NCBI GenBank assembly: GCA_005885405.1
Contig: VAYN01000005.1
Span: forward strand, 9,819-73,818
DNA: 64,000 bases
Direction of reading: 5' to 3'
Source of the DNA: Actinomycetota bacterium
GTDB lineage: Bacteria; Actinomycetota; Thermoleophilia; Solirubrobacterales; 70-9
Part shown: in pieces, positions 1 through 64,000 of the stretch
How positions within the stretch are numbered: the first letter of the stretch is position 1
How the letters are laid out: each line of letters begins with the position of its first letter
Program-made: the position numbers and the translations under genes
The notes under the pieces: generated by a model
Told to the model about the DNA's origin: nothing
What the model saw: the letters and a program-made list of their open reading frames with translations, nothing else
The model's database searches: none

Positions 1-419
1 TTGGAGCCGATCTTCACCGGCCCCTTCGAGGTGAACCCCTGCCAGGTGATCGGCTTCTCGGGGTCGTCGTAGCGGTGCTCTGCGTCACCGACGAAGCAGC
101 CGTTGGCGAACATCGTGTGGTCACCGATCTCGACCCGCTCCTGGGCGGCAATCATCACCCCGCGGTTGAGGAAGCAGCCGGCGCCGATCTCGATCCGCGC
201 CTCCGGCGCCAGGGTCAGCCAGCAGCCGGGCTCGAGCAGCGTCCCCTCGCCGATCACCAGCCGCCCCTCGTCGAGCGCCTCCAGCACTTCGCCCTCGACC
301 GGGTGGCGGATGAAGAAGCCGCCGCGGGCAGCGTGGCGGTTGATCCGCCAGCGCCGCAGCAGGCGACCGTTGCGCTCATACCAGCGCCGCTTCGCCCACC
401 AAAGCCTCCAGCCGCTCAT
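1..419 (-). CDS. hexapeptide-repeat (left-handed beta-helix) acyl/acetyltransferase; 3' end lies outside the window
   Basis: Hand translation of the minus strand from ATG at 419 gives MSGWRLWWAKRRWYERNGRL...VIGEGTLLEPGCWLTLAPEARIEIGAGCFLNRGVMIAAQERVEIGDHTMFANGCFVGDAEHRYDDPEKPI. The repeated [LIV]-G-x4 pattern is typical of sugar O-acetyltransferases. It is absent from the ORF track because it runs off the window edge. Confidence 0.7.
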   Translation of the reverse strand, partial: MSGWRLWWAKRRWYERNGRLLRRWRINRHAARGGFFIRHPVEGEVLEALDEGRLVIGEGTLLEPGCWLTLAPEARIEIGAGCFLNRGVMIAAQERVEIGDHTMFANGCFVGDAEHRYDDPEKPITWQGFTSKGPVKIGS

Positions 420-439
420 CGAGCCGTAGACTCGCAGGC

Positions 440-1399
440 GTGGCGGACCTGCGTGGCGGCATCGACCTCGGCGGCACCAAGATCCAGGCGGCGGTAATCG
501 ACGGACGCGGCGAGGCGGTCGGCGAGGCACGGCGACCGACGCCGACCAGCGGTGGCCCCGAGGATGTGGCCGCGGCGATGGCCGAGGCGCTGCGCGAGTC
601 TGCGCAAACCGCAGGCGTCGAGACGAAGGACCTGATCGGGGTCGGGGTCGGCTCCCCCGGCGATGCCGACGAGAAGACCGGTGTCGTCTCCGGCGCCCGC
701 AACCTCCCCGGCTGGGAGGGCAGCTTCCCGCTCGCCAAGAACCTCAGCGACGCGCTCGGGACCGAGGTCAAGGTCGGTAACGACGTCCAGGTCGCGACCG
801 AAGCCGAGTTCCACCTCGGCGCCGGACGTGAGTTCCAGAGCCTGATCGGCGTCTTCTGGGGCACCGGCGTTGGCGGCGGCCTGATCCTCGACGGCAAGCC
901 CTGGCTGGGACGCGGCGCGGCCGCCGAGATCGGCCACGTGGTCGTCAAGCGCGGCGGCGCCAAGTGCCCCTGCGGGCGCAAGGGCTGCCTCGAGGCCTAC
1001 GCCGGGCGCTCGGCGATGGAAGCCGAGGCGCGGCGCCAACACGAAGAGGGCCACAAGACCGACCTCTTCAAGCTGATGGAGAAGCACGGTAAACCGCGCC
1101 TCACCAGCGGCATCTGGGAGCGGGCGCTGGACCATGGCGACCACCTCGCCGAGCAGCTGATCGAGCGCGCGGTCGAGGCGCTCGGGACCGGGATCGCCTC
1201 CGCCGTCAACCTGCTCGACCCCGAAGCCGTGATCCTCGGCGGCGGCCTCGGCATCCGCTTCGGCGAGCGGCTGATGGACCCCCTCTGCGAGGAGATGGGC
1301 AAGCATCTCTTCGTCGATGAGCGGCCGCCGGCGATCCGCGTCGCCTCGCTCGGCGACCTCGGCGGCGCGATCGGCGCCTCGCTCCTCGTCTCCCGCTAG
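440..1399 (+). CDS. ROK-family sugar kinase (glucokinase-like)
   Basis: 319 aa with a GTG start. It has the N-terminal ATP-binding motif GIDLGGTKIQAAV and the ROK zinc motif GHVVVKRGGAKCPCGRKGCLEAY. Confidence 0.85.
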   Translation: MADLRGGIDLGGTKIQAAVIDGRGEAVGEARRPTPTSGGPEDVAAAMAEALRESAQTAGVETKDLIGVGVGSPGDADEKTGVVSGARNLPGWEGSFPLAKNLSDALGTEVKVGNDVQVATEAEFHLGAGREFQSLIGVFWGTGVGGGLILDGKPWLGRGAAAEIGHVVVKRGGAKCPCGRKGCLEAYAGRSAMEAEARRQHEEGHKTDLFKLMEKHGKPRLTSGIWERALDHGDHLAEQLIERAVEALGTGIASAVNLLDPEAVILGGGLGIRFGERLMDPLCEEMGKHLFVDERPPAIRVASLGDLGGAIGASLLVSR

Positions 1400-1439
1400 C
1401 CCGATGCCGGCGCGGCCGAACGATGCCGGAGCGACGCGG

Positions 1440-2318
1440 ATGCGAATCCTGCGCCCGGCACCTGGGGTCCTCGCCTTCTACGACGGCCGGGTCGAGGGCT
1501 ACCGCTTCTCGCCGCGGTTGAACTGGATCGACGAGGGTGCACTCTCGCTCGGCACCGCCAGCTTCGCCGTCCTCGATGGTGACGAGGCGCTCGTCTACGA
1601 CACCCACACCACCCCCGAACACGGGCGCCAGGTGCGGGCGGCGCTGGAAGCCGAGGGCGCTCGCAGCTTCACGGTCCTGCTCAGCCACTGGCACCTCGAC
1701 CACGTAGCCGGCAACACCGCCTTCCGCGATTGCGAAATCGTCTCAACCGCCCGCACCGCCGAGCTGCTCAGGGATCACCAGGATCAGATCGAAGCGGGAC
1801 GGTACGAGGGCCCACCGGGAATCTGTCCGCTCGTCCACCCCACCCGGACCTTCGAGGAGCGAACCGAGCTGCAGGTCGGCGCGCGCCGCCTGGAAGCAAT
1901 CCACGTCGACGTCCACAGCGACGACGCCGCCGTGCTCTGGGACCCCGAGGCGCGGCTGCTGCTCGCCGGCGACACGGTCGAGGACACCGTCACCTACGTC
2001 GAGGAGCCTGACCATTTCGATGCGCACCTGCGCGACCTCGACCGCCTGCTCGGCCTCGACCCGACCGCGATCCTGCCCAGCCACGGTGATCCCGACGTCA
2101 TCGCCGGCGGCGGCTACGGGCGCGGCCTGATCACCGCGACCCAGGACTACATCCGTCTCCTGCAGCGGATGCCGGCCGAGCCCGACCTGCCCGAGCTACC
2201 GCTGCGCGATCTGCTCGCCCCGCCGCTGGAGGCCGGCGACCTGCGCTACTTCGAACCCTATGAGCGGGTCCACCGCGAGAACGTGAAGACGGTCCTCGAG
2301 GCTCTAGACGCGGCCTGA
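1440..2318 (+). CDS. MBL-fold metallo-hydrolase
   Basis: HWHLDH metal-binding motif (LLSHWHLDHVAGN) and downstream His/Asp ligands. The start is uncertain: in-frame candidates are 1317, 1404 and 1440. I chose 1440 because the earlier ones overlap the ROK gene end. Confidence 0.75.
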   Translation: MRILRPAPGVLAFYDGRVEGYRFSPRLNWIDEGALSLGTASFAVLDGDEALVYDTHTTPEHGRQVRAALEAEGARSFTVLLSHWHLDHVAGNTAFRDCEIVSTARTAELLRDHQDQIEAGRYEGPPGICPLVHPTRTFEERTELQVGARRLEAIHVDVHSDDAAVLWDPEARLLLAGDTVEDTVTYVEEPDHFDAHLRDLDRLLGLDPTAILPSHGDPDVIAGGGYGRGLITATQDYIRLLQRMPAEPDLPELPLRDLLAPPLEAGDLRYFEPYERVHRENVKTVLEALDAA

Positions 2319-3518
2319 GGTCTGCCGCTGCTGTCGCGCGACGGCGTCGACCAAGACCGCCAGCAGCAGGACGCCGCCGGTGACCATCAGTTTCACCGCC
2401 GAGGAGAGCGAGAGCAGGTCCATCCCGTTGGAGATCGAGCCGATCACGAGCGCTCCCAGCAGCGCCGTCCAGACCGAACCGCGGCCGCCGAAGAGGCTGG
2501 TCCCGGCGATAACCGGCCCGGCGATCGCCAGCAGCAGGAGTTCGTTGCCGCCCGAGTTTTGGTTGACGGCGAACAGGCGCGAAGCCGCCATGACGCCGCC
2601 GATCGCCGCCATCGTGCCGGCGATCGTGAAGACCGCGACCCGGACCCGGTTGACGTGGATGCCGGCGCGGCGCGCCGCCTCGGCGTTGCCGCCGACAGCA
2701 AAGACGTGGCGACCAAAGCTGGTCTGTTTGGCGACGTACTCCATGCCGACGACGAAGGCGAGCAGGATCATCACCGCCAGCGGCACGCCGCGGTCGGAGT
2801 TGAGGATCGCGACGGCGGCGATCACGATCGCCGCAAGGAGAACGAAGCGGACGATCATCGAGATCAGGTTGGTGTCGCCGAGGCCGGCCGCGACCCGACG
2901 CCGGTATCCGACCGCGAGCGCAGCTCCATAGACGCCGATGATCACTGCCGCAAAGATCCAGCCGACCGTGTCGGAGTAGAAGATGTTGGCGAGGCCGGTG
3001 ATCTTCGGGTCGGTGATGTTGAGCGAGCCCGTCTTCCCGAGCACCTGTAAGAGCGCTCCTTCCCAAGCCAATAAGCCGGCGAGGGTGACGACGAAGGACG
3101 GGACGGCGAAGCGACTGAAGAGGGACCCCTGGAGGCAGCCGATCGCCGCTCCGACAGCGACGGCCGCGGCGATCGCCAGGTAGGCGTTCCAGCCGTGTTT
3201 GACGCTTAGGACCGCCATCACCGCCGCCGAGAGGCCACTCACAGCCCCCACCGAGAGGTCGATCTCCCCCAGGAGGAGGACGTAGACGACGCCGACCGAG
3301 ATCAGGCCGATCGTCGTGATCTGCAGCATCAGGTTGGTCAGGTTCTCGGCCGAGAGGAAGCGGTCTTCCTGGACCTGGAAGATGACGGCGATCACGATCA
3401 GGCCGAGTACGACCCGGACCGAGGAGAGGTCTCCCTGGACGATCCGGCGCACGGTTTCCCCGGTGGTCGGGCGGCGCTCGTTCGCCTCCTCGGCGGTTGC
3501 CGCCTCGGTCGCGCTCAT
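2304..3518 (-). CDS. monosaccharide (CUT2-type) ABC transporter permease
   Basis: 404-aa polytopic protein of the XylH/RbsC/FrcC type. It overlaps the upstream ATPase gene by 4 nt. Confidence 0.85.
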   Translation of the reverse strand: MSATEAATAEEANERRPTTGETVRRIVQGDLSSVRVVLGLIVIAVIFQVQEDRFLSAENLTNLMLQITTIGLISVGVVYVLLLGEIDLSVGAVSGLSAAVMAVLSVKHGWNAYLAIAAAVAVGAAIGCLQGSLFSRFAVPSFVVTLAGLLAWEGALLQVLGKTGSLNITDPKITGLANIFYSDTVGWIFAAVIIGVYGAALAVGYRRRVAAGLGDTNLISMIVRFVLLAAIVIAAVAILNSDRGVPLAVMILLAFVVGMEYVAKQTSFGRHVFAVGGNAEAARRAGIHVNRVRVAVFTIAGTMAAIGGVMAASRLFAVNQNSGGNELLLLAIAGPVIAGTSLFGGRGSVWTALLGALVIGSISNGMDLLSLSSAVKLMVTGGVLLLAVLVDAVARQQRQTSGRV

Positions 3519-4324
3519 GGCTTCTCCCCCTCCTGCTCGTCCGAGTGATGGTTGTTCTTGTCGCCGCCGTCGCCGACTCCGGTGATCGCGCCGACGACGT
3601 GCTCCTCGGTGGTTTCTTCGGCCTTGAACTCCCCGGCGGTGCGGCCGAGGCGAAGGACGAAGATCCTGTCGGCGACCGCGAAGACGTCGACCAGGTTATG
3701 ACTGATGACGACGACGCCGAGGTCGCGCTCGCGCAGGCGCCGGATCAGCTCCAGTACCTGTTTGGTCTGCGGCACACCGAGCGCCGCGGTCGGCTCGTCG
3801 AGCAGTACGACCTTGGGATCGCCGAGCAGCGAGCGGGCGACCGCAACCTGCTGGCGCTGGCCGCCGGAGAGGGTCCCAACCTCGCTGCGGAGGCTCGGGA
3901 TCGTCACGGCGAGGTTGGAGAGCAGGTCGGCGGTCTCGTGCTCCATCTTCACCTCGTCGAGCTGCCGCGAAACCTGGCCGGGACCGGCGGAAACCTGCTC
4001 GCGGCCGAGGAAAAGGTTGGCGACGACGTCGAGGTTGTCGCAGAGCGCGAGGTCTTGGTAGACGGTCGCGATGCCGAGGTCGGTGGCGTCCTGTGGGCCT
4101 TTGATCCGGACCTCCTCGCCCTCGAACCGGATCGTCCCTTGGTCGGGCGAGTGAATGCCGGCGATCGCCTTGACCAGCGTCGACTTGCCGGCGCCGTTGT
4201 CGCCGACGAGGCCGACGACCTCGCCGGCGTGGACGGCGAAGTCGACCCGGTCCAACGCTTGGACCGGGCCGAATCGCTTGCTTACTCCCTCCAGCTCGAG
4301 GAGCGGAGTGCCGTCTGCGGCCAT
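3515..4324 (-). CDS. sugar ABC transporter ATP-binding protein, single nucleotide-binding domain
   Basis: Walker A GDNGAGKST, signature LSGGQRQ, Walker B VLLDEPTAAL. The start was moved to MAADGTPLLELEGVSKRFG (ATG at 4324), because the ORF upstream of that overlaps the binding-protein gene. Confidence 0.85.
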   Translation of the reverse strand: MAADGTPLLELEGVSKRFGPVQALDRVDFAVHAGEVVGLVGDNGAGKSTLVKAIAGIHSPDQGTIRFEGEEVRIKGPQDATDLGIATVYQDLALCDNLDVVANLFLGREQVSAGPGQVSRQLDEVKMEHETADLLSNLAVTIPSLRSEVGTLSGGQRQQVAVARSLLGDPKVVLLDEPTAALGVPQTKQVLELIRRLRERDLGVVVISHNLVDVFAVADRIFVLRLGRTAGEFKAEETTEEHVVGAITGVGDGGDKNNHHSDEQEGEKP

Positions 4325-4325
4325 C

Positions 4326-5453
4326 TCAGCCTGAGATTCCCGCTTCTTTGCAGTCGGCCGCATAGGGGCCGGTGCAGAGTTCGGAGGCTTCGACGAACCC
4401 GTCTTTGACCACCGTGTCCTTGATGTTGTCCTTGACCACCGCAACCGGTTCGAGGATCGCCGAGGGGACGTCGGTCTTGCCGTTGTTGACTTCTTCGGTG
4501 ACTTTGTCCTGCGGCAGTTCTTCGTCGTTGCCGAGGGCGATCGCAAATTCGGCCGCGATCTCAGCCTGCGGCGGAATCGCCTTGTAGATGGTCATGTACT
4601 GCTGGCCGGCGAGGATCCGCTGCAGACCCGCGACGGTCGAGTCCTGGCCGGTGACGGGCACTTCTTCGGGGTTGAGGCCGGCGCCTTTCAGCGCGGCAAT
4701 CGCGCCGCCGCCGGTGTCGTCATTGGCGGCGTAGATCCCGAAGAAACCGTCGTTGCCGAGGGCGGTGATCGCCTGCTGCGCCTCACGCTGGGCGTTTTCG
4801 GCGGTCCAGCCGGGCGTGTCGTATTCCTTTGCGACTTTCACTCCGGCTTCTTCAAAGCCCTTGTTCGAGCCCTTCTTGAAGAGCGCCGCGTTGGGGTCGG
4901 CCGGGTCGCCGTTGATCTTGATGATCGGACCGGTGGGGTGGCCGTCTTCTTTCAGTTTTTTCGCCAGCGTTTCCGCCTGGAGTTCGCCGACCCGTTCGTT
5001 GTCGAAGGAGACGTAGGCATCGACTTCGCTGTTTTCGATCAACCGGTCGTAGCTGACCACCGGGACGCCTTGGGCGTTCGCCCGTTCGGCGATCGCTGCC
5101 GCTGATTTCGAGTCCATCGGGTCGAGGACGAGAACTTCGGCGCCTTTGGTCAGTGCAGCTTCGCCCTGGGACTGCTGCTTTTCAGCGTCGCCGCCGGCGT
5201 TGAAGTAGATGACTTCGCAGTCGGGACACTTTTCCTTGACCGCGTTTTCGAAGTCAGGCTTGTCGTTAGTTTCGTAGCGCGGCGTTTCGTTTTCGGGGAG
5301 CAGAAGGGCGATCGTCGCGCTACCGCCGCCACCACCTCCGCCGCCTTCGCCGCCGCCGGTCGTGTCGTCGCTGCTGCCACAGCCGACCGCGACCAGGGCG
5401 ATGATGGCCAAGCCTGCCGCTGCGAACCAAACTCGCGAACTCAGTGCTGACAT
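4326..5453 (-). CDS. sugar ABC transporter substrate-binding lipoprotein (periplasmic-binding-protein type I)
   Basis: Signal peptide plus lipobox (LVAVGCGSS), a Gly-rich linker, and a PBP1 sugar-binding fold pattern. AGGAGG lies upstream of the ATG at 5453. Confidence 0.85.
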   Translation of the reverse strand: MSALSSRVWFAAAGLAIIALVAVGCGSSDDTTGGGEGGGGGGGGSATIALLLPENETPRYETNDKPDFENAVKEKCPDCEVIYFNAGGDAEKQQSQGEAALTKGAEVLVLDPMDSKSAAAIAERANAQGVPVVSYDRLIENSEVDAYVSFDNERVGELQAETLAKKLKEDGHPTGPIIKINGDPADPNAALFKKGSNKGFEEAGVKVAKEYDTPGWTAENAQREAQQAITALGNDGFFGIYAANDDTGGGAIAALKGAGLNPEEVPVTGQDSTVAGLQRILAGQQYMTIYKAIPPQAEIAAEFAIALGNDEELPQDKVTEEVNNGKTDVPSAILEPVAVVKDNIKDTVVKDGFVEASELCTGPYAADCKEAGISG

Positions 5454-5553
5454 CGTTCCTCCTCTGTTGTAACCCCGCTCCCGCGAGGTCACTACCCACC
5501 TTAAGCGCTTGTATGCGCCATGACCAGGGGTTTTTTTGAGGAAGTAGCAGCGG

Positions 5554-8436
<2,883 letters not shown>

Positions 8437-8456
8437 TCGTCTCGATTCTAGCTAGA

Positions 8457-8470
8457 CGAACAGATGTTCC
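8457..8470. promoter_or_regulatory. LexA (SOS) box candidate upstream of uvrA
   Basis: CGAACAGATGTTCC fits the Gram-positive/actinobacterial SOS box CGAACRNRYGTTYC (GAAC-N4-GTTC) at every position. It lies 21 nt upstream of the uvrA GTG and overlaps the spacer of a putative promoter whose -10 is TAGAAT (plus-strand 8445..8450). Confidence 0.6.
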
Positions 8471-8472
8471 CA

Positions 8473-9243
8473 TCAGCCGAGCACTGCCGAGAGCTTGCGG
8501 CGGTAGGTGCGGGCGGCGGGGTCGGCGGGGTCGAGGTCGGCGAGGATGCCGATGATCGCGCGGCGGAGTAGGTCGCGCAGGTCCTCGGCGGAGAGGCCGC
8601 CGGCGCTCCATTTGTCGCCCTGGGTCAGCTCCAACTCTGTGAGCAGGGAATCGAGCGCCGCCTCGCGTTCGCCGCGGTCGAGGGCGGCGAAGCCCTCGCT
8701 CCCGATCCCAACCTTGGCGAGGCGCACGCGGGCGGCGATGCCGGCGGCGGCGAAGTCGGTCTCATGGTTCTCGACCGCTTCCAGCGCCTCCTCTTCGGCC
8801 CCGCGCTCGAGGCGGGCCTTGGCCAAGGCGACGGCGATGTCGGCGCGCGTCGGCTCCGCTTCGGCCGCCTCGCGCAGCGAGAGCTCATCGCCGGCGGCGA
8901 GGAGCTCGTCGGCTCGCGACGGCACGAGGCCGTCGAAGAAGGCCTCGACTCGGGCCGGCGGCAGGGCGCCGACGAACTCGTCGACGACGGTCCCGTCGCG
9001 GAAGGCCTTCACTGCCGGGATCCCCTGGACCTGGAACTGGGCGCCGAGATTCTGATTCGAATCGACGTCGACCTTGGCGAGGACCACCTTGCCCGCGCGG
9101 GCGGTCTCGGCCCTTTCGAGGGCCGGGCTCAGCGCTTTGCAGGGGCCGCACCAGTCGGCCCAGAAGTCGACGACGACGGGTAGCTCCCGCGAACGCTCGA
9201 CGACCTCGCTCTGGAAGGTCGCTTCGGTGACGTCGACTGGCAT
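8473..9243 (-). CDS. thioredoxin-domain protein with C-terminal TPR-like domain (YbbN/CnoX-like co-chaperone)
   Basis: Thioredoxin active site WADWCGPCK, followed by an alpha-helical TPR-like tail. Confidence 0.85.
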   Translation of the reverse strand: MPVDVTEATFQSEVVERSRELPVVVDFWADWCGPCKALSPALERAETARAGKVVLAKVDVDSNQNLGAQFQVQGIPAVKAFRDGTVVDEFVGALPPARVEAFFDGLVPSRADELLAAGDELSLREAAEAEPTRADIAVALAKARLERGAEEEALEAVENHETDFAAAGIAARVRLAKVGIGSEGFAALDRGEREAALDSLLTELELTQGDKWSAGGLSAEDLRDLLRRAIIGILADLDPADPAARTYRRKLSAVLG

Positions 9244-9249
9244 TACCGC

Positions 9250-11247
9250 TCAGGTACCCGCCGTCATCCCGTCCAAGTCGCGCCGGAGCTCCTTCAGCTC
9301 GTCGCGGATCCGTCCCGCCTCCTCGAAACGGAGCTCGTCGGCGGCGGCGAGCATCTCCTCCTCGAGGCCGACGATCGTCTTCTCCAGCTCCTCGGGGGTG
9401 GCGAATTCCTCGGCTCGGCGGCGACGACGCTTGCGCGGCGCCCGGTCCTCCATCGCCAGGAAGTCGGACATCTCGGAGATGCCTTTGCGGACGGTCTCCG
9501 GCGTGATCCCGTGCTCCTCGTTGTAAGCGAGCTGAATCGCGCGGCGCCGGTCGGTCTCCCGCATCGCCGCCCGCATCGCGTCGGTCTCCTTGTCGGCGTA
9601 CATCACCACCCGCCCGTTGACGTTGCGGGCCGCGCGGCCGATCGTCTGCACAAGGCTCGTCTCCCCGCGCAGGAAGCCCTCCTTGTCGGCGTCGAGGATC
9701 GCCACCAGCGAGACCTCGGGCAGGTCGAGGCCCTCGCGCAGGAGGTTGACGCCGACGAGGACGTCGTACTCGCCCAGCCGCAGCTCGCGGATGATCTGAA
9801 TTCGTTCCAGGGTGTCGACCTCGGAGTGCAGGTAGCGGACCTTGACCCCGTACTCGAGCAGGTAGGCGGTCAGGTCCTCCGCCATTTTCTTCGTCAGCGT
9901 CGTTACCAGGGTGCGCTCTTTCTTCTCCGCCACGCGCTTGACCTCGTTCATCAGGTCGTCGATCTGGTTCCTCGTCTCCCGCAGCTCGATCTCGGGGTCG
10001 ACGATCCCGGTCGGGCGGACGATCTGCTCGACGGTGCGGCTCGCTTCGGCTCGCTCGAACGGCCCCGGCGTCGCCGAGACCATCACCAGCTGGTTCACCC
10101 GCTGCATGAACTCGTCGAATTTGAGCGGCCGGTTGTCCATCGCCGAGGGCAAGCGGAAGCCGAAGTCGACCAACGACCGCTTCCGGGACTGGTCGCCCTC
10201 GTACATGCCGCCGATCTGCGGGATCGTCTGGTGGGACTCGTCGACGAAGCAGACGAAGTCGTCGGGGAAGTAGTCGATCAGCGTGTGCGGCGGGCTGCCT
10301 GCGGGCCGGCCGTCGAGGATCCGGGAGTAGTTCTCGATCCCCGAGGTGAAGCCGAGCTCCTTGATCATCTCGAGGTCGTACATCGTCCGCTGCCGCAGCC
10401 GGTGCGCCTCCAGCTGTTTGCCTTCGGCTTCCAGCTCCTGGGTGCGGGATTCCAGTTCGGCGCGGATCTCGTCGACGGCGCGATCCACCGTCTCGTCTTT
10501 GGTCACGTAGTGCGAGGCCGGCCAGACGGAGACGTGGTCGATCACGTCGAGCACCTCGCCGGTCAGCGGGTCGAAATGCTGGATGCCCTCGATCTCGTCG
10601 CCGAAGAGGGCGATCCGGTAAGCGGACTCGGCGTAGGAGGGCATGATCTCCAGGACCTCGCCGCGAACCCGGAAGGCGCCGCGCCCCAGCACCTGGTCGT
10701 TGCGCTGATACTGCATCTTCACCAGCTTGCGGAGGACGTCGTCGCGGTCGATTTCGGCGCCGACTTTGAAGAGCTGCATTTTTTCGTTGTAGACCTGGGG
10801 CGAGCCGATCCCGTAGATGCAGGAGACCGAGGCGACGATGATCACGTCGCGGCGGGCGAAGAGGGCGGCGGTGGCGGCGTGGCGGAGTCGGTCGATCTCG
10901 TCGTTGATCGAGGAGTCCTTCTCGATGTAGAGGTCCTGCGCGGGGACGTAGGCCTCGGGCTGGTAGTAGTCGTAGTAGGAGACGAAGTACTCGACCGAGT
11001 TCTCCGGGAAGAACTCGCGGAACTCGTTGCAGAGCTGCGCCGCCAGCGTCTTGTTGTGGGCGATCACCAGCGAGGGCCGCTGCACCTCGGCGATCGTCGC
11101 CGCCATCGTGAAGGTCTTGCCGGTGCCGGTGGCACCGAGCAGGGTCTGGAAGCGTTCGCCCTCGCGCAGCCCCTCCGCGAGCCCGGCGATCGCCTTCGGT
11201 TGGTCCGCCGTCGGGGTGTAGGCGCGGTTCAGCTTGAAATCAGGCAC
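9250..11247 (-). CDS. uvrB: excinuclease ABC subunit B
   Basis: 665 aa with helicase motifs ([12 protein letters not shown]) and a C-terminal UVR domain ([21 protein letters not shown]). Confidence 0.97.
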
Positions 11248-11283
11248 GAAGAGAACATAGCTGGCACATATGCTGGGCCTTCG

Positions 11284-11658
11284 ATGAGGCTTTCTCGCGC
11301 GGCGTTGGCCGCCTTATTCACCTTCACGGGCACGATGCACTTCGTGCGCCCGCGCTTCTTCGAAGCAATCGTGCCGCCGGCGATCGAGGCGCAGAAAAAG
11401 GAGGCGGTGGCGATTAGCGGCGCCGCCGAGCTCGCCGGCGCGGCGCTCGTCCTCCACCCCGCCTCGCGCCGGCTCGGGCGCTGGTGGCTGCTGGCGCTCC
11501 TGGTCGCGGTCTTCCCTGCCAACGTCCACATGGCGGTCAGCCCGGAGCAGATAAAAGGCCTCGACATGCGGAAGTTCCCGCGCTGGGCACTCTGGGCGCG
11601 GCTGCCGCTGCAGCCGCTGGCGATGCTCTGGGTCTGGCGCGCGACGCGCGCTTCCTGA
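11284..11658 (+). CDS. small DoxX-like integral membrane protein
   Basis: 124 aa taken from the in-frame ATG at 11284 at the tail of a long antisense shadow ORF. Sequence [26 protein letters not shown]...[10 protein letters not shown] fits a 3-4 TM DoxX_3-like pattern. Confidence 0.6.
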
Positions 11659-11707
11659 CACCCCGCAGGTCCAGGGAAATCAACTTGATTACATGTTTTG
11701 TCTGTAG

Positions 11708-11733
11708 AGCTTCTGTCTTCTATGACAGAAGCT
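11708..11733. promoter_or_regulatory. 10-bp perfect inverted repeat (candidate operator) in an AT-rich promoter region ahead of the XRE regulator
   Basis: agcttctgtc-ttctat-gacagaagct. It overlaps a possible promoter: TTGTCT (11698..11703), 17-nt spacer, TATGAC (11721..11726). Confidence 0.4.
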
Positions 11734-11742
11734 GACGTATTA

Positions 11743-11997
11743 ATGGACAAACGTGACCGCTTTGCCGTGAATCTGCGCCGCGCCCGCCAGGATGCCGGCA
11801 TCTCCCAGGAAGAGCTCGCTGAACGCTGCGAACTGCACCGGACCGAGGTTTCGTTGCTCGAGCGCGGCGGCCGTGAACCCCGCCTGGGGACGATGATCAA
11901 GCTTGCGACCGCCCTCGGAACCAACGCCGAAGCCCTCTGCGCGGGGATCGGCTGGGACTCGAAAGCGCGCCAGTACAAAATCGACGAACCGAGCTAG
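11743..11997 (+). CDS. XRE-family helix-turn-helix transcriptional regulator
   Basis: HTH_3 pattern FAVNLRRARQDAGISQEELAERCELHRTEVSLLERGGREPRLGTMIKLATALG. Alternative in-frame starts are 11698 (TTG) and 11722 (ATG). Confidence 0.8.
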   Translation: MDKRDRFAVNLRRARQDAGISQEELAERCELHRTEVSLLERGGREPRLGTMIKLATALGTNAEALCAGIGWDSKARQYKIDEPS

Positions 11998-12007
11998 TCG
12001 CCGTTCA

Positions 12008-12565
12008 CTAGGGCAGAACGAGCCCGCCGAGGCCACCCGGCAGCAGTTCTTCGATGATGTCGTCGGCCGGGCCGAGGAAGCTGTCGACATCGCCGAGGAA
12101 ACCCTGCGCGTTGTTGATGATTTCGATCGCCTGTTCGAGCGGGATCTGCTGGACAGCCTCCCGTAGCGGGCCCGCGATCAGCGGGCTCAGTGCCCCCGCT
12201 TCTTCGGCATCGTCGACAGCACGAACAAGACCGGCGCGGATCGCCTTCGCCAGCTTTTCGTCGTCGATGTCGTAGCGCTCTTCGAAGCGTTCGCGAGCCT
12301 CGGGAGTGGCCAGGGCCCGGGCCAGCGTCTCCCGCGAGACGCCGAGCTGACAGGCGGCGCCGTCGAGGGCGGAGATGGTGAACTGATTTGCGATCTGGCC
12401 GAGGTTGTGGGGATCGCTCCACTCCCGCGGCTGGCAGGGGTCCTGAACCTTCTCCGGCTCATACGAGGAGCCGCCGGCGGCCAGATAGGCGCCGACGAGG
12501 ACGAGCGAGGCGACGATCGCGCCGACGATGAGGACGGTGCCGCTGAGCCGCCCCTGCCCGCTCAA
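12008..12565 (-). CDS. hypothetical membrane-anchored protein (one N-terminal TM, acidic helical ectodomain)
   Basis: 185 aa with a TTG start that overlaps the stop of the upstream MFS reading frame (TTGA). TM segment is VLIVGAIVASLVLVGAYLAA. I recognise no family. Confidence 0.55.
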   Translation of the reverse strand: MSGQGRLSGTVLIVGAIVASLVLVGAYLAAGGSSYEPEKVQDPCQPREWSDPHNLGQIANQFTISALDGAACQLGVSRETLARALATPEARERFEERYDIDDEKLAKAIRAGLVRAVDDAEEAGALSPLIAGPLREAVQQIPLEQAIEIINNAQGFLGDVDSFLGPADDIIEELLPGGLGGLVLP

Positions 12566-13880
12566 AGGTCAACCCTCCGCGAGAGCGCGATCGGGAAGAG
12601 AGCGATCAGCCCGAGCAGGGCGGCGAGGATGAACGAGGTGCTGAAAGCATGGGTGGCGCCGCGGTCGAGCTGATCCTGCAGTTCGCCCTGCAGCTGTTCG
12701 ACTTCGGACCGCTCGCCTGGGTCGCTCGGCTTCGGCTCGAAGGCCGGTCCGATCGTCGGCACTTTGCCGCGCTCGTCGTCCAGTCGTTCGCTCACCTTTT
12801 CCGCCAGGTCGAGCTTCAGCAGCGGGTTGACCGAGGAATCGAGAATGACCGCGGTGCCGGCGTTGATCGCGTCGTGGCGCTGCTCTTCGATGTCGGCGGT
12901 GAAGATCGGCGTCAGCACCAGCAGGCCGATCACGACGCCGGCGTGGCGGGAGGAGATCGTCCAACCACCGTGGATCGCCTGTGGCGCCCTCCCCCCCAGC
13001 GCCGTCTCGGTCAGCGCCGAGAGCACCAGCGCCAGCCCGATCCCGACCAGGATCTGCGGCGGTACCGTCAGCGCGATCGTCGCCTTCGGCAGGAAGGCGA
13101 GCCCGGCAAGCCCGCCGGAGACGAGGATGGCCCCCGCCGCCGCTCGCGAGCGCGCATCGGGGACGAGCTCGGCGAGCTTGCGGCTGAGAACCGCCGCTAG
13201 CGGCATCACCGAGACGACGAGGGCAGCTTCGATCGGGCTCAGGCGCCAGCCTTCGATCAGCAGCAGCACGAGCAGGAAAAGCGCGGCGGCGATCGCCGCC
13301 GAGACCATCGCCAGGGCGAGGTTCGCCCAGAGGTGCGGCCGCCCGGTCTGGCGCACCTCCCCCTCAATGATCCCGGTCGCCATCTCGTCCTTGGCGACGG
13401 CGAAGATCGGCACCGCGGCGACCAGCGCCACCGGCACCTGGAGGAGGAAGACCGACTGCCAGGAGACGAGCTCGGTAAGGAAGCCGCCGAGCGCGGGTCC
13501 GAGGGCGGCCCCGGTGGCGCCGGCGCTGGCCCAGACCGCCGCCGCCCGGCGCTCTGAGCCGACCGTCGCCGGCAGCAACTCCAGCGCCGCCGTCACCGCC
13601 AGGGCGCCGCCGAGCGCCTGCACGCAGCGGGCGACGATCAGGGGAGCCCGACCGCGGCCGAGCGCCCGGGCCCGACCCGTCGCGCCAGCAACGCCGCCGG
13701 CACCGCCGCCAGCGCGATCACGAGGTTGAAGGAGACGAGGACCCAGGTGACACCGGAGACGCTCGTGTCCAGTTCCCGGTAGATCTCGGGCAGGGCGAGG
13801 ACGACGATCGAGGAGTCGGCGAGGACGAGGCCGACCGCGAGCGCGAGGGCGGCGACGCGGGGCCTAGGGGATTGAGGCAT
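12562..13880 (-). pseudogene. MFS (DHA2/EmrB-like) transporter with interrupted reading frame
   Basis: The N-terminal 80-aa ORF (13638..13880; LADSSIVVLALPEIYRELDTSVSGVTWVLVSFNL covers TM1-2) and the 353-aa ORF (12562..13623; begins at the TM4 motif LIVARCVQALGGA) are in different frames. The segment expected for TM3 is missing. Confidence 0.7.
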
Positions 13881-14442
13881 AGCCCAGCTCCGATGCGTAC
13901 TCGTGGCGGTACTCGTCCCGCTTCTCGAGCACCTCTTCGACGTAGGCGCGGGTTTCCGGGAAGGGGATCTCCTCGACCGTGAGGCCCGACCCGCCCCACT
14001 CGTCGGCGTTGCCCGGCCCAGCGTTGTAGGCGGCCAGCGCCGCCGCCTCGTCGCCGTCGTAGCGCTCCAGCAGTTCCCGCAGGAGGAAAGTTCCGTAGCG
14101 GATGTTCAGGTCGGAGAGCTCAAAGGTCGTCCCCCCGCTCTGCCGCTCGATGTATTCGGCCGCCTCCGGCGTGATCTGCATCAACCCGCGCGCCCCCGCG
14201 CTCGACGTCTGGTCGCTGAACTTGGACTCGGAGTAGATCACGGCGGCGATCAGGGCGGCGTCGACTCCCTTCTCGTCGGCCTGCTGGCGGATCACGTCCT
14301 CGTGGCGCAGCGGCAGCGTCAGCTCCTGCAGAGCGTCGTCGAAGGCGCCGCTGGCGACGAGGGCGCCGGCCAGGACCCCGAGCAGCACCGCGGCGGTGCC
14401 GACGGCGAAGATCTTGCGGCGGCGGCGCACCTTCCGGGTCAT
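13864..14442 (-). CDS. membrane-anchored lytic transglycosylase (SLT domain)
   Basis: SLT catalytic region ESKFSDQTSSAGARGLMQITPEAAEYI...AYNAGPGN, with an N-terminal TM. Confidence 0.85.
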   Translation of the reverse strand: MTRKVRRRRKIFAVGTAAVLLGVLAGALVASGAFDDALQELTLPLRHEDVIRQQADEKGVDAALIAAVIYSESKFSDQTSSAGARGLMQITPEAAEYIERQSGGTTFELSDLNIRYGTFLLRELLERYDGDEAAALAAYNAGPGNADEWGGSGLTVEEIPFPETRAYVEEVLEKRDEYRHEYASELGYASIP

Positions 14443-14983
14443 CGCGGCAGCTTTGCGAGCAGCGCGGACAGCGCCCGCTCCAGGTCCTCCACCGAGCCGT
14501 CGTTCTCGACCACATGCTCCGCCCGCTCCGCCTTCTCGGCCTGGGGCAGCTGGCGCGCCTCGCGCTCGTCGACCAGCGCGTGCCCGCGGGCCGCGGCCCG
14601 TTCGCGGCGAACCTCGTCGGCGTTCCGACCTCGAACATCAGCGGCACCTCAACCACGGCGACCTCGGTCTCCTCCGGCAGCGAGAGCAACCATTCCGCGG
14701 TCCGCTCCCGCACCAGCGGGTGGATCTGGGACTCAAGCCAGGTCAACTCCTCGGGGTCGGCGAAGACGACCTCACCGATCTTCGCCCGGTCGACGGCCCC
14801 GTCCGAGACGACCTCGGGCCCCCAGCGATCGGCCAGCCGCCCCCGCAGCGGTTCGCCTTCGAGCAGTTCGTGGACGACCGCGTCGCTGGAGAGCGTCGCC
14901 GCCCCGAGGCGCGCGAACGCCTTCAGTGCCTCCGACTTCCCGGCGGCGATACCACCGGTGAGGCCGATCTTCAGCGGCGCCAT
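14439..14983 (-). CDS. coaE: dephospho-CoA kinase, reading frame disrupted near 14620
   Basis: The N-terminal part (P-loop GLTGGIAAGKS ... VVEVPLMFEVG) is in one frame. The C-terminal part (ADEVRRERAAARGHALVDEREARQLPQAEKAERAEHVVENDGSVEDLERALSALLAKLPR) is in another frame and ends at TGA 14439..14441, which overlaps the next ATG. The 287-aa track ORF continues as an Arg/Pro-rich nonsense tail. Confidence 0.8.
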
Positions 14984-14992
14984 CGGCGCCGC

Positions 14993-16528
14993 TCAGCCTT
15001 GGTCCGACTCGCCCGTCTGCGCGTCGTCGCCCGAGGAATCCTCGCCGGAGGCCTCGTCGACATCGTCCGGAGAATCAGGACGGTCCTGCACCGATTCGCC
15101 CTCCTGATGCTCGCCCGGGTCCTCCTCGGTGGTCCCGTTCTCCTCGGCGACCGGGGCGGGATCAGCCTCCTCGGAAGCCTCGACCTCGGTCGGCAGATCG
15201 CCGGGAGCCTCTTCGGAAGGAGCCTCCTCGGCGGGAACTTCCTCCGCCGGGGCTTCGGCGGCCGGGGTCGCGTTTGCGAACGCGTCCGCCATCTGGCCGG
15301 TGGGGGGAGCCACATCCTCCGCCGGAGCCTCGGTCGTCCCCTCGTCCTGGGTGCCTTCGGCCTGCGCGATCTGCTCGCCCAGCCCCGCCATCGCCATGTT
15401 CTGGCCCTCGACCCGCTTGATGCTGAGCGAGAGGCGGCGGCGCTCTTCGTCGATCTCGAGAATCTTCACGTTCAGCTTCGAGCCAGGCTCGACGACTTCG
15501 CTCGGGTTCTCAACGTGGTGGTCGGCGAGCTCGGAGATGTGGACCAGGCCCTCGACCCCGGGAAGAATTTCGACAAAGGCGCCAAAGGCGACGACCTTGG
15601 TCACGGTGCCCTCGAGCACGTCGCCGGAGCGGTGGGTGCTGATCACCCGCTGCCATGGGTCCTCCTGGGTCTGCTTCAGACCGAGGGAGATCCGCTGGCG
15701 GTCGCGGTCGATGTCGAGGACTTTGATCCGCACGTCGTCGCCGATCGAGACGACTTCGGAGGGATGGTTGACGTGGCTCCAGGAAAGCTCTGAGATGTGG
15801 ATCAGACCGTCGATCCCGTCGAGATCGACGAAGGCGCCGAAGTCGACGATGTTGGAGATCTTGCCCTCGACGACCTGGCCCGGCTCGAGGCGGCCGAGGA
15901 TCTGCTCGCGGACCTCTTTGCGCTCCTCCTCCAGCACTGCGCGGCGCGAGAGGACGACGTTGTTGCGGCTGCGGTTGAGCTCGATGACTTTGCACTCGAG
16001 CGTCTGGCCGGTGAACTCCTCGAGGTTGTGGACGCGGCGGATGTCGACCAGCGAGGCCGGCAGGAAGCCGCGGACGCCGAGGTCGAGGATGAGCCCGCCC
16101 TTGACGACCTCGATGACGCTGCCTTCGACCGGTTCGCCGGAATCGGCGGCGACCTCGATTTTGCGCCAGGCCTTCTCGAAGCGGGCGCGCTTCTTGGAGA
16201 GGATCAGGCGGCCCTCGGAGTCCTCCTTGGTGAGGACCAGGGCGTCGATCTCCTCGCCCAGCTCGACCTCTTCGTGCGGGTCGACCGACTTGCGGATCGA
16301 AAGCTCGTTAGAGGGAATAACGCCCTCGGCCTTGTAGCCGATGTCGACCAGGACCTCGTCTTTGTCGATCCGGACGACTTTGCCTTTGACGACGTCGCCC
16401 TCCTCGAACGACACCATCGTCGCCGCGTAATTCGGGACGATCTTGCCGTCGATGTTGAGGAGGAGCCCCCCAGAACCCTCGACGGGGGTGGCGCTGGGTG
16501 CAGGCGTCATGGTCTCGGTCGCGGACAC
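14993..16528 (-). CDS. rpsA: 30S ribosomal protein S1 with long acidic C-terminal tail
   Basis: 511 aa with four S1 (OB-fold) repeats (GxVxxIxxFGAFVDL pattern), followed by about 130 Glu/Asp/Pro/Ala-rich residues. Confidence 0.95.
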   Translation of the reverse strand: MSATETMTPAPSATPVEGSGGLLLNIDGKIVPNYAATMVSFEEGDVVKGKVVRIDKDEVLVDIGYKAEGVIPSNELSIRKSVDPHEEVELGEEIDALVLTKEDSEGRLILSKKRARFEKAWRKIEVAADSGEPVEGSVIEVVKGGLILDLGVRGFLPASLVDIRRVHNLEEFTGQTLECKVIELNRSRNNVVLSRRAVLEEERKEVREQILGRLEPGQVVEGKISNIVDFGAFVDLDGIDGLIHISELSWSHVNHPSEVVSIGDDVRIKVLDIDRDRQRISLGLKQTQEDPWQRVISTHRSGDVLEGTVTKVVAFGAFVEILPGVEGLVHISELADHHVENPSEVVEPGSKLNVKILEIDEERRRLSLSIKRVEGQNMAMAGLGEQIAQAEGTQDEGTTEAPAEDVAPPTGQMADAFANATPAAEAPAEEVPAEEAPSEEAPGDLPTEVEASEEADPAPVAEENGTTEEDPGEHQEGESVQDRPDSPDDVDEASGEDSSGDDAQTGESDQG

Positions 16529-16536
16529 GGGCGCGA

Positions 16537-17763
16537 ATGATGGCAGAATCCGCCGCGATGCCGGTCCGAGCCACCAAGCGCGGCGACGAACGCACGCCCC
16601 TGGGCGGCGACCGAGACGTCCTCATCTGCGGGGCGAGCTTCGCCGGGCTCGCGGTTGCACGCGAGTTGGCCGGCTCTGGAGCTGACGTTCTCATCGTCGA
16701 CCGCTACGAGATCGGCGAGCGCCAGACCTCTGCCTGCGGAATCCCGACCGAGTGGTTGCAGCGGCTGGGGCTGATGGCCGCCGAGCGCCAGCGCTTCGAC
16801 ACGCTGGTCATGCACACCCCCCACGGGACCAGCCGCTACCGGCTCCCCTGGACCTTCTCGACCTTCGACTACCGCGAGCTCTGCCAGCTGCTCTGGCGCG
16901 ACTGCGACGCCAGCTTCGAGACCGCGAAGGTGAACGGGCGAGCGGCACCGGCAAACGGTGACGGCCGGATCGCGGTTGAGACCGATCGCGGCACGATCTC
17001 GGCGCCGCTGGTCGTCGACGCGCTCGGCTGGCGCCGGATGCTGGCCAACGGCGACGGCTACCAGCCGCCCGACGCGCCACTCTCGCGCGGCCTCGAGGTC
17101 CACCCCGGCGGCGAGTCCGAGGACCTGGCGATCTGGATCGACCGCAAATACGTCCCCGCCGGCTACGGCTGGTCCTTCCCGGCAAAGGACGAGCTGCGGA
17201 TCGGGATCGGCTCCTTCGACCCCCGCTTCCACGTCAAGAAGACGACGGTTGAGTTGACCCAAGACCTCGGCAAGGAGCCGAACGAGTACCAGGGCAACTG
17301 GATTCCCCACAAGCTCCGCCGCGGCACCGAGGGCGGGGTCTTCTTCGTCGGCGACTCGGCCGGGCACTGCCTGCCCCTCAGCGCCGAGGGAATCAGGACC
17401 GCGCTCTACTTTGGGATGGCGCTGGGACAGGAGCTCCGCGGGGTCGTCGAGGGGCGACAGACCCGCGAGCAGGGGGCCGCGAGCTACGCCTCCTTCCACG
17501 ACTCCCACGAGTGGAAGTTCAAGTGGATGCTGCGGGTGCAGAAGCTGGTGCCGCGGGTGCCGCCGCGGATCCTGGCGCCGTTGCTCCGGCTGATGGGGAC
17601 GAAGCGCTTCGTCGACTGGTCCTTCAATCACTACCTGCGGATCGCCCCGCCCGAGTACGCCGGCTCGAAATGGGCCGACGGCTCAGCGCACGACCAGGAC
17701 GGTCCCGGCCAGGAGCAGGACGACGCCGAGGACGCGACTGGCGCTGAGCGGAGTCTGGTCTAG
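16537..17763 (+). CDS. FAD-dependent oxidoreductase (geranylgeranyl-reductase-like family)
   Basis: Dinucleotide-binding motif DVLICGASFAGLAVARELAGSGADVLIVDR and the downstream motif GDSAGHCLPLSAEGI. The start is uncertain (16498, 16537 or 16558). I chose 16537 because 16498 overlaps the divergent rpsA start. Confidence 0.75.
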   Translation: MMAESAAMPVRATKRGDERTPLGGDRDVLICGASFAGLAVARELAGSGADVLIVDRYEIGERQTSACGIPTEWLQRLGLMAAERQRFDTLVMHTPHGTSRYRLPWTFSTFDYRELCQLLWRDCDASFETAKVNGRAAPANGDGRIAVETDRGTISAPLVVDALGWRRMLANGDGYQPPDAPLSRGLEVHPGGESEDLAIWIDRKYVPAGYGWSFPAKDELRIGIGSFDPRFHVKKTTVELTQDLGKEPNEYQGNWIPHKLRRGTEGGVFFVGDSAGHCLPLSAEGIRTALYFGMALGQELRGVVEGRQTREQGAASYASFHDSHEWKFKWMLRVQKLVPRVPPRILAPLLRLMGTKRFVDWSFNHYLRIAPPEYAGSKWADGSAHDQDGPGQEQDDAEDATGAERSLV

Positions 17764-18120
17764 GCCGAAGAGGCCGAAGCGGTCGATCACGACCGACGCG
17801 GTTAGCTGCCCGAAGACGGTCGCCGCGGCGACGCCGCCGGCGCCGATCACACTGACGGCGATCAGGGCGTTGAGGACGTAGATCGCGCCGAGGAAGCCTC
17901 CGAGCAGGTAGTACCAGCTGACGTCGAAGGTCGAGGAGAGGCCGCCGGCCTTGCCGCTGAGGACGACGACCGCGGCCAGGGCCAGGGTCCCGACCGAGAA
18001 GGAGACGAGGGCGGCGGCCATGCTGCCGGTCGACTTGCCGAGCCCGGCGTTGATCGGCGCCTGGGCGGCGATCAGGCCGCCGGCGACCGCGGTGAGGGCG
18101 ACCGCCAAGCCTCTATCCAT
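17683..18120 (-). CDS. small DMT-superfamily membrane protein (YdcZ/DUF606-like)
   Basis: 145 aa with 4-5 TM segments; LIAAQAPINAGLGKSTGS is typical of the YdcZ family. It overlaps the convergent oxidoreductase gene by 81 nt. Confidence 0.7.
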   Translation of the reverse strand: MDRGLAVALTAVAGGLIAAQAPINAGLGKSTGSMAAALVSFSVGTLALAAVVVLSGKAGGLSSTFDVSWYYLLGGFLGAIYVLNALIAVSVIGAGGVAAATVFGQLTASVVIDRFGLFGLDQTPLSASRVLGVVLLLAGTVLVVR

Positions 18121-18244
18121 GGGTTTCTTCCTCTCGCCGCGTGATCTTCGTCGTGGACATGTGTTGGTCGATTAGTGCGGGGTTTGAACCTCCCCGCTCT
18201 CTTATCAGTAACGCAGTCAGACCAACCAGCCGAAGCAACTTCAG

Positions 18245-19591
18245 ATGCCGCCACCGCCAGCAGAGCTTTTCCCTACCCGGGCCCTCCTCGGTCCGGCGCT
18301 ACGGGCGCAGCCGGACCGCCGCCTGGTCGACCTCGTCCGCGACGGCTATGACGCGGCCTTCGAGGAGATCGTGCGGCGCTACCGGCGGCCGCTGGACCGC
18401 TTCGCCGCGGCGATCGTCGGCGGCCGCTCCGAGGACGTCACCCAGGACGCCTTCTCGAAGGCGCTGCTGGCCCTGCGCGGCTCCGAGGCGGAGATCGAGC
18501 TGCGACCGTGGCTTTACCGGATCGTCCGCAACACGGCGCTCAACGACCTCCGCGACCGCGGTGCGGCGACCGAGGAGCTGGCGGAGACGCTGCCGGGAGG
18601 CCGCAGCGCCGCCGCCGAGGTCGAGGCGCGGGAGGAGCTGCGGGAGCTGATGGCACGGCTGCAGGCGCTGCCGGAGCCGCAGCGGGCGGCGCTGGTGATG
18701 CGCGAGCTGGAAGGGCTGAGCCACGAGGAGATCGCGGCTGCCCTCGGAGTCAGCGGCGGCGCGGCGCGACAGGCGATCTTCAGGGCGCGGGCGGCGCTGC
18801 GGGAGGGCTTCGGGTTGCTGGTGCCGATGCCGGTACTGCGGGCGCTGGCCGAGCACGGCGGCGAAATGGCCGGTGCGGGCGCTGCCGCGGGCGCCATCAA
18901 GGTCGGGCTGGCGACCGTGTTGGTAGCGGGGACGGTTGGGGCGGGCGTCGCAATCGAGCACCGGGGCGGCGAGCGCGCAGGCCCCGAAGCCGCCGAGGCG
19001 GCGAGGTTTCCTCGCGATGGACAGCCGCGGGGGACCTCTCGGTCAACCGTCGCGGGCTCGCCTGACATCACCTCTGATCGGCAGCGAGGCGAGGGACCAG
19101 AGGACCACGGCGGGAATCGCGGCGAGGGAGGAGACGACGGTCCCTCGTCCGTCGACGACGGCAACCGCAGCGGCTCCGACGACGGGAGCCATCACTCGGG
19201 CGGGAGATCCGGCCCCTCTGGCGACGACGACGGCGGCCACGGCGGGTCTGGCTCCGATTCCGGCTCGATCGACAACTCCGGGCCGGGGAGTCGCGGGAGC
19301 GACGACGGCGGCGACGACCACAGCGGTCCCGGCTCGTCGGGGTCCGATGACGGCGGCCTCGACGACCACAGCGGCTCCTCCGGGGACGACGGTGGGTCAA
19401 GCTCCGGCCCTGGAAGCGGAGATGACGGAAGCAGCAGCGGCTCGGGCTCGAGCGGCGATGAGGTCATCACCGAGCCGACCACCGCTCCCATCGTCGTGGA
19501 CGACGGCGGCGACAGCTCCGATTCCGGCGGAGAGAGCTCCGGCTCGGGTTCCGATGACGACTCCGTGATCTTGGACGCCCCCTCGGGTTGA
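18245..19591 (+). CDS. ECF (sigma-70 group IV) sigma factor fused to a TM segment and an Asp/Gly/Ser-rich C-terminal tail
   Basis: Region 2 is PWLYRIVRNTALNDLRDR. Region 4 is LPEPQRAALVMRELEGLSHEEIAAALGVSGGAARQAIFRARAAL. A hydrophobic segment AGAAAGAIKVGLATVLVAGTVGAGVAI follows, then about 215 low-complexity residues. Confidence 0.85.
   Translation: MPPPPAELFPTRALLGPALRAQPDRRLVDLVRDGYDAAFEEIVRRYRRPLDRFAAAIVGGRSEDVTQDAFSKALLALRGSEAEIELRPWLYRIVRNTALNDLRDRGAATEELAETLPGGRSAAAEVEAREELRELMARLQALPEPQRAALVMRELEGLSHEEIAAALGVSGGAARQAIFRARAALREGFGLLVPMPVLRALAEHGGEMAGAGAAAGAIKVGLATVLVAGTVGAGVAIEHRGGERAGPEAAEAARFPRDGQPRGTSRSTVAGSPDITSDRQRGEGPEDHGGNRGEGGDDGPSSVDDGNRSGSDDGSHHSGGRSGPSGDDDGGHGGSGSDSGSIDNSGPGSRGSDDGGDDHSGPGSSGSDDGGLDDHSGSSGDDGGSSSGPGSGDDGSSSGSGSSGDEVITEPTTAPIVVDDGGDSSDSGGESSGSGSDDDSVILDAPSG
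19100..19560 (+). repeat. imperfect in-frame tandem reiterations (GAC/GGC/AGC-rich) encoding S/G-D-D-G-G and DNSGPGS units
   Basis: The translation contains repeated SGPGS.GSDDGG.DDHSG units. The same DNSGPG unit recurs in the next gene at about 20200..20240. Confidence 0.5.
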
Positions 19592-19629
19592 AGCGGCAAC
19601 CAGTTTCACCCGAATCTAGGAGGAATGGC

Positions 19630-20403
19630 ATGACCCCGAAGCAATCACGGCGACCCCGCCTCGGCATGACCTGGCTCGCGCTGGCGCTGGGAGCGCTCGC
19701 GCTCCTGGCCATGCCCGGCCTGGCCGCTGCCAAGGACCGCAACCACGACCGCATCCCGGACCGCTGGGAGAAGCGCCACAAACTCTCGCTCGACGTCAAC
19801 CAGGCGCGTCACGACCAGGACCGCGACCACCTGCGCAACCGCGCCGAGTTCCTCGCCGGTGATGACCCGCGCGACCACGACAGCGATGACGACGGCATCA
19901 TCGACGGCGAGGAGCAGGCCGGGACGATCTCGTCCTTCGACGCCGAAACCGGTCGCCTGGTGATCGACCTCTTCGGCTCCGACACGGTTGCCGGCTTCGT
20001 CACCGACGCGACCGAGATCAAGTGCGAGGACGAGCACCCCTCCACCGCCACGGCCAGCAGCGAGGGCTCGGGCAGCGGCGAGGAAGAGGCAGGCGACGAC
20101 AACGGCGGCCGGGGCGAGGAAGAGCCCAGTGACGACCACGGTGACGACGGCGTCGAGGTCGGTGACGACAACGGCGGCGACCGTGATGAGGGCGACGACA
20201 ACTCCGGGCCGAGCGACAACTCGGGCCCGGGCAGCGAGAACTCCGGTCCCGGCCACGAGGGCGACGACGACCGCGATCGCCTCTGCACTACCGCGGAGCT
20301 GGTCCCGGGCGCAGCCGTCGAGGAGGCCGAGCTGGAGATTCGAAACGGCAAAGCCGTCTTCGAGGAGGTCGAGCTGTCAGGGAGGGGCCTCAGCAACAGC
20401 TAG
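19630..20403 (+). CDS. secreted acidic protein with thrombospondin-type-3-like calcium-binding repeats
   Basis: AGGAGG lies 8 nt before the ATG at 19630. The signal peptide has an RR n-region (QSRRPRLGMTWLALALGALALLAMPGLAAA-KD). DxDxDxxxD/E motifs are present (NHDRIPDRWE, DQDRDHLRNRAEF, DSDDDGIIDGEE). A TTG start at 19588 overlapping the sigma stop is also possible. Confidence 0.65.
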   Translation: MTPKQSRRPRLGMTWLALALGALALLAMPGLAAAKDRNHDRIPDRWEKRHKLSLDVNQARHDQDRDHLRNRAEFLAGDDPRDHDSDDDGIIDGEEQAGTISSFDAETGRLVIDLFGSDTVAGFVTDATEIKCEDEHPSTATASSEGSGSGEEEAGDDNGGRGEEEPSDDHGDDGVEVGDDNGGDRDEGDDNSGPSDNSGPGSENSGPGHEGDDDRDRLCTTAELVPGAAVEEAELEIRNGKAVFEEVELSGRGLSNS

Positions 20404-20417
20404 GCCAGGCCGGTCGA

Positions 20418-23048
20418 CTACTTGGCGTCGAGCCAGTCCTGGCCGACGCCGATGTCGACCTCAAGCGGCGGATCGAGCGGGTAGGCGGCGCACATCTCGC
20501 GCTCCACCAGCTCGGTCGCCGCTTCCATCTCTCCCGGCGGGCCCTCGAAGAGGAGCTCGTCGTGGATCTGAAGGACGAGCCGGGTCTCCCCCCCGGCCTC
20601 CCGCAGGGCCTTCTGGCAGCTGACCATCGCCACCTTGATGATGTCGGCGGCGGTGCCCTGGATCACGGTGTTGACGGCGAGGCGCTCGCCGAGGCGGCGG
20701 GTGTTGGGGTTGCCGGAGCGCAGCTCGGGGATCGGGCGGCGGCGGCCCATCAGCGTCTTCACATAGCCCTCCTCCTGGGCGCGCTCGATCACCTGCTCGC
20801 GGAAGGCGCGGACGGCCGGGAAGCGCTCGAGGTAGCGGGAGACGAATTCCTCCCCCTCCTTGCGCGGGATGTTGAGGCGGTCGGAGAGGCCGAACCCGGT
20901 GAGGCCGTAGACGATCCCGAAGTTGACCATCTTCGCCTTCGAGCGCTGGCCGACGTCGACTTCGTCGCGCTCGATTTCGAAAACCTCGGCGGCGGTCGCG
21001 GCGTGGACGTCTTCGCCTTTGTGGAAGACGTCTTTGAGCACGCCCTCGTCGGCAACGTGGGCGAGGACGCGGAGCTCGACCTGGCTGTAGTCGGCGGAGA
21101 GCAGGCGCGCCCCCTCCTCGGCGACGAAGCAGGCGCGGACCGGGCGGCCGATCTCGGTCCGGATCGGGATGTTCTGCAGGTTGGGATTGGTGCTGGAGAG
21201 GCGGCCGGTGGTCGTCGAGGCCTGGTTGAAGGTGGTGTGGACGCGGCCGGTCTTCGGGTCGATCAGCTCCGGCAGCGAGTCGAGGTAGGTGTTCTTCAGC
21301 TTCGTCAGCTCACGCCACTGCTCGATCTTCTCGACGATCGGGTGCTCGTCGCGGATCTGGGCGAGAACGCGGGCGTCGGTCGAGAACCCGGTTTTGCCGC
21401 GGCGCTTGCGGGTCAGCCCGAGCTTCTCAAAGAGGACGCGGCCGACCTGCTGCGGCGAGCCGATCGTGAACTCCTCCTCGGCCAGCTCGAAGATCTCGCG
21501 TTCGAGGGTGTCGATCCGCTCGCCGAAGCCGGCGCCGACCTCGGCCAGCCTTTTTGCGTCGAGCTTCAGCCCCTCGCGCTCCATCGCCGCCAGGACCCCG
21601 ACCAGCGGCAGCTCGACCTCGCGCAGCAGTTGCTCGAGCCCCAGCTCCTCGATCCGCGGCGACTGGTTGGCGGCGAGAGCGGCGACGAGCCGCGCTTCCT
21701 CGGCCGGGTCGAGGCCGGCCTCCAGCTCCTGATCGAGCGCCAGCTGCCCGTCGTCCTCCTCGGGTTTCTCGGCGGCGGCGCCCTCGGCGATCCCGATCCC
21801 GGCGTCGGCGGCGAGCTCGACCAGGTCGTAGGTGCGCCGCTGCGGCTCCAGCAGGTAGGCGGCGATCAGCGTGTCGTGGTCGAGGTTGAGCTCGACTCCC
21901 TCGCGGGCGGCGGCGGCGAGCAGGCCGTGGCGGCCGCCGCCGATCGACTTTGCGTCGTGGGCGGCGAAGGGCTTGCCGCCGAGGGCGACGGCGAGCTCGT
22001 CGAGGGTGTTGTCGCCGGCAAGAACGCGCTCGGCTTCGGCGGCCGCCCAGCGGCCGCCGGCGATCCCCAGGGCCACGGGCCCATCGCCGAGGTCCTCCGG
22101 CTTCCCCTCTTCTGCCGCGACCTCAAGCTCGGTCTCGACCCGGCGGCCCGGCACCGCGTCGCCCTCGGGCAGCGCTTCTTCTAGCCGCTCCAGCACCGCC
22201 CGCAGCTCGAACTCCCGCATGAACTCGCGCAGGGCGCCGCGGTCGGGCTCGCTCGACATCGCTTCCCCCAGGTCCACCCCGGTCTCGATGTCGTACTGCA
22301 GCGTCGCCAGCTGCTTCGACATGCGCGCGTCGTCGGCGTGCTCGACCAGATTTTCCTTGCGTTTTTTGCCCGAGATCTCGTCGACGCTTTCCAGCACCGC
22401 ATCCAGCGAGCCGAACTGCTGCAGCAGCTGGGTCGCGGTTTTCTCGCCGATCCCGGGGACGCCGGGGATGTTGTCGGAGGTGTCGCCGCGCAGCCCCATC
22501 AGGTCGGTGATCAGCTCCGGCGGCACGCCGTAGCGCTCCTCGACGGCGGCGCGGTCGTAGATCTTCGTCTCGGTGATCCCGCGCGAGGTGCTCATCACCC
22601 GCACCCCCTCGTCAACCAGCTGGTAGGCGTCGCGATCGCCGGTCACCACCATCACCTCGATCCCCTGCTCGCGCGCCTGCTTGACCAGCGAGGCGATCAC
22701 GTCGTCGGCCTCGTAGCCGTCGACCTTGACGTTGGTGTAGCCGAAGGCCTCGACCAGCGGCATCAGGTGCGGCCACTGCTCGCGCAGCAGGTCGGGACGC
22801 GGTTTGCGCTGGGCCTTGTAGAGGTCGTAGGTGACCTCGCGGCCGCTGTAACCAGCGTCCCAGGCGACGACATCCCCCTGCGGATGGTGTTCGTCGATGA
22901 TTTTCACCAGCATCGAGGCGAGCCCGTAGATGGCATTCGTCGGCCGCCCATCGCTCGTCCCGATCGACTCGGGCAGGGCAAAGAAGGCGCGGTAAGCGAG
23001 GCTGTTGCCGTCGATCAGGAAGAGCTGTGGCGCGGCGGCGTCAGGCAC
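20418..23048 (-). CDS. polA: DNA polymerase I
   Basis: 5'-nuclease N-terminus (LFLIDGNSLAYRAFFAL), pol motif A (LLSADYSQVELRVLAH) and motif B (RSKAKMVNFGIVYG), and QIHDELLFE. The start was placed at GTG 23048 (MPDAAAPQLFLIDG); the track ORF extends to 23111. Confidence 0.95.
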   Translation of the reverse strand: MPDAAAPQLFLIDGNSLAYRAFFALPESIGTSDGRPTNAIYGLASMLVKIIDEHHPQGDVVAWDAGYSGREVTYDLYKAQRKPRPDLLREQWPHLMPLVEAFGYTNVKVDGYEADDVIASLVKQAREQGIEVMVVTGDRDAYQLVDEGVRVMSTSRGITETKIYDRAAVEERYGVPPELITDLMGLRGDTSDNIPGVPGIGEKTATQLLQQFGSLDAVLESVDEISGKKRKENLVEHADDARMSKQLATLQYDIETGVDLGEAMSSEPDRGALREFMREFELRAVLERLEEALPEGDAVPGRRVETELEVAAEEGKPEDLGDGPVALGIAGGRWAAAEAERVLAGDNTLDELAVALGGKPFAAHDAKSIGGGRHGLLAAAAREGVELNLDHDTLIAAYLLEPQRRTYDLVELAADAGIGIAEGAAAEKPEEDDGQLALDQELEAGLDPAEEARLVAALAANQSPRIEELGLEQLLREVELPLVGVLAAMEREGLKLDAKRLAEVGAGFGERIDTLEREIFELAEEEFTIGSPQQVGRVLFEKLGLTRKRRGKTGFSTDARVLAQIRDEHPIVEKIEQWRELTKLKNTYLDSLPELIDPKTGRVHTTFNQASTTTGRLSSTNPNLQNIPIRTEIGRPVRACFVAEEGARLLSADYSQVELRVLAHVADEGVLKDVFHKGEDVHAATAAEVFEIERDEVDVGQRSKAKMVNFGIVYGLTGFGLSDRLNIPRKEGEEFVSRYLERFPAVRAFREQVIERAQEEGYVKTLMGRRRPIPELRSGNPNTRRLGERLAVNTVIQGTAADIIKVAMVSCQKALREAGGETRLVLQIHDELLFEGPPGEMEAATELVEREMCAAYPLDPPLEVDIGVGQDWLDAK

Positions 23049-23058
23049 GGGGGCGACT

Positions 23059-23979
23059 CTAGCCGCGCGAGGCGCCGGACACCGCCAGCGCCACCGCAAT
23101 GTCCGCAGCAACCCGATCCGGCTCGCTCTCCAGCTGCGTGTCGTCGTAGCGGAGAGCGGTGTAGCCGGCAGAGCGGAGGTCGAGGTCGCGGGCGTGGTCG
23201 TCTTGGAAGGCGACGGAGCCGCGGTGGTAGGTCCAGAAGTCGGTCTCGACTACGACTCTCTGGTCACGCCAGAGGAAATCCACGGTCCAGCGGCCCAGCT
23301 TGACGTTGACCTCCGGGTGCGGGAGGCCGTAGCGGTGGACGATGTCGAGGAAGAGGGTCTCGAGGTCTGAGCGGGTGCGGTCGGTGGCCAGGTGCTCGAG
23401 GCGGTAGCCCTTGAGCTCGGCCTGGCGGGTGGCGCGACGGAGGAGGTGGGGCTCGAGGAATGAGGTGCTTCGGAGATCTTCGAGGGTGCGGGCGACGGTC
23501 GTGACCGGGATGTTGTGGCGGTGGGTGACTAGGAGCCTTCCCCGTCGCCCTCCTTCTTGCTGCGAGTAGGAGGGCGACGGGGAAGGCTCTGGGTGCGGAT
23601 TGAGGGAGGGGGTGCGATGAAGGTGGATGCCGGGCCGGCGGGAGCGACCCGAGGCGGATGGGACGGAAATGTGGACGGGGCCGTCGATCGGCTTCAGGAG
23701 CTCCCAGAGGACCGCGGCGGAGACGTGGCTCAAGACGGCGCCTGGGCCGCAGGCGAGCACCGCCGCCATGAAGCGCCCGTGGAGGCTCAGGCCGCGGTGC
23801 CCGACGGCGTAGACGCCGCGGTAAATGCGATGGAGGCGCCCGTTTCGCGAGCGTTCCGAGATCGCCATCCGTCCCATTCCCACGGCCGCTAGCTGCTTCG
23901 CCGTCACTACCCCGTGCTGTCCAGCGGCGATCCGAGAAACCTCGGCATCGGGCGTGTCGACTTTGTAAGGCATAGCCAT
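23059..23979 (-). CDS. AbiEi_4-like N-terminal domain plus DUF559 (Vsr-like endonuclease fold) protein
   Basis: The N-terminus (GVVTAKQLAAVGMGRMAISERSRNGRLHRIYRGVYAV) and the C-terminus (LPHPEVNVKLGRWTVDFLWRDQRVVVETDFWTYH) match the widespread actinobacterial DUF559 family. It carries an in-frame hairpin insertion at 23533..23589. Confidence 0.75.
   Translation of the reverse strand: MAMPYKVDTPDAEVSRIAAGQHGVVTAKQLAAVGMGRMAISERSRNGRLHRIYRGVYAVGHRGLSLHGRFMAAVLACGPGAVLSHVSAAVLWELLKPIDGPVHISVPSASGRSRRPGIHLHRTPSLNPHPEPSPSPSYSQQEGGRRGRLLVTHRHNIPVTTVARTLEDLRSTSFLEPHLLRRATRQAELKGYRLEHLATDRTRSDLETLFLDIVHRYGLPHPEVNVKLGRWTVDFLWRDQRVVVETDFWTYHRGSVAFQDDHARDLDLRSAGYTALRYDDTQLESEPDRVAADIAVALAVSGASRG
23533..23589. 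repeat. perfect 22-bp-stem / 13-nt-loop palindrome inside the DUF559 coding sequence
   Basis: gagccttccccgtcgccctcct-tcttgctgcgagt-aggagggcgacggggaaggctc. It is 57 nt, a multiple of 3, and the ORF stays open. It encodes roughly PSPSPSYSQQEGGRRGR. Confidence 0.85.
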
Positions 23980-24012
23980 ACAAAGTCGACAGGGACCCTG
24001 GGTTCTCCCCCC

Positions 24013-24903
24013 TTACTTGTCTTCGGTGCGGCTCGCGTGCCAGAGAGCGGCTTTGAAATGGCCACCGGCCATGGGGACGTTTGCGCGGCCGGGGAAGTCG
24101 AGGAGGAGGCTGCCGGACCATTGGTTGCGCGGCTTTGCGTCGCGGTGGAAGGTGGCGAGGCCGGAAAACGGGGCCGGCGGGGCCAGGACGGCCGATCGCA
24201 ATTTGGCGTCGAAGTCGAAGGAGTTGCCGCGATAGCGGTAGACGACTTCGCGGGAGACGACCAAGCGATGGTGCTGCTCCACGGTCGACGCCTCGACACG
24301 AACCGGTCCACCGGGCCGGTTCTGGTTCACCTGGAGGAAACGGGACTCCTTCTCCATTGGCGCTCGAGCGATGAGACGGGCTCCCGGTATCCCCTTCCCG
24401 GTGGCTTCGCCGATTCCAACACCCCCGCAGACGAGGTGGAGGAACGGCGAGGCGCTCGCTTTAACGCTGCTCGCCTCGGCATGGGTGAAGCCTTCCTCGC
24501 CAGTCAGATCGACCGTCCCGATCCAGGATCCCGGCTGGACATCGACTGACCCTCCGCCGCCGGCGCAGTTGGAGCGGATGGTTTCCGGCTCGCCTTCGGG
24601 CTGGAAGGCGACCGAGATCCTCCCCAGCGGGCCTAGGTCGGCGTCGATCGTCGTCCCGGTCACGTTCGCCGGCGCGATATAGATGACCGCCGCGTTTCGG
24701 CTGGTCACATAGACGTACACCGCGCCGTGCTCGAAGATCGACTTCGAAGTCCCCAGCACCTGCACCTCGTATCCGTGGGTTCCCTGGAGGCGAAAGAAGG
24801 GGAAGGCAACCGCCTCCTCTTCACCCGCGGCCGATGCCGCCGGCGCGAGAACCGCGGCGGTAAGTGCCGCCAAGCAGAGGAATTGGATTGCCCGCAGCCG
24901 CAT
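24013..24903 (-). CDS. secreted hypothetical protein
   Basis: 296 aa with a Sec-type signal peptide (MRLRAIQFLCLAALTAAVLAPAASA-AG). I recognise no family or motif. Confidence 0.6.
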   Translation of the reverse strand: MRLRAIQFLCLAALTAAVLAPAASAAGEEEAVAFPFFRLQGTHGYEVQVLGTSKSIFEHGAVYVYVTSRNAAVIYIAPANVTGTTIDADLGPLGRISVAFQPEGEPETIRSNCAGGGGSVDVQPGSWIGTVDLTGEEGFTHAEASSVKASASPFLHLVCGGVGIGEATGKGIPGARLIARAPMEKESRFLQVNQNRPGGPVRVEASTVEQHHRLVVSREVVYRYRGNSFDFDAKLRSAVLAPPAPFSGLATFHRDAKPRNQWSGSLLLDFPGRANVPMAGGHFKAALWHASRTEDK

Positions 24904-24969
24904 CGAGCAAAGATCCTATGGGCGACCGGCGACCGAGCCCGCATCGCGAATCTGATTCGATAGCCGCCG

Positions 24970-26427
24970 ATGGCAGTCAGCGCTCAATACAGCGTCACGA
25001 TCCGGGTCGAGCTCGATGCGCGCAAGGAGCCCCTGGGGCGCCTGACTGCGGCGATCGCCGAGGCTGGCGGCCAGCTGCAGGGCGTCGATCTCGTTCCCGG
25101 CGCCGGGCCGGAGGGCAAACGGGTTCGCGAGTTCACGATCGATGCCACCGACCGGGACCACTGGGAGCGGATCCTGCGGGCGATCGGGTCGACTCGAGGG
25201 GCGCGGGTGCTCGACTACGTCGACCGGACGATGCAGATGCACCGGGGCGGCAAGATCGACATGCGCAACAAGTACCCAGTGAAAACGCGCGACGACCTCT
25301 CGATGGCCTACACGCCCGGCGTCGCCCGCGTCTGCATGGACATCCACGCCGACCGCAGCAAAGCCTTCGAGTACACGATCAAGAAGAACACGGTCGCGGT
25401 CGTCTCCGACGGCAGCGCCGTCCTCGGCCTCGGCAACATCGGCCCCGAGGCGGCGATGCCGGTGATGGAGGGCAAGTGCATGCTCTTCAAAGAGTTCGCC
25501 GGCGTCGACGCCTTCCCGATCTGCCTCGACACCCAGGACGCCGACGAGATCGTCCGCGCGGTCGAGCTGATGGCGCCGACCTTCGGCGGCATCAACCTCG
25601 AGGACATCTCCGCCCCGCGCTGCTTCGAGATCGAGGACCGGCTCAAGGAGAGCATCGACATCCCCGTTTTCCACGACGACCAGCACGGGACCGCCGTGGT
25701 GACGATGGCGGCGCTCTTCAACGCGCTGAAGATCACCGGCAAACCGATCGAGGAGCTGCGCGTCCTGGTGGTAGGCCTCGGCGCCGCCGGGGTAGCGGTG
25801 ACGAAGATGATGCTCGCCTCCGGGATCACCCAGATCGTCGGCTGCGACCGCAAGGGCGCGGTCTCGACCAAGCGCGAGGACTACGAATCCGGCGAGATGA
25901 ACGAGGCCAAGCGCTGGTACGCGGAGACGACGAACCCGGACGTGATCCAGGGCGATCCCGACGACGTAATCGAGGGCATGGACATCTTCGTCGGCCTTTC
26001 CGGCCCCGGGATCATCCAGCCCGAGTCCCTCGGCAAGATGAACGACGACGCAATCGTCTTCGCGATGGCCAACCCGACTCCAGAGGTGATGCCCGAGGAG
26101 GCGGCTCCCTATGTGCGGATCATGGCCACCGGGCGCTCGGACTTCCCGAACCAGATCAACAACGTGCTCGCCTTCCCCGGCATCTTCCGCGGCGCGCTGG
26201 ACGCCGGCGCCCCCAGCATCACCGAGGAGATGAAGCTAGCCGCCGCCAAGGGGATCGCGATGGCGGTCTCCGAGGAGGATCTGGCCGAGGACTACATCAT
26301 CCCCAGCGTCTTCAACCGCGACGTGGCGCCGAAGGTCGCCGAATCGGTGGTCGAAGAGGCAAAGCGCGACGGCATCGCCCGGATCGACGAGGAGACCGGG
26401 ACCTTCGCCACGGTGGAGGCGAGCTAG
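24970..26427 (+). CDS. NAD(P)-dependent malic enzyme with N-terminal ACT-like domain
   Basis: Malic-enzyme motifs (YTPGVARVC, FHDDQHGTA, GLGAAGVA, ANPTPE) preceded by an ACT-like domain of about 70 aa. Confidence 0.9.
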   Translation: MAVSAQYSVTIRVELDARKEPLGRLTAAIAEAGGQLQGVDLVPGAGPEGKRVREFTIDATDRDHWERILRAIGSTRGARVLDYVDRTMQMHRGGKIDMRNKYPVKTRDDLSMAYTPGVARVCMDIHADRSKAFEYTIKKNTVAVVSDGSAVLGLGNIGPEAAMPVMEGKCMLFKEFAGVDAFPICLDTQDADEIVRAVELMAPTFGGINLEDISAPRCFEIEDRLKESIDIPVFHDDQHGTAVVTMAALFNALKITGKPIEELRVLVVGLGAAGVAVTKMMLASGITQIVGCDRKGAVSTKREDYESGEMNEAKRWYAETTNPDVIQGDPDDVIEGMDIFVGLSGPGIIQPESLGKMNDDAIVFAMANPTPEVMPEEAAPYVRIMATGRSDFPNQINNVLAFPGIFRGALDAGAPSITEEMKLAAAKGIAMAVSEEDLAEDYIIPSVFNRDVAPKVAESVVEEAKRDGIARIDEETGTFATVEAS

Positions 26428-26430
26428 CCC

Positions 26431-27336
26431 TTGAAGGTCCTCGTCACCGGCGCCAGCGGCCTGATCGGCTCGGCTCTGTGTGACGCGCTGTTCGCCCGCG
26501 GCGACGACGTCGTCGGCCTCACCCGCGACACAGGCCGCGCCCGCATCGCCAACCCCCGCGTCACCTGGCACAAATGGGACCCGACGCTGGAACGGCCCGA
26601 CCCGAGCGCCTTCGAGGGCGTCGACGGCGTCGTCCACCTGCTCGGCGAGCCGATCGACCAGAAATGGACCGACGAGGCGAAGGAGCGGATCATGGAGAGC
26701 CGCCGCCAGGGGACCCACAACCTGGTGCAGACGGTCGCCGCGCTCGAGACCCCGCCAAAGGTCATGGTCAGCCAGTCAGGGGTGGGTCACTACGGCGACC
26801 GCGGCGACGACGTCGTCGACGAGAGCGACGGCCCCGGGGACAGCTTCGACGCCCAGGTGACGGTCGCCTGGGAGGCTGCGGCGCACGAGCTCGACTCCAG
26901 CGATGTCCGCCTAGTGGTCGTCCGCACCGGCCAGGTGCTGGCCCGTAGCGGCGGCATGCTGAAGGAGATGCTGCCGCCGTTCAAGCTCGGCGTCGGCGGC
27001 CCGCTCGCGGGCGGCGATCAATACCTCTCCTGGATCCACATCGACGACGAGGTCGGGATCCTGCTCTGGGCGCTGGACAACGAGAACGTCAGCGGCACCG
27101 TCAACGCCAGCGCCCCGAACCCGGCGACCAACAAGGAGTTCTCGAAGGCGCTGGGCCGGGCCCTCAACCGCCCGGCGGTGATGCCGGTGCCGGGGCTCGT
27201 CCTCGACCTCAAATTCGGCAAAGAGTTCGGCCAGGTCCTCCGCGGCGGACAGCGGGCGATCCCGAAGCGGACCCAGGAGCTCGGCTACTCCTTCAAGTAC
27301 CCAGACCTCGACGAGGCCCTGAAGAGCGTCGTCTAG
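26431..27336 (+). CDS. TIGR01777-type NAD-dependent epimerase-family protein (SDR39U1/YfcH-like)
   Basis: TTG start, Rossmann motif KVLVTGASGLIGSAL, and a C-terminal DUF1731-like end (GQRAIPKRTQELGYSFKYPDLDEAL). Confidence 0.85.
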   Translation: MKVLVTGASGLIGSALCDALFARGDDVVGLTRDTGRARIANPRVTWHKWDPTLERPDPSAFEGVDGVVHLLGEPIDQKWTDEAKERIMESRRQGTHNLVQTVAALETPPKVMVSQSGVGHYGDRGDDVVDESDGPGDSFDAQVTVAWEAAAHELDSSDVRLVVVRTGQVLARSGGMLKEMLPPFKLGVGGPLAGGDQYLSWIHIDDEVGILLWALDNENVSGTVNASAPNPATNKEFSKALGRALNRPAVMPVPGLVLDLKFGKEFGQVLRGGQRAIPKRTQELGYSFKYPDLDEALKSVV

Positions 27337-28371
27337 CCGACGCCCCTCGATCCAGATCCGCACGTTGTCCCCCGGGTGCCAGGCCGGGAAGCCGAGGCGG
27401 CGGACCTTGACGATGCTGCCCGAGGGCAGCCGCAGTTCGACCAGCTGGTCGTGGCCGAAGAAGCTGCGGGAGACGACGGTTGCCTTCTGGCTGCGCCGGT
27501 CGGGCGGCTCGATCGTCCCGATCGCCAGCGACTCCGGCCGCACTAGGACGTCGACCTCGCCGCTGTGGCCCTCGCGGTTCGGCAGCTGACCGAGCTCGCA
27601 CTCGATTTTGCCGTCCGTTGCCCTACCCGGCAAGACCTCGATCTCGCCGAGGAAGCTGGCAACCCAGCGGGTGGTCGGGCGCGAGTAGACGTCCTCCGGC
27701 GTGCCGACCTGCTCGACCTTGCCCTCGTTGACGACGGCGACGACGTCGGCGACGCTCAGCGCCTCCTCCTGATCGTGGGTGACGAAGACCGAGGTCAGCT
27801 TCTGCTCGGCGAGGATCTCGCGGACCTCTTCGCGTACCCGCGCCCGCAACCCCGCGTCGAGGTTGGAGAAGGGCTCGTCGAGGAGGAGCGCCCGCGGCTC
27901 GGCGACCAGCGCTCGCGCCAGCGCCACCCGCTGCTGCTGGCCGCCGGAGAGCTCGTGCGGGTTGCGCTTGCCGAGGCCGCCGAGGCCGACCGTCTCCAGC
28001 GCCCCCTCGACCTTGGCGCGGTCTGGCCTGCGGCCGAGCGCGTAGCCGACGTTGGCGGCGACGTCCATGTGCGGGAAGAGCGCGTAGTCCTGGAAGACCA
28101 TGCCGATCCGACGCCGCTCCGCCGGGACCGAGCGGCCGCTGCCGCTGACCGCCTCGCCGCCGATCTCGATCATCCCGGCGTCCGGCTGCTCGAGCCCGGC
28201 GATCAACCGCAGCGTCGTCGTCTTGCCGCAGCCGCTGGGGCCGAGCAAGGCGCAGATCGCGCCCTCGGGAACGTCGAGGTCAAGGCCGTCGACGGCGACG
28301 ACGTCGCCGAAGGCTTTGCGCAGGCCGCGCAGGCGCAGCCCGGGGGTTGAATTGGACTCTTCGTACTCCAT
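26911..28371 (-). CDS. iron(III)/polyamine-type ABC transporter ATP-binding protein (FbpC-like); recognisable protein ends near 27340 and the ORF lacks a stop until 26911
   Basis: Walker A GPSGCGKTT, LSGGQQQR, LLLDEPFSNLD, and a TOBE-like C-terminus ending ...GDNVRIWIEG. The last roughly 140 codons are antisense to the convergent epimerase gene. Confidence 0.85.
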   Translation of the reverse strand: MEYEESNSTPGLRLRGLRKAFGDVVAVDGLDLDVPEGAICALLGPSGCGKTTTLRLIAGLEQPDAGMIEIGGEAVSGSGRSVPAERRRIGMVFQDYALFPHMDVAANVGYALGRRPDRAKVEGALETVGLGGLGKRNPHELSGGQQQRVALARALVAEPRALLLDEPFSNLDAGLRARVREEVREILAEQKLTSVFVTHDQEEALSVADVVAVVNEGKVEQVGTPEDVYSRPTTRWVASFLGEIEVLPGRATDGKIECELGQLPNREGHSGEVDVLVRPESLAIGTIEPPDRRSQKATVVSRSFFGHDQLVELRLPSGSIVKVRRLGFPAWHPGDNVRIWIEGRRLDDALQGLVEVWVLEGVAELLGPLRDRPLSAAEDLAELFAEFEVEDEPRHRHHRRAVEGPAQRLRELLVGRRVRGAGVDGAADVLVVQRPEQDPDLVVDVDPGEVLIAARERAADAELERRQHLLQHAAATGQHLAGADDH

Positions 28372-28386
28372 GAGCAGAGGAATCCA

Positions 28387-28405
28387 TAAGATTAGGGCAA
28401 CCTAA
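28387..28405. promoter_or_regulatory. IdeR/DtxR-type iron box candidate in the divergent fbpC / fbpAB promoter region
   Basis: TAAGATTAGGGCAACCTAA matches 16 of 19 positions of TWAGGTWAGSCTWACCTWA by manual alignment on either strand. It sits in the 45-nt gap between the two start codons. Confidence 0.5.
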
Positions 28406-28416
28406 CTGGCTCCTCC

Positions 28417-29469
28417 ATGATCTCCGTCACCCCGCAACAGAAGCGGCTGTTCGCCGCCTTAGTCGTCTTCGCCGCTTTGGTGCTGGCCGGCTGCGGCTTC
28501 AGCACCGAAGACAACGGCGGCGGCTCGAACGATCCCGGCACTGAGGGCATCACTCTCTACTCGGGCCGCATCCCGGCCGCGATCGGCCCCGCCGTCGACA
28601 GCTACGAGAAGCAGGCCGACCGCGATGTCCAGGTCCGCTTCGCCGAAACCGCCGACCTCGCCGCGACCCTGGTCGAGGAGGGGGACGCCTCCCCCGCCGA
28701 CGTCTTCTTCGCCCAGGAGCCGGGAGCGATCGCCGCCGTCGCCGAAGCCGGGCTGCTGACGAAGCTGCCGCAGAACATCCTCGACCAGGTGCCGGCGCGC
28801 TACCGCGACCCGGAAGGTCGCTGGGTGGGCGTCACCGGCCGCGCCCGCGTGATCGCCTACAACCGCGACGCCGTCTCCGAATCCGAACTGCCGCCCTCGC
28901 CATTCGGTCTCACCGACCCGAAGTGGAAGGACCGGGTCGGCTGGAGCCCCGCCTCTTCGAGCATGCAGGAGTACGTGACCGCGCTGCGCGCGAAATATGG
29001 CGACGACCGGACCAAGCAGTGGCTGGAAGAAATGGTCGACAACGGCGCCGTCGCCTTCCCCGACAACGTGACGATCCGTGATGCGATCGCCAAAGGCGAA
29101 ATCGACGTCGGCCTGATCAACCACTACTACGTCGCCCAGGCGATCTCCGAAGAAGGGCCCGACTACCCCGTCGCCGTCTACTTCCCGCCCGGCGGGCTCG
29201 GCTCGTTGATGCTGCTGACCAGCGTCGGCGTGCTCGAATCGAGCGACCGCAAGCCGGAAGCGTTCGCCTTCGTCCGCTCGCTGCTCTCGCCGAAGTCGCA
29301 GCAGTTCTTCACCTCGAGCAGCAAGGAGTACCCGCTCGCCAAGGGAGTGGCGCCGGACCCCTCGCTGAACGTGCCGATCGACAAGATCCCCGTCTCCGAC
29401 TCGAGCCTGGTCGACCTCAAGGAGCTGCAGGGGACGATCGAACTGATGAAAGAAGCGGGGGCGCTCTAG
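28417..29469 (+). CDS. iron(III) ABC transporter substrate-binding lipoprotein (FbpA/AfuA-like)
   Basis: Lipobox LVLAGCGFS and a PBP2 iron-binding family pattern (ADVFFAQEPGA...INHYY). Confidence 0.85.
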   Translation: MISVTPQQKRLFAALVVFAALVLAGCGFSTEDNGGGSNDPGTEGITLYSGRIPAAIGPAVDSYEKQADRDVQVRFAETADLAATLVEEGDASPADVFFAQEPGAIAAVAEAGLLTKLPQNILDQVPARYRDPEGRWVGVTGRARVIAYNRDAVSESELPPSPFGLTDPKWKDRVGWSPASSSMQEYVTALRAKYGDDRTKQWLEEMVDNGAVAFPDNVTIRDAIAKGEIDVGLINHYYVAQAISEEGPDYPVAVYFPPGGLGSLMLLTSVGVLESSDRKPEAFAFVRSLLSPKSQQFFTSSSKEYPLAKGVAPDPSLNVPIDKIPVSDSSLVDLKELQGTIELMKEAGAL

Positions 29470-31037
29470 TGGCCGCGGCGCGCCGGGCGCCGCTCGGCCT
29501 CCTCGCCGCCGGGGCGCTGATCGGCGCCGCCGCGGTCCTCCCCGCCGCCTACCTCGTCGTCGTCATCGCCGGCGACCTCTCGGCGGCGCTGGAAACCGCG
29601 CTTTCCTCGCGGGCGCTGGAAACCCTGTTGCGGACCGCGGCGCTGACCGCCGCGGTCGTCGTCTCCTCGGTTGCGATCGCGCTGCCGATCGGCTGGCTGA
29701 CGGTCCGAACCGACCTCCCAGCTCGCCGCCTCTGGGCCGTTCTCTGCACGCTGCCGCTGGTGATCCCGAGCTACGTCGGCGCCTACCTGCTGGTTGCGGC
29801 GCTGGGGCCGAACGGGATGCTGCAGGAAGCGCTCGGGGTCGACCGCCTGCCCTCGATCTACGGCTTCACCGGCGCCTGGCTGGTGCTGACGCTCTTCACC
29901 TACCCGCTGGTCCTGATCCCGCTGCGGGCGACGCTGCGCCGGATCGACCCGCAGCTGGAGGACGCGGCGCGGGCGATGGGGCGCGGCCCGCTCGAGGTCT
30001 TCCGCACGGTGATCCTGCCGCAGCTCTGGCCGGTCCTCGCCGCCGGCTCGCTGCTCGTCGCCCTGTTCACGATCAGCGACTTCGGCGCCGTCTCGATCCT
30101 CCGCTTCCAGTCCTTCACCGCCGAGATCTACGTCGCCTACCAGTCGAGCTTCGACCGCGTTGCCGCCGCCGCGCTCGGCGCCGTCCTCGTCGTCTCGATG
30201 CTGGTGCTGCTGCTGGCGAGCTCGCGGGTGCGTGGGGCGCGGCGAGTCCACCGCCTCGGCCCGGGGACGCTGCGCCCGACCCAGCCCTACAAGCTCGGCC
30301 GCTGGCGCTGGCCGGCGCTCGCCTTCTGCTCGCTGATCGTGCTCGTCGCCTTCATCCTTCCCGTCGGCGTCCTCATCTACTGGGCCTCGAAAGGGATCTC
30401 GACCGGCAGCACCTCGCTGAACACGATCGCCGCGCTAGGCGGCAACTCGCTGCTGATCGCCGTCTGGGCGGCGGCGGTGGGAGCGATCGCGGCGCTGATC
30501 GTCGCGGCGCTGGCGGTGCGGTACCCGTCGCGGGTGACCAGGGTGATCGAGCGCCTCGCCCACGCCGGCTACGCGCTGCCCGGGATTCTGGTCGCCCTCG
30601 GCCTCGTCTTCTTCGCCACCCGGGCGGTGCCGGCGCTCTACCAGACGATCGCCCTGCTGGTCTTCGCGATGACGATCCACTACCTACCGCTGGCGGTCGG
30701 CCCGATCGCCAGCTCCCTGGTCCAGCTCTCGCCGCGAATCGAAGAGGCGGCGCGCGGGATGGGCCGCGGCCCGGCCGAGGTCTTCCGCACGATCACGATC
30801 CCGCTCGCTCGCGGCGGCATGATGGCCGGGGCCGCGCTCGTCTTCCTGCACGCGATGAAGGAGCTGACGGTGACGCTGATCCTCTCGCCGATCGGCTTCA
30901 AAACGCTCGCGACCGACATCTGGACCCAGACCACCTACGGCTTCTACGAGGCGAGCGCAATCCCGGCCCTGGTCCTACTGGCGGTCGCGGCGATTCCCGT
31001 CTACCTGCTGAGCGAGCAGGGCGCGGCGCCTTCCTGA
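29469..31037 (+). CDS. iron(III) ABC transporter permease (duplicated, FbpB-like)
   Basis: 522 aa with two BPD-transporter halves, each carrying an EAA loop (LEDAARAMGRGPLEVFRTVILP and IEEAARGMGRGPAEVFRTITIP). Confidence 0.85.
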   Translation: MAAARRAPLGLLAAGALIGAAAVLPAAYLVVVIAGDLSAALETALSSRALETLLRTAALTAAVVVSSVAIALPIGWLTVRTDLPARRLWAVLCTLPLVIPSYVGAYLLVAALGPNGMLQEALGVDRLPSIYGFTGAWLVLTLFTYPLVLIPLRATLRRIDPQLEDAARAMGRGPLEVFRTVILPQLWPVLAAGSLLVALFTISDFGAVSILRFQSFTAEIYVAYQSSFDRVAAAALGAVLVVSMLVLLLASSRVRGARRVHRLGPGTLRPTQPYKLGRWRWPALAFCSLIVLVAFILPVGVLIYWASKGISTGSTSLNTIAALGGNSLLIAVWAAAVGAIAALIVAALAVRYPSRVTRVIERLAHAGYALPGILVALGLVFFATRAVPALYQTIALLVFAMTIHYLPLAVGPIASSLVQLSPRIEEAARGMGRGPAEVFRTITIPLARGGMMAGAALVFLHAMKELTVTLILSPIGFKTLATDIWTQTTYGFYEASAIPALVLLAVAAIPVYLLSEQGAAPS

Positions 31038-31041
31038 GCCG

Positions 31042-32412
31042 GTGAGCCTGAGACCCCGCCCGGCGCTGGCGGTCGCGGCGGCGCTGGTTCTGGCCGCCGC
31101 TTCCCTCACCCTCCCCTACCACCCGGTCTACGACCCCTGGGCCTGGCTCGTCTGGGGCCGGGAGCTGTTTCACGGCGCCTTCGAGACCGCGGCGGGGCCG
31201 TCTTGGAAGCCGCTGCCGGTCCTCGTCGACGCGCCGCTCTCGCTGCTCGGCGACGCGGCCCCGCAGGCGTGGCTGCTGGTCGCCCGCACCGGCTGGTTCA
31301 GCGCCGCCTTCCTGGCCGGCATGCTGGCCTGGCGCTTGAGCGGCAGGGAGACGGGCCGCTGGCGCTGGGTCGCGGCGGCGATCGCGGCGGCCTCGGTGGC
31401 GCTGACCGCCGACTCCTTCACGCCGCCGCTGCGCCAGTTCACCGGCGGCCTCTCCGAGCCGCTGCTGGTGGCGCTGGTCCTGGGAGCGATCTGGGCCGCG
31501 CTCGACGAGCGCCGCGGTTGGGTACTGGGGCTGGGAACGGCGGCGGCATTGCTGCGCCCGGAAGTCTGGCCCTTCCTCGCCCTTTGGGCCTACTTCGCGA
31601 GCCGCGGCCGGCCCCAACTGCGAGCCGCCGCGATCGCCTGCGCGATCCTCATCCCCTTCGCCTGGTTCGTCCCCGACATTGTCGGCGCCGGGACGCCGTT
31701 AGAGGGCGGCGAGACGGCGCGCGCCGGCGGCATCGAGCCCCTCGATGGCCTTGACGTCTTGGGACGAGCCTTAGCCGCCCCCCTCCTGGCCTGCTGGATC
31801 GGCCTCGGCGTCTTGCTCTGGCGAGAACGAAGCGACCTGGAGCAAACAATGAAGATCCTCCTGTCGGGCGCCGCCGCCTGGATCCTCCTCGTCGCCGTAA
31901 TGGCGATCGTCGGCTTCGCCGGCCTCCCCCGCTTCCTCGCCCCCGCCACCGCGATCGTCGCCGTCCTTGGCAGCGTCGGTGTCGCCCGCGCCGCCGCAGG
32001 GTGTGGTCGAGCTTCGTGGCGCTATCCGCCACAAAGCTCAATTACACCCCTTCGGGGACTGGTTGCGGCCACGCTCCTCCTCGCCGCCTTCGGCGTCGGC
32101 TGGCGCGTCGCCCAGATCCCCGATGACGTCCGCGTCGTCGAGCGCCAGACCAGCTCGATTGACCATCTCTTCGACCTCGTCGAGAAGACCGGCGACACGC
32201 GGCTGCTCTCTTGCCAGGGTTACGTGCGGATGACGCGGGTGCGCGAGCAGACCGCGCTGGCCTGGAAGCTCGATGAGCCGATCTCCTCCGTAGCAATCCG
32301 GCGACTTCCTGAATTCGGCGTCGCTCTCTCGACCAAACCGCTGCCGGGCGGGGACGTGATCGCGCACGCCGGCGGCTGGCGCGCGACCCGCTTCCCCTGC
32401 CCTACTCGCTGA
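31042..32412 (+). CDS. polytopic membrane protein, GT-C-glycosyltransferase-like (family not verified)
   Basis: 456 aa with about 10 TM segments plus a soluble C-terminal domain, sited in a glycosyltransferase neighbourhood. It contains the family-A palindrome in-frame. Confidence 0.55.
   Translation: MSLRPRPALAVAAALVLAAASLTLPYHPVYDPWAWLVWGRELFHGAFETAAGPSWKPLPVLVDAPLSLLGDAAPQAWLLVARTGWFSAAFLAGMLAWRLSGRETGRWRWVAAAIAAASVALTADSFTPPLRQFTGGLSEPLLVALVLGAIWAALDERRGWVLGLGTAAALLRPEVWPFLALWAYFASRGRPQLRAAAIACAILIPFAWFVPDIVGAGTPLEGGETARAGGIEPLDGLDVLGRALAAPLLACWIGLGVLLWRERSDLEQTMKILLSGAAAWILLVAVMAIVGFAGLPRFLAPATAIVAVLGSVGVARAAAGCGRASWRYPPQSSITPLRGLVAATLLLAAFGVGWRVAQIPDDVRVVERQTSSIDHLFDLVEKTGDTRLLSCQGYVRMTRVREQTALAWKLDEPISSVAIRRLPEFGVALSTKPLPGGDVIAHAGGWRATRFPCPTR
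32001..32049. repeat. family-A palindromic element, copy A1 (in-frame in 31042..32412)
   Basis: gtgtggtcgagcttcgtggcgctatccgccacaaagctcaattacaccc. It is 45/49 identical to 60316..60364 on the same strand. Terminal inverted arms are about 14 bp. Confidence 0.85.
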
Positions 32413-33889
32413 CCTCGGCCAGCGGCCGCGCCATGGCCGGAGTCTCCGGAGCCGCCCGGTAGGGCTGCTCGGCCGCGTCCTCCCGCTCGTGGTAGACGCT
32501 GTCCGCGTTCACGGTCCAGACATCGTGCTCGGCCCCATCGCAGAGGTTCTCGACCGCCCGCATCGCCGTCAGCATCGAGTGATCGGAGTTGTTGTACCTG
32601 TGGAGGCCGTTGCGCCCGATCTGCTGCAGGTTCGAGAAACCGTCGAGCCAGCCGCGGATCCGCCCGACCCGCCCCGCGTACTCGGCGTCGTAGACGGGGT
32701 ACGCCTTGGGAACGCGGACGACGTGGCCGCCCGCCACCCGGCCCGGTTCGACCAGCCCCAGCGCCGCCACCTCCTCGCGACCCAGCGCCACCAGCTCCTC
32801 GTCGCTCGCCGACCAGAGCTCGTCGCCTTCGAAGCAGAAGTACTCGAGACCGAGACAGGAGCGCCCCGGGTCCGGGGTCATCCAAGGGCTCCAGGCGCGG
32901 AAATTCTGGATCCTGCCGACGCGTGCCCGCGGATCGTGAACATAGACCCAGTTGTCGGGGAAGGGCGGCTCGCCATCGATCGGTAGCGCCACGGTGAGGA
33001 AGTCGCGGTAGCGAAGGCCGGTGGCGGCTTCGGTGACCGCCGGCGGCGGAGCCGGCTCGGCGACGCCGACCGTCGTCCGCAGCGGGATCGAGGAGATCGC
33101 GGCGCTGACTTCCACCCGCTCGCCGCCGGCGCGAACAGCGGTCAAGAGCCCGTCCTCGTGCTCGAGCCCTTCGACCGCGGCGCCGAGCCGAATCTCGCCA
33201 CCGTCCCGCTCGATCCGTCCCGCCATCTCCTCCCACATCTGCCCTGGCCCCAACCGCGGGTAGCGGAACTCCTCGATCAGGCTCTTCGGCGGCTCGCCAC
33301 CACCCGGCAGAGCCGCCCGCAGCGCCGAGCCGACCGAGAGGTCCGAGATCCGCTGCGCCGCCCACTCGGCGCGAAGCTCGTCGGTGCCCACCCCCCAGAC
33401 CTTTTCGGTGTAGGTCTTGAAAAAGAGCTCGAAGAGGCGATGGCCGAAACGGGCGGTGACCCAGTCCTCGTAGCTCTCCTCGACCCCCCGCCGCCGCAGC
33501 CGGGCGCGGGCGTAGGAGCCGAGGCTGCGGAGCAGCTCCAGCGGCCCAACCTTGGCGAAGACGTCGGCCGGCCGCAGCGGGTACTCGATGAAACGACCGC
33601 GCCAGAAGATCCGGGAGAGGCGGGGTCGCACCAGCATCTCCGAGCCCAGCAGCTCCGTCCAGAGCTCTTCCACCTCGGCGCTCTTGGTGAAGAAGCGGTG
33701 GCCACCGAGGTCGAAGCGGTAGCCGTCGCGGACCACGGTGCGGGCGAGGCCGCCGACCTGCGCGTCGGCCTCGAAGACGATTACCGGGATGTTCCGCTGG
33801 GTCAGACGGTAAGCAGCGGTGAGGCCGGCGGGACCGGCTCCGAGCACGGCGACCGGCGCGGAATCCGGTCTGGTGGCGGCAGCCGACAT
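32402..33889 (-). CDS. FAD-dependent oxidoreductase (amine-oxidase / UDP-galactopyranose-mutase-like fold)
   Basis: VAVLGAGPAGLTAAYRL...VIVFEADAQVGGLART...FDLGGHRFF. It is divergent from a GT2 gene. Confidence 0.75.
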   Translation of the reverse strand: MSAAATRPDSAPVAVLGAGPAGLTAAYRLTQRNIPVIVFEADAQVGGLARTVVRDGYRFDLGGHRFFTKSAEVEELWTELLGSEMLVRPRLSRIFWRGRFIEYPLRPADVFAKVGPLELLRSLGSYARARLRRRGVEESYEDWVTARFGHRLFELFFKTYTEKVWGVGTDELRAEWAAQRISDLSVGSALRAALPGGGEPPKSLIEEFRYPRLGPGQMWEEMAGRIERDGGEIRLGAAVEGLEHEDGLLTAVRAGGERVEVSAAISSIPLRTTVGVAEPAPPPAVTEAATGLRYRDFLTVALPIDGEPPFPDNWVYVHDPRARVGRIQNFRAWSPWMTPDPGRSCLGLEYFCFEGDELWSASDEELVALGREEVAALGLVEPGRVAGGHVVRVPKAYPVYDAEYAGRVGRIRGWLDGFSNLQQIGRNGLHRYNNSDHSMLTAMRAVENLCDGAEHDVWTVNADSVYHEREDAAEQPYRAAPETPAMARPLAEVSE

Positions 33890-33919
33890 CGAGAGAGGAG
33901 ATGCTATTAGGTATCCCTA

Positions 33920-34867
33920 ATGCCAGCCTCCACCCCGGGCTCAGAGGGCACCCCCGCGCGCCCGCTCATCCTTGCCGCGATCGTACCGGCGACCGACGAT
34001 CCTCCGACTCTGGCGCGGGCCCGGACGGCGCTTGAAACTGGGTCCCGCAGGCCCGACCAGCTGATCGTTCAGCGCGAGGGCACCGGCCCCGCTGCCGCCC
34101 GCAACCGCGCTGCGGCCGGGAGCGAGGCCGACGTGCTCGTCTTCGTTGACTCCGACGTTGAGGTCCATGGCGACGCCCTGGAGCTGATTGAGCGGCGCTT
34201 CAATGCGGATCCAGGGCTAGTGGCGCTCTTCGGCGCCTACGACGATTCCCCGGCGGACCCCGGCTTGCCCTCCCAGTACCGCAACCTCCTCCATCACCAC
34301 GTCCACACCGGCGCCCCCGGCGATGCGGAGACCTTCTGGGCGGGCCTCGGGGCGATCCGGCGGGAGCGCTTCGAAGAAGCCGGCGGTTTCGACGCCGACC
34401 GCTACCCGCAGCCGAGCATCGAGGACATCGAGCTGGGGATGCGGCTGCGCCGCCGCGGCGCCCGGATCGCCCTCGATCCCCGGATCCGCGGTCGCCACCT
34501 CAAGCGCTGGACCCCGCTCAGCATCGCCCGCACCGATTTCGCCCGCCGCGGCGTTCCGTGGACGCGGCTGCTCCTACAGGAGGGCAGCGGCAGCACTGCC
34601 CTCAACCTCGGCTGGCGGCGACGCGCCAGCGCCGCCGCCAGCGCTGCACTGCTGGCCTCGCTCGTCGCGCGGCGACCACGGCTCGCGGCGGGGGCGCTGG
34701 CGGCGAACCTCGTTCTCGACCGCCACCTCTACGCGCTGCTGCTCCGCCGCGGCGGGCCGAAGCTCCTTCTCGCCGGTGTTTCCCTCCACCAGCTCCACCA
34801 GCTCTGCGCCACGGCCTCGGTTCCGGCTGCCGTCGTCCTCCATGCGATCGACGGGCGGCGCGGCTGA
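33920..34867 (+). CDS. family-2 glycosyltransferase with hydrophobic C-terminal region
   Basis: GT-A pattern (AAIVPATDD...AARNRAAAGSEADVLVFVDSDVEV) and a DxD-like motif. Confidence 0.75.
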   Translation: MPASTPGSEGTPARPLILAAIVPATDDPPTLARARTALETGSRRPDQLIVQREGTGPAAARNRAAAGSEADVLVFVDSDVEVHGDALELIERRFNADPGLVALFGAYDDSPADPGLPSQYRNLLHHHVHTGAPGDAETFWAGLGAIRRERFEEAGGFDADRYPQPSIEDIELGMRLRRRGARIALDPRIRGRHLKRWTPLSIARTDFARRGVPWTRLLLQEGSGSTALNLGWRRRASAAASAALLASLVARRPRLAAGALAANLVLDRHLYALLLRRGGPKLLLAGVSLHQLHQLCATASVPAAVVLHAIDGRRG

Positions 34868-35826
34868 TGAGGATCGGGATTGCCGGCTGCGGCCGGATCG
34901 CCGAACGCGGCTACGTGCCGGCGGCGCTGGCGGCGGAGGGGGTGACGATCGCCGGCTTCGCCGACCCCGACGGCGAGCGGCTCGATCGCTGTCGGCGGCT
35001 TTGGGCGGAGGAGGGTGACGAGGCTCCAGGCTTTGCCGACGTCGCCTCGCTGCTCGCGTCGGTCGCGGTCGACCTGCTCGTCGTCTCGGCACCCGCCGAC
35101 CATCACGAAGCACTGGCGGCAGAGGCGGCCGCGGCTGGAGTCAGGTCCTTTGTCGAGAAGCCGCCCGCTCCCGACCTCGAGGGCGCGCGCCGCCTGGCAG
35201 ACCTCGACCCGCAACCCCTCATCGCCTTCAACCGCCGTTTCCTCCAGGGCGCCGAGCTGCGCGACTCGATCCCCGCCGAAGGATGGCTGGAGCTCGACCT
35301 GGAGTTGCGCTTCCGCCGCGACAGCTGGGGCGCCCACGAGGCGCACGACGAGGCACTCCTCGATGCCGGCATCCATCTGATTGACCTCGCCTGCTTCCTC
35401 ACCGATTCGGCCCCGATCGCCGTCCGCGGCGCAGAGGTGAAACACGAGCGGGCGGACCTGGAGGTGGAGCTCGCCCGGGGCCGCGCCCGGATCAGCTGCG
35501 CGACGGATCGATCGCACCGCGAGGCGATCAGGGTCACCGACCGCTCTGGAAGGACACTGGCCCGGTCGCATTGGGGCGGCATCGGCGGCCGCCTCGCGGG
35601 TCTGATCGGGAGGCCCGACCCACTGGTCGTTTCCCTGCAACGTCAGCTAGAGGCGGTGGGGGTGTCCCTGATGGACCCTCCCCATTTTGTCCAGCAGGGA
35701 TACCCCCATCGCCTCGCCACAGCAGCCGATGGCGTCGCCGCGTTGGCTGTTGTCGAGGCAGCACGTCGTTCCGCTGAACTGAACGGCGCCGAGGTCACCG
35801 TCGAGCAGGCCGAGGCCACCGCGTGA
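34867..35826 (+). CDS. Gfo/Idh/MocA-family NAD(P)-dependent oxidoreductase
   Basis: MRIGIAGCGRIAERGYVPAL... Rossmann N-terminus. The ATG overlaps the upstream stop (ATGA). Confidence 0.8.
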   Translation: MRIGIAGCGRIAERGYVPAALAAEGVTIAGFADPDGERLDRCRRLWAEEGDEAPGFADVASLLASVAVDLLVVSAPADHHEALAAEAAAAGVRSFVEKPPAPDLEGARRLADLDPQPLIAFNRRFLQGAELRDSIPAEGWLELDLELRFRRDSWGAHEAHDEALLDAGIHLIDLACFLTDSAPIAVRGAEVKHERADLEVELARGRARISCATDRSHREAIRVTDRSGRTLARSHWGGIGGRLAGLIGRPDPLVVSLQRQLEAVGVSLMDPPHFVQQGYPHRLATAADGVAALAVVEAARRSAELNGAEVTVEQAEATA

Positions 35827-37322
35827 TCGCCGTCATCCAGTTCGACGCCGCCAGTGCCCGCCTGCTGGAACGGCTCGGGGACGAAGGCCGCCTGCCAAAC
35901 CTGGAGGCGCTGCAGGCGCGGGGAACCCGCATCGCTCTGGAGACCCCTGCCGAACACTTCCCCGCCAGCGCCTATCAGGACCTCTACCGCGGAGTCGAGG
36001 TCGGCGACCACGGGCTCTTCTACCCCTTCCAGTGGGCCGGCGACGACCAGCGGGTGCGGCTGGCAGGCACCTTCGAGGCGCCGCCACCGATCTGGGACCG
36101 CCTCGGCCGCGCCGGCCGCAGCACCCTCGCAATCGACCCTTACGAGTGCCACCGACCAGGGGAGGCACGGGGGGAGCTCTTCGACGGCTGGGGGATGCGG
36201 GAGCGGGTGGTGCTCGAGCGCTGGTCGGTGCCGGACGGAGCTGACCGCGGGCCGCGCCGTCGCCACGGCCGTCCGCCCGATGTCACCGAGGTCTTCGGCG
36301 CGCAAACGCCAAAGGAGCTGCGCCAACTGCGCGAGCGCTTCCTGGCGGCGCCCAAGCGCGTCGCCGACCTCGCGATCGAGCGCCTGCGCGAGCGCGATTT
36401 CGACCTCGCCTGGATCGTCTTCGCCGCCCCCCACCTCGCCGGCCACCGCCTCTGGGGAGATGACGCCCTCACCGAGATCTACGAGGAGGTCGACGCCCAG
36501 CTCGGCCGCGTCCTCGAGGCGCTGGCGGACGACTGCGACGTGATCGCCTGCTCAGTCTTGGGCATGGATGAGAACACCAGCCGAGCCGACCTCCTGCCGG
36601 AGATGCTCTCAGCCGTCCTAGCCGGCCCCAGGCAAAGTCGTGGTTCCTTAGTCCGGAATAACAGGACAAAGGAACCACGGAACTCGGAGGACTCCGACTC
36701 TGGGGCGATATGGCGGCTTCGCGGGGCGCTCTCGGGGCGGATGCGGGCCCGGATTGCCGCCGCGATGCCGGACCGGATGGCGCTGGAGCTGACGGCGCGG
36801 CTGGAGCTTCGCGGCATCGACTGGAGCTCGACCCGCGCCTTCGCCCACCCGGCCGACAACCAGGGCTACATCCGCTTCAACCGCACCGGGCGCGAGCGCG
36901 ACGGGATCGTTGGCAGCGGCGAGGCGGAGGAGCTGGCGGCGCAGATCCGCGAGGGCCTACTCGACTTCCGCGACCCCGACGGACAGCCGGCGGTGACTGC
37001 GGTCGACGCCGTCAGCGAGCGTTGGCATGGAGCCGCGGCCGACCGCCTCCCCGACCTCGTCGTCCGCTGGCGCCCCACCTCCTCGGTCGCCCTCGACGCG
37101 GTCCACTCCCCCAGCTTCGGCACCGTGCGCCGCCACGGCGCCGGCAGCGGCCGCACCGGCAACCACACCGACGGCGACGCCTGGGCGATCCTCGCCCCCC
37201 GCAGCGCCCGCGTCCGCGACCTGGGGCGCCAGGCAAAGGTCACCGACATCACCGCCACGGTCGCTGCCGCGAGCGACGTACCGCTCGAAGGTCTCAGCGG
37301 CGAGCCGCTCCTGCAGCGGTAG
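35823..37322 (+). CDS. alkaline-phosphatase-superfamily protein (nucleotide pyrophosphatase/phosphodiesterase-like, divergent)
   Basis: The N-terminus (IQFDAAS...LPNLEAL...FPASAYQDLYRGVEVGDHG) and C-terminus (GNHTDGDAWAI) resemble PF01663-type enzymes. The central SDHG-like motif is degenerate. It contains the family-B palindrome in-frame. Confidence 0.6.
   Translation: MIAVIQFDAASARLLERLGDEGRLPNLEALQARGTRIALETPAEHFPASAYQDLYRGVEVGDHGLFYPFQWAGDDQRVRLAGTFEAPPPIWDRLGRAGRSTLAIDPYECHRPGEARGELFDGWGMRERVVLERWSVPDGADRGPRRRHGRPPDVTEVFGAQTPKELRQLRERFLAAPKRVADLAIERLRERDFDLAWIVFAAPHLAGHRLWGDDALTEIYEEVDAQLGRVLEALADDCDVIACSVLGMDENTSRADLLPEMLSAVLAGPRQSRGSLVRNNRTKEPRNSEDSDSGAIWRLRGALSGRMRARIAAAMPDRMALELTARLELRGIDWSSTRAFAHPADNQGYIRFNRTGRERDGIVGSGEAEELAAQIREGLLDFRDPDGQPAVTAVDAVSERWHGAAADRLPDLVVRWRPTSSVALDAVHSPSFGTVRRHGAGSGRTGNHTDGDAWAILAPRSARVRDLGRQAKVTDITATVAAASDVPLEGLSGEPLLQR
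36637..36683. repeat. family-B palindromic element, copy B1 (in-frame in 35823..37322)
   Basis: gtcgtggttccttagtccggaataacaggacaaaggaaccacggaac. Over 45 nt it is 41/45 identical to the reverse complement of 60543..60591. It forms a local low-GC pocket. Confidence 0.85.
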
Positions 37323-38049
37323 CGATCTGGGCGGCGGAGAGGAGGAGGCCGGGGACGAGGCCGGCGCGGAAGCCGGCGCGAATCAGGCCGAGGTAGAAGG
37401 TGATGGAGCCGGGGCGGCGGCCCGCTGCGGCCCTCCGGTACCGAGCGGCTCCTTGCCCGTAACGGAACTGCTGGCAAAGGAAAGTCCTGATCCTCATCCC
37501 GGTCTGGTGCTCCACGATGGCTTCAGGGACGAACAGGGGCGCATCGCCCCCCCTTGCCGCCCGCTCGCCCCAATCCCGATCCTCGCCCGCCGCCGCCGGG
37601 AACGCCTCATCGAAGGGCAGCCGTTTGAGCAACGACCGCCTGGCCGCCAAGTTGGCGGTGACGGCGAATCCCGGCGACGCACTCCCGGGCGCCGCCGCCC
37701 TCACCTGCAGGTAGTTGACGATCGCCCCCCACGCCTTGTCCGCAGCGGTGGCTCCATTCCCCATCCGCACCAGCCCGGTCGTCACCTCCGCCTCCCCGGC
37801 CAGCACCGGACCCGTCAGCGCCTCGGCCCACCCCGCCTCGGGCTCGCAGTCGTCGTCGGTGAAGCAGACCACTTCCCCCGTCGCCCGTCGCACGCCCTCG
37901 TTTCTTGCCCAGGCCGGGCCGCGCCCCTCAACGTCCTCGACGATGACGACCTCGACTGGGATGGACTGCCGCTCCAATGCCGCCCGGCACCGCACCAACG
38001 CCCCCGGTCGCTCCCGCGTCGGCACCACCACCGAGACGCGCTCCATCAC
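37294..38049 (-). CDS. family-2 glycosyltransferase
   Basis: VSVVVPTRERPGAL...ARNEGVRRATGEVVCFTDDDCEP (GT-A, DDD motif). Confidence 0.8.
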   Translation of the reverse strand: MMERVSVVVPTRERPGALVRCRAALERQSIPVEVVIVEDVEGRGPAWARNEGVRRATGEVVCFTDDDCEPEAGWAEALTGPVLAGEAEVTTGLVRMGNGATAADKAWGAIVNYLQVRAAAPGSASPGFAVTANLAARRSLLKRLPFDEAFPAAAGEDRDWGERAARGGDAPLFVPEAIVEHQTGMRIRTFLCQQFRYGQGAARYRRAAAGRRPGSITFYLGLIRAGFRAGLVPGLLLSAAQIATAAGAARR

Positions 38050-38531
38050 CCCTCCGCGGCGAACACAGCCTGGCGCGGCTCCGATTCATTGCCTTCGGCG
38101 ATCGCCGCTCTCACCGCCGCCACCGCTTCACGCCCCGAGATCCCGCCGAGCTGGGCGATTCCGGCCGCGTCGACGATCGGCCGCGACTGGCGCCGAGCCT
38201 CGGGGTCCGGCTCGCCCACGTAGGCCACCGCGGTCGAATCCTCCGTCGCGCGTCGCGCGTTCGCCCCCACCTGCGCCAGTGTCCAGCCTCCATCGGGACC
38301 CGACGCGTCGAGACACACCACCCGCAGCCGCAGCTCCTCGCCTCCACGCCCCTGCCTCGCCTGCTCGCGCGCTTCGTCGCAGAGGCGCCGCCCCGCCTCC
38401 GCCCCTGCCCCCCGCAACGGCGCGCTGACGTAAACCGTGACCGTAGCCCCGCCCGCGGCGCCCTCTTCGCCGCAGCCGCTCGCAAGGGCGATCAGCAGGA
38501 GGAGGACCGGGACGACTAGGAGGCGCGACAT
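38046..38531 (-). CDS. putative lipoprotein (weak resemblance to the N-terminal lobe of type-I periplasmic binding proteins)
   Basis: Signal peptide plus lipobox (LLLLIALASGCGEE). An alternative start is 38564. The stop overlaps the GTG of the downstream GT2 gene. Confidence 0.5.
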   Translation of the reverse strand: MSRLLVVPVLLLLIALASGCGEEGAAGGATVTVYVSAPLRGAGAEAGRRLCDEAREQARQGRGGEELRLRVVCLDASGPDGGWTLAQVGANARRATEDSTAVAYVGEPDPEARRQSRPIVDAAGIAQLGGISGREAVAAVRAAIAEGNESEPRQAVFAAEG

Positions 38532-39591
38532 GGACGTCGATCCTAAACTCGCTCGGATGCGCATCGGAGTCCTGACCGCAGGGGGAGACTGCCCCGGCCT
38601 CAACGCCGCGATCCGCGCCGTCGCCCGCTCGGCGATCCAGCAGGGCGACGAGGCGATCGGGATCCGCCGCGGCTACCAGGGGCTCGCCGAGGACGACTAC
38701 GTGCCGCTGGACATGCTCAGGGTCTCGGGGATCCTCCACCAGGGCGGGACGATCCTCAGCACCTCGAGCTTCGAGCCGATCCGCGAGGGCGCGGTCGAAA
38801 AGGTCGCCGCCGCCTTCGAGGAGCAGCGGCTCGACGCCGTCGTCGCGATCGGCGGCGAGCACACGATGGAGATCACCCGCCAGCTCCACACGGACCACGG
38901 CCTGCCGCTGGTCGGAGTCCCGAAGACGATCGACAACGACGTCGGGGGCACCGACTTCACCTTCGGCTTCGACACCGCGGTGCAGGTAGTCACCGACGCG
39001 ATCGACCGCCTCCACACCACCGCCCAGTCCCACGACCGGATCATGGTCGTCGAGGTGATGGGCCGGAACACTGGCTGGATCGCCGCCTACGCCGGCCTCG
39101 CCGGCGGCGCCGACTGCATCGTCATCCCCGAGCAGATCACCACCGTCGAGGAAATCTGCCGCGACGTCACCCGCCGCCACGACCGCGGCAAGGACTTCTC
39201 GATCATCGTCGTCGCCGAGGGCGCCAAGCTCGCCTTCGCCGACGGCGAAGAGCGGCTGATCCAGCCGGTCAAGGAGAGCGACGAATACGGCTACCCGCGA
39301 CTCGGCGGGATCGGGGCGGCGCTGGCGAGCGAGCTCGAGGAGCTGACCGGCTACGAGACCCGCGTCACCGTGCTCGGCCACGTCCAGCGCGGCGGCACCC
39401 CCACCTCAACCGACCGCGTCCTCGCCTCGCTCTACGGCGCCCAGGCCTACGAGCTCGCCAAAGCCGGCGAATTCGGCCGCATGGCGGCGTTGCACGGCCG
39501 CACGATGACCTCGGTGCCGCTGGAGGAGGCGGTAAAGGTCCAGGAGGTCGACCTTGGCGTGCTGGAGATAGCCAAACGATTCTTCACGTGA
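38530..39591 (+). CDS. pfkA: 6-phosphofructokinase (phosphoryl donor not assignable)
   Basis: RIGVLTAGGDCPGLNAAIRAV, VPKTIDND, MGRNTGWIA. GGAGG lies 6 nt before the ATG at 38530; an alternative start is 38557. Confidence 0.9.
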   Translation: MDVDPKLARMRIGVLTAGGDCPGLNAAIRAVARSAIQQGDEAIGIRRGYQGLAEDDYVPLDMLRVSGILHQGGTILSTSSFEPIREGAVEKVAAAFEEQRLDAVVAIGGEHTMEITRQLHTDHGLPLVGVPKTIDNDVGGTDFTFGFDTAVQVVTDAIDRLHTTAQSHDRIMVVEVMGRNTGWIAAYAGLAGGADCIVIPEQITTVEEICRDVTRRHDRGKDFSIIVVAEGAKLAFADGEERLIQPVKESDEYGYPRLGGIGAALASELEELTGYETRVTVLGHVQRGGTPTSTDRVLASLYGAQAYELAKAGEFGRMAALHGRTMTSVPLEEAVKVQEVDLGVLEIAKRFFT

Positions 39592-39595
39592 GAGG

Positions 39596-40423
39596 GTGAG
39601 CGCCATGAACGATCAGCCTGATTTCAAAGCAGCAACCGACGCCCAGCAAACGATGTGGTCGAAAGGCGACTTCGCCGAGGTCGCCCACCTAGTCGTCCCA
39701 GTCGCCGAGACCCTCGCCGCGGCCCTGGAGCTCATCCCCGACGAGCGGGTCCTCGACGTCGCCTGCGGCAGCGGCAACGGCGCGATCGCTGCCGCCCGCC
39801 GCACCTGGACCAAGGCGACCGGTGCCGACTTCGTGCCGGCGCTGCTGGAGCGCGGCCGCGAACGCGCAGCCGCCGAACGGCTCGATGTCGAGTTCGTCGA
39901 GGCCGACGCGCAGAACCTGCCCTTCGACGACGCCAGCTTCGACGTGACGATGTCGATCTTCGGCGTCATGTTCGCCCCCGACCACCAGCAGGGAGCCGGC
40001 GAGCTACTGCGGGTGACCAAACCCGGCGGGCGGATCGGCGTCGCCAGCTGGTGCCCGGACGGCGGTTTGCAGGACTTCTTCGCGGCAATTGTCAAGCACA
40101 CCGGCGGCCCGCCGCCCGGTGCCGTCCCACCCGTCCTCTGGGGGGACGAGGCGCACGTGCGCGAGCTGTTCGGCGACTCCGTCTCCGACCTGCGCTCCGA
40201 ACGGCTGAAGTCACGGCAGGCCTTCCGCTCGGCGGAGCACTACATCGACTTCTTCCGCGACTACTTCGGGCCAATCAAGACCGCCTTCGAGGCTGTCGGG
40301 CCGGAGGGCGAACAGGAGCTCACCGCCGACCTCGAACGCGTCCTCGATGGACTCAGCACGGGCGGCGACAAGGCCCTCGTAGTCGAGCCCGAATACCTGC
40401 AGGTTCTGGCGACGCGCGCTTAG
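39596..40423 (+). CDS. class I SAM-dependent methyltransferase
   Basis: Motif I VLDVACGSGNGAIAAA, in a Methyltransf_11-like layout. Confidence 0.8.
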   Translation: MSAMNDQPDFKAATDAQQTMWSKGDFAEVAHLVVPVAETLAAALELIPDERVLDVACGSGNGAIAAARRTWTKATGADFVPALLERGRERAAAERLDVEFVEADAQNLPFDDASFDVTMSIFGVMFAPDHQQGAGELLRVTKPGGRIGVASWCPDGGLQDFFAAIVKHTGGPPPGAVPPVLWGDEAHVRELFGDSVSDLRSERLKSRQAFRSAEHYIDFFRDYFGPIKTAFEAVGPEGEQELTADLERVLDGLSTGGDKALVVEPEYLQVLATRA

Positions 40424-40599
40424 CGCAGCTCTGAGTTCGACATCGTCGACTGGAGCGTGCGGATCGCGGCGCCGATCAGAAGGACGCCGAAGAAGATCAT
40501 GCCGGCGACGCCGCCGCCCTGTCCGAAGGCTGCATAGCCGATCACCATCGCGGCGATCGCCAAAAAGAGAGTTACGACCATGCCCATATCTCGGCGCAT
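40420..40599 (-). CDS. small two-TM membrane protein downstream of trpA
   Basis: MGMVVTLFLAIAAMVIGYAAFGQGGGVAGMIFFGVLLIGAAI. The start is uncertain (40599, 40587 or 40581). Confidence 0.45.
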   Translation of the reverse strand: MRRDMGMVVTLFLAIAAMVIGYAAFGQGGGVAGMIFFGVLLIGAAIRTLQSTMSNSELR

Positions 40600-40600
40600 C

Positions 40601-41416
40601 CTATTGGATCGACCCGGCGCCGAGCGCGTCGCGGGTCTCTGCCAGAAATGAGCCGACCGCGTCGGCGGCGCCCCGCGGCGATCCGCCCTCGCCGGCGGCG
40701 CGGACGAGGCGGCTGCCGATGATGACGCCATCGGCGATCTCGCCCACCTGCCCCGCCTGCTCAGGCGTGCCGATCCCGAAACCGACCGCCACCGGCGTCG
40801 CCGCCTCGGCCTTCGTCGCCTCGACCAGCTCGGTCAGGGCGGCCGGGATCTCGGTCCTCTCGCCGGTGGTGCCAACGGTGGAGACGACGTAGACGAACCC
40901 TCGCGCCGCCTCGCAGATCTGCCGCCGCCGCTCGGCCGGAGTCGTCGGCGCCAGCAGCGGCACCAGCGCCAGCCCCTCGCCAGCGAACGCCTCCCGCACC
41001 TCGCCGGCCTCGTCGAGCGGCAGATCGGGCACGATCACCCCGGCGGCACCGGCGGCGCTCGCCATCTCAGCGAACTTCCCCGAACCCCCGTGGGCAAGAA
41101 CCATGTTCGCGTAGGCCATGAAGACAACCGGGACGCGATCGGCAACCGCCTCACAAACCTCGAGAGCGGTCCGCAACGTGGCACCCGCTCCCAGCGCCTC
41201 GGTGGCCGCCGCATGGATCGTCGGCCCATCAGCGAGCGGATCGGAAAACGGTACCCCGAGCTCGATCAGGTCCGCACCCGCGTCGGCATAGGCATTTGCC
41301 ACGGCCAACCCCGTCTCCCGATCGGGATACCCGGCCATCATGTACGGCATCAAAGCCGCACGCCCTTCGTCCGCGGCCGCCTCGAAGGCCGCCGCGATCC
41401 GCTCCTCGCCGCTCAT
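40601..41416 (-). CDS. trpA: tryptophan synthase alpha chain
   Basis: [11 protein letters not shown]...[17 protein letters not shown]. The ATG at 41416 overlaps the trpB stop (ATGA). Confidence 0.92.
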
Positions 41417-42597
41417 ATGAGCTCGCTCGGGGGTTTCACCCGGGCCGTCACCTCTGCCATGTCCTTGTCGCCGCGCCCGGAAAGGCAAAGCACGTCAAAA
41501 CCGTCCCCCTCCAGCGCGTTCTCCAGCAGCCAGGCGATCGCGTGCGAGGACTCCAGCGCCGGGATGATCCCCTCCAGCCGCGAGAGCTCCTGGAACGCCG
41601 CCAAGGCCTTATCGTCGGTGACCGCGACGTAGCTGGCCCGGCCGCTGTCCCGCAGCTGCGCGTGCTCGGGCCCGACGCCGGGGTAGTCGAGGCCGGCGGA
41701 GATCGAGTGCGCCTCGAGTATCTGCCCCTCCTCGTCGGCGATCACCGAGGAGAGGGAGCCGTGGAGGACGCCTTTGACGCCCCCCTGCAGGGAAGCCCCA
41801 TGGCGCTGGGTGTCGAGCCCCTCGCCCGCCGCCTCGACGCCGACCAGCCCGACCTCGGCGTCGTCGATAAAGGGCGTGAAGATGCCGATCGCGTTGGAGC
41901 CGCCGCCGACGCAGGCGATAACCCGGCTCGGCAGGGCGTCCTCGGCCGCCAGCGCCTGCTCGCGCGCCTCTTCGCCGATCACCCGCTGCAGGTCGCGGAC
42001 CAGCGCCGGGTAGGGGGCCGGGCCGACCGCGGAGCCGATCACGTAGTGGGTGGTGGCCGCGTTGGCGACCCAGTCGCGGATCGCGGCGCTAACCGCCTCC
42101 TTCAGCGTCCGGGCGCCGGCCTCGACCGGGGAGACCTCGGCCCCGAGCAGTTTCATCCTCTCGACGTTGGGGGCTTGGCGACGGATGTCCTCGGTCCCCA
42201 TGTAGACGACGCACTCGAGCCCGAGCAGGGCACAGGCGGTGGCGGTGGCGACGCCGTGCTGGCCGGCGCCGGTCTCGGCGATTACCCGCGGCTTGCCCAT
42301 CCGTGCCGCCAGCAGTGCCTGGCCGACGGCGTTGTTGATCTTGTGGGCGCCGGTGTGGGCGAGGTCCTCGCGCTTCAGGTAAACCCGCGAGCCGACCCGC
42401 TCGGAGAGCCGCTCGGCCAGGTAGAGCGGCGTCGGTCGGCCGATGAAGTCGCGCCGCAGTTGCTCCAGCCGGGCGATGAACTCTGCGTCCTCGCGCGCCT
42501 CGGCCCAGGCGGCCGTGAGCTCATCCAGGGCCGGTATCAGGGTCTCGGGCACGTAGCGGCCCCCGTAGGGGCCGAATCTCTGCTCGATCGCGCTCAT
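41413..42597 (-). CDS. trpB: tryptophan synthase beta chain
   Basis: PLP-lysine region [16 protein letters not shown] and GGGSNAIG. Confidence 0.95.
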
Positions 42598-43229
42598 GCC
42601 GCTTTGGCGCCGACCGAGTTCGCGGCCTCGAAGAAGGCCGACATCGCTGCGTGGTCCTTGCGCCCGGGCTCGAGCTCGACGCCGCTGGCGACGTCGACCG
42701 CGAAGGGATGGGCGATGGCGACCGCCTCGGCGACGTTCTCCGAGCGCAGGCCGCCGGCGAGGATCGCCGGCACCTCAGAGCGGTGGTTGCGCAAGAGCTC
42801 CCAGTCGAAGCTCTCGCCGGTGCCGCCCCAGGCGCCCTTCGCTCGACGATCGAAGAGGTGGAAGTCGGTTCGGAACGCCTCGGCACCGTGGACGTCGGCG
42901 GCGCTGGCGACGTGGATCGCCTTCGCCACTTTCACGCCCGTCCGCCGCTTTACCTCGGCGCAGAACGAGGCCCCCTCGTTGCCGTTCAGCTGCACCATCG
43001 TCAGCCCCTCGTCCTCGACCGCCCGCGTCACCTCGTCGAGGGTCGGGTTGACGAACACCCCGACAACCTCGCACTTGCGCCGAAAGGCGGCCGCGATCTG
43101 CGTCGCCACGGCGGGGTCGACGTTCCGCGGCGAACCGTGGAAGTGGATCAGGCCGATCGCCCACGCCCCCAGGCGCACGCCCTCGGCCGCGTCATCGATG
43201 TTGGTGATTCCGCAGAACTTGACTCGCAC
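42594..43229 (-). CDS. trpF: phosphoribosylanthranilate isomerase
   Basis: [14 protein letters not shown]... TIM-barrel PRAI pattern. Confidence 0.85.
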
Positions 43230-43250
43230 AGAGCCAGCGTACGCGAAGAA

Positions 43251-43281
43251 GGGGCTGGACCAAGGAGAGGAGTCCAGCCCC
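43251..43281 (-). terminator. stem-loop downstream of the htrA-like gene (weak intrinsic terminator candidate)
   Basis: ggggctgga / tccagcccc 9-bp stem with a 13-nt loop. On the minus strand it is followed by ttcttcgc, which is a poor U-tract. Confidence 0.4.
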
Positions 43282-43288
43282 GTCTGCG

Positions 43289-44497
43289 CTATTCGGAGGG
43301 ACCTTGCGGCTGCGTCCCCAGGGTGACCTCGGCGGTCTTCTCGTTACCGTCGCGGAGGAGGGTGAGTTGAAGTTCGTCTCCGGGCTCGTGGCCCTGGATG
43401 ATTTCGACGAGTTCGTCCATCGTCTTCAGCGTCTTGCCGTCGACCTCGGTGATGATGTCGCCGCCGAGCCGGACTTCTTCGCCGTTGATCTGCGCTTCGG
43501 TACCACCTGCTTCGATTCCGGCCTTGTCGGCAGGCCCGTCCTTGACCACCGACTGGACGATCACGCCTTCGTCGACCGGAAGGTTCAGCGCCTTGGCAAG
43601 TTCAGCCGTGATCGTGCCACCGCTGATGCCGATGAAGGCGTGTTCGACTTCGCCCGTCGTCTTCAGCTGCTCGATCTCGGCGCGGACCGTGTCGATCGGG
43701 ATCGCGAAACCGATGCCGACGTTGCCGTTGCCGCCGCCACCGGTGGCGATCTGGGCGTTAATCCCGATCACCGCCCCTTCGGCGTTGATCAGGGGCCCGC
43801 CCGAGTTGCCGGGATTGATCGCGGCATCGGTCTGGATCACGTGGGAAATGGAGAAGCCGTTGGGAGCTTGGATGTTGCGCTGCACCGCCGAGACGATGCC
43901 GCTGGTGACGGTGCGGTCGAGGCCGAACGGGTTGCCGATCGCGACCACCGGGTCGCCGACTTCCATCTCGGCGGAGCGTCCCAGCGTCAGCGGGTGGAAG
44001 GCCTTCTTCGGGGCGTCGACCTTGAGCAGGGCGACATCGGTGCCGGGATCAGCTCCGACCACTTCAGCGTCGTAGTTCGTTTCGGAGTCGCCGAGTTTCA
44101 CCGTCACCTTGCTGGCGCCTTCGATCACATGGTTGTTGGTCAGAACGTGCCCTTCTTCGTCGATCACGAAGCCCGAGCCGGTAGCGGTGCCGCCGCCTTC
44201 AGGTTCGACTTCGCCGAAAGGGCTGAAGCTTTCGGTTTCCGGCGCTTCGATCTGGGATTCGATGAAGGCCACCCCTTCGCCGTCGGTCTTGTAGATCTGG
44301 TTGACGACGTTGGTGTCACCGTCGCCCGAGCTGTCCTTAACCGGCGCCGTCAGTGGCGCGGCGACGGTCGTAGTCGAACCTCCATCGGACTCGATCCAAC
44401 CTGCGGCGATTGCGATAAAGCCGAAGACGGCGACGACTAGGCCGCCGAGCAGGGCGGAGAAGAACGGGCTGCGGAGGTTCTGCTTGGGCTTGGACAT
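43289..44497 (-). CDS. HtrA/DegP-family serine protease (trypsin-like S1C domain plus PDZ), membrane-anchored
   Basis: N-terminal TM, catalytic HVLTNNHV...D...GNSGGPL, and a C-terminal PDZ domain. Confidence 0.9.
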   Translation of the reverse strand: MSKPKQNLRSPFFSALLGGLVVAVFGFIAIAAGWIESDGGSTTTVAAPLTAPVKDSSGDGDTNVVNQIYKTDGEGVAFIESQIEAPETESFSPFGEVEPEGGGTATGSGFVIDEEGHVLTNNHVIEGASKVTVKLGDSETNYDAEVVGADPGTDVALLKVDAPKKAFHPLTLGRSAEMEVGDPVVAIGNPFGLDRTVTSGIVSAVQRNIQAPNGFSISHVIQTDAAINPGNSGGPLINAEGAVIGINAQIATGGGGNGNVGIGFAIPIDTVRAEIEQLKTTGEVEHAFIGISGGTITAELAKALNLPVDEGVIVQSVVKDGPADKAGIEAGGTEAQINGEEVRLGGDIITEVDGKTLKTMDELVEIIQGHEPGDELQLTLLRDGNEKTAEVTLGTQPQGPSE

Positions 44498-44572
44498 GAA
44501 AGGCAGGATGCCGGAAACAGGTGTCCGACCCCTAAATGCTCTTGAAATTTTTTCTAAATTCGCGAGGGCCGG

Positions 44573-45379
44573 CTAGACAAGATGTTCCCGCGTGCCCTCT
44601 TCGCCGCCCGCCAGCTTCCTGACCCTCGCTTCGGGTTCGGGGTCGGTCATCAGGGCGCCGCCGATGAGGACCGCGTCGACGCCGACCCGGTCGAGCTCCT
44701 CCAGCTCGCCGCGCCCGGAGATCCCGGACTCCGCGACGACCGTCTTCCCGGCCGGCACGCTCGGCATCAGCTCGAAGGTGGTGTCGATGTCGACGCTCAT
44801 GTCATCGAGGTTGCGGTTGTTGATCCCGATGACTTCGGCCCCGGCCTCCAGCGCCCGCTCGAGCTCCTCGGCGTCGTGGACCTCAACCAGGATGTCGAGG
44901 TCGATCGAGCGGGCCTCCTGGTGCAGCGAGCGCAGGTCCGCGTCGCCGAGGGCGGCGACGATCAGGAGGACAGCGTCGGCGCCGTAGACCGCGGCCTCGT
45001 AGAGCTGGTAGGGGTCGACGATGAAGTCCTTGCGGAGGATCGGCAGGTCGCAGGCGGCGCGGGCGGCCCGCAAGTCGGCTAGGGAGCCCCCGAAGTGCGG
45101 CTCGTCGGTGAGCACCGAAAGCGCCGCCGCGCCACCGCGCTCATAGGCGCCCACCTGCGTCGCCACGTCGACGGCCTCCGGCGCCAGTTGTCCGGCGCTG
45201 GGCGAGCGGCGCTTGAACTCGGCGATCAGGGAGATGCCCGGACGGACGAGGGCCTCGCTGAAGGGGCGATCCTCTCCGCGGGCGGAGAGGCGCGACTCGA
45301 GCTCGCCCTGCGAGACATCGGCGCGGCGTTCCCGGACCCCCTCCCGGGCCCCTGCGATCAGCTGGTCCATCATTCCCAC
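44573..45379 (-). CDS. trpC: indole-3-glycerol-phosphate synthase
   Basis: IAEFKRRSPS...LRKDFIVDPYQ...IGINNRNL. Confidence 0.92.
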   Translation of the reverse strand: MGMMDQLIAGAREGVRERRADVSQGELESRLSARGEDRPFSEALVRPGISLIAEFKRRSPSAGQLAPEAVDVATQVGAYERGGAAALSVLTDEPHFGGSLADLRAARAACDLPILRKDFIVDPYQLYEAAVYGADAVLLIVAALGDADLRSLHQEARSIDLDILVEVHDAEELERALEAGAEVIGINNRNLDDMSVDIDTTFELMPSVPAGKTVVAESGISGRGELEELDRVGVDAVLIGGALMTDPEPEARVRKLAGGEEGTREHLV

Positions 45380-45405
45380 TTGAGCCCCGAAAGCCTAGAT
45401 GACTC

Positions 45406-46434
45406 CTACCCGGCGGGGGCGACGGTGGCCGCCTGCAAGCGCTCCAGCACTTTCGCCGCCGCGCCCGAGTCGATCGCCTCGGCAGCTTTGCCGACTCCTT
45501 CCTCGAGGTCTGCAGCAAGGCCGCCGACGTAGAGCGCCGCGGCTGCATTGAGGAGGACCAGGTCGCGATGTGGGCCGGGCTCGCCGGCGAGGACGGCGAG
45601 GCTGACGGCGGCGTTCTCCTCCGGCGTCCCACCCGCCACTCGGTCGAGCTCAGCCGGGGCGAGGCCGAACTGGTCCGGCTCGACAAACCACTCCGAGGTG
45701 CGGCCGTCGGCGACCTCGATCACGCGGGTGCGCGCGGCCAAGGAGAGCTCGTCAAGGCCATCCTCGGCGGAGACGACCAGCGCCCGCTCGCTGCCGAGGC
45801 CGATCAGCGCCTCGGCGATCGTCTCCTGGTAGCGCCGGTCGGCAACCCCGAGCAGTTGCCGGTTGGCCCCTGCTGGGTTGGTCAGCGGCCCGAGGAAGTT
45901 GAAGATCGTCCGCACCCCGAGCGCTTTGCGCGCCGGCATCACGTGTTTCATCGCCGCGTGGTGCTTCGGGGCGAACATGAAGCCGAAGCCGACCTCGTCG
46001 ATGCAGCGGCCGACCTGCTCGGGCTCGATCTCGATGTTGACCCCGAGCGCCTCGAGGAGGTCGGCTGAGCCGCACTTGCTGGTGTTGGAGCGGTTGCCGT
46101 GCTTGGCGACGGCGCAGCCGGCGCCGGCTGCGACCAGGGCCGCCGTGGTCGAGACGTTGAAAGTCGAGGGGCCACCGCCGGTGCCGCAGGTATCGACGAG
46201 ATCCTCGCGGCTGGTCGGGACAGGCGCCGCCAGGCCGCGCATCGTCCGCGCCAGGCCGACCAGCTCGGGAACCGTCTCCCCCTTCGCCCGCAGCGCGATC
46301 AGGAAGGCCCCGGTCTGGACCGGGTCGGTCCGTCCCTCCATGATCTCGCTGAGCACGGCAGAGGCGTGGTCGGCGGTGAGGTGATCGCCGGCGCAGACCG
46401 CGTCGATCGCGCGGCTGACTACGTCATTTGGCAT
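45406..46434 (-). CDS. trpD: anthranilate phosphoribosyltransferase
   Basis: [16 protein letters not shown]...KHGNRS. Confidence 0.92.
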
Positions 46435-47002
46435 CGGTCGACCCCGCGGCGATGAAGTTGGCGAGGAGGTGCTTGCCCTGCGGGGTCAGGACCGACTCGG
46501 GGTGGAACTGGACCCCCTCAACCGGCAGCGTCTTGTGGCGTGCCCCCATCACCACCTCGCCGAGACTTGCAGTCAGCTCCAGCTCGGCGGGAAGCTCGGG
46601 GTCAGCGACGAGCGAGTGGTAGCGGCCGGCGACGATCGGGCTCGGCAGCCCGGCGTAGATCGACTTGCCGTCGTGGGTGACCTCGGCATCCTTGCCGTGG
46701 ATCGGCTCCCCCTGGACGACGCGGCCGCCGAAGACCTCGACCATCGCCTGGTGGCCGAGACAGACGCCGAGCACCGGCGTCCCCACCTCGCCGAAGGCCT
46801 TGATCGCCTCACCGGAGATGCCGGCCTCGGCCGGGGTGCAGGGGCCGGGTGAGACGACGAGGCGGTCGGGCTTGCGCTCGAGCAGCTCCGCCACCGTCGC
46901 CTTGTCATTGCGCACGACTTCGACCTCCGCCCCCAGCTCGCCCAGGTACTGGACGAGGTTGTAGGTGAAGGAGTCGTAGTTGTCGATGACGAGGACGCGC
47001 AT
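46424..47002 (-). CDS. trpG: anthranilate synthase component II (glutamine amidotransferase)
   Basis: [24 protein letters not shown]...GVCLGHQ...HPES. The start was set at ATG 47002; the track ORF extends upstream through the trpE end. Confidence 0.9.
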
Positions 47003-47006
47003 CCGC

Positions 47007-48569
47007 TCAGGTCCAGTCCGGCTGTTCGCAGGCAACCTCGACCGCGCGGAAGACGGCGCGGGCCTTGTTGACCGACTCGGTGTACTCGTAGCTGGGCTTC
47101 GCGTCGGCGACGGTGCCGCCGCCCGCCTGGACGTGCAGCTGCCCGTCCTTGACGACGACGGTGCGGATATGGATCGCGGTGTCGAGGTCGCCGTTCCAGG
47201 AGAGGTAGCCGACGGCGCCGCCGTAGCCACCGCGCTTGATCGGCTCGAGCTCGTCAATGATCTGCATCGCCCGTACCTTCGGGGCGCCGGAGAGAGTGCC
47301 CGCCGGGAGCGCCGAGCGCAGCACGTCCATCGCGCTGACCCCGCTTTTGAGCTTGCCGGAAACCTGGCTGACGATGTGGAGGACGTGCGAGTAGGTCTCG
47401 ACCACCATCAGCTCGTCGACCTTGACGCTGCCGTACTCGCAGACGCGGCCGAGATCGTTGCGCCCGAGGTCGACCAGCATTACGTGCTCGGCTCGCTCCT
47501 TCGGGTCGTTGATCAGGCGCTCGGCGAAGCGACGATCCTCGTCCTCGTTGCCGCCGCGGGGCGAGGTGCCGGCGATCGGGCGGGCCTCGACCCGGTCGCC
47601 GATCACCTTGACCAGCGGCTCGGGAGAGGCGCCGGCGATCTGGAAGTCACCGAACTCGAGGAAGTACATGTACGGGGAGGGGTTGACGGCGCGGAGGCCG
47701 CGGTAGACGGAGAAGGCCTCAACCGGGGCCGGGGCCGAGAAGCGCTGCGAGGGGACGACCTGGAAGGCGTCGCCGGCATGGACGTACTCAACAATGCGGG
47801 AGACGGCCCCTTCGAACTGCTCTCGGCTCATGTTCGACTCGAACTGCGGCGGCTCGGTGACCGAGGGTCTCGCCGGAGCGGGCACGGGCCCCCGCAGCCG
47901 CTCGCGCATCTCGGCGATTGTCTGCGCCGCCCGCTCGTAGGCCTCCTCCACTACGCCGTCCTCCTCGACGAAAGCGCAAGCGAGAATCGTCAGCTCGTGG
48001 CGCAGGTGGTCGAAGATCACCATCGCATCGGTGACCATCAGCGCCATGTCGGGCAGGCCGAGCGGGTCCGGGTTCGGCTCGCCGAGCGGCTCCACCGTGC
48101 GCACCAAGTCGTAAGCGAAGAAACCGACGGCACCGCCGGCGAACGGCGGCAGCCCCGGCACCGGGGCCGGCTCGTAGCGCTTCAGGCGCGCGGCAAGCGC
48201 CCCGTAGGGATCGGGCGCCGCCTCGGCATGGCTCGGCTCGTCGCTCGGGCTCGACCCGCCACTCCACTCGGAGAGCACGCCGTCGCTCCAGCGCAGGAGC
48301 GCCCGCGGCCGCAGACCGACGAATGAGTAGCGCCCGACCTGCCCTTGCTCAGCTGACTCCAGCAGGAAGCACGGCGCCCCTTCGGGCTCCCCGGCGCGCA
48401 GCTTGAGAAAGGCGGAGACCGGCGTCTCGCAGTCGTCGACGAGCCGCGCCCGCACCGGCACGACGTTGCCCTTGGCCGCCAGCTGCCGCGTCTCCTCCAG
48501 GCTCGGCTCCAGTTGCAGCTCGCCCAGGTCGGGCGCTCGCACCCGTGACTCGCTAGCCGCTACGCGCAT
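47007..48569 (-). CDS. trpE: anthranilate synthase component I
   Basis: Chorismate-binding C-terminal motifs ([17 protein letters not shown]-like GGGTVADA). Confidence 0.92.
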
Positions 48570-49200
48570 TCAGCACCTCCATCACCTTCGCCTGCGAGAT
48601 CCCTCGCGAAGCCAGCAGCACGCTGAGGTGGTAGAGGACGTCGGCGGCCTCTTCGGCGACCCGCTCGTCGGTCTCTTCGCGGGCAGCGCGGACGACCTCC
48701 TCCGCCTCCTCCTCGACCTTCTCGCCGATCAGCTCACGGTCGTCGAGCAGGGTCACGGTGTAGCTGCCGTCGGGTCGCTGCAGCGCCCGGTGGCGGATCG
48801 TCCGCTCCAGCGCCGAAAGCGCTTCGAAGGTGACCGGGAACGGCTCGCCGGGAGCCGCCGGCGCATCCTTGCGCGGAGAGGCCGAACCGAGGACCTCGCG
48901 GTAGAAGCAGCTGCGCTCGCCGGTGTGGCAGGCGGGCCCCGCCGGATCGACCAGGGCCACAAGGGAATCGCCGTCGCAGTCGTAGCGGAGCTGGCGCAGG
49001 TGCATGAAGTTGCCCGAGGTTTCGCCTTTCTTCCAAAGTTCGTCACGGGAGCGGCTATGAAAGTGGAGGTCACCGGTCTCCAGCGTCATCTCCAGGGACT
49101 GGCCGCTCATGTAGGCGAGCATCAGCACCTCGCCAGTGGCGAAGTCCTGGACGACGCAGGGCACCAGACCCTGCTGATCGAATTCGATTTCGGCGAACAT
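48553..49200 (-). CDS. hisI: bifunctional phosphoribosyl-AMP cyclohydrolase / phosphoribosyl-ATP pyrophosphatase
   Basis: HisI region (SRSRDELWKKGETSGNF...CDGDSL...CHTGERSCF) followed by a HisE helical domain. Confidence 0.9.
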   Translation of the reverse strand: MFAEIEFDQQGLVPCVVQDFATGEVLMLAYMSGQSLEMTLETGDLHFHSRSRDELWKKGETSGNFMHLRQLRYDCDGDSLVALVDPAGPACHTGERSCFYREVLGSASPRKDAPAAPGEPFPVTFEALSALERTIRHRALQRPDGSYTVTLLDDRELIGEKVEEEAEEVVRAAREETDERVAEEAADVLYHLSVLLASRGISQAKVMEVLNARSG

Positions 49201-49225
49201 CGGGGGAATCGTAAACGCCGGGTCC

Positions 49226-50119
49226 CTACTCGATGCCGAGGCGGTCGAGCAGGTCTTCGTCGCGGCGCCAGTTGCGGCGGACGCGGACGGTCAGGTCGAG
49301 GTGGACCTGCGAGCCCAGCTCGCGCTCCAGCGAGCGCCGGGCGGCGGCTCCGATCTCGCCAATCTTCGCCCCGGCGCGGCCGATCAGGATCCCCTTCTGC
49401 GACTCGGTCTCGGCCCAGATCTCGGCCTTCACCGTGACTAACCCGTCCTCGCGCGGCTCGACCTCGAGCACCGAGACCTCAACCGAGTGCGGAATCTCTT
49501 GGCGGGTTCGGTTGAGGACCTGCTCGCGAATCAGCTCCGCCAGCAGCAGCTCGCTCGACTGGTCGCTGCTGTCCTCCGGCGGATACATGTACGGACCCTC
49601 GGGGATGAGTTCGGCGAGCCGATCAAGCAGCGGCGGTAATCCCTCGCCGGTACGGGCGCTGATCGGGAAGACTTCGTCGATCCCCGCCAGCTCGGCGGCC
49701 TCAGTCAGCACCGGCACCAGCTCGTTGGGGCCGAGCCGGTCGGCCTTATTGACGGCGCAGAGGACCGGCACCCCGGTCCCGGCCCCGAGCAGCGCCCGGA
49801 CGATGAAGCGGTCGCCGGGTCCCACCCCCTCCTCACCGTTGATCACGAGGAGGACGACGTCGGAGTCGGCGAGCTCGCGCTCGACCCGCCCCTGCATGCG
49901 CTTGGTGAGGACGTCACGCGGCCGCTGCACGCCCGGCAGGTCGACGAGCACCAGCTGTAGCTCCTTCTCGGTGTCGGTGGCGACGCCGCGGATCGCCCGG
50001 CGGGTCGTCTGCGGCCGGCTGGAGACGATCGCGACGTGGGACCCGACGAGGGAGTTGACAAGGGTCGACTTGCCGACGTTGGGGCGGCCGGCGAGGCCGA
50101 CGAAGCCGGAGCGGGTCAT
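49226..50119 (-). CDS. era: GTPase Era
   Basis: G1 GRPNVGKST, G3 DLPG, G4 NKAD, and a C-terminal KH domain. Confidence 0.93.
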   Translation of the reverse strand: MTRSGFVGLAGRPNVGKSTLVNSLVGSHVAIVSSRPQTTRRAIRGVATDTEKELQLVLVDLPGVQRPRDVLTKRMQGRVERELADSDVVLLVINGEEGVGPGDRFIVRALLGAGTGVPVLCAVNKADRLGPNELVPVLTEAAELAGIDEVFPISARTGEGLPPLLDRLAELIPEGPYMYPPEDSSDQSSELLLAELIREQVLNRTRQEIPHSVEVSVLEVEPREDGLVTVKAEIWAETESQKGILIGRAGAKIGEIGAAARRSLERELGSQVHLDLTVRVRRNWRRDEDLLDRLGIE

Positions 50120-50477
50120 CGCAGCCCCGCCAGAACGCGCGCCTGCAGCGTCAGCATCTCGCCCTCGTCGGTCTCGTGGTCGAAGCCGCAGAGGTGAAGG
50201 GCACCGTGGACCGCGGCCTCAGTCACGTCGGAGCAGTGCTCAGGGCAGATCGCGACGTCGCCGAGCTCGCGCGGCCCCGCCACCGGCCCCAGTTCGTCGA
50301 TCGGAAAGGCGAGGACGTCGGTCGGCGCGTCCACCCCGCGGTACAGGTTGTTGAGCTCCTGGATGCGATCGGGCGCGACGATCTCAACCCCGAGGTGGCC
50401 TTCTTCGACGCCGGCGGCCTCCAGCGCGGCGGCGACGGCGCTGCGGAGCTCGGCGGGGACGTCGGCGAGGTCGACGC

Positions 50478-50481
<4 letters not shown>
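50116..50481 (-). CDS. ybeY: rRNA maturation endoribonuclease YbeY
   Basis: Zinc motif HGALHLCGFDH. Confidence 0.9.
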
Positions 50482-51458
<977 letters not shown>

Positions 51459-51461
51459 AAC

Positions 51462-51893
51462 TCAGGCACCCAGCTTCTCTCGCACCGCGGCGCTAACCCG
51501 CTTGCCGTCGGCGCGGCCGCCGACCTTGGGCATCACCGCCGACATCACCTGGCCCATCTGCCGCTGCTCGGTCGCGCCCGTCTCCTCGACGGCGGCAGCC
51601 ACAATCTCTGCAAGCTCCTCGTCGGAGAGCTGCTGGGGCAGGTAGCCCTCGATCAGCTTCGCCTCGAAGCGCTCCGCCGCAGCCTGCTCGTCGCGGCCGG
51701 CCTTCTCGTAGGCCTCGGCTGCCTCGACCCGCTTCTTGCGCTCGCGCTGCAGAACGGCGACCTCGTCGCCTTTGCCGAACTTCGCGTCCTGCTGGAGAAC
51801 GTCGACGATCAGTCGCAGCGCGCCAGCGCGCTTGCGGTCGCGCGCTTTCATCGCCGTCTTGACGTCGTCTTGAACCTGATCGAGAACGGGCAT
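51462..51893 (-). CDS. GatB/YqeY domain protein
   Basis: 143 aa with the typical YqeY helical pattern (LRLI...EAKLIEGYLPQQLS...MGQVMSAVM). Confidence 0.85.
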   Translation of the reverse strand: MPVLDQVQDDVKTAMKARDRKRAGALRLIVDVLQQDAKFGKGDEVAVLQRERKKRVEAAEAYEKAGRDEQAAAERFEAKLIEGYLPQQLSDEELAEIVAAAVEETGATEQRQMGQVMSAVMPKVGGRADGKRVSAAVREKLGA

Positions 51894-51896
51894 CGC

Positions 51897-52298
51897 CTAA
51901 GGGTAAAGGGCGGCGTCGGGAGTGACGGCGAGGCCCTTGGAGACGAGGTCGTGGACATCGAGACTGACCAGTTGCCAGCCGTTGCGACGGGCGGCGGCTA
52001 CATAGGCGGCGTCATAGGCCGTGAGGCCGTATTCGGAGACCACTTTGACCACTTCCTCCCCCAACGCATGATCCATCCGGGCTAATTCATCCCCGCAGGT
52101 ACGGAGGACGGCTCGCGCGATTCTCTGCGCCTGCTCGGGTTGGCGGTACTGCCTTGCAACCGCGTTGACCACCTCGTAGAGGGTCAGGTCGAGCGCGGCA
52201 ACCGCCACCTCTCCGCGCACCAGTGGCGACGCCGTTTGATGGGAGGGGTGGGTCGAGATGCCTGCCGCCACCCAGACGCTCGCGTCGAGGAGGAGCAA
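51897..52298 (-). CDS. vapC: PIN-domain toxin (VapC-like)
   Basis: 133 aa with a TTG start. N-terminal LLLDASVW (first acidic PIN residue) and later TAYDAAYV. It lies immediately downstream of an RHH antitoxin gene. Confidence 0.8.
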   Translation of the reverse strand: MLLLDASVWVAAGISTHPSHQTASPLVRGEVAVAALDLTLYEVVNAVARQYRQPEQAQRIARAVLRTCGDELARMDHALGEEVVKVVSEYGLTAYDAAYVAAARRNGWQLVSLDVHDLVSKGLAVTPDAALYP

Positions 52299-52535
52299 CT
52301 AGTGAGATTCCCGGTCTTCCCGGATCAGCTGGACTACGTCCAACAGCTCGGGTTTGTCTGCCGGAACCTCGATCCGAACCTCGTCCCAGAGCCGGTTGAG
52401 CTCCTCCCGCCGACGCCGTTCGGAGGCCTCCACCTCGCGCTCGACGAGGTGTTGGAGGAAGCCACTGCGGCTCTCTCCCGCCTCTTTAGCGCGGAGGTCG
52501 AGGCGCTCCAGGAGCTTGTCGGGAATGGAGATCAT
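52299..52535 (-). CDS. vapB: ribbon-helix-helix (CopG/MetJ-type) antitoxin (VapB-like)
   Basis: MISIPDKLLERLDLRAKEAGESRSGFLQHLVERE is a classic RHH N-terminus. The start was trimmed to ATG 52535 from the 130-aa track ORF. Confidence 0.7.
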   Translation of the reverse strand: MISIPDKLLERLDLRAKEAGESRSGFLQHLVEREVEASERRRREELNRLWDEVRIEVPADKPELLDVVQLIREDRESH

Positions 52536-52553
52536 CACCTTGGCCACGGGGTG

Positions 52554-52580
52554 AGTATATACGGTATTGCCGGCGGTCAA
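52554..52580 (-). promoter_or_regulatory. candidate vapBC promoter (TTGACC-N15-TATACT) with an 8-bp palindrome GTATATAC over the -10
   Basis: Read on the minus strand, the hexamers are near consensus, and the -10 lies about 18 nt upstream of the proposed vapB ATG. Confidence 0.35.
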
Positions 52581-52665
52581 AACGGGCATGGGCAGATCGT
52601 GAGGGGTCGGGACGCACACGTGGCGCGCAGATCGGGTCAATTTCGCTCCGACTTCTGCGCAGGAC

Positions 52666-53478
52666 TCAGATTTCGACCCGCTCGACCTCACCGAGAGGCA
52701 TCTGCAGGAAGCGGGTGCCGATCGCGTGAAAGGACTCGCAGTCGCCGGTGCAGAGGAAGTCGTAGCGTCCCTCGCCGCGGGGCTCGCGGGCGAGGCCTGC
52801 GGCCTCGAGCGTGCGCTGGACGGCGGCAGCGACGGCGTGACCGCCGCTGACCAGACGGACGTCGCGGCCGAGGATCCGCTGCAGCATTGGCGCGACCAAG
52901 GGGTAGTGGGTGCAACCGAGGATCAGGGTGTCGACGTCGGCCTCCATCAGCGGGCGGCAGTAGGAGCGCGCCATCGTCATCGTCTCCTCGTCGAAGAGCG
53001 AGCCGTCCTGGATGAAGGGGGCGAGGTCGGGGGCGGCGACCTCGATCACGTCGAGACCGCGGCCGATCGCTTCGAGGGCGCGCCGGTAGGCACCGCTCTC
53101 GACCGTGTTCGGCGTCGCCAAGACCCCGACCCGGGCGTTGGCGGTGATTGCGGCGGCGATCTCCGCCTGCGGCTCAACCACCGGCACCACCTCTACCCCG
53201 CGCTCCGCCGCGACTTCCCGAGTCACGTCGGCGCCGACCGAAGTCGCGGTGTTGCAGGCGATCACCAGCAGCTTGGCGCCGCGGTCGAGCAACATCTCGG
53301 AAATTCGCCGGATCCGTGCCCGCAGCTCGTCGGGGTTCTTGTCCCCGTAGGGGAACATCGCGGTGTCGCCGAGGTAGACGAAGTCCTCCTGCGGCAGCGA
53401 AACCAGGCACTCGTGGAGGACCGTAAGGCCGCCGACGCCGGAGTCGAACATCGCGACCGGCAGCTCGGCGGAGATCAC
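52666..53478 (-). CDS. murI: glutamate racemase
   Basis: FDSGVGGLTV, ACNTA, GCTHYP motifs. Confidence 0.92.
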   Translation of the reverse strand: MISAELPVAMFDSGVGGLTVLHECLVSLPQEDFVYLGDTAMFPYGDKNPDELRARIRRISEMLLDRGAKLLVIACNTATSVGADVTREVAAERGVEVVPVVEPQAEIAAAITANARVGVLATPNTVESGAYRRALEAIGRGLDVIEVAAPDLAPFIQDGSLFDEETMTMARSYCRPLMEADVDTLILGCTHYPLVAPMLQRILGRDVRLVSGGHAVAAAVQRTLEAAGLAREPRGEGRYDFLCTGDCESFHAIGTRFLQMPLGEVERVEI

Positions 53479-53969
53479 ATGAACGGCTTGTACGACATGA
53501 AGAAGATCGCGATCACCACGATCAGGCCGGCGATCGGCCCGACCTTGGCCAGCCGCTGCGAAACCTCGTCGAACTCCTCACTCAGCGTGTCCCCCGCCTT
53601 CAGATCGCGTTCGGCCAGAGCCCGAGCCTTTGCGGTCTGCGGCCGGAAGAACCCGTGCTGAAGCCCGAACAAGGCGAGGATCGCAATGAAGCCCACCGTG
53701 ATGAACGCCTCGCTGCCGTCCCAGGCGTCATCGCTGGCGATCAGCAGGTAGATCCCGGCGAGGAGGACGACGACCATTCCCGGCGTAACCAAATAGCGGT
53801 CGATCTTCTGGATGCCAGCGATCACAGTCGGCGTAGCCCGCGGGTGGTCTGGCAGCACCGAGAAGAGGATCCCGTAACCGAAGGTAGGCCCAAAGGCCAG
53901 CACGACGGCAAGGATGTGCAGGAACAGCGCGATCTTGTAGTCGGCGCTGACAATCGAGGCAAGTGGCAT
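53475..53969 (-). CDS. small integral membrane protein (4 TM, DUF2269-like)
   Basis: 164 aa. The hydrophobicity pattern and the 4-nt overlap with murI support it as a real gene. Confidence 0.55.
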   Translation of the reverse strand: MPLASIVSADYKIALFLHILAVVLAFGPTFGYGILFSVLPDHPRATPTVIAGIQKIDRYLVTPGMVVVLLAGIYLLIASDDAWDGSEAFITVGFIAILALFGLQHGFFRPQTAKARALAERDLKAGDTLSEEFDEVSQRLAKVGPIAGLIVVIAIFFMSYKPFM

Positions 53970-53986
53970 GCGCGGAACCCTATATC

Positions 53987-54790
53987 TCAGCCCTGACGCA
54001 GCAACAGGGCGGCCCAGTCGCCGTCCTGGCGCCGGTCGGCCTCCTTCAACCCGACTCGAGCGTATGCGCCGGAGACCTGATTGATCTCTTGAGGAAGCAG
54101 ACCCGAGCAGACCAGCGTTTGCGGGACGTCCTTGAGAAGTTCGGCCACGGCCAGAAGGATCGGCGCGGTCATGTTCGCAACCACGGTCGGAGCCAGCGCG
54201 GGCAGCTGTTCCCGCAAATTGGCGCGCTCCAGATCGAGATCAACCTCGTTGGCCGCCGCATTGGCTGCGGCGGCTTCTATCGCCGCCGGCTCGTGGTCGT
54301 AGCCGCGAACCGGCCCCCAGCCGAGTTTCGACGCCGCGATGGCGAGGACGCCGGAGCCGGTGCCGAGATCCACCAGCTCTCCCCCCGGTTCCAGTTCGCA
54401 GAGGTATCCGAGGCAGAGGCGGGTGGTCGGGTGGGCTCCCGTGCCGAAGGCCTGGCCGGGGTCGACGACGATGTCGATCGTGCCCTCGCGTGGCGGCTCC
54501 CACGACGGGCGAAGCCAGAGGCGGTCGGCGACCAGAAGCGGCTTGTGGAAGTCGCGCCAGCGGTCGGCCCAGTCGTCGGGGATCTCGGTGGCGCTGACCT
54601 CGACCCGGCCGCCGGCGATCGTCGCGTCGAGGTCGCCCAGCTCCGGCAGCTCCCCCTCTCCGCCATAGATCGCGTACTCGACGTAGCCAGGTCCACGCTC
54701 CTCCTCGACCCCGTTTGGGGCCAACACCGTCAGCTCGGCGAGGACAAGATCGGCCTGCTCGGGGGCACAGCGGACCGCGAGACGGATCAA
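53987..54790 (-). CDS. prmA: ribosomal protein L11 methyltransferase
   Basis: SAM motif VDLGTGSGVLAIAASKLG and the PrmA N-terminal domain. Confidence 0.85.
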   Translation of the reverse strand: MIRLAVRCAPEQADLVLAELTVLAPNGVEEERGPGYVEYAIYGGEGELPELGDLDATIAGGRVEVSATEIPDDWADRWRDFHKPLLVADRLWLRPSWEPPREGTIDIVVDPGQAFGTGAHPTTRLCLGYLCELEPGGELVDLGTGSGVLAIAASKLGWGPVRGYDHEPAAIEAAAANAAANEVDLDLERANLREQLPALAPTVVANMTAPILLAVAELLKDVPQTLVCSGLLPQEINQVSGAYARVGLKEADRRQDGDWAALLLRQG

Positions 54791-54811
54791 GTGGTCCTCA
54801 CAACAGGAATC

Positions 54812-55930
54812 TCAACCGAACGCTCGCCGCAGTCGGCTGAAGAGCCCCTCGCCGTGGCGGGGGTTGAGGTTCTCCTCGCCGAGACTCTCGTCGAGGCGTT
54901 CGGCGATCTCGCGCTGGTCCTCGTCGAGGTTGGTCGGGACGAAGACCTCGAGGATCACCCGCTGGCTTCCCCTGCGGCTGCTGTTGAGGCGCGGCAGGCC
55001 AGCGCCGCGCAGGACCTTTTCGGTCCCCGGCTGCGTCCCCGGCTCGACCTCGACCTCCTGCTCACCGTCGAGCGTCGGCACCGTCGCCGTCGTCCCCAGC
55101 ATCGCCTCGGTCGCCGGGATCGAGACGACGCTGATCAAATCCGGGCCGTCGCGCTCGAAGCGCTCGTCCTCGGCCACCCGGACCTCGACGTAGAGGTCGC
55201 CCGCGGGGGCGCCTGACTCACCCGCGTGGCCGGCACCCGAAATCCGCATCCGCTGCCCGTCTTCGATCCCGGCTGGGATGTCGATCATGCTGGTCCGGCT
55301 CTGGCGCGTGCGGCCGCTGCCGCCGCAGACCTTGCACGGCGTCTCGGCGATTTTCCCGGCGCCGCCGCAGACGTCGCAGGCGGCGCTGCGGACCATCTGG
55401 CCGAAGGGCGTGCGGGTTACCTGGCGCAGCTCGCCGGCGCCGCCGCAGCGCTCGCAGGTGGTGATCGGCGTGCCCGGCTCGGCGCCGTTGCCGTGGCAGT
55501 TCTCGCAGGAGCCAACGACGTCGTAGGTGATCTCGCGACGGGTACCGGTCGCGACCTCGGCGAGCTCGACCTCGATTGAGACGCCAACGTCTCCGCCGCC
55601 CGCGCGACGTCCACCGCCGCCGAACCCGAAGCCGCCGCTCCCGCCGCCGAAGAACGCCTGGAGGATGTCGTCGATCGAGCCGAAGCCGGCGCCGGGGTCG
55701 AAGCCGCCGGAGCGCAGGCCCTCGTGGCCGTAGGCGTCATAGGTGCGGCGACGCTCGGCGTCGGAGAGGACCTCGTAGGCCTCCGCCGCCTCCTTGAACC
55801 GCTCCTCGGCGTCCGGCGCCTGGTTGACGTCGGGGTGCAGCTCCCGGGCGAGGCGGCGGAACGCTTTCTTGATCTCGGTTTCGCTGGCCTCCCGGGAGAC
55901 CCCGAGCACCTCGTAGTAGTCGCGTGCCAT
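54812..55930 (-). CDS. dnaJ: molecular chaperone DnaJ
   Basis: J domain (DYYEVLGV...HPD), G/F region, and four CxxCxGxG zinc-finger repeats. Confidence 0.95.
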
Positions 55931-55933
55931 CGG

Positions 55934-56989
55934 CTAGTCGGAGTAGACGGACTCGAAGTAGCGGGATAGCTCGCGGGCGGCGTGGCGGACCGAAGCGATC
56001 GCAAGCGCGTAGTCCATCCGCAGCGGGCCGACGACTCCGACCGCGCCGAGGTTACGGTGGCCGAGCCCGTAGTTGGCCCCGACGACGCTGACCGTGCGCA
56101 GCTCCGGCTGCGGGTTCTCGCCGCCGATCCAGAAGAAGACGCTGCGCTCATCGAGCGAGGAGCGGAGCATGTCCAGCACGTCGGCGCGGCGCTCGAGCGC
56201 CGTCATCAGCCGATCGGCCCGGGGCAGGTCCGGCAGGTGGGCATCGGAGAGCAGGCGCGAGGTCCCCTCCAGGTACAGCTGGCCGCCGTCGTCGGCGACG
56301 AGGTCGGTGAAAGTGGCGCCGAGGGTGGCGACGAAGTCGGCCTCGACTCCGCTCAGCTCGGGGTCGCGGAGGCGGGTTTCGATCATCCGCGCGCCCACCC
56401 CAAGCCCGGAGAGCCTCTCGTTCAGATAGCTCGAAGCCCATTCGACGAGGCCGTTATCGACGGCGCGGTCGAAGGCGAAAACGCGGCGGGTGACGTCGCC
56501 GGTCGAGGCGATCGCGATTACGACCACCTCGTTCGGGCGCAAGCGCAGGACCTCGACCCGGTGGATCGTCGCCGTCAGGCTGGCCTGCGGCGCCGTCGCC
56601 ATCGCGACCAGGTCGGTGACCTGGGCCAGCGCGGTGGTGGTCTCCCGCATCGCCTCGTCAACCTCGCGTCGCAGCTGCGAGAGCTCAAGCTCGGGGCCGG
56701 GCTCGGCCGGGACGCGCCCGCTCGCCAGCATCGCGTCGACGTAGCGGCGGTAGCCGGTGTCGGTCGGGACGCGGCCGGCGGAGGTGTGCGGATGGGTGAG
56801 ATACCCGGCCGCCTCCAGCGCCGCCAGCTCGGAGCGCACGGTTGAGGGCCCCCACTCAACCCCAGGCCGCTCCGCCACCTCCTTAGAAGGCACAGGCCGC
56901 CCGCACTCGAGGTAGCCCTCGACGACCAGACGAAGGATGAGCTCTTGGCGCTCGCTCAGCATGCGAGCAATTCTAGGAGGGGCGCCCAA
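55934..56989 (-). CDS. hrcA: heat-inducible transcriptional repressor HrcA
   Basis: The N-terminal winged helix LSERQELILRLVVEGY is typical of HrcA. A TTG at 56989 is preceded by AGGAGG. The ATG at 56962 fits family N-termini better. Confidence 0.9.
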   Translation of the reverse strand: MGAPPRIARMLSERQELILRLVVEGYLECGRPVPSKEVAERPGVEWGPSTVRSELAALEAAGYLTHPHTSAGRVPTDTGYRRYVDAMLASGRVPAEPGPELELSQLRREVDEAMRETTTALAQVTDLVAMATAPQASLTATIHRVEVLRLRPNEVVVIAIASTGDVTRRVFAFDRAVDNGLVEWASSYLNERLSGLGVGARMIETRLRDPELSGVEADFVATLGATFTDLVADDGGQLYLEGTSRLLSDAHLPDLPRADRLMTALERRADVLDMLRSSLDERSVFFWIGGENPQPELRTVSVVGANYGLGHRNLGAVGVVGPLRMDYALAIASVRHAARELSRYFESVYSD

Positions 56990-56999
56990 CGCCCCTCCT
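56975..56999 (-). other. perfect 10-bp GC-rich hairpin between the MaoC stop and the hrcA start; it pairs an AGGAGG with CCTCCT
   Basis: Minus strand reads AGGAGGGGCG-TTGGG-CGCCCCTCCT, starting directly after the upstream TAG. The candidate TTG start lies in the loop. Confidence 0.6.
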
Positions 57000-57395
57000 C
57001 TACAGCTCGAGTTCGGCCTCAGCGTTCTTGATCAGCGCCGTCTCGCCCTGGGTGGCGACGGTATCGACGACGACGCGGCCGCCCTCAGCCGATTTGACCG
57101 TGCCAGTGACAACGATCTCCTGCTCGGGGACGCCCATCCCACGCATCTGCACCGAGAGGCGCTTCAGCGCCCGCGGGTCGCCGTCGGCGAGGGCCGCGTT
57201 GGCTTTCGCCACCAACCCCATCGAGTAGAGGCCGTGGAGGATGTTCCGCGGCAGCCCGACGGCTTTCGCGAACTCGTCGTCGATGTGGATCGGGTTGAAG
57301 TCACCCGAGGCGCCGGCGTAGCGGTGCGGCAGGTACTTGTCCGGGGTGACCCGCAGCTCCGGGATCTGGTCGCCTGCGTTCAAAGTCATCTTCAT
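57000..57395 (-). CDS. MaoC-like (R)-specific hydratase/dehydratase subunit (hot-dog fold)
   Basis: YAGASGDFNPIHIDDEFA hydratase motif. The start at 57395 overlaps the upstream stop (ATGA). The track ORF of 266 aa is an upstream extension. Confidence 0.8.
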   Translation of the reverse strand: MKMTLNAGDQIPELRVTPDKYLPHRYAGASGDFNPIHIDDEFAKAVGLPRNILHGLYSMGLVAKANAALADGDPRALKRLSVQMRGMGVPEQEIVVTGTVKSAEGGRVVVDTVATQGETALIKNAEAELEL

Positions 57396-57844
57396 ACCCC
57401 CCTGACGATCAGCGTCCAGGTGCCGCGGGCGACTTGGCCCCCGTCCTGGTTGACGCTGTTGGTCTCGAACACGTAGAAGCCCTTGCCGTCCTTCTCCTCG
57501 ATCGAGAGGCACTTGGTGGAAGTAGTGATCTCGTCGCCCGAGCAGGCGGGCTCGTCCCACTCGAAGGCCTGGCCGCCGTGCACCATCGCCGCGAAGTTGA
57601 GCTCGACCTCGGGGTCGAGGATCGCCGGCGCCACCGCCGGGCTGCTGTAGACGACGGCGAACATCGGCGGCGCGACGACGTCGCGGAAACCGGCGGCGCG
57701 GGCCGCCTCGACGTCGTGATGCACGGGGTTGTCGATCCCCAGCGCGTTCGCGTACTCCTTGATCTTCTCCCGGCCCACCTGGTAGGTGCTGCCGGGCCAT
57801 TCCTTGCCTACCGCATCGGTCTTGAGTGCCATGGCCGGGGACAA
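57392..57844 (-). CDS. MaoC-N/FAS1-like dehydratase subunit (HadA/HadB-type partner)
   Basis: 150-aa hot-dog fold protein, translationally coupled to the MaoC subunit. Confidence 0.75.
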   Translation of the reverse strand: MSPAMALKTDAVGKEWPGSTYQVGREKIKEYANALGIDNPVHHDVEAARAAGFRDVVAPPMFAVVYSSPAVAPAILDPEVELNFAAMVHGGQAFEWDEPACSGDEITTSTKCLSIEEKDGKGFYVFETNSVNQDGGQVARGTWTLIVRGV

Positions 57845-57875
57845 TACTGGCCGTCCGGCCAGGAAGGGAGCGCCG

Positions 57876-59669
<1,794 letters not shown>

Positions 59670-59720
59670 GGGCGGGGGATGAGTATGAGGGACGGGGGTG
59701 GTTGGCGCGCGGGTCCCGTC

Positions 59721-59801
59721 GGGGGGTCCGGGGGTCCATCTCCAGACACATCTCGCCTATGGCTCATGTTGAGTGTCTGGCGACGAACCCCCGGACCCCC
59801 C
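59721..59801. repeat. 81-nt nested palindrome in the intergenic region (15-bp outer arms, 8-bp inner arms)
   Basis: Outer arms are ggggggtccgggggt (59721..59735) and acccccggacccccc (59787..59801). Inner arms are ccagacac (59742..59749) and gtgtctgg (59773..59780). Confidence 0.75.
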
Positions 59802-59822
59802 GCCACCCGCGCGAGAGGCCGC

Positions 59823-61853
59823 CTAGCTACACCCCGAGGGACCGAGGTTGGTGGGCAGTTGGAGGACTGCCGTGGGAGGCTGTTTCAAGATGAGTTTGCC
59901 TCCCATGCGCTCGATCCACTTGGCTGCGGGTGGGTATGGAGGCTTGCCGGGTTCCAGACGGTCGCGGGTGGCTACTGCGTAGTCGTAGTCGCCCTCTTTG
60001 AGTAGCTGGAGGTACTGCTCGCAGGTGGTTGGGGCCTCGAAGCCGCCGTGGGGCTGCTCGATGCCTAGGTACTGGACGTGGTTGGAGAGGTCGGTGCCGA
60101 AGAGGGGGTACTGGCGGGTGCTGGTGGTGGCGATGCGGGCGTCGGAGACCTCGCGCGCCCAGGCGAAAGCCGCGTTGAGGCCTGGGGCCGAGGTGAAGCT
60201 CGGGTCCTCGTACCGGCCCTCCAGGTAGTGGCGCTGGACGGGGTAACCGACCGCGATCGCCAGCAGGAGCGCCGCGGCTCCACCCGCGATAGCCCATTGA
60301 CCGCCTCTCCGCGGAGTGTGGTTGAGCTTCGTGGCGCTATCCGCCCCAAAGCTCAACCACACCCGGAGGCGGGGGGCCGTTGGCAGCAGGGCGAGGCCGA
60401 GGACCAGGGCCGGGGCGAGGTAGCGGAGACCGGACTCGAAGCCACGCGGCATCCCGTCCGGACCCGAGGCCGACGTCGGCGCCACCAGCCACGCCAGCGC
60501 CGTCGCCAAACCCACTGCGCCCGCCAGCGCCAGCGTCAAATCGTTCCGTGGTTCCTTTGTCCTGATATCCCGGACAAAAGAACCACGGAACTGGACGACG
60601 GCGAGGATCAGGCCGGCCAAGGCGGCGGCGAGCAGGAGCGGCCAGAGGAGCCAGAGGCCGTCGTGGAGACCAGGGAGGAACCAGTCCGACCAGACGCTGC
60701 CGTCGCTGAGGTAGCCGAGGACGGAGTGGGCTTCGCGGCCGCCGAGGGCCTGCTGGGGCGCGGGCAGATCGATCGGACCGAGGTGGCGGATCCAAGGGAG
60801 CGGATTGCCGCTGTGGGCGAGGTTGCGGAGGTACCAGTAGCCGCCGCCGGCCAGTGCGGCCAAGGCCGCGGCGCCAACCGCGCGGCCTTTTAGGCCGCGC
60901 GGCGCGATAAGACCAACGCCGAACACCAGCACCGCCGCCGGCAGGAGGAAGTTGAGCTTCGTCCCCGCCGCCAGCCCCGCGCACAAACCGACCACGAGAT
61001 ACGACCCGAACGCAGTTGTCCCCGGTATGCGGGGATAAGTGCGTTCGGCTGCCGAACCCTCCCAGGCGTTGAGCGCGATCGCCACCGCGCTCAGCAGAAA
61101 GAAGATCCCGACGATGTCGTTCCTCGCCTCCCCCGCCTGGTCCGCCAGCGCCGGAACGCTGAGCGCGATGGCGCCAAGGGCCAGCGACCACGGCGCCACT
61201 CGATAGGGGCGCCCGATACACCAACACGCGACCAAACACCCCACGAACCAGCCGATGTTGAGCAGCGGCGATAGCACGTCCCGGCCGAACGCCAGCATCC
61301 CGGCCGCGTGGAAGATTTCTCCGTTCGCTGGGTAGAACCAGGCCAGGAACTGCGGAGCGATGAAGAGCAGATTCCACGTGTCGCCGCTCTGATAGAACCC
61401 CGCCGCGAACGGCCCGTGGTACCAGGTGCTGTCGAACCCGGTCATCCCCGTCGAAAGCTTCGACTTCGCTTCCCAGGCAAAGAGAGCGACCGCGATCCCG
61501 GCAACAACAAACGCAATCGCCGCCGGGAGGGGGGTCATCCGCACCCTTACCTGCGAAGTAGGGTGCGGATGACCCCCCTCCCCCTCGGACCGCGGCAAGA
61601 ACCTCCAAAGACCGAGCCCCGCTGCACCAACGAGCACCAAGTACGGCACCGGCTCCCACAGGCCGAAGCTCCCGAGCAGCTCCGCGCCCCAAATCAGCAA
61701 CGCCAGCGCCACCACCGCGCTAGCCAGATACGCCGGCGCCCCCTCGAACCGCGGCAACAGCCTCCTGCGCACCGCGTCCCCGCCCAGCCAGGCGAACCCG
61801 CCCAGCAGCAGCACCTCTAGAACGCCCAGCAGGTACCGCCCCGATCCGAGCAT
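59823..61853 (-). CDS. large polytopic membrane protein, GT-C-glycosyltransferase-like (family not verified), carrying three in-frame palindromic insertions
   Basis: 676 aa with more than 12 TM segments plus a soluble C-terminal domain. The insertions are at 60316..60364, 60543..60591 and 61525..61582. Confidence 0.6.
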   Translation of the reverse strand: MLGSGRYLLGVLEVLLLGGFAWLGGDAVRRRLLPRFEGAPAYLASAVVALALLIWGAELLGSFGLWEPVPYLVLVGAAGLGLWRFLPRSEGEGGHPHPTSQVRVRMTPLPAAIAFVVAGIAVALFAWEAKSKLSTGMTGFDSTWYHGPFAAGFYQSGDTWNLLFIAPQFLAWFYPANGEIFHAAGMLAFGRDVLSPLLNIGWFVGCLVACWCIGRPYRVAPWSLALGAIALSVPALADQAGEARNDIVGIFFLLSAVAIALNAWEGSAAERTYPRIPGTTAFGSYLVVGLCAGLAAGTKLNFLLPAAVLVFGVGLIAPRGLKGRAVGAAALAALAGGGYWYLRNLAHSGNPLPWIRHLGPIDLPAPQQALGGREAHSVLGYLSDGSVWSDWFLPGLHDGLWLLWPLLLAAALAGLILAVVQFRGSFVRDIRTKEPRNDLTLALAGAVGLATALAWLVAPTSASGPDGMPRGFESGLRYLAPALVLGLALLPTAPRLRVWLSFGADSATKLNHTPRRGGQWAIAGGAAALLLAIAVGYPVQRHYLEGRYEDPSFTSAPGLNAAFAWAREVSDARIATTSTRQYPLFGTDLSNHVQYLGIEQPHGGFEAPTTCEQYLQLLKEGDYDYAVATRDRLEPGKPPYPPAAKWIERMGGKLILKQPPTAVLQLPTNLGPSGCS
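60316..60364. repeat. family-A palindromic element, copy A2
   Basis: gtgtggttgagcttcgtggcgctatccgccccaaagctcaaccacaccc. Arms are gtgtggttgagctt / aagctcaaccacac. It is translated in the host as SFGADSATKLNHTPRRG. Confidence 0.85.
60543..60591. repeat. family-B palindromic element, copy B2
   Basis: gttccgtggttcctttgtcc-tgatatccc-ggacaaaagaaccacggaac, with 19/20 matching arms. It is translated in the host as FRGSFVRDIRTKEPRN. Confidence 0.85.
61525..61582. repeat. perfect 22-bp-stem / 14-nt-loop palindrome inside the membrane-protein gene
   Basis: ggaggggggtcatccgcaccc... in detail: left arm 61525..61546, loop ttacctgcgaagta, right arm 61561..61582. It is translated as EGEGGHPHPTSQVRVRMTPLP. 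Confidence 0.85.
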
Positions 61854-61859
61854 CCGGCG

Positions 61860-63575
61860 CTAGCGGCCCCGCCGCAGCAGCAGGCGGCTCATCTGCTCGA
61901 GCTCGGCGACGCGAAGCAGCTTCGCCACCGAGAGGTAGACGGCGAGGCCCGCGGCCAGCCCGCCACTCATCGAGGCGATCTGCCCCAGGAGCCCGCGCCC
62001 GAGCAGTTCGTCGAGGACGTCCCAGACGATCCAACTGATCGCCGCCAACCCGGCGGCGGCGATCGAGATCCGCACCGCGGCCGAGATCAGGCGCCCGAGC
62101 TCGAGGCCGTGGAGGATCCGCCGCAGGATCACCCCCTGGGCGACGACGCTGGCGGCGGTCGCAAGCGCCGTCGAGGCGACGATGCCGCCGACGCCGAGGT
62201 GGTAGAGGGCGAGCGCCGCGAGCGCGGTGACAGCGAGGTTGGCGGCCGAGATCCAGGTCGGGATCCACGGCTTCTGGAGGCTGAAGAAGGTCCGCGTCAG
62301 CAACAGGAAGAGGCCGTTGGTCGGCAGCGAGAAGGCGAACCAGAAGAGAGCGGTGGCGACGATTTCGGTTTCGTGCGAGTCGAACGCGCCGCGCTGGTAG
62401 ATCAGCCGGATCATCGGGTCGGCGAGGACGAGGATCGCCGCCGCCGCCGGCACCAGGACGAAGAGGATCTGCCGCATCCCGTTCGCCATCGTCGCCCGCA
62501 GGTCGTCGATCGCTCCGGCGCTGGCAAAGCGCGCCAGAGTCGGGAACAGCACCGTCGCGATCGCCACCGAGAAGATCCCCTGCGGCAGCTGGTAGATGCG
62601 GAAGGCTTTGTCAATCGCCGCCGGTGCCTCCTCGGAGACGAGGCTGCCGAAGAAGCTGTTGATCAGGAGGTTGAAGTTGATCAACCCGAGGCTGATCGTC
62701 ACCGGCAACATCAGGACAAGGACCCGCCGCACCCCCGGGTGGCGCCAGTCGAAGCTGAACTTGAACCGAAACGGGGTGTTGCGCAGATCCCAGGCCGGGA
62801 TCAGCAGCTGCACCGCGGTGCCGACGAGGATGCCGATCGCGTAGGCGTAGATGCGGTCCTGTCCCTCGAACATCGGCTCTAGTACGACGAGGACGAGGAT
62901 GATCGTCAGGTTCCAGAACAGCGGCGAGATCGCGAAGGCGCCGAAGCGGTCGTAGCTGTTGAGGATGCCGACGACGATGCCGCTGACCCCAAGCAGGACA
63001 AGGATCGGGAACAGCACCTGCGAGAGCGAGACGGTGAGGTCGAGGATCTCCCCTTCGAAGCCGGGGGCGAAGAGCGGCATCAGCACCGGCGCCAGCAAGA
63101 CGAAGAGCGCAGTGATCGCCCCCAGCACCATCGTCACCAGCAGCAGCATCGTCGAGGCAAGGCGGAACGCCTCTTTGTAGGCCTTCTTGCCGAGCAGTTC
63201 GGTGAAGACGGGGACGAAGGCGGGCTGCAGGGCGGCGTCGGCGAAAAGAGCCCGGATCAGGTTCGGCACCTGGAAGGCGATCGTGAACGCGGACATCGGG
63301 CCGCTGATCCCGTAGTAGCCGGCGGCGACGACTTCGCGCGCGAGCCCGGCGACGCGCGAGGCCGCAGTGGCGATCGAGAAGAAGGCGGTCGAGCGGGCGA
63401 GGCGCCCCGCCTGTTTGCCCGGCGCCGGCTCGGCGCCGAATTCCTCCCCCGGGTCGAACCCCTCCGCCTCGCGAACGCCGACGTCGGAGCGCATCTCTGC
63501 CTCCTCGGCATTGATGGCCCTCTCGTCGGGGTTCGGGGTGTCAGGCGCCCTGGGCGTCTCCAAGCTTCGTCTCAA
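61860..63575 (-). CDS. murJ: lipid II flippase MurJ (MviN family)
   Basis: 571 aa with 14 TM segments and an N-terminal ARSTAFFSIATAASRVAGLAREVV motif. An alternative internal start is ATG 63494. Confidence 0.9.
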   Translation of the reverse strand: MRRSLETPRAPDTPNPDERAINAEEAEMRSDVGVREAEGFDPGEEFGAEPAPGKQAGRLARSTAFFSIATAASRVAGLAREVVAAGYYGISGPMSAFTIAFQVPNLIRALFADAALQPAFVPVFTELLGKKAYKEAFRLASTMLLLVTMVLGAITALFVLLAPVLMPLFAPGFEGEILDLTVSLSQVLFPILVLLGVSGIVVGILNSYDRFGAFAISPLFWNLTIILVLVVLEPMFEGQDRIYAYAIGILVGTAVQLLIPAWDLRNTPFRFKFSFDWRHPGVRRVLVLMLPVTISLGLINFNLLINSFFGSLVSEEAPAAIDKAFRIYQLPQGIFSVAIATVLFPTLARFASAGAIDDLRATMANGMRQILFVLVPAAAAILVLADPMIRLIYQRGAFDSHETEIVATALFWFAFSLPTNGLFLLLTRTFFSLQKPWIPTWISAANLAVTALAALALYHLGVGGIVASTALATAASVVAQGVILRRILHGLELGRLISAAVRISIAAAGLAAISWIVWDVLDELLGRGLLGQIASMSGGLAAGLAVYLSVAKLLRVAELEQMSRLLLRRGR

Positions 63576-63630
63576 TCGCTATAGTCAGCGGCCGCCCGGA
63601 GCCGGCACGGCGCCCGCTCGGGAACTTGAC

Positions 63631-63897
63631 ATGGCCAACATAGCCTCACAGAAGAAGCGGATACTGCGCAGCGAGCGTGAGCGGACGGAGAACCGTCTGC
63701 TGACCAGCTCTGTAAAGACCCACTTCCGCCGCCTCGAAAGCGCGGTGGAGGCAGGCGACGCCGATAACGTCGCCAGCGAGCAGCGCACCCTCGTCTCGAA
63801 GATCGACAAGGCGATCCAGAAGGGTGCACTCCACAAGAACACCGGCGCACGCAAGAAGGCAAAAGCCGCCCGCATCGCCTCCGGTTCGGCTTCCTAA
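63631..63897 (+). CDS. rpsT: 30S ribosomal protein S20
   Basis: MANIASQKKRILRSERERTENR... is a typical S20 N-terminus. A TATAGT -10 candidate lies at 63580..63585. Confidence 0.93.
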   Translation: MANIASQKKRILRSERERTENRLLTSSVKTHFRRLESAVEAGDADNVASEQRTLVSKIDKAIQKGALHKNTGARKKAKAARIASGSAS

Positions 63898-64000
63898 GCC
63901 GCGCCCGCAGCAGCTTTCCGCAGCGCGATCGTTAGCGCCAGCTCGTCGCCGTAGTCGGCGCCGCCCCGGCACCAGAGCTCGAGGTCGGCGAGCGTCTCCA
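63894..64000 (-). CDS. C-terminal fragment of a convergent gene (possibly DNA polymerase III delta subunit, by synteny only)
   Basis: The minus strand reads ...ETLADLELWCRGGADYGDELALTIALRKAAAGAA-stop. holA usually lies convergent to rpsT in actinobacteria. The sequence is too short to verify. Confidence 0.3.
   Translation of the reverse strand, partial: ETLADLELWCRGGADYGDELALTIALRKAAAGAA

Follow-up and report, generated by a model that had tools for sequence, protein, structure and literature searches.

A 51-nt dispersed palindromic repeat probably accounts for in-frame segments of two membrane-protein genes in soil Solirubrobacterales (Actinomycetota)

The window analyzed here, a stretch of DNA of 64 kb, carries two near-identical palindromic segments in frame within two membrane-protein genes, and both sites are probably copies of a 51-nt dispersed palindromic repeat of REP/RPE-like type (family A) that occurs in soil Solirubrobacterales (Actinomycetota). 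Copy 1 occupies positions 31999-32049 and copy 2 positions 60314-60364. The original prediction that 32001-32049 and 60316-60364 share 45 of 49 positions on the same strand was borne out by comparison of the + strand, and a degenerate 49-mer matched these two window sites only, none being expected (100 shuffles). A covariance model likewise found exactly two family-A copies in the 64-kb window, with 61 bits for copy 1 (E 3e-14) and 73 bits for copy 2 (E 2e-17). The window has a GC content of about 69%, and family-A copies average about 57%.

The terminal inverted arms of about 14 bp described for these segments are present, but they belong to a larger palindrome of 51 nt. The whole unit forms a single hairpin with a stem of about 23 bp and the 5-nt loop CTATC (+ strand), according to the formula GGGTGTGGT(Y)GAGCTT-YGTGGCG-CTATC-CGCCMCA-AAGCTCAAYYACACCC. 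Fold energies of both window copies range from -34 to -42 kcal/mol, and RNA-fold z-scores from -6.3 to -8.3 on either strand. Across 56 family members among the matches listed, GGG/CCC are the limits of pairing, which therefore set the unit at 51 nt, and pairing in the flanks (35%) is at the level of chance; on this family-wide evidence a palindrome extending further into the flanks, hinted at by the 33-nt arms of copy 2, was rejected. The inner 19 nt of the two copies are identical at 18 of 19 positions. As the element is an almost perfect palindrome, only the 5-nt loop and a handful of mismatches mark its orientation, and no strand is assigned to either copy. The opposite orientation of the copies relative to their hosts is correct in that the host genes lie on opposite strands, but it means little for a near-perfect palindrome with a flippable loop. 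A search of the whole window against Rfam 15 gave nothing at the gathering threshold, and at E<=1 both host regions matched only far sub-threshold models of miRNA precursors, which are themselves simple hairpins.

Host gene 1 (31042-32412, + strand) encodes a 456-aa polytopic membrane protein conserved in Solirubrobacterales, with glycosyltransferases in its neighborhood, and host gene 2 (59823-61853, - strand) a 676-aa polytopic membrane protein that adjoins murJ. Copy 1 corresponds to codons 320-336 of host 1 (17 codons), where it is read as GCGRASWRYPPQSSITP; copy 2 corresponds to codons 497-513 of host 2 and is read on the - strand as RVWLSFGADSATKLNHT, given also as (RVWL)SFGADSATKLNHTPRRG. 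The two hosts translate one and the same DNA from opposite strands and in different frames, in agreement with the earlier view that the likeness resides in the DNA and does not reflect protein paralogy. In both hosts the 17 additional residues form short loops adjoining transmembrane (TM) helices: the element of host 1 lies in a loop after helix 297-315 and before the next predicted helix (334-352), and that of host 2 (residues 497-513) directly precedes a helix. Both reading frames are open, as had been noted, and belong to real genes with more than 1,800 homologues each, the named ones from Solirubrobacterales MAGs; proteins identical to both hosts have been annotated in public sequence data, on a scaffold from a soil metagenome and in an NCBI MAG (locus tags E6G51_*). 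Pfam and NCBIfam searches with both hosts matched no family. Copy 1 carries a T->C change at element position 10 (GGT TGA -> GGT CGA), so that the stop codon of the consensus is gone in the frame of host 1, and GGT CGA stands in place of the consensus GGT TGA in all five host 1 copies sequenced.

Other hairpins occur in the same region. Host 2 contains, besides family A, three further hairpin islands, each in a short hydrophilic stretch beside a predicted TM helix. A second dispersed hairpin, family B, with the arms GTTCCGTGGTTCCTTTGTCC/GGACAAAAGAACCACGGAAC, is found in frame in host 2 (60543-60591) and again at 36639-36683 (91% identity over 45 nt), in frame in the ORF 35823-37322, which encodes a type I phosphodiesterase domain; neither family-B copy is assigned a strand. 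Family B resembles family A in its GTGGTT...TTTGT motifs. For several other long hairpins of the window, no second copy was detected in about 0.9 Mb of sequence searched.

The search for further copies that had been proposed established family A as a dispersed element. A pattern of the inner part, applied to GTDB species representatives, retrieved five clear further members in four Solirubrobacterales/Actinomycetota MAGs. The same scan returned one doubtful member (L007), and matches in a Xanthobacteraceae (L004) and an Acidobacteriota (L008) sequence, both without the outer arms, were rejected as chance matches to the inner pattern. In metagenome contigs, at least 119 stretches match an outer-arm pattern (GGTTGAGCTT-N13-25-AAGCTCAACC), and at least about 100 of these are true members, on contigs with more than 60% GC. 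Two matches to the arm pattern in viral contigs have atypical spacers (13 and 24 nt) and are probably unrelated to family A. About 11 extra, non-seed copies were found by the covariance model in 0.69 Mb around the seed copies; among these is an intergenic array of five variant units at one locus (L079). Extrapolated together with those of the 64-kb window, such counts suggest a density of roughly 15-30 copies per Mb, and a genome may hold from some tens up to about a hundred.

The copies share a characteristic anatomy. Among the matches listed, a near-invariant outer stem of 16 bp (GGGTGTGGTTGAGCTT/AAGCTCAACCACACCC) encloses an inner stem of 7 bp that is hypervariable between copies, yet complementary, and the apex consists of a closing C-G/G-C followed by a 5-nt loop, [G/C]ATA[G/C] or its complement, with ATA/TAT at the center. 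The central part measures 19 nt in 76 and 20 nt in 24 of the matches listed. Because the search required exact matches to 10+10 nt of the arms, conservation of the outer stem is partly imposed and looks higher than it is, and mutated intragenic copies are underrepresented. Conservation with covariation is nevertheless also seen at positions that the pattern left free (GGGTGT/ACACCC), as in the pair 10/54 (U-A in 30 copies, C-G in 14). All seven inner pairs have changed on both sides while 81% of cells are paired (93% in the outer stem), compared with about 38-41% pairing in slid controls. The covariation score was 0.246 against 0.138 in shuffles, and none of 500 shuffles reached it.

The genomic context of 99 family-A copies among the matches listed was determined by a simple gene finder based on GC3, not a trained caller, which reproduces the genes of the window. 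Eighteen copies are intragenic, in some 9-10 different genes, and 69 are extragenic or border a gene: 30 lie downstream and 16 upstream of a gene, 8 between convergent and 5 between divergent genes, and 10 at an ambiguous 5' edge, the ambiguity arising because the element itself contains GTG and TTG. The remaining 12 were left unclassified. Within this set, the distance from the stop codon to a downstream copy has a median of 6 nt, with 38 of 46 copies at 15 nt or less, and in four cases the TGA of the element is itself the stop codon of the gene. The intragenic hosts include a paralogue of host 2 (34-36% identity) that carries the element at another position. Intragenic copies are either read in a stop-free frame or carry a mutation that abolishes the element's own TGA; the preferred reading is the stop-free ...VWLSF...KLNHT..., and a third frame (GVVEL...KAQPH) is used in other hosts. 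Among the matches listed, the 51-nt form (17 codons) accounts for 17 of the 18 intragenic copies, and a 52-nt form for 23 of 99 copies overall against 1 of 18 intragenic ones (Fisher p=0.06).

The history of the two window sites was followed in alignments of 120 orthologues per host (71-89% identity), most of which carry a palindrome-encoded peptide at the same place. Host 1 has a hairpin at this site in about 100 of 120 orthologues. Many of these hairpins are family A, recognizable by 'RVWLSF..DS..KLNHT' in host 2 and 'GCGRASSRYPGQSSTTP' in host 1; other orthologues have different hairpins, and some have none. With most orthologues occupied at the same sites, the window insertions are old, not recent. 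The original prediction of an insertion tolerated in frame, as in Rickettsia palindromic elements (RPEs), fits the window copies but does not extend to a recent event, and the family as a whole is placed mainly at gene ends, outside genes. A neighbor-joining tree built for host 1 shows element types that follow clades in part but switch many times, and sequences without a hairpin are scattered over at least six places. An orthologue without the insert, which was to be looked for, was found in L129: this host 1 orthologue (86% identity) lacks exactly 51 nt, by either insertion elsewhere or precise deletion here. In another (L130), a larger deletion has left GGGTGG behind.

The sequence of the hairpin also turns over at a fixed site. 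An 88%-identical host 1 orthologue (L132) has kept the outer arms around an inner stem, GGCCTC/GAGGCC, that is typical of another widespread subfamily, and host 2 orthologues have a common junction (PRIR|VWLSF) followed by different inner stems. Inner 19-mers of non-orthologous copies are 70% identical within a sample and 50% between samples (reached in 0 of 2000 permutations), the sample labels standing for communities, not single genomes. Subfamily replacement and likeness within samples suggest that copies exchange sequence, through conversion or re-insertion. In two neighboring host 1 orthologues the loop is inverted (CGTCCCG-CTATC-CGGGCCA in L135, CTTCCCG-GATAG-CGGGACA in L136) and the arms are kept, including the polarity of a C·A mismatch. 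Published work on inverted repeats (PMC8794818, PMC8604942) describes homogenization of arms and inversion of the spacer as signatures that template switching leaves during replication.

These observations are consistent with a model in which family A would have spread by copying between loci, with an HUH/RAYT-type transposase that recognizes single-strand hairpins, or copy-to-copy conversion, as candidate movers. Once resident, a copy could stay palindromic through template switching within the hairpin, by which arms would be homogenized and the loop inverted, and its inner stem might be replaced by conversion from other copies of the same genome. The encoded peptide would then be a tolerated passenger and not a selected domain. 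Among 20 genes adjoining copies or bracketed by copy pairs, Pfam identified no transposase; genes adjoining copies (L081, L020, L097, L074, L079 and the neighbors in the window) encode only housekeeping enzymes and regulators. The target-site duplication sought at the ends did not emerge: comparison of the filled and empty host 1 sites gave no clear direct repeat, with at most a 2-nt CA in common, and the flanks of 56 copies among the matches listed gave no consistent duplication. The ends of the consensus carry neither a GTAG nor a CGTC tag.

A different explanation is that the hairpin is a selected RNA-level element whose dispersal is secondary. Between genes it would act as an intrinsic terminator (I-shaped and poor in U-tract) or as a 3'-end stabilizer, and inside membrane-protein genes as an mRNA structure that slows the ribosome after a TM segment or protects the mRNA. 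This reading agrees with the persistence of a hairpin at the same loop-coding sites in most orthologues while its sequence turns over, with covariation that preserves the stem, and with the position of all four hairpin islands of host 2 next to TM helices. Watson-Crick pairing is as good in intragenic (86%) as in intergenic copies (85%), and the close spacing of downstream copies to stop codons, with AAAAC...GTTTT flanks around some of them, is also as expected of such an element. A hairpin selected in the transcript would be expected to tolerate G·U on the sense strand and to avoid A·C. No such signature was found, the sense strand having 34 G·U and 42 A·C mismatches (the latter equivalent to antisense G·U), which argues for a DNA-level element. 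The orientation of the loop relative to the host or neighboring gene is mixed, and at one site the loop has flipped; moreover, the hairpin-free orthologues in at least six places of the host 1 tree and the occurrence of family B in a phosphodiesterase-domain gene, away from the two membrane-protein hosts, speak against this reading. A run of T after the hairpin is seen in few copies only (L013, L072 and L104, for example), with 38 of 99 lying downstream of a gene or between convergent genes, and arms homogenized by template switching can look as if pairing had been selected (PMC8794818). As a general explanation the RNA-level role is accordingly rather unlikely, though it is compatible with the dispersed repeat for intergenic copies, which probably also act as hairpin terminators or stabilizers of mRNA 3' ends. 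Palindromy appears to be upheld at the level of DNA, selection on an orientation-independent structure being another possibility.

The persistence of the occupied sites exceeds what is expected of a selfish, deletion-prone palindrome, and selection or site-specific re-targeting is therefore possible. Family A may in this case be one of a superfamily of intragenic hairpins with a CG-[G/C]ATA[G/C]-CG apex, occupying constant loop-coding sites in conserved genes for envelope membrane proteins throughout the order, as in the four islands of host 2. Such hairpins would be kept either by site-specific re-targeting through a hairpin-recognizing recombinase or by selection as an mRNA or DNA structure, for instance one that paces co-translational membrane insertion. 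The near-universal occupancy of the same sites and the presence of other hairpin families in the same genes support this proposal, which is nonetheless considered unlikely; if true, it would define a class of structured in-gene elements not yet described, and not passive selfish DNA.

An independent local origin of the hairpins at each site, by replication template switching (a process that generates and lengthens inverted repeats) and with no movement between loci, is very improbable. Loop inversion and covariation of arms are signatures of this process, and several long hairpins of the window have no second copy in the 0.9 Mb searched, but the same 16-nt outer arm with the 19/20-nt spacing has been found at over 90 unrelated loci and inside nine or more unrelated genes. 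The recurring arms, the near-identity of the window copies (45/49) and the inner-stem subfamilies common to different loci contradict a local origin for family A. Also very improbable is a selected protein motif (paralogy or a convergent peptide), or an operator at which a dimeric protein would bind double-stranded DNA. The outer arms do form a conserved inverted repeat of fixed spacing. The peptide reading is contradicted, however: the two window copies yield unrelated peptides from opposite strands, and other hosts use the third frame. Most of the 99 classified copies among the matches listed are outside genes, and an operator neither needs a covarying inner stem nor is expected in the middle of a gene or after a stop codon.

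If the window sites are copies of a dispersed repeat, in-frame palindromic passenger DNA extends from Rickettsia and a few Proteobacteria to abundant uncultured soil Actinomycetota of high GC content. For annotation, this would mean that 17-residue segments in many 'hypothetical' membrane proteins of the order derive from the repeat and inflate apparent divergence, and that some C-termini and stop codons come from it. The hairpins also offer a natural data set to separate selection for pairing from mutational homogenization of arms. Simple selfishness does not account for the near-universal occupancy of the same sites, which is directly testable.

Family A shares several features with REPs and REPINs: it is a short, dispersed, imperfect palindrome located mostly between genes and no more than about 20 nt beyond the 3' end of the preceding ORF, it has genome-specific subfamilies, occasional clusters (here L079) and G·T pairs in stems, and a minority of copies lie inside ORFs that stay open. 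It differs from them in length (51 nt, including a 23-bp stem, where REPs have 20-40 nt), in its fixed outer and hypervariable inner stem, in being found mostly as singletons and not as inverted doublets, and in its taxon, Actinomycetota (Solirubrobacterales); no RAYT gene was present among the 20 neighbors examined. The GTAG and CGTC tags mark two large REP superfamilies (PMC3733652). Family A lacks this end tag, a defining feature of RAYT-mobilized REPs; it is REP/RPE-like and at most a putative member of that class.

With RPEs it has in common palindromic, selfish-looking DNA in frame, in genes that stay open and gain a peptide segment, as well as an orthologue free of the insert, intergenic copies and more than one family per genome. 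RPE-1 measures roughly 100-150 bp, and RPEs occur in AT-rich, obligate intracellular Alphaproteobacteria; the unit described here is 51 nt long in a genome of 69% GC, and its intragenic sites are shared among orthologues throughout an entire order. Differences in size, GC content and taxon make homology to any of RPE-1 to RPE-8 implausible. Two shorter elements, RPE-4 and RPE-6, were placed with the CGTC REPs (PMC3733652).

Like the MITEs Correia, ERIC and Nezha, family A is a short non-coding repeat with inverted ends that can land in frame in genes and can supply stop codons or terminators. MITEs are 70-300 bp long, their terminal inverted repeats enclose a core that is not palindromic, and they come with a target-site duplication and a parent IS, whereas the family-A unit of 51-52 nt is entirely one hairpin and shows no clear target-site duplication. 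Quasipalindromes generated by template switching present the same 'compensatory' double changes and inversion of the spacer at an orthologous site (PMC8794818, PMC8604942). Template switching is, however, a local process, which accounts for the palindromy but not for the same 16-nt arms at about 100 loci.

A full-text literature search returned nothing relevant on palindromic repeats in Solirubrobacterales, nor on REPIN and RAYT in Actinobacteria. In-frame intragenic REPs have already been catalogued in several non-rickettsial species (Di Nocera et al. 2013, PMC3733652), and the behavior, suggested at the outset to be undescribed for a high-GC genome of this kind, therefore has precedents. Novelty lies in the sequence family and in the lineage that carries it, together with some details of its architecture: a single hairpin of 51 nt whose outer stem is fixed, whose inner stem is hypervariable and whose loop contains ATA.

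Across the whole window, nine long hairpins (at least 16 paired positions, with no more than two mismatches) were found, against none in 20 first-order Markov simulations. Five of them are located at 23533-23589, 23953-23993, 35657-35708, 36639-36679 and 43243-43289, the fourth corresponding to a copy of family B, a second dispersed hairpin family. The remaining four fall within host 2, the gene at 59823-61853 on the reverse strand that encodes a polytopic membrane protein. Several of the nine carry a central ATA/TAT in the loop, resembling that of family A, the 51-nt dispersed hairpin repeat. The hairpin at 23533-23589 is a near-perfect palindrome with 28-nt arms that lies within ORF 23059-23979, which contains AbiEi_4 and DUF559 domains. 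At the 5' end of the same ORF, the hairpin at 23955-23991 shows 17-nt arms and an ATA loop, and is matched at 89% in another locus, L078.

In addition to its family-A copy (hairpin 60316-60362), host 2 contains three long hairpins at 60543-60591 (a family-B copy, 20-nt arms), 61006-61048 (19-nt arms) and 61525-61582 (23-nt arms; 61523-61584 in the window-wide count). All three are in frame and encode a short hydrophilic stretch adjoining a predicted transmembrane helix; their position is kept across orthologues and the sequence of the encoded peptide covaries, and in some orthologues the site at 61006-61048 is empty. The N-terminus of host 2 (61539-61853) is subject to differing start calls: the NCBI annotation has 571 aa (P0004), starting at a Met directly past the hairpin island 61525-61582, and the ENA and JGI calls have 676 aa. 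Alignment of orthologues supports the longer predicted form, the start site itself being uncertain.

The two window copies of family B (60543-60591 and 36639-36683) share 91% identity across 45 nt. One is embedded in frame in host 2, the other, also in frame, in an unrelated phosphodiesterase-domain gene, and the two read alike (RGSFVRDIRTKEPRN and RGSLVRNNRTKEPRN). Further copies are positioned at 10864-10914 and 1217-1263 of locus L109 and at 3911-3966 of L120. The arms of both families share GTGGTT..TTTGT, and the covariance model of family A gives family B scores of 25-32 bits.

An 83-nt hairpin (59720-59802; 30-nt arms, 90% complementarity) occupies the spacer between the host-2 stop codon and the lepA gene, and could be a terminator or some other element. 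Both loci with host-2 orthologues, L120 and L030, show 93-95% conservation of the hairpin's central 42 nt.

At other loci, family-A copies tightly flank single ordinary genes on both sides (L020, 13815-13877 and 14711-14773; L097, 704-766, 1252-1314 and 7787-7849), as if marking both gene ends; the genes concerned encode a short-chain dehydrogenase in one case and a DUF4442 protein in the other. In four copies (L020, L041, L058 and L081) the adjacent gene ends at the in-frame TGA of the element, read as GGG TGT GGT TGA, and the repeat therefore provides the final three codons and the stop codon. Between a GtrA/DPMS transmembrane-domain gene and a class-I tRNA-synthetase gene, L079 carries an intergenic array (1381-1840) of at least five family-A variants, GTGGTTGAG[C/G]TTCG...CGAACCTCAACCAC, spaced by ~122 nt, an arrangement similar to BIME-like clusters of REP sequences.

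Follow-up and report, generated by a model that had tools for sequence, protein, structure and literature searches.

A dispersed 49-bp palindromic repeat of the Solirubrobacterales lineage, mostly located at gene ends and occasionally read in frame within unrelated genes

Two in-frame palindromes and their host genes

The window, that is, the whole 64-kb stretch of DNA analysed here, carries two copies of a 49-bp palindrome, designated family B, each located inside a protein-coding gene. The first copy, B1 (36635..36683, plus strand; conserved 41-nt core at 36639-36679), lies in host gene 1 (35823..37322, plus strand), which encodes a 499-AA protein of the alkaline phosphatase (AlkP) superfamily with a match to Pfam PF01663 (Phosphodiest) over residues 3-261, and is translated as residues S272-N287 (SRGSLVRNNRTKEPRN). 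The second copy, B2 (60543..60591, minus strand; core at 60547-60587), lies in host gene 2 (59823..61853, minus strand), encoding a 676-AA polytopic membrane protein, and provides residues F422-N437 (FRGSFVRDIRTKEPRN), which lie in a loop with a hydrophobic segment on either side. No Pfam match was found for the latter protein, of which the gene position between murJ and lepA is conserved in relatives. Host gene 2 also contains three more in-frame palindromes, all of families other than B.

B1 reads AAGT-CGTGGTTCCTTAGTCC-GGAATAACA-GGACAAAGGAACCACG-GAAC from 36635 to 36683, and B2 reads GTTC-CGTGGTTCTTTTGTCC-GGGATATCA-GGACAAAGGAACCACG-GAAC on the minus strand from 60591 to 60543. An initial sequence-only reading of this DNA had described both as copies of one palindrome, 41/45 identical, with arms of about 20 bp around an 8-9-nt loop, lower in GC than their surroundings and inserted in frame in two unrelated proteins. 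All of these descriptions hold. Counted from CGTGG through GAAC (45 nt), the copies are identical at 41/45 positions, compared to 41/49 for the element as a whole; each copy consists of 20-nt arms and a 9-nt loop, and the GC contents of B1 and B2 are 0.49 and 0.51, compared to 0.73 and 0.71 in the respective 1-kb flanks. The surrounding ORFs display GC3 values of 0.86-0.93 with the same frame on either side of each element, and both copies are translated in frame as 16 residues, xRGS(F/L)VRxxRTKEPRN. The further proposal that the two copies share orientation as well as frame stands for the frame, while the orientation carries little weight: in a near-perfect palindrome the identity in the opposite orientation is still 37/45, so that relative orientation is settled by the loop alone.

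The 20-mer arm occurs three times in the 64-kb window, compared to 0.00 expected from 100 shuffles, and folding gave hairpins of -26 kcal/mol (z-score -5.2) for B1 and -37 kcal/mol (z-score -7.7) for B2. The family-B hairpin has no U-tract. An Rfam scan of the entire window at the gathering threshold returned zero matches.

In host gene 1, the B1 peptide is located in a linker of variable length that is rich in Gly, Glu and Ser, preceded by NTSRADLLPEMLSAVL and followed by DSDSGAIW. An AlphaFold2 model of the AlkP-family protein, built from a 20-sequence alignment, was too poor to locate the insert (mean pLDDT of 40.6), and a PDB profile search with this protein gave no homologue; it is therefore the variable linker of the homologues that suggests a position in a surface loop.

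Family B across genomes

A scan of genome contigs with one 17-nt arm matched at least 118 loci. Among the matches listed, approximately 105 full palindromes were recognised in approximately 85 high-GC loci from many species of Solirubrobacterales, Conexibacteraceae and 'Actinomycetes' MAGs, whereas low-GC matches consisted of single arms only, at chance expectation. Family B is a lineage-wide dispersed repeat specific to the Solirubrobacterales lineage. With two copies in the 64-kb window and one further copy added by the gene-seeded loci, there are perhaps tens to about 100 copies per genome. In every full palindrome among the matches listed, the core is exactly 41 nt. The element has conserved outer arms (CGTGGTTCCTTT / AAAGGAACCACG), an inner stem that varies while retaining its pairing, and a loop approximating CGSMTATASAS. 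At the ends, GTTC, ATCC, ATCG or AAGT precedes CGTGG, and neither GTAG nor CGTC is conserved.

Most copies among the matches listed are extragenic and only about 10% are in frame. In-frame copies such as B1 and B2, the only ones available to the sequence-only reading, are the minority, and the family is normally found immediately downstream of stop codons. With gene calls made by a crude GC3-phase method and stop distances by a frame-specific method, a stop codon fell between -3 and +14 nt of the element in approximately 30 of the 47 listed flanks with a gene heading toward it; where the stop lay at 71-80 nt, the copy was the second unit of a doublet. Among the classified intergenic units of the matches listed, 11 are between convergent genes, 15 between co-directional and 4 between divergent genes, and at least one gene end adjoins the element in 26 of these 30. 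The element often makes up the entire spacer between convergent genes, and at two loci (L080 and L090) it is abutted by both convergent stop codons. No bias was observed in orientation relative to the upstream gene (P 12 versus Q 8). Most of the listed loci contain a single unit (62), with 20 doubles and 3 triples; units in these arrays recur with a period of 70-72 bp, separated by unrelated spacers of 21-23 nt, and mostly share one orientation. No consistent target-site duplication was found in the flanks of family B, and no recent insertion polymorphism of the family was found.

In-frame copies were recognised at no fewer than eight independent host sites in unrelated proteins among the matches listed, namely the AlkP-family enzyme, the membrane protein, a paralogue of that membrane protein, a second membrane protein, an FGE-sulfatase-domain protein, DHPS (Pterin_bind), PgeF (Cu-oxidase_4) and a HAD hydrolase. 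The frame shared by B1 and B2 recurs as a preference in this wider census, as 6 of the 8 host sites are read as RGSFV..TKEPR, 2 as SVVPLS..GQRNHG and 0 as VPWFLC..DKGTTE (p ~0.025, n = 8). Stop codons alone were rejected as the cause of this bias, given that 68%, 82% and 81% of copies are free of stops in frames a, b and c, respectively. The bias may instead reflect tolerance of a stop-free, hydrophilic frame.

Presence, loss and upkeep of the hairpin in orthologous genes

Close orthologues of the AlkP-family protein without the 16 residues do exist, a comparison that the sequence-only reading had put forward as a check. The element is present in 29 of 80 metagenomic orthologues, every one with a 47-AA linker, and more than 40 empty linkers were counted; orthologue lengths of 483-485 AA compare with 499 AA for the window protein. 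Linkers of 31-39 AA without the element are seen in all orthologues of the basal groups as well as in numerous near relatives, such as L119 and L123 (91% identity). In a neighbour-joining tree, which is poorly resolved, the element is limited to a crown clade with absences interspersed within it, and apparent hairpin-sized deletions are seen in L124, L126, L127 and L156. The junction between filled and empty sites is not clean, as adjacent linker codons differ as well. This distribution suggests a single insertion of B1 in the ancestor of the crown clade followed by many deletions, while repeated insertion at one hot spot in the gene would be less parsimonious. A separate 18-AA indel (QVPPYIDDGEIAA.ERERL) of some AlkP-family orthologues was considered as another palindrome and is not evidently palindromic.

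Across the 29 aligned copies, 14 of the 23 base pairs have changed on both sides, in 74 cells, and the covariation score is 0.230, compared to 0.086 after shuffling (0 of 500 shuffles reached 0.230) and to at most 0.079 when slid. In L137, GGTTCC has become GGCGCC in both arms, converting RGSF..KEPR into RGAF..KAPR, and in L122 the hairpin of the B1 orthologue has been repaired by a compensatory change. At the B2 site, the membrane-gene orthologues L200-L202 carry GC-rich, fully compensated arms. Third codon positions in the arms remain A/T (CGT, GGT, TTT, CCA, and GAA in 100%), whereas A/T is in the majority in none of the 75 four-fold codon families of the flanks. An excess of G.U on the sense strand, as a sign of selection at the RNA level, was absent (4 G.U versus 24 A.C cells), and in a test for concerted evolution on 15 contig-matched pairs of in-gene copies, each pair from the same genome, the subtypes did not follow one another consistently. 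Taken together, the alignments indicate that the constraint acts at the level of the nucleic acid rather than the peptide, with the peptide apparently following the DNA.

Two earlier suggestions on B1 were not borne out. A 2-nt deletion in its left arm had been proposed, yet B1 and B2 align without gaps over the same length, and AAGT-CGTGG is frequent among the terminal variants of the family; such a loss would also break the frame, and all 29 element-bearing orthologues share the same linker length. Nor does B1 appear to be an older, decaying copy, as the orthologues show the hairpin maintained and even repaired.

Interpretation and comparison with known palindromic repeats

Combining the census with the orthologue analysis, we consider it likely, for the account as a whole, that family B is a lineage-specific repeat at home next to stop codons, which is occasionally inserted in frame within genes and is kept there under constraint on the nucleic acid. 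It would spread by a copy-and-insert process, a mobility suggested only by its dispersal to unrelated sites. The extragenic copies most likely act as orientation-independent 3'-end hairpins, possibly as transcript terminators, stabilisers or signals coupled to ribosome release, in analogy to the mode of action proposed for REP elements and the TRIT hairpins of mycobacteria. A minority of insertions would fall within genes, of which the survivors would be those providing the stop-free, hydrophilic frame RGSFVR..RTKEPRN in a flexible surface or inter-helix loop. At B1 and B2, the ribosome would then read through and add 16 residues, as with the Rickettsia palindromic elements, and wherever B1 escaped deletion after its single entry, constraint on the nucleic acid would preserve the hairpin and its A/T-rich arms.

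What keeps the in-gene hairpins intact may be viewed in other ways. It is possible, if rather unlikely, that they are neutral passengers, with symmetry produced by template switching (quasipalindrome correction) and ectopic gene conversion keeping the consensus. Double changes are indeed common while one-sided (G.U) intermediates are rare (approximately 7 of 644 cells), the inner stem and loop vary blockwise, and the symmetric, GC-ameliorated copies of L137 and L200-L202 fit templated correction combined with GC pressure. Templated correction alone, however, leaves the A/T-rich sequence in most lineages unexplained, and the two in-gene copies per genome, lacking clear subtype co-variation, argue against strong concerted evolution. 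An intragenic hairpin that is itself functional and under selection, controlling expression of the host gene at the price of 16 residues, seems to us doubtful, and the same applies to its conceivable roles as an RNase III-like mRNA target, a translation pause site or a DNA/RNA site for a family-specific factor. Strong covariation at an orthologous in-gene site, A/T third positions kept against a GC3 of ~0.9 and the persistence of the hairpin in L200-L202 after replacement of its arms by GC-rich pairs all point in that direction, and from similar sequence conservation the authors of the TRIT study deduced a binding factor (PMC3152330). Against it, the element was lost many times in the crown clade without visible consequence for the gene, the host genes are functionally unrelated, and G.U is not favoured over A.C on the sense strand, which argues against selection on a sense mRNA hairpin.

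Two further explanations are very improbable. RGSF and KEPR recur in many proteins, as would be expected if the 16 residues were a genuine conserved motif that unrelated proteins share, for instance for binding or processing, with incidental palindromy. However, the same DNA is mostly extragenic, other proteins read it in the second frame (SVVPLS..GQRNHG), the peptide variants are just those that leave base pairing intact (S and E changing together to A and A, or to G and P), and basal orthologue groups are without the segment; no homologue was seen in which the peptide is conserved without palindromy. The protein-motif explanation is effectively refuted, and the view of the sequence-only reading, that a palindromic element is involved, is upheld. 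The regular period of the arrays, their non-conserved spacers of ~22 nt and their mostly uniform orientation might likewise recall degenerate CRISPR-like arrays with solitary copies as stray repeats, an interpretation as improbable as the former. It was rejected on the features of the arrays, which comprise at most three units among the matches listed and in which neighbouring repeats diverge from each other at numerous positions; units mostly stand alone, next to stop codons, and the window is without an Rfam match.

More speculatively, and with considerable doubt, family B might be a domesticated, sequence-specific hairpin signal rather than selfish DNA, read by a dedicated putative DNA/RNA-binding factor. 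If so, it would mark gene ends and couple ribosome release to termination or processing, being selected even within coding sequence; the proteins would carry a 16-residue 'shadow' of the signal, and the phased arrays of 70-72 bp would reflect cooperative binding. If such a factor exists, the family would provide an entry point for studying how transcription is terminated or mRNA processed in Thermoleophilia. Independently of this idea, the series of 80 orthologues provides an unusually clean natural experiment, in which one in-gene hairpin can be traced through deep divergence, with DNA-level pairing apparently dictating amino-acid change and with repeated, precise loss. For annotation, family B accounts for low-GC islands of ~16 residues that recur in Solirubrobacterales proteins, together with polymorphisms in the length of these proteins, and points to a likely signal of gene ends in a lineage that is probably poor in canonical terminators.

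Searches of the literature gave no relevant report of palindromic repeats from either Solirubrobacterales or Thermoleophilia, and comparison was made with systems from other lineages. Rickettsia palindromic elements (RPE; Ogata et al. 2000) are inserted in frame in genes (PMC10969869). Like these, family B is a dispersed palindrome found in frame in unrelated, often housekeeping genes, where the extra peptide is hydrophilic and tolerated; insert-free orthologues exist and compensatory substitutions are observed, several families coexist and one gene can hold several elements. RPEs, however, are ~100-150 bp in length, belong to AT-rich, obligate intracellular alphaproteobacteria and are nearly half intragenic, compared to 49 bp, free-living actinobacteria of ~70% GC and an intragenic share of only ~10% for family B. 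Family B falls outside RPE families 1-10 of Rickettsia, being set apart by description through its length and its Solirubrobacterales host. With family B, protein-coding palindromes are seen not only in reduced, AT-rich intracellular bacteria but also in a free-living, high-GC order of soil actinobacteria, with inserts carried by essential-type enzymes (DHPS, PgeF and the AlkP-family enzyme) as well as membrane proteins.

Outside genes, family B recalls REP, BIME and REPIN sequences. REPs are found close to stop codons (PMC12306157), and intragenic REPs are known in several phyla (PMC3733652). Family B likewise is mostly extragenic at gene 3' ends, often within 15 nt of the stop, as single units or regularly spaced clusters. 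REPs differ in having stems of 8-13 bp, loops of 4-5 nt and a GTAG or CGTC tag, compared to a 20-bp stem, a 9-nt loop and neither tag in family B, and GTAG REPs are tied to RAYT transposases; the same surveys report no REP family from Actinobacteria (PMC2817692, PMC3733652, PMC12306157). The mostly uniform orientation of units within family-B arrays is a further difference from REP, BIME and REPIN sequences. Small non-autonomous MITEs, such as Correia/NEMIS, ERIC and SPRITE, also form terminator-like transcript hairpins and are occasionally fused in frame to ORFs (PMC10969869, PMC3184786), but they consist of terminal inverted repeats around a non-palindromic body with target-site duplications, whereas family B forms a single uninterrupted hairpin, in the flanks of which no consistent duplication was seen.

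The TRIT hairpins, the 'tuberculosis Rho-independent terminator' motif of Mycobacterium (PMC3152330), are similar in being sequence-conserved, mostly bidirectional palindromic hairpins of Actinomycetota, restricted to one lineage, lying within a very narrow range of the nearest stop codon and lacking a classical U-tract logic; their ~10^2 copies are matched by perhaps tens to about 100 per genome in family B. TRIT hairpins have their centre ~8 nt within the end of the coding region, whereas the start of family B is found 0-14 nt beyond the stop; TRIT is confined to Mycobacterium, with no fully in-frame internal copies or arrays described, and family B is set apart from it by description. In summary, family B is an undescribed family of a known kind, REP- and TRIT-like outside genes and RPE-like inside them.

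Two palindromic copies in the window and a lineage-wide family

Two copies of the 49-bp family-B palindrome, which consists of 20-nt arms around a 9-nt loop, are present in the window. B1 (36635-36683, +; AAGT CGTGGTTCCTTAGTCC GGAATAACA GGACAAAGGAACCACG GAAC) lies within the long ORF 35823-37322 (+) of an AlkP-family protein, and B2 (60543-60591; GTTC CGTGGTTCCTTTGTCC TGATATCCC GGACAAAAGAACCACG GAAC in plus-strand reading) within the long ORF 59823-61853 (-) of a membrane protein. Counted from CGTGG onward, B1 is 41/45 identical to the reverse complement of B2 and 37/45 identical to B2 in the opposite orientation, so only the loop tells the two orientations apart. Both copies form long hairpins (fold z-scores -5.2 to -7.7, either strand), and the window contains the 20-nt arm three times, compared to none across 100 dinucleotide shuffles. 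Same-frame GC3 in the host ORFs is 0.86-0.93 on both sides of B1 and B2, which are translated in frame as SRGSLVRNNRTKEPRN and FRGSFVRDIRTKEPRN. Sequence, identity, folding and GC3 phase thus confirmed the sequence-only reading of two palindromic copies in frame in two ORFs, as did a GC content of 0.49-0.51, against 0.71-0.73 in the flanks, for its description of them as lower in GC than their surroundings. Its proposal that B1 is a decaying copy with a 2-nt deletion in the left arm did not hold. The supposed deletion is AAGT, a common terminal variant; a deletion would shift the frame, yet the linker length in the host gene is constant, and decay is contradicted by the orthologous B1 copies, of which 29/29 retain hairpin folding. 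A soil 'Actinobacteria bacterium' MAG is the labelled source of proteins identical to those encoded in the window.

A census, performed as one scan of a species-representative genome collection with the 17-nt arm GGACAAARGAACCACGG and therefore favouring copies with one perfect arm, matched at least 118 loci. The low-GC matches carry a single arm only, in agreement with the ~140 matches expected by chance in 596 Gb for a 17-mer with one two-fold position. Among the matches listed, ~85 high-GC loci, all from Solirubrobacterales, Conexibacteraceae or unclassified 'Actinomycetes' MAGs, contain the whole palindrome (~105 copies), with a core, CGTGGTTCCTTTGTC-N11-GACAAAGGAACCACG, of exactly 41 nt in every copy. 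The 4-nt ends flanking the core are variable (GTTC, ATCC, ATCG, AAGT) and combined in mixed ways, and a conserved G.A asymmetry in the loop (consensus CGSMTATASAS) sets the orientation. Family B is a lineage-wide repeat family.

Host genes, gain and loss of in-frame copies

A strict in-frame test required an ORF that stays open over 120 nt or more to either side, a GC3 of 0.8 or higher on both sides in one and the same frame, and GC2 below GC1. It was passed by 11 census copies among the matches listed, the window's two included, which collapse to 8 independent host sites once orthologues are merged. The hosts are the AlkP-family enzyme (B1), the window's membrane protein (B2), a 35%-identical paralogue of the latter (in a loop other than B2's), another large membrane protein, an FGE-sulfatase-domain protein, dihydropteroate-synthase-like Pterin_bind proteins and PgeF/Cu-oxidase_4 proteins (each at the same site in two MAGs), and a HAD hydrolase. 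The preference for one frame, raised in the sequence-only reading, is borne out, as RGSFVR..RTKEPRN is used at 6 of the 8 sites (p ~0.025), SVVPLS..GQRNHG at 2 and VPWFLC..DKGTTE at none. Stop codons were ruled out as the cause, the share of copies with an open frame being 81%, 82% and 68% for the three frames, and the simplest explanation of the bias is that loops tolerate a charged, flexible peptide.

In the ~35%-identical membrane-protein paralogues, family-B elements (L093:6965-7005, L105:3705-3745, L117:1448-1488) are read in the other open frame, SVVPLS..GQRNHG, around residue 275-290. The corresponding loop of the window protein holds a different palindrome (61006-61048), so this one loop is repeatedly hit or tolerated. 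Together with B2, three in-frame hairpins of other families on the minus strand of ORF 59823-61853 (61525-61582, 61006-61048 and 60304-60374) make this a gene with four translated palindromes. These three encode GEGGHPHPTSQVRVRMTPLP, AERTYPRIPGTTAFG and PRLRVWLSFGADSATKLNHTPRRG (RNA fold z-scores -9.2, -4.7 and -6.6, respectively), and the segments are variable, replaced or absent in orthologues, with an 18-aa gap at the second. At the B2 site, family B is replaced in five orthologues (P0144, P0148, P0194, P0218 and P0189) by another segment of about its length (..LRRRAENLDISREIGPSA.. or RRRDESTPLWREIGPSAG), which may be another element inserted in the same loop. Two more near-perfect palindromes are present in the window, at 23533-23589 (28-nt arms, 93%) and 23955-23991 (17-nt arms, 94% complementarity).

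Protein searches identified AlkP-family orthologues of 499 aa with the 16 residues, of 483-485 aa without them, and of 517 aa with the 16 residues and an unrelated 18-aa indel at another position. This indel, QVPPYIDDGEIAA.ERERL, has many carriers, including L122 among the 517-aa orthologues; it is absent from the window protein, where its position would be ~36456, after HRLWG, and its DNA has no evident palindrome. A metagenome scan provided 80 orthologous loci (51-91% identity), in which the NTSRAD-DSDSG segment is either 47 aa long with the element (29 loci) or 31-39 aa long without it and rich in Gly, Glu and Ser. Element-free linkers occur in several 65-76%-identity loci, in the one 51-55% locus with anchors found and in very close relatives (L119 and L123, 91%), and the remaining 51-55% loci have short linkers without the element in the tree alignment. 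Close orthologues lacking the 16 residues, a check suggested in the sequence-only reading, do exist.

In a neighbour-joining tree the element is limited to a crown clade, inside which absences are scattered, and several sister pairs are separated by a clean ~45-48-nt loss, such as L151 (..SS[RGSFQSPSDQKEPRD]GEDSD) versus L156 (..SSGEDSD). The 32-aa linkers of L124, L126 (..QSRNSEDSD), L127 and L156 retain the element's outermost codons and look like precise hairpin deletions of ~45-48 nt, as slippage at the base of the stem could produce. One gain followed by many hairpin-sized deletions is the most parsimonious history of B1; given that the tree is poorly resolved, repeated insertion at a hot spot is a less parsimonious but conceivable alternative. 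No target-site duplication is readable, as linker codons next to the element differ as well between the nearest filled and empty sequences. The AlphaFold2 model of the protein (pLDDT 40.6) is too low in confidence to place the insert, and no PDB homologue was found.

Pairing is conserved and the peptide follows

Covariation was analysed in an ungapped 60-column alignment of the 29 copies, assuming symmetric pairing about the centre. Paired cells amount to 80.6% (70.2% shuffled), both-sided changes are observed in 14/23 pairs (74 cells), and one pair displays all four Watson-Crick types. The covariation score of 0.230, compared to 0.086 shuffled, was reached in 0/500 shuffles, and slid registers gave at most 0.079. 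The inner stem exists in the paired versions TTTGTCC/GGACAAA, TTTCGGAC/GTCCGAAA, TTTCGCAC/GTGCAAAA and TTTGTCGCC/GGCGACAAA. In L137 the outer arms changed from GGTTCC/GGAACC to GGCGCC/GGCGCC and the peptide from RGSF..KEPR to RGAF..KAPR, and in L122 a change on the opposite arm, which turns Lys into Met, repairs the A.A mismatch seen in the window B1. Three membrane-gene orthologues (L200, L201 and L202) have GC-rich, fully compensated arms at the B2 site (CGGGGCGCTTTTG...CAAAAGCGCCCCG or similar), in which the family-B sequence is gone and the hairpin intact, encoding RGAF..KAPR or RGGL..KPPR. In these three cases cause runs from the DNA to the peptide. Third codon positions in the arms remain A/T (CGT, GGT, TTT, CCA, and GAA, the last in 100% of copies); in the same sequences 0/75 flanking four-fold codon families have an A/T majority, with a mean pairwise third-position identity of 0.66. 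No homologue with the peptide but without palindromy was found, the very case that the sequence-only reading had named as fatal to it, confirming that the element is a palindrome and not a protein motif.

Two mechanisms fit the data on how the hairpin is kept. One is selection for a role of the nucleic acid itself, such as being recognised by a conserved factor, and is favoured by the order-wide persistence of the A/T-rich arm sequence in extragenic and intragenic copies. The other is hairpin-templated correction, in which the template is switched at quasipalindromes, perhaps combined with gene conversion from other copies, and is favoured by the scarcity of one-sided intermediates, the existence of symmetric GC-ameliorated derivatives and the repeated dispensability of the element; strong concerted evolution is opposed by the subtypes of both in-gene copies of one genome, which do not track each other. 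Sense-strand G.U pairs are not enriched (4 G.U cells versus 24 A.C cells), so the signature is not that of a sense-mRNA structure.

Gene-end position and comparison with known palindromes

Genes around the census copies were called by a simple GC3-phase method, in which single calls are approximate and the aggregate signal is strong. Among the matches listed, 47 flanks have a gene clearly running toward the 49-bp element, and in ~30 of these a stop codon lies -3 to +14 nt from its edge; the flanks at 71-80 nt from the stop belong to doublets, where the first unit abuts the stop codon and the second is the one measured. The single elements L080:4043-4091 and L090:6834-6882 each separate two convergent genes, whose stop codons are 2 and 0 nt from the element's ends in the former and 3 and -1 nt in the latter, so that the hairpin is the entire intergenic spacer. 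Of the intergenic contexts classified among the matches listed, 11 are between convergent genes, 15 between co-directional and 4 between divergent ones, and loop orientation is unbiased with respect to the upstream gene (12 one way, 8 the other). The 85 units among these matches comprise 62 single, 20 double (for example L003:1240-1360) and 3 triple arrangements (L027:3316-3499, L096:6681-6863 and L074:4695-4875), with a period of 70-72 bp, 21-23-nt spacers without common sequence and units that differ from one another. Units within arrays mostly share loop orientation. The strict spacing possibly reflects measured insertion beside a resident copy or factor binding in helical phase. In the window, a G/C-rich inverted repeat unrelated to family B (59720-59802; 30-nt arms, -68 kcal/mol, z = -7.9) lies in the short spacer from the stop codon of the membrane-protein gene to the lepA start and is a possible terminator or attenuator.

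The positional profile of family B matches that of REP elements, which are often found no more than 15 nt from a stop codon and can stall terminating ribosomes (PMC12306157). Even closer is the profile of TRIT in Mycobacterium, with 147 hairpins that are palindromic, conserved in sequence and for the most part bidirectional; their distribution around the stop codon is 'very narrow', and a dedicated binding factor was suspected (PMC3152330). Intragenic REPs have been reported from several phyla in a survey that makes no mention of Actinobacteria; unlike REPs, family B lacks a GTAG or CGTC tag and has a much longer stem (PMC3733652). It shares the location inside genes with RPEs but is one third of their size (PMC10969869), and the terminal-repeat-plus-duplication structure of MITEs is not detectable. 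With no Rfam match in the window, family B is outside the described families, set apart by tag, stem length, size and structure, and since full-text literature searches yielded nothing on palindromic repeats in Solirubrobacterales or Thermoleophilia, we count it as new, of a known type. What makes it of interest is how good the evolutionary evidence is, together with a possible gene-end signal, rather than a new principle: in function and anatomy, family B appears to behave like REP or TRIT outside genes and like RPEs inside them.

Follow-up and report, generated by a model that had tools for sequence, protein, structure and literature searches.

A single conserved membrane-protein gene in the window, the 64,000-nucleotide stretch of contig analysed here, carries four palindromes, each inserted in frame in a loop between helices. 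These palindromes are probably copies of several families of small (~45-85 nt) selfish repeats scattered across the genomes of Solirubrobacterales; the repeats are hairpin-only and non-autonomous, analogous to REPs, REPINs and MITEs and behaving like Rickettsia palindromic elements (RPEs) when inside genes. The elements are multi-copy, mostly intergenic and conserved as DNA palindromes, and at orthologous sites they have been acquired, lost and exchanged for others. Copies within genes persist only if their length preserves the reading frame and the frame in which they are read is stop-free, so that they are translated as extra loop residues. In the host gene they have built up in four loops between helices, which accept nearly every length and sequence.

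The host gene starts 6 nt downstream of murJ, with lepA next beyond, and its product matches no named family in Pfam, NCBIfam or PDB profile searches. It is conserved throughout the order Solirubrobacterales, in which more than 3000 homologues form 2811 clusters at 50% identity. Third codon positions are ~64% identical, compared with ~80% over all positions, and the invariant residues of the orthologue alignment number in the hundreds. The gene is therefore not a pseudogene, a possibility left standing by an earlier sequence-only reading of this DNA; judged from these comparisons, it is intact and under purifying selection. The orthologue conservation profile shows four hypervariable loops between helices. 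An AlphaFold2 model based on 30 close orthologues reached a pLDDT of 42 and is unusable as a structure; hydropathy and the secondary structure of this low-confidence model agree in placing all four elements between hydrophobic or helical segments, as had been predicted for the three elements then recognized.

Table 1. Host gene and palindromic elements of the window. z compares DNA folding energy with that of dinucleotide shuffles.
Feature	Position	Location	Structure	z
Host gene	59823..61853, minus strand	676-aa polytopic membrane protein, family without name (ORF call)		
Element C, site C	61525..61582	Host gene, aa 91-110, GEGGHPHPTSQVRVRMTPLP	23-bp arms, 100% complementary; 12-nt loop ACTTCGCAGGTA	-9.1
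Element D, site D	61006..61048	Host gene, aa 269-283, AERTYPRIPGTTAFG	19-bp arms at 89%; loop CATAC	-4.4
Element B2, site B	60543..60591	Host gene, aa 421-437, QFRGSFVRDIRTKEPRN	20-bp arms at 95%	-7.7
Element A2, site A	60316-60362 (core)	Host gene, aa 498-513, VWLSFGADSATKLNHT	Weaker outer pairing to 60304-60374	-7.9
I1	59720..59802	Intergenic, directly downstream of host gene	30-nt arms, 23-nt loop	-6.8
A1 (second A copy)	32001..32047	In frame in ORF 31042..32412 (+)		
B1 (second B copy)	~36637-36683	In frame in phosphodiesterase-family gene 35823..37322 (+)		
I2	23533..23589	In frame in AbiEi_4/DUF559 gene 23059..23979 (-)	22-bp perfect arms, C-like loop	-9.6
I20	23955..23991	Overlaps start codon of DUF559 gene	ATA apex, A/B superfamily type	
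E-like hairpin	35650..35715	In frame in GFO/IDH/MocA oxidoreductase gene 34867..35826 (+)		-7.8

Three of the palindromes had been noticed earlier inside the unbroken 676-codon frame, at positions and with peptides that proved correct, and element D adds a fourth; the stem of element C, previously given as 22 bp, has 23-nt arms. All four are in frame and significant. For each of them, none of 200 dinucleotide shuffles reached the observed folding energy, and the arm patterns of the four elements occur 2-4 times against 0-0.4 expected. Hairpins scoring at least 14 number 201 in 1.53 Mb, compared with 5 in a Markov control.

Our comparison set comprises 81 orthologues of the host gene and 1441 neighbouring genes, and each of the four palindromes falls on one of the four hypervariable inter-helix loops of these orthologues. 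Aligning orthologues, the means proposed earlier for delimiting the insertions, reveals empty sites B and D, each of 18 aa when empty and 33 aa when filled. The B2 insertion is delimited by the empty sites of L007, L025 and L032. Site D is empty in many orthologues; element D is present in the window sequence, L001 and L003, with related hairpins in L058, L074 and L077. The element-C family fills site C in most orthologues, and the family of the intergenic hairpin I1 is also found there (in L010, L016, L019, L023, L026, L035 and L048). In each orthologue a single frame stays open across all of the inserts. A shared peptide always comes with its palindrome, and the same peptide without DNA palindromy, which the sequence-only reading had regarded as incompatible with insertion, was not seen among the orthologues. 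The junction peptides expected from read-through of the inserts are EGEGGHPHPTSQVR, GSFVR/DIR/TKEPR and VWLSFGADSATK. Translational bypass or a split gene is rejected in view of the continuous frame, the enrichment of multiples of three among the lengths of coding-sequence copies and a stop-removing change in A1, which is read in a third frame and in which TTGA has become TCGA.

The concentration of hairpins in this one gene is pronounced and bears out the insertion hot-spot suspected from the window. At least one strong hairpin occurs in 71 of the 81 orthologues, with sites B and D hairpin-less in most, and 123 of the 201 hairpins fall in host-gene orthologues, while no gene among the 1441 neighbours has two or more. 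Outside the host gene, 41 of 78 hairpins are not wholly within coding sequence, even though this makes up 92% of the DNA. Densities, inflated by the partly vertical inheritance of instances, amount to 0.74 hairpins/kb in the host gene, against 0.031/kb in neighbouring coding sequence and 0.32/kb between genes; the four loops hold ~3.6 hairpins/kb. On the orthologue tree the element families form a mosaic while loop length stays similar, and elements are up to 100% identical between genes whose third codon positions are only 61-71% identical. In distant homologues (35% identity), an A element occupies the loop homologous to site D.

We propose that the elements would move as folded single-stranded hairpins, mobilized by an enzyme in trans in the style of HUH/Y1 transposases, which would fit the missing target duplications and the clean empty sites. 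The hot-spot would then stem mainly from tolerance, and, given similar outer arms, the inner part of one family's element may also be replaced by that of another at a shared site. A loop density ~10 times that of intergenic DNA is not easily explained by tolerance alone, and it is one of the observations that speak for targeted insertion or cassette exchange, that is, homing to existing hairpins or to specific loop sequences, or ectopic conversion via shared outer arms, any of which would make the hot-spot mechanistic. Different families share loops, their boundaries agreeing to within a few codons and loop length remaining similar; at site C, the C-type and I1-type elements start with a common outer arm, GAGGGGGA; one intergenic locus has an A element nested in another palindrome (CCAAAAC..GTTTTGG), and A2 itself lies within a weaker outer palindrome. 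Simple allelic recombination, considered as the source of the mosaic, was rejected because flanks are no more alike within the carriers of a family than between families, which also favours targeting. However, measured from conserved anchors, the B, Bv and G families enter site B at points 1-3 codons apart, the loops are permissive anyway, given that they also accept long non-palindromic inserts, the flanks of the A family contain no conserved target motif, and the densities carry the inflation mentioned above. We consider targeting possible but doubtful.

The arms are conserved at the level of DNA. In the stem alignment of the element-C family, both-sided changes are found in 11 of 23 pairs and one-sided changes number only 5, with 97.3% of cells paired, a value that none of 500 shuffles matched. 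At site C, identical stems carry conserved loops in either orientation, and the mismatches in coding-sequence hairpins (35 G:T vs 24 A:C) include many transversion types. Watson-Crick covariation of the arms, loops in both orientations and the lack of preference for G:T together identify DNA as the conserved entity. What keeps the arms complementary would be either selection acting on the replicator or a templated copying of one arm from the other. The strong stem covariation could also be expected of hairpins selected as mRNA or DNA structures, for ribosome pausing during membrane insertion, mRNA stabilization or transcription attenuation, as could the fact that most orthologues have them in the same four places, immediately behind transmembrane helices, and the conservation of element sequence far beyond that of synonymous sites. 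Such a function is quite improbable in view of the 10 of 81 orthologues that are hairpin-free, the mostly hairpin-less sites B and D, the degenerate copies at site B in L002 and L004, and families that are unrelated in sequence and occur also in intergenic DNA and in unrelated soluble enzymes. Moreover, an RNA would differ between the two loop orientations and G:U is not favoured over A:C; this mismatch spectrum and the flipping of the loops make an mRNA-structure function in particular unlikely.

Further copies occur elsewhere in the window and well beyond it. The A and B copies that had been reported in other window genes are both present (A1 and B1); the label "GT-C-like" given to the A1 host finds no support in Pfam, NCBIfam or PDB profile searches. 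Similarly, the observation that no core gene carries an element holds within the window but not outside it, since an in-frame element is found in PrmA of ~35 related genomes, as a clean 66-nt presence/absence difference without target duplication. GT4 glycosyltransferases, a DAO oxidoreductase and a GFO/IDH/MocA oxidoreductase are further hosts. In soil metagenomes, the A family has 100 exact-arm loci, a count that spans metagenome contigs and not one genome; by a full codon-usage gene call, ~74 are intergenic and 19 internal to coding sequence, and the adjoining genes are ordinary housekeeping genes. Among the A copies in coding sequence, 18 of 19 belong to the 47-nt class, which with its GG/CC ends makes 51 nt or 17 codons, compared with 60 of 81 elsewhere. 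The A element is read in three frames (VWLSF..KLNHT, GVVEL..KAQPH and, after the stop-removing change, GCGRASW..).

Several other identities for these elements were considered and rejected. A phage origin was dismissed, as a viral collection contains no exact A or C copies. A known RNA family is likewise excluded: searched with the whole window, Rfam had no hit at gathering thresholds, and its matches in E-value mode are generic miRNA-precursor hairpin models far below threshold. Intergenic copies show no excess between convergent genes over baseline, which speaks against a terminator role, and the DUF559 nuclease was discarded as mobilizer because the 11 A copies beside DUF559 genes represent one orthologous locus.

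The dispersed copies also bear on whether the palindromes could have formed in place, without mobility, by template switching or quasi-palindrome correction in unconstrained loops. Perfect stems despite divergence and flipping loops are what templated copying between arms would produce, and one empty PrmA allele already has the outermost 8 nt of the insert's right arm. But the same sequences of 47-58 nt recur at loci unlinked to each other in one genome and at the 100 metagenome loci, identical elements are found in genomes diverged at synonymous sites, and presence or absence concerns entire elements. The dispersed identical copies largely refute in-place formation as sole origin, which we judge very improbable, while in-place copying may still help to keep the arms complementary. 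The chance that the palindromes are artefacts of assembling or binning metagenome-assembled genomes is negligible: site C does form the exact start of four contigs and holds a frame break in one long-read MAG, but replication across independent assemblies refutes this, with the same elements in frame in 80 independent MAGs, chromosome-level long-read assemblies included, in 100 metagenome contigs from many samples and in identical proteins from several sources.

Mobile, dispersed repeat families thus being our preferred reading, the elements can be placed among known classes. Counted in metagenomes, the A family is a short, multi-copy, mostly extragenic palindrome, as REPs are. The REP foot tags are not enriched (GTAG 6.5% vs 6.1% in controls; CGTC 20% vs 18%); GT[AG]G reaches 27% at the feet vs 15% in controls, driven by paired GTGG..CCAC in A and B only. 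The 25 Pfam families most frequent among 124 neighbouring proteins include no transposase, of the RAYT/Y1 kind or any other, a weak test, and an HUH..Y regular expression has no match in ~2 Mb, also a weak test, as a single-copy gene would probably lie outside the DNA scanned. The structure is not that of a REPIN, for the individual arm (GGGAGGGGGGTCATCCGCACCCT or GTGTGGTTGAGCTT, for example) is no palindrome and the loops have only 3-24 nt. MITE-like terminal inverted repeats are present in that two inverted arms make up the element as a whole; target-site duplications are not found, 73 of 95 A copies having no flanking direct repeat and 20 of 95 one of 1 nt. Within a single genome the same loop can sit on quite different stems (C vs I2; E in PrmA vs the window's E-like copy), which is unusual for a classical MITE family. 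Elements of the IS200/IS605 (HUH) or PATE type, which insert 3' of a specific tetra- or pentanucleotide with a strand bias, share the lack of target duplication and the seamless empty sites. A copies have no conserved 5' flank or asymmetric flanking motif, their flanks showing only a weak, symmetric signal (CAGG..CCTG), and their orientations are confounded by the orthologous copies among them. Finally, several families lie in frame and encode peptide in unrelated hosts, namely the host gene, PrmA, the phosphodiesterase, the DUF559 protein, oxidoreductases and GT4 transferases, as RPEs do.

Tiny hairpin elements are known from other lineages, with other sequences: the mobile GC-cluster palindromes of yeast mitochondria and the very small dispersed repeats of cyanobacteria can lie within genes for proteins or structural RNAs, and many are nested in other hairpins. 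Our literature search found no paper on palindromic repeats in Solirubrobacterales. According to the account in PMC10969869 (citing Ogata et al. 2000, 2002), RPEs are ~100-150 bp long, AT-rich and found in the reduced genomes of obligate intracellular alphaproteobacteria; shared with the present elements are several selfish families lying in frame in unrelated genes and adding surface or loop peptides while the protein is preserved. Unlike RPEs, the elements here are 45-85 nt, GC-rich (window 69%), hairpin-only and mostly intergenic, they reside in free-living soil Actinomycetota, and one conserved gene has four recurrently re-used sites. The resemblance is one of behaviour, and we do not claim membership of RPE-1..10, since size, GC content and host phylum differ. 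Intragenic REPs are GTAG- or CGTC-tagged, mostly extragenic with a minority in frame, sometimes twice per ORF (Di Nocera et al. 2013, PMC3733652); they are thought harmless when in loops (PMC3733652) and also occur in frame inside tnpAREP genes (PMC6006769). Short, high-copy, mostly extragenic palindromes with an in-frame minority are thus common to both; here, the stems are longer and nearly perfect, the tags are not enriched and a RAYT was not found in the weak searches above. Family turnover at orthologous sites is not described for intragenic REPs in the literature examined (PMC3733652, PMC6006769). REPINs consist of two REPs, each palindromic, plus a spacer (Bertels & Rainey 2011, PMC3116915) and are almost exclusively extragenic, with 14 of 1067 16-mers overlapping genes (PMC3116915); unlike them, our arms are not palindromic and ~20% of the sampled A copies lie inside genes. 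REPIN-RAYT systems are likewise hairpin-forming replicators conserved in sequence long-term within lineages, and such conservation could be the reason for identical elements in diverged genomes. MITEs are also small and non-autonomous, with terminal inverted repeats and occasional in-frame fusions (PMC10969869); unlike them, the present elements show no target-site duplication and consist entirely of an inverted repeat plus a 3-24-nt loop.

At a practical level, the palindromes break short-read assemblies at the host gene and mislead gene callers, which sometimes place starts inside hairpin C, and they may explain part of the length variation in protein families of these MAGs. It is unlikely that hairpins are directed to, or exchanged at, existing hairpin sites by hairpin-to-hairpin homing or conversion through shared outer arms; if they were, a cell-envelope protein beside murJ would have four cassette-like hypervariable loops with turnover driven by repeats, and selection could exploit this turnover, for example by varying exposed loops. 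In-frame, protein-coding palindromes had previously been reported as a peculiarity of Rickettsia and as scattered intragenic REPs. The same behaviour is now seen in the abundant, free-living, GC-rich soil Solirubrobacterales, with much smaller elements and no canonical REP tags. Hundreds of orthologues with four sites that have been filled, emptied and refilled constitute a natural experiment on target choice and re-use, on the upkeep of arm complementarity and on the contribution of such elements to the evolution of protein loops.

An inverted-repeat scan recovers the three palindromes that the sequence-only reading had placed in the 676-codon membrane-protein gene 59823..61853 (-), whose translation contains the three peptides it quoted, together with a fourth, element D, that it had missed. 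The second copies of A and B that it located in other genes of the window are also present, as are four further hairpins of the same kinds. The 'GT-C-like' label given to the A1 host, 31042..32412 (+), finds no significant Pfam or NCBIfam match.

Palindromic elements in the window and at related loci. z compares folding as single-stranded DNA with dinucleotide shuffles; of the L handles used here, those from L083 on are metagenome loci with an A element and the lower ones orthologous loci from related genomes.
Feature	Position	Context	Arms	DNA-fold z
C	61525-61582	target gene	23 nt, 100% complementary	-9.1
D	61006-61048	target gene	19 nt, 89%	-4.4
B2	60543-60591	target gene	20 nt, 95%	-7.7
A2	core 60316-60362, extends to 60304-60374	target gene		-7.9
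A1	32001-32047	other window gene		
B1	~36637-36683	other window gene		
I1	59720-59802	intergenic, directly downstream of target gene		
Hairpin	23533-23589	in frame in AbiEi_4/DUF559 gene 23059..23979 (-)		
Hairpin	23955-23991	over start codon of the same gene		
Hairpin	35650-35715	inside GFO/IDH/MocA oxidoreductase gene		
Second-subfamily gene with A element	L094:2691-4952, L120:3283-5505, L143:6262-8490, L173:9570-11801	loop homologous to site D		
PrmA with hairpin	~17.1-18.0 kb	L001, L006, L008, L010, L012, L016		
Syntenic hairpins	L038:14757-14834, L061:15046-15131	intergenic		
A element		DUF559-like loci L092, L096, L106, L110, L128, L146, L151, L162, L171, L177, L179		

The host gene, with murJ 6 nt upstream and lepA on its downstream side, encodes a protein without a match in Pfam, NCBIfam or PDB searches; its more than 3000 homologues (the family forms 2811 clusters at 50% identity) are without exception annotated 'hypothetical' and encoded in Solirubrobacterales MAGs. 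It is not the untranslated pseudogene whose possibility had been raised, since the orthologues checked keep a single open frame (except L030 and four genes truncated where their contig stops), invariant residues in their alignment number in the hundreds, and identity is ~64% at third codon positions versus ~80% over all positions. As first proposed for three of them, the palindromes, all four, fall between helices, judging from hydropathy and from secondary structure in an AlphaFold model of low confidence (pLDDT 42).

When 80 loci with 10-kb flanks were fetched and 81 genes aligned (window gene included), conservation dropped in exactly four stretches, aa ~85-112, 263-285, 418-441 and 493-530, which coincide with the four palindrome positions. 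Site C holds a hairpin in most orthologues, from at least three families (C, I1-type and 'J' type); site B holds three families (B, Bv, G) and is sometimes empty (18 aa versus 33 aa); site A holds the A family, many relatives with the common centre TTTG..nATAG..CAAA, and a 12-bp type. Hairpins are rarer at site D, where many orthologues are empty or have a non-palindromic Gly/Glu-rich insert. This insert (AWGGDGGTEKKLGREGGGAGVG) is conserved in ~35 orthologues (e.g. L013, L008) and may represent either a decayed element or a different sort of repeat. In a second subfamily of the target family (35% identical, 740-753 aa), an A element occupies the loop homologous to site D. The same peptides without DNA palindromy had been named as an observation that would tell against insertion; wherever an orthologue shares a peptide the palindrome is there too, and where it is missing the loop is different or absent, so this test fails to refute the proposal.

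Hairpins were counted over 1.53 Mb, made up of the window and the 80 loci (score, matches minus 2 x mismatches; threshold 14; loop at most 32 nt), giving 201 versus 5 in Markov-1 controls. With genes in the loci called by our own simple codon-usage caller (92% coding), and with inherited instances included in the densities, target orthologues contain 123 hairpins (0.74/kb) versus 38 in 1441 other genes (0.031/kb) and 41 in intergenic DNA (0.32/kb), which bears out the suspected hot-spot. At least one hairpin is present in 71/81 orthologues, at least two in 40 and at least three in 11; none of the 1441 other genes carries two. For the window alone, the probability of at least three hairpins in 2 kb is 3e-4. 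Although instances are partly inherited, sites A, B and C are each occupied by at least three families and site D by two or more hairpin types, which shows several independent events within 2 kb. The hot-spot might require targeting on top of tolerance: the hairpin density in the loops, about tenfold the intergenic one, favours something beyond tolerance, but the insertion points of different families lie a few codons apart and the loops also take up inserts that are not palindromic.

The elements are not confined to this gene. Exact A arms scanned in metagenome contigs mark 100 loci, pooled over contigs, of which ~74 are intergenic and 19 lie inside coding sequence; the genes beside them are ordinary housekeeping genes. 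Among the hosts are the target with 8 copies and its distant homologue with 4, besides GT4 glycosyltransferases, a DAO oxidoreductase and proteins without an assigned family. The consensus reads GG-GTGTGGTTGAGCTT-TG-[variable]-nATAG-[variable]-CA-AAGCTCAACCACAC-CC, and neither a target-site duplication nor a conserved asymmetric flank was found at the metagenome A loci. A 17-codon length class accounts for 18/19 coding-sequence copies versus 60/81 elsewhere, the element falls in one of three frames depending on the host, and A1 has TCGA where the consensus frame has a TGA stop. A 66-nt E-family hairpin stands in frame in PrmA of ~35 related genomes, the window PrmA (53987..54790 (-)) being empty. 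The elements are therefore dispersed multi-copy repeat families whose in-gene copies have passed a filter for an intact reading frame; the peptide is not the conserved thing.

In PrmA, the ribosomal protein L11 methyltransferase, the hairpin RGREPGEGSADNSGEGPATPPP lies inside the methyltransferase domain, and in L002, whose allele is empty, the 8 outer nt of that hairpin's right arm are already there. Across genomes, further families place hairpins at syntenic intergenic positions, at ~14.8-15.1 kb and ~12.1 kb downstream of the target. The F and J family loops are GGCGGGAGCCTCGCTT and GAGAACGTAAACCTCGCCCGCA, and the families with G-rich arms (C, E, I1, F and J) have a common arm motif, GGGAGGGG(T/C)C, resembling a Shine-Dalgarno / anti-Shine-Dalgarno pair. 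At one intergenic locus (L083/L084, L087, L104) an A element sits within another palindrome (..CCAAAAC tag [A] ccg GTTTTGG..), which looks like nested insertion into a pre-existing hairpin. In eleven metagenome loci a DUF559-like gene has an A element at its 5' end, and the window AbiEi_4/DUF559 gene is an MTES_1575-like nuclease; because the 11 genes, 73-85% identical, belong to a single orthologous locus, a connection of the hairpins with this nuclease family is no more than a lead.

Over the orthologue tree the families form a mosaic, in which close relatives differ in family at a site while loop length stays similar, and decayed copies occur (e.g. site B of L002 and L004). Elements are up to 100% identical over 58 nt while third positions of their genes are 61-71% identical. 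Long-tract allelic recombination does not explain this pattern, as flanks (30 codons each side) are no more alike within same-family carriers than between families. The pattern does fit either conserved master sequences that supply repeated insertion/replacement or, as has been proposed for REPINs, a replicator under strong selection.

In a gapless alignment of 16 site-C elements, 11/23 stem pairs changed on both sides (37 cells), one-sided change affects only 5 cells, and 97.3% of cells are paired, a value reached by 0/500 shuffles. Among mismatches in 160 coding-sequence hairpins, G:T (35) barely exceeds A:C (24), and many are transversions; a conserved loop can be found in either orientation on the same stem (e.g. 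L022 versus L041; I1+ versus I1-). The evidence speaks for a DNA palindrome, one that either strand presents for recognition, as the conserved entity rather than an mRNA structure.

The families are thus gained and lost with palindromy kept at the DNA level, and the elements concentrate in four permissive loops. They may be mobilised in trans as single-stranded hairpins, in an HUH/Y1 'peel and paste' style that would leave no duplication and seamless empty sites. Templated copying or selection acting on the replicator would keep the arms complementary, and the similarity of outer arms between the C and I1 types (GAGGGGGA..) may enable in-place replacement. Mobilisation is the weakest step, because no enzyme was found among the 25 commonest Pfam families of 124 neighbouring proteins or with an HUH..Y regular expression in ~2 Mb, both weak tests, and because both loop orientations are present at one site.

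Rickettsia palindromic elements are the nearest match in behaviour; intragenic REPs, which include two inserts per ORF and in-frame REPs inside tnpAREP genes, are also near. The elements fail the defining features of known families: neither GTAG nor CGTC tags are enriched, the arms do not form REP doublets, and MITE-type target duplication is absent. The same two weak tests, of commonest neighbouring Pfam families and the ~2 Mb HUH..Y search, found no RAYT partner. We therefore file them as coding palindromes of a REP/RPE-like kind in a setting that is new at the phylum level, with an unusually small size and a recurrent hot-spot of four sites. Four MAG contigs (L054, L055, L067, L069) begin exactly at the site C hairpin, the long-read MAG locus L030:10001-12057 has a frame break at site C, where its match is split, and the gene calls of proteins P0004, P0020 and P0072 start at M106, within the C hairpin. 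Assembly and annotation alike are disturbed by the palindromes.
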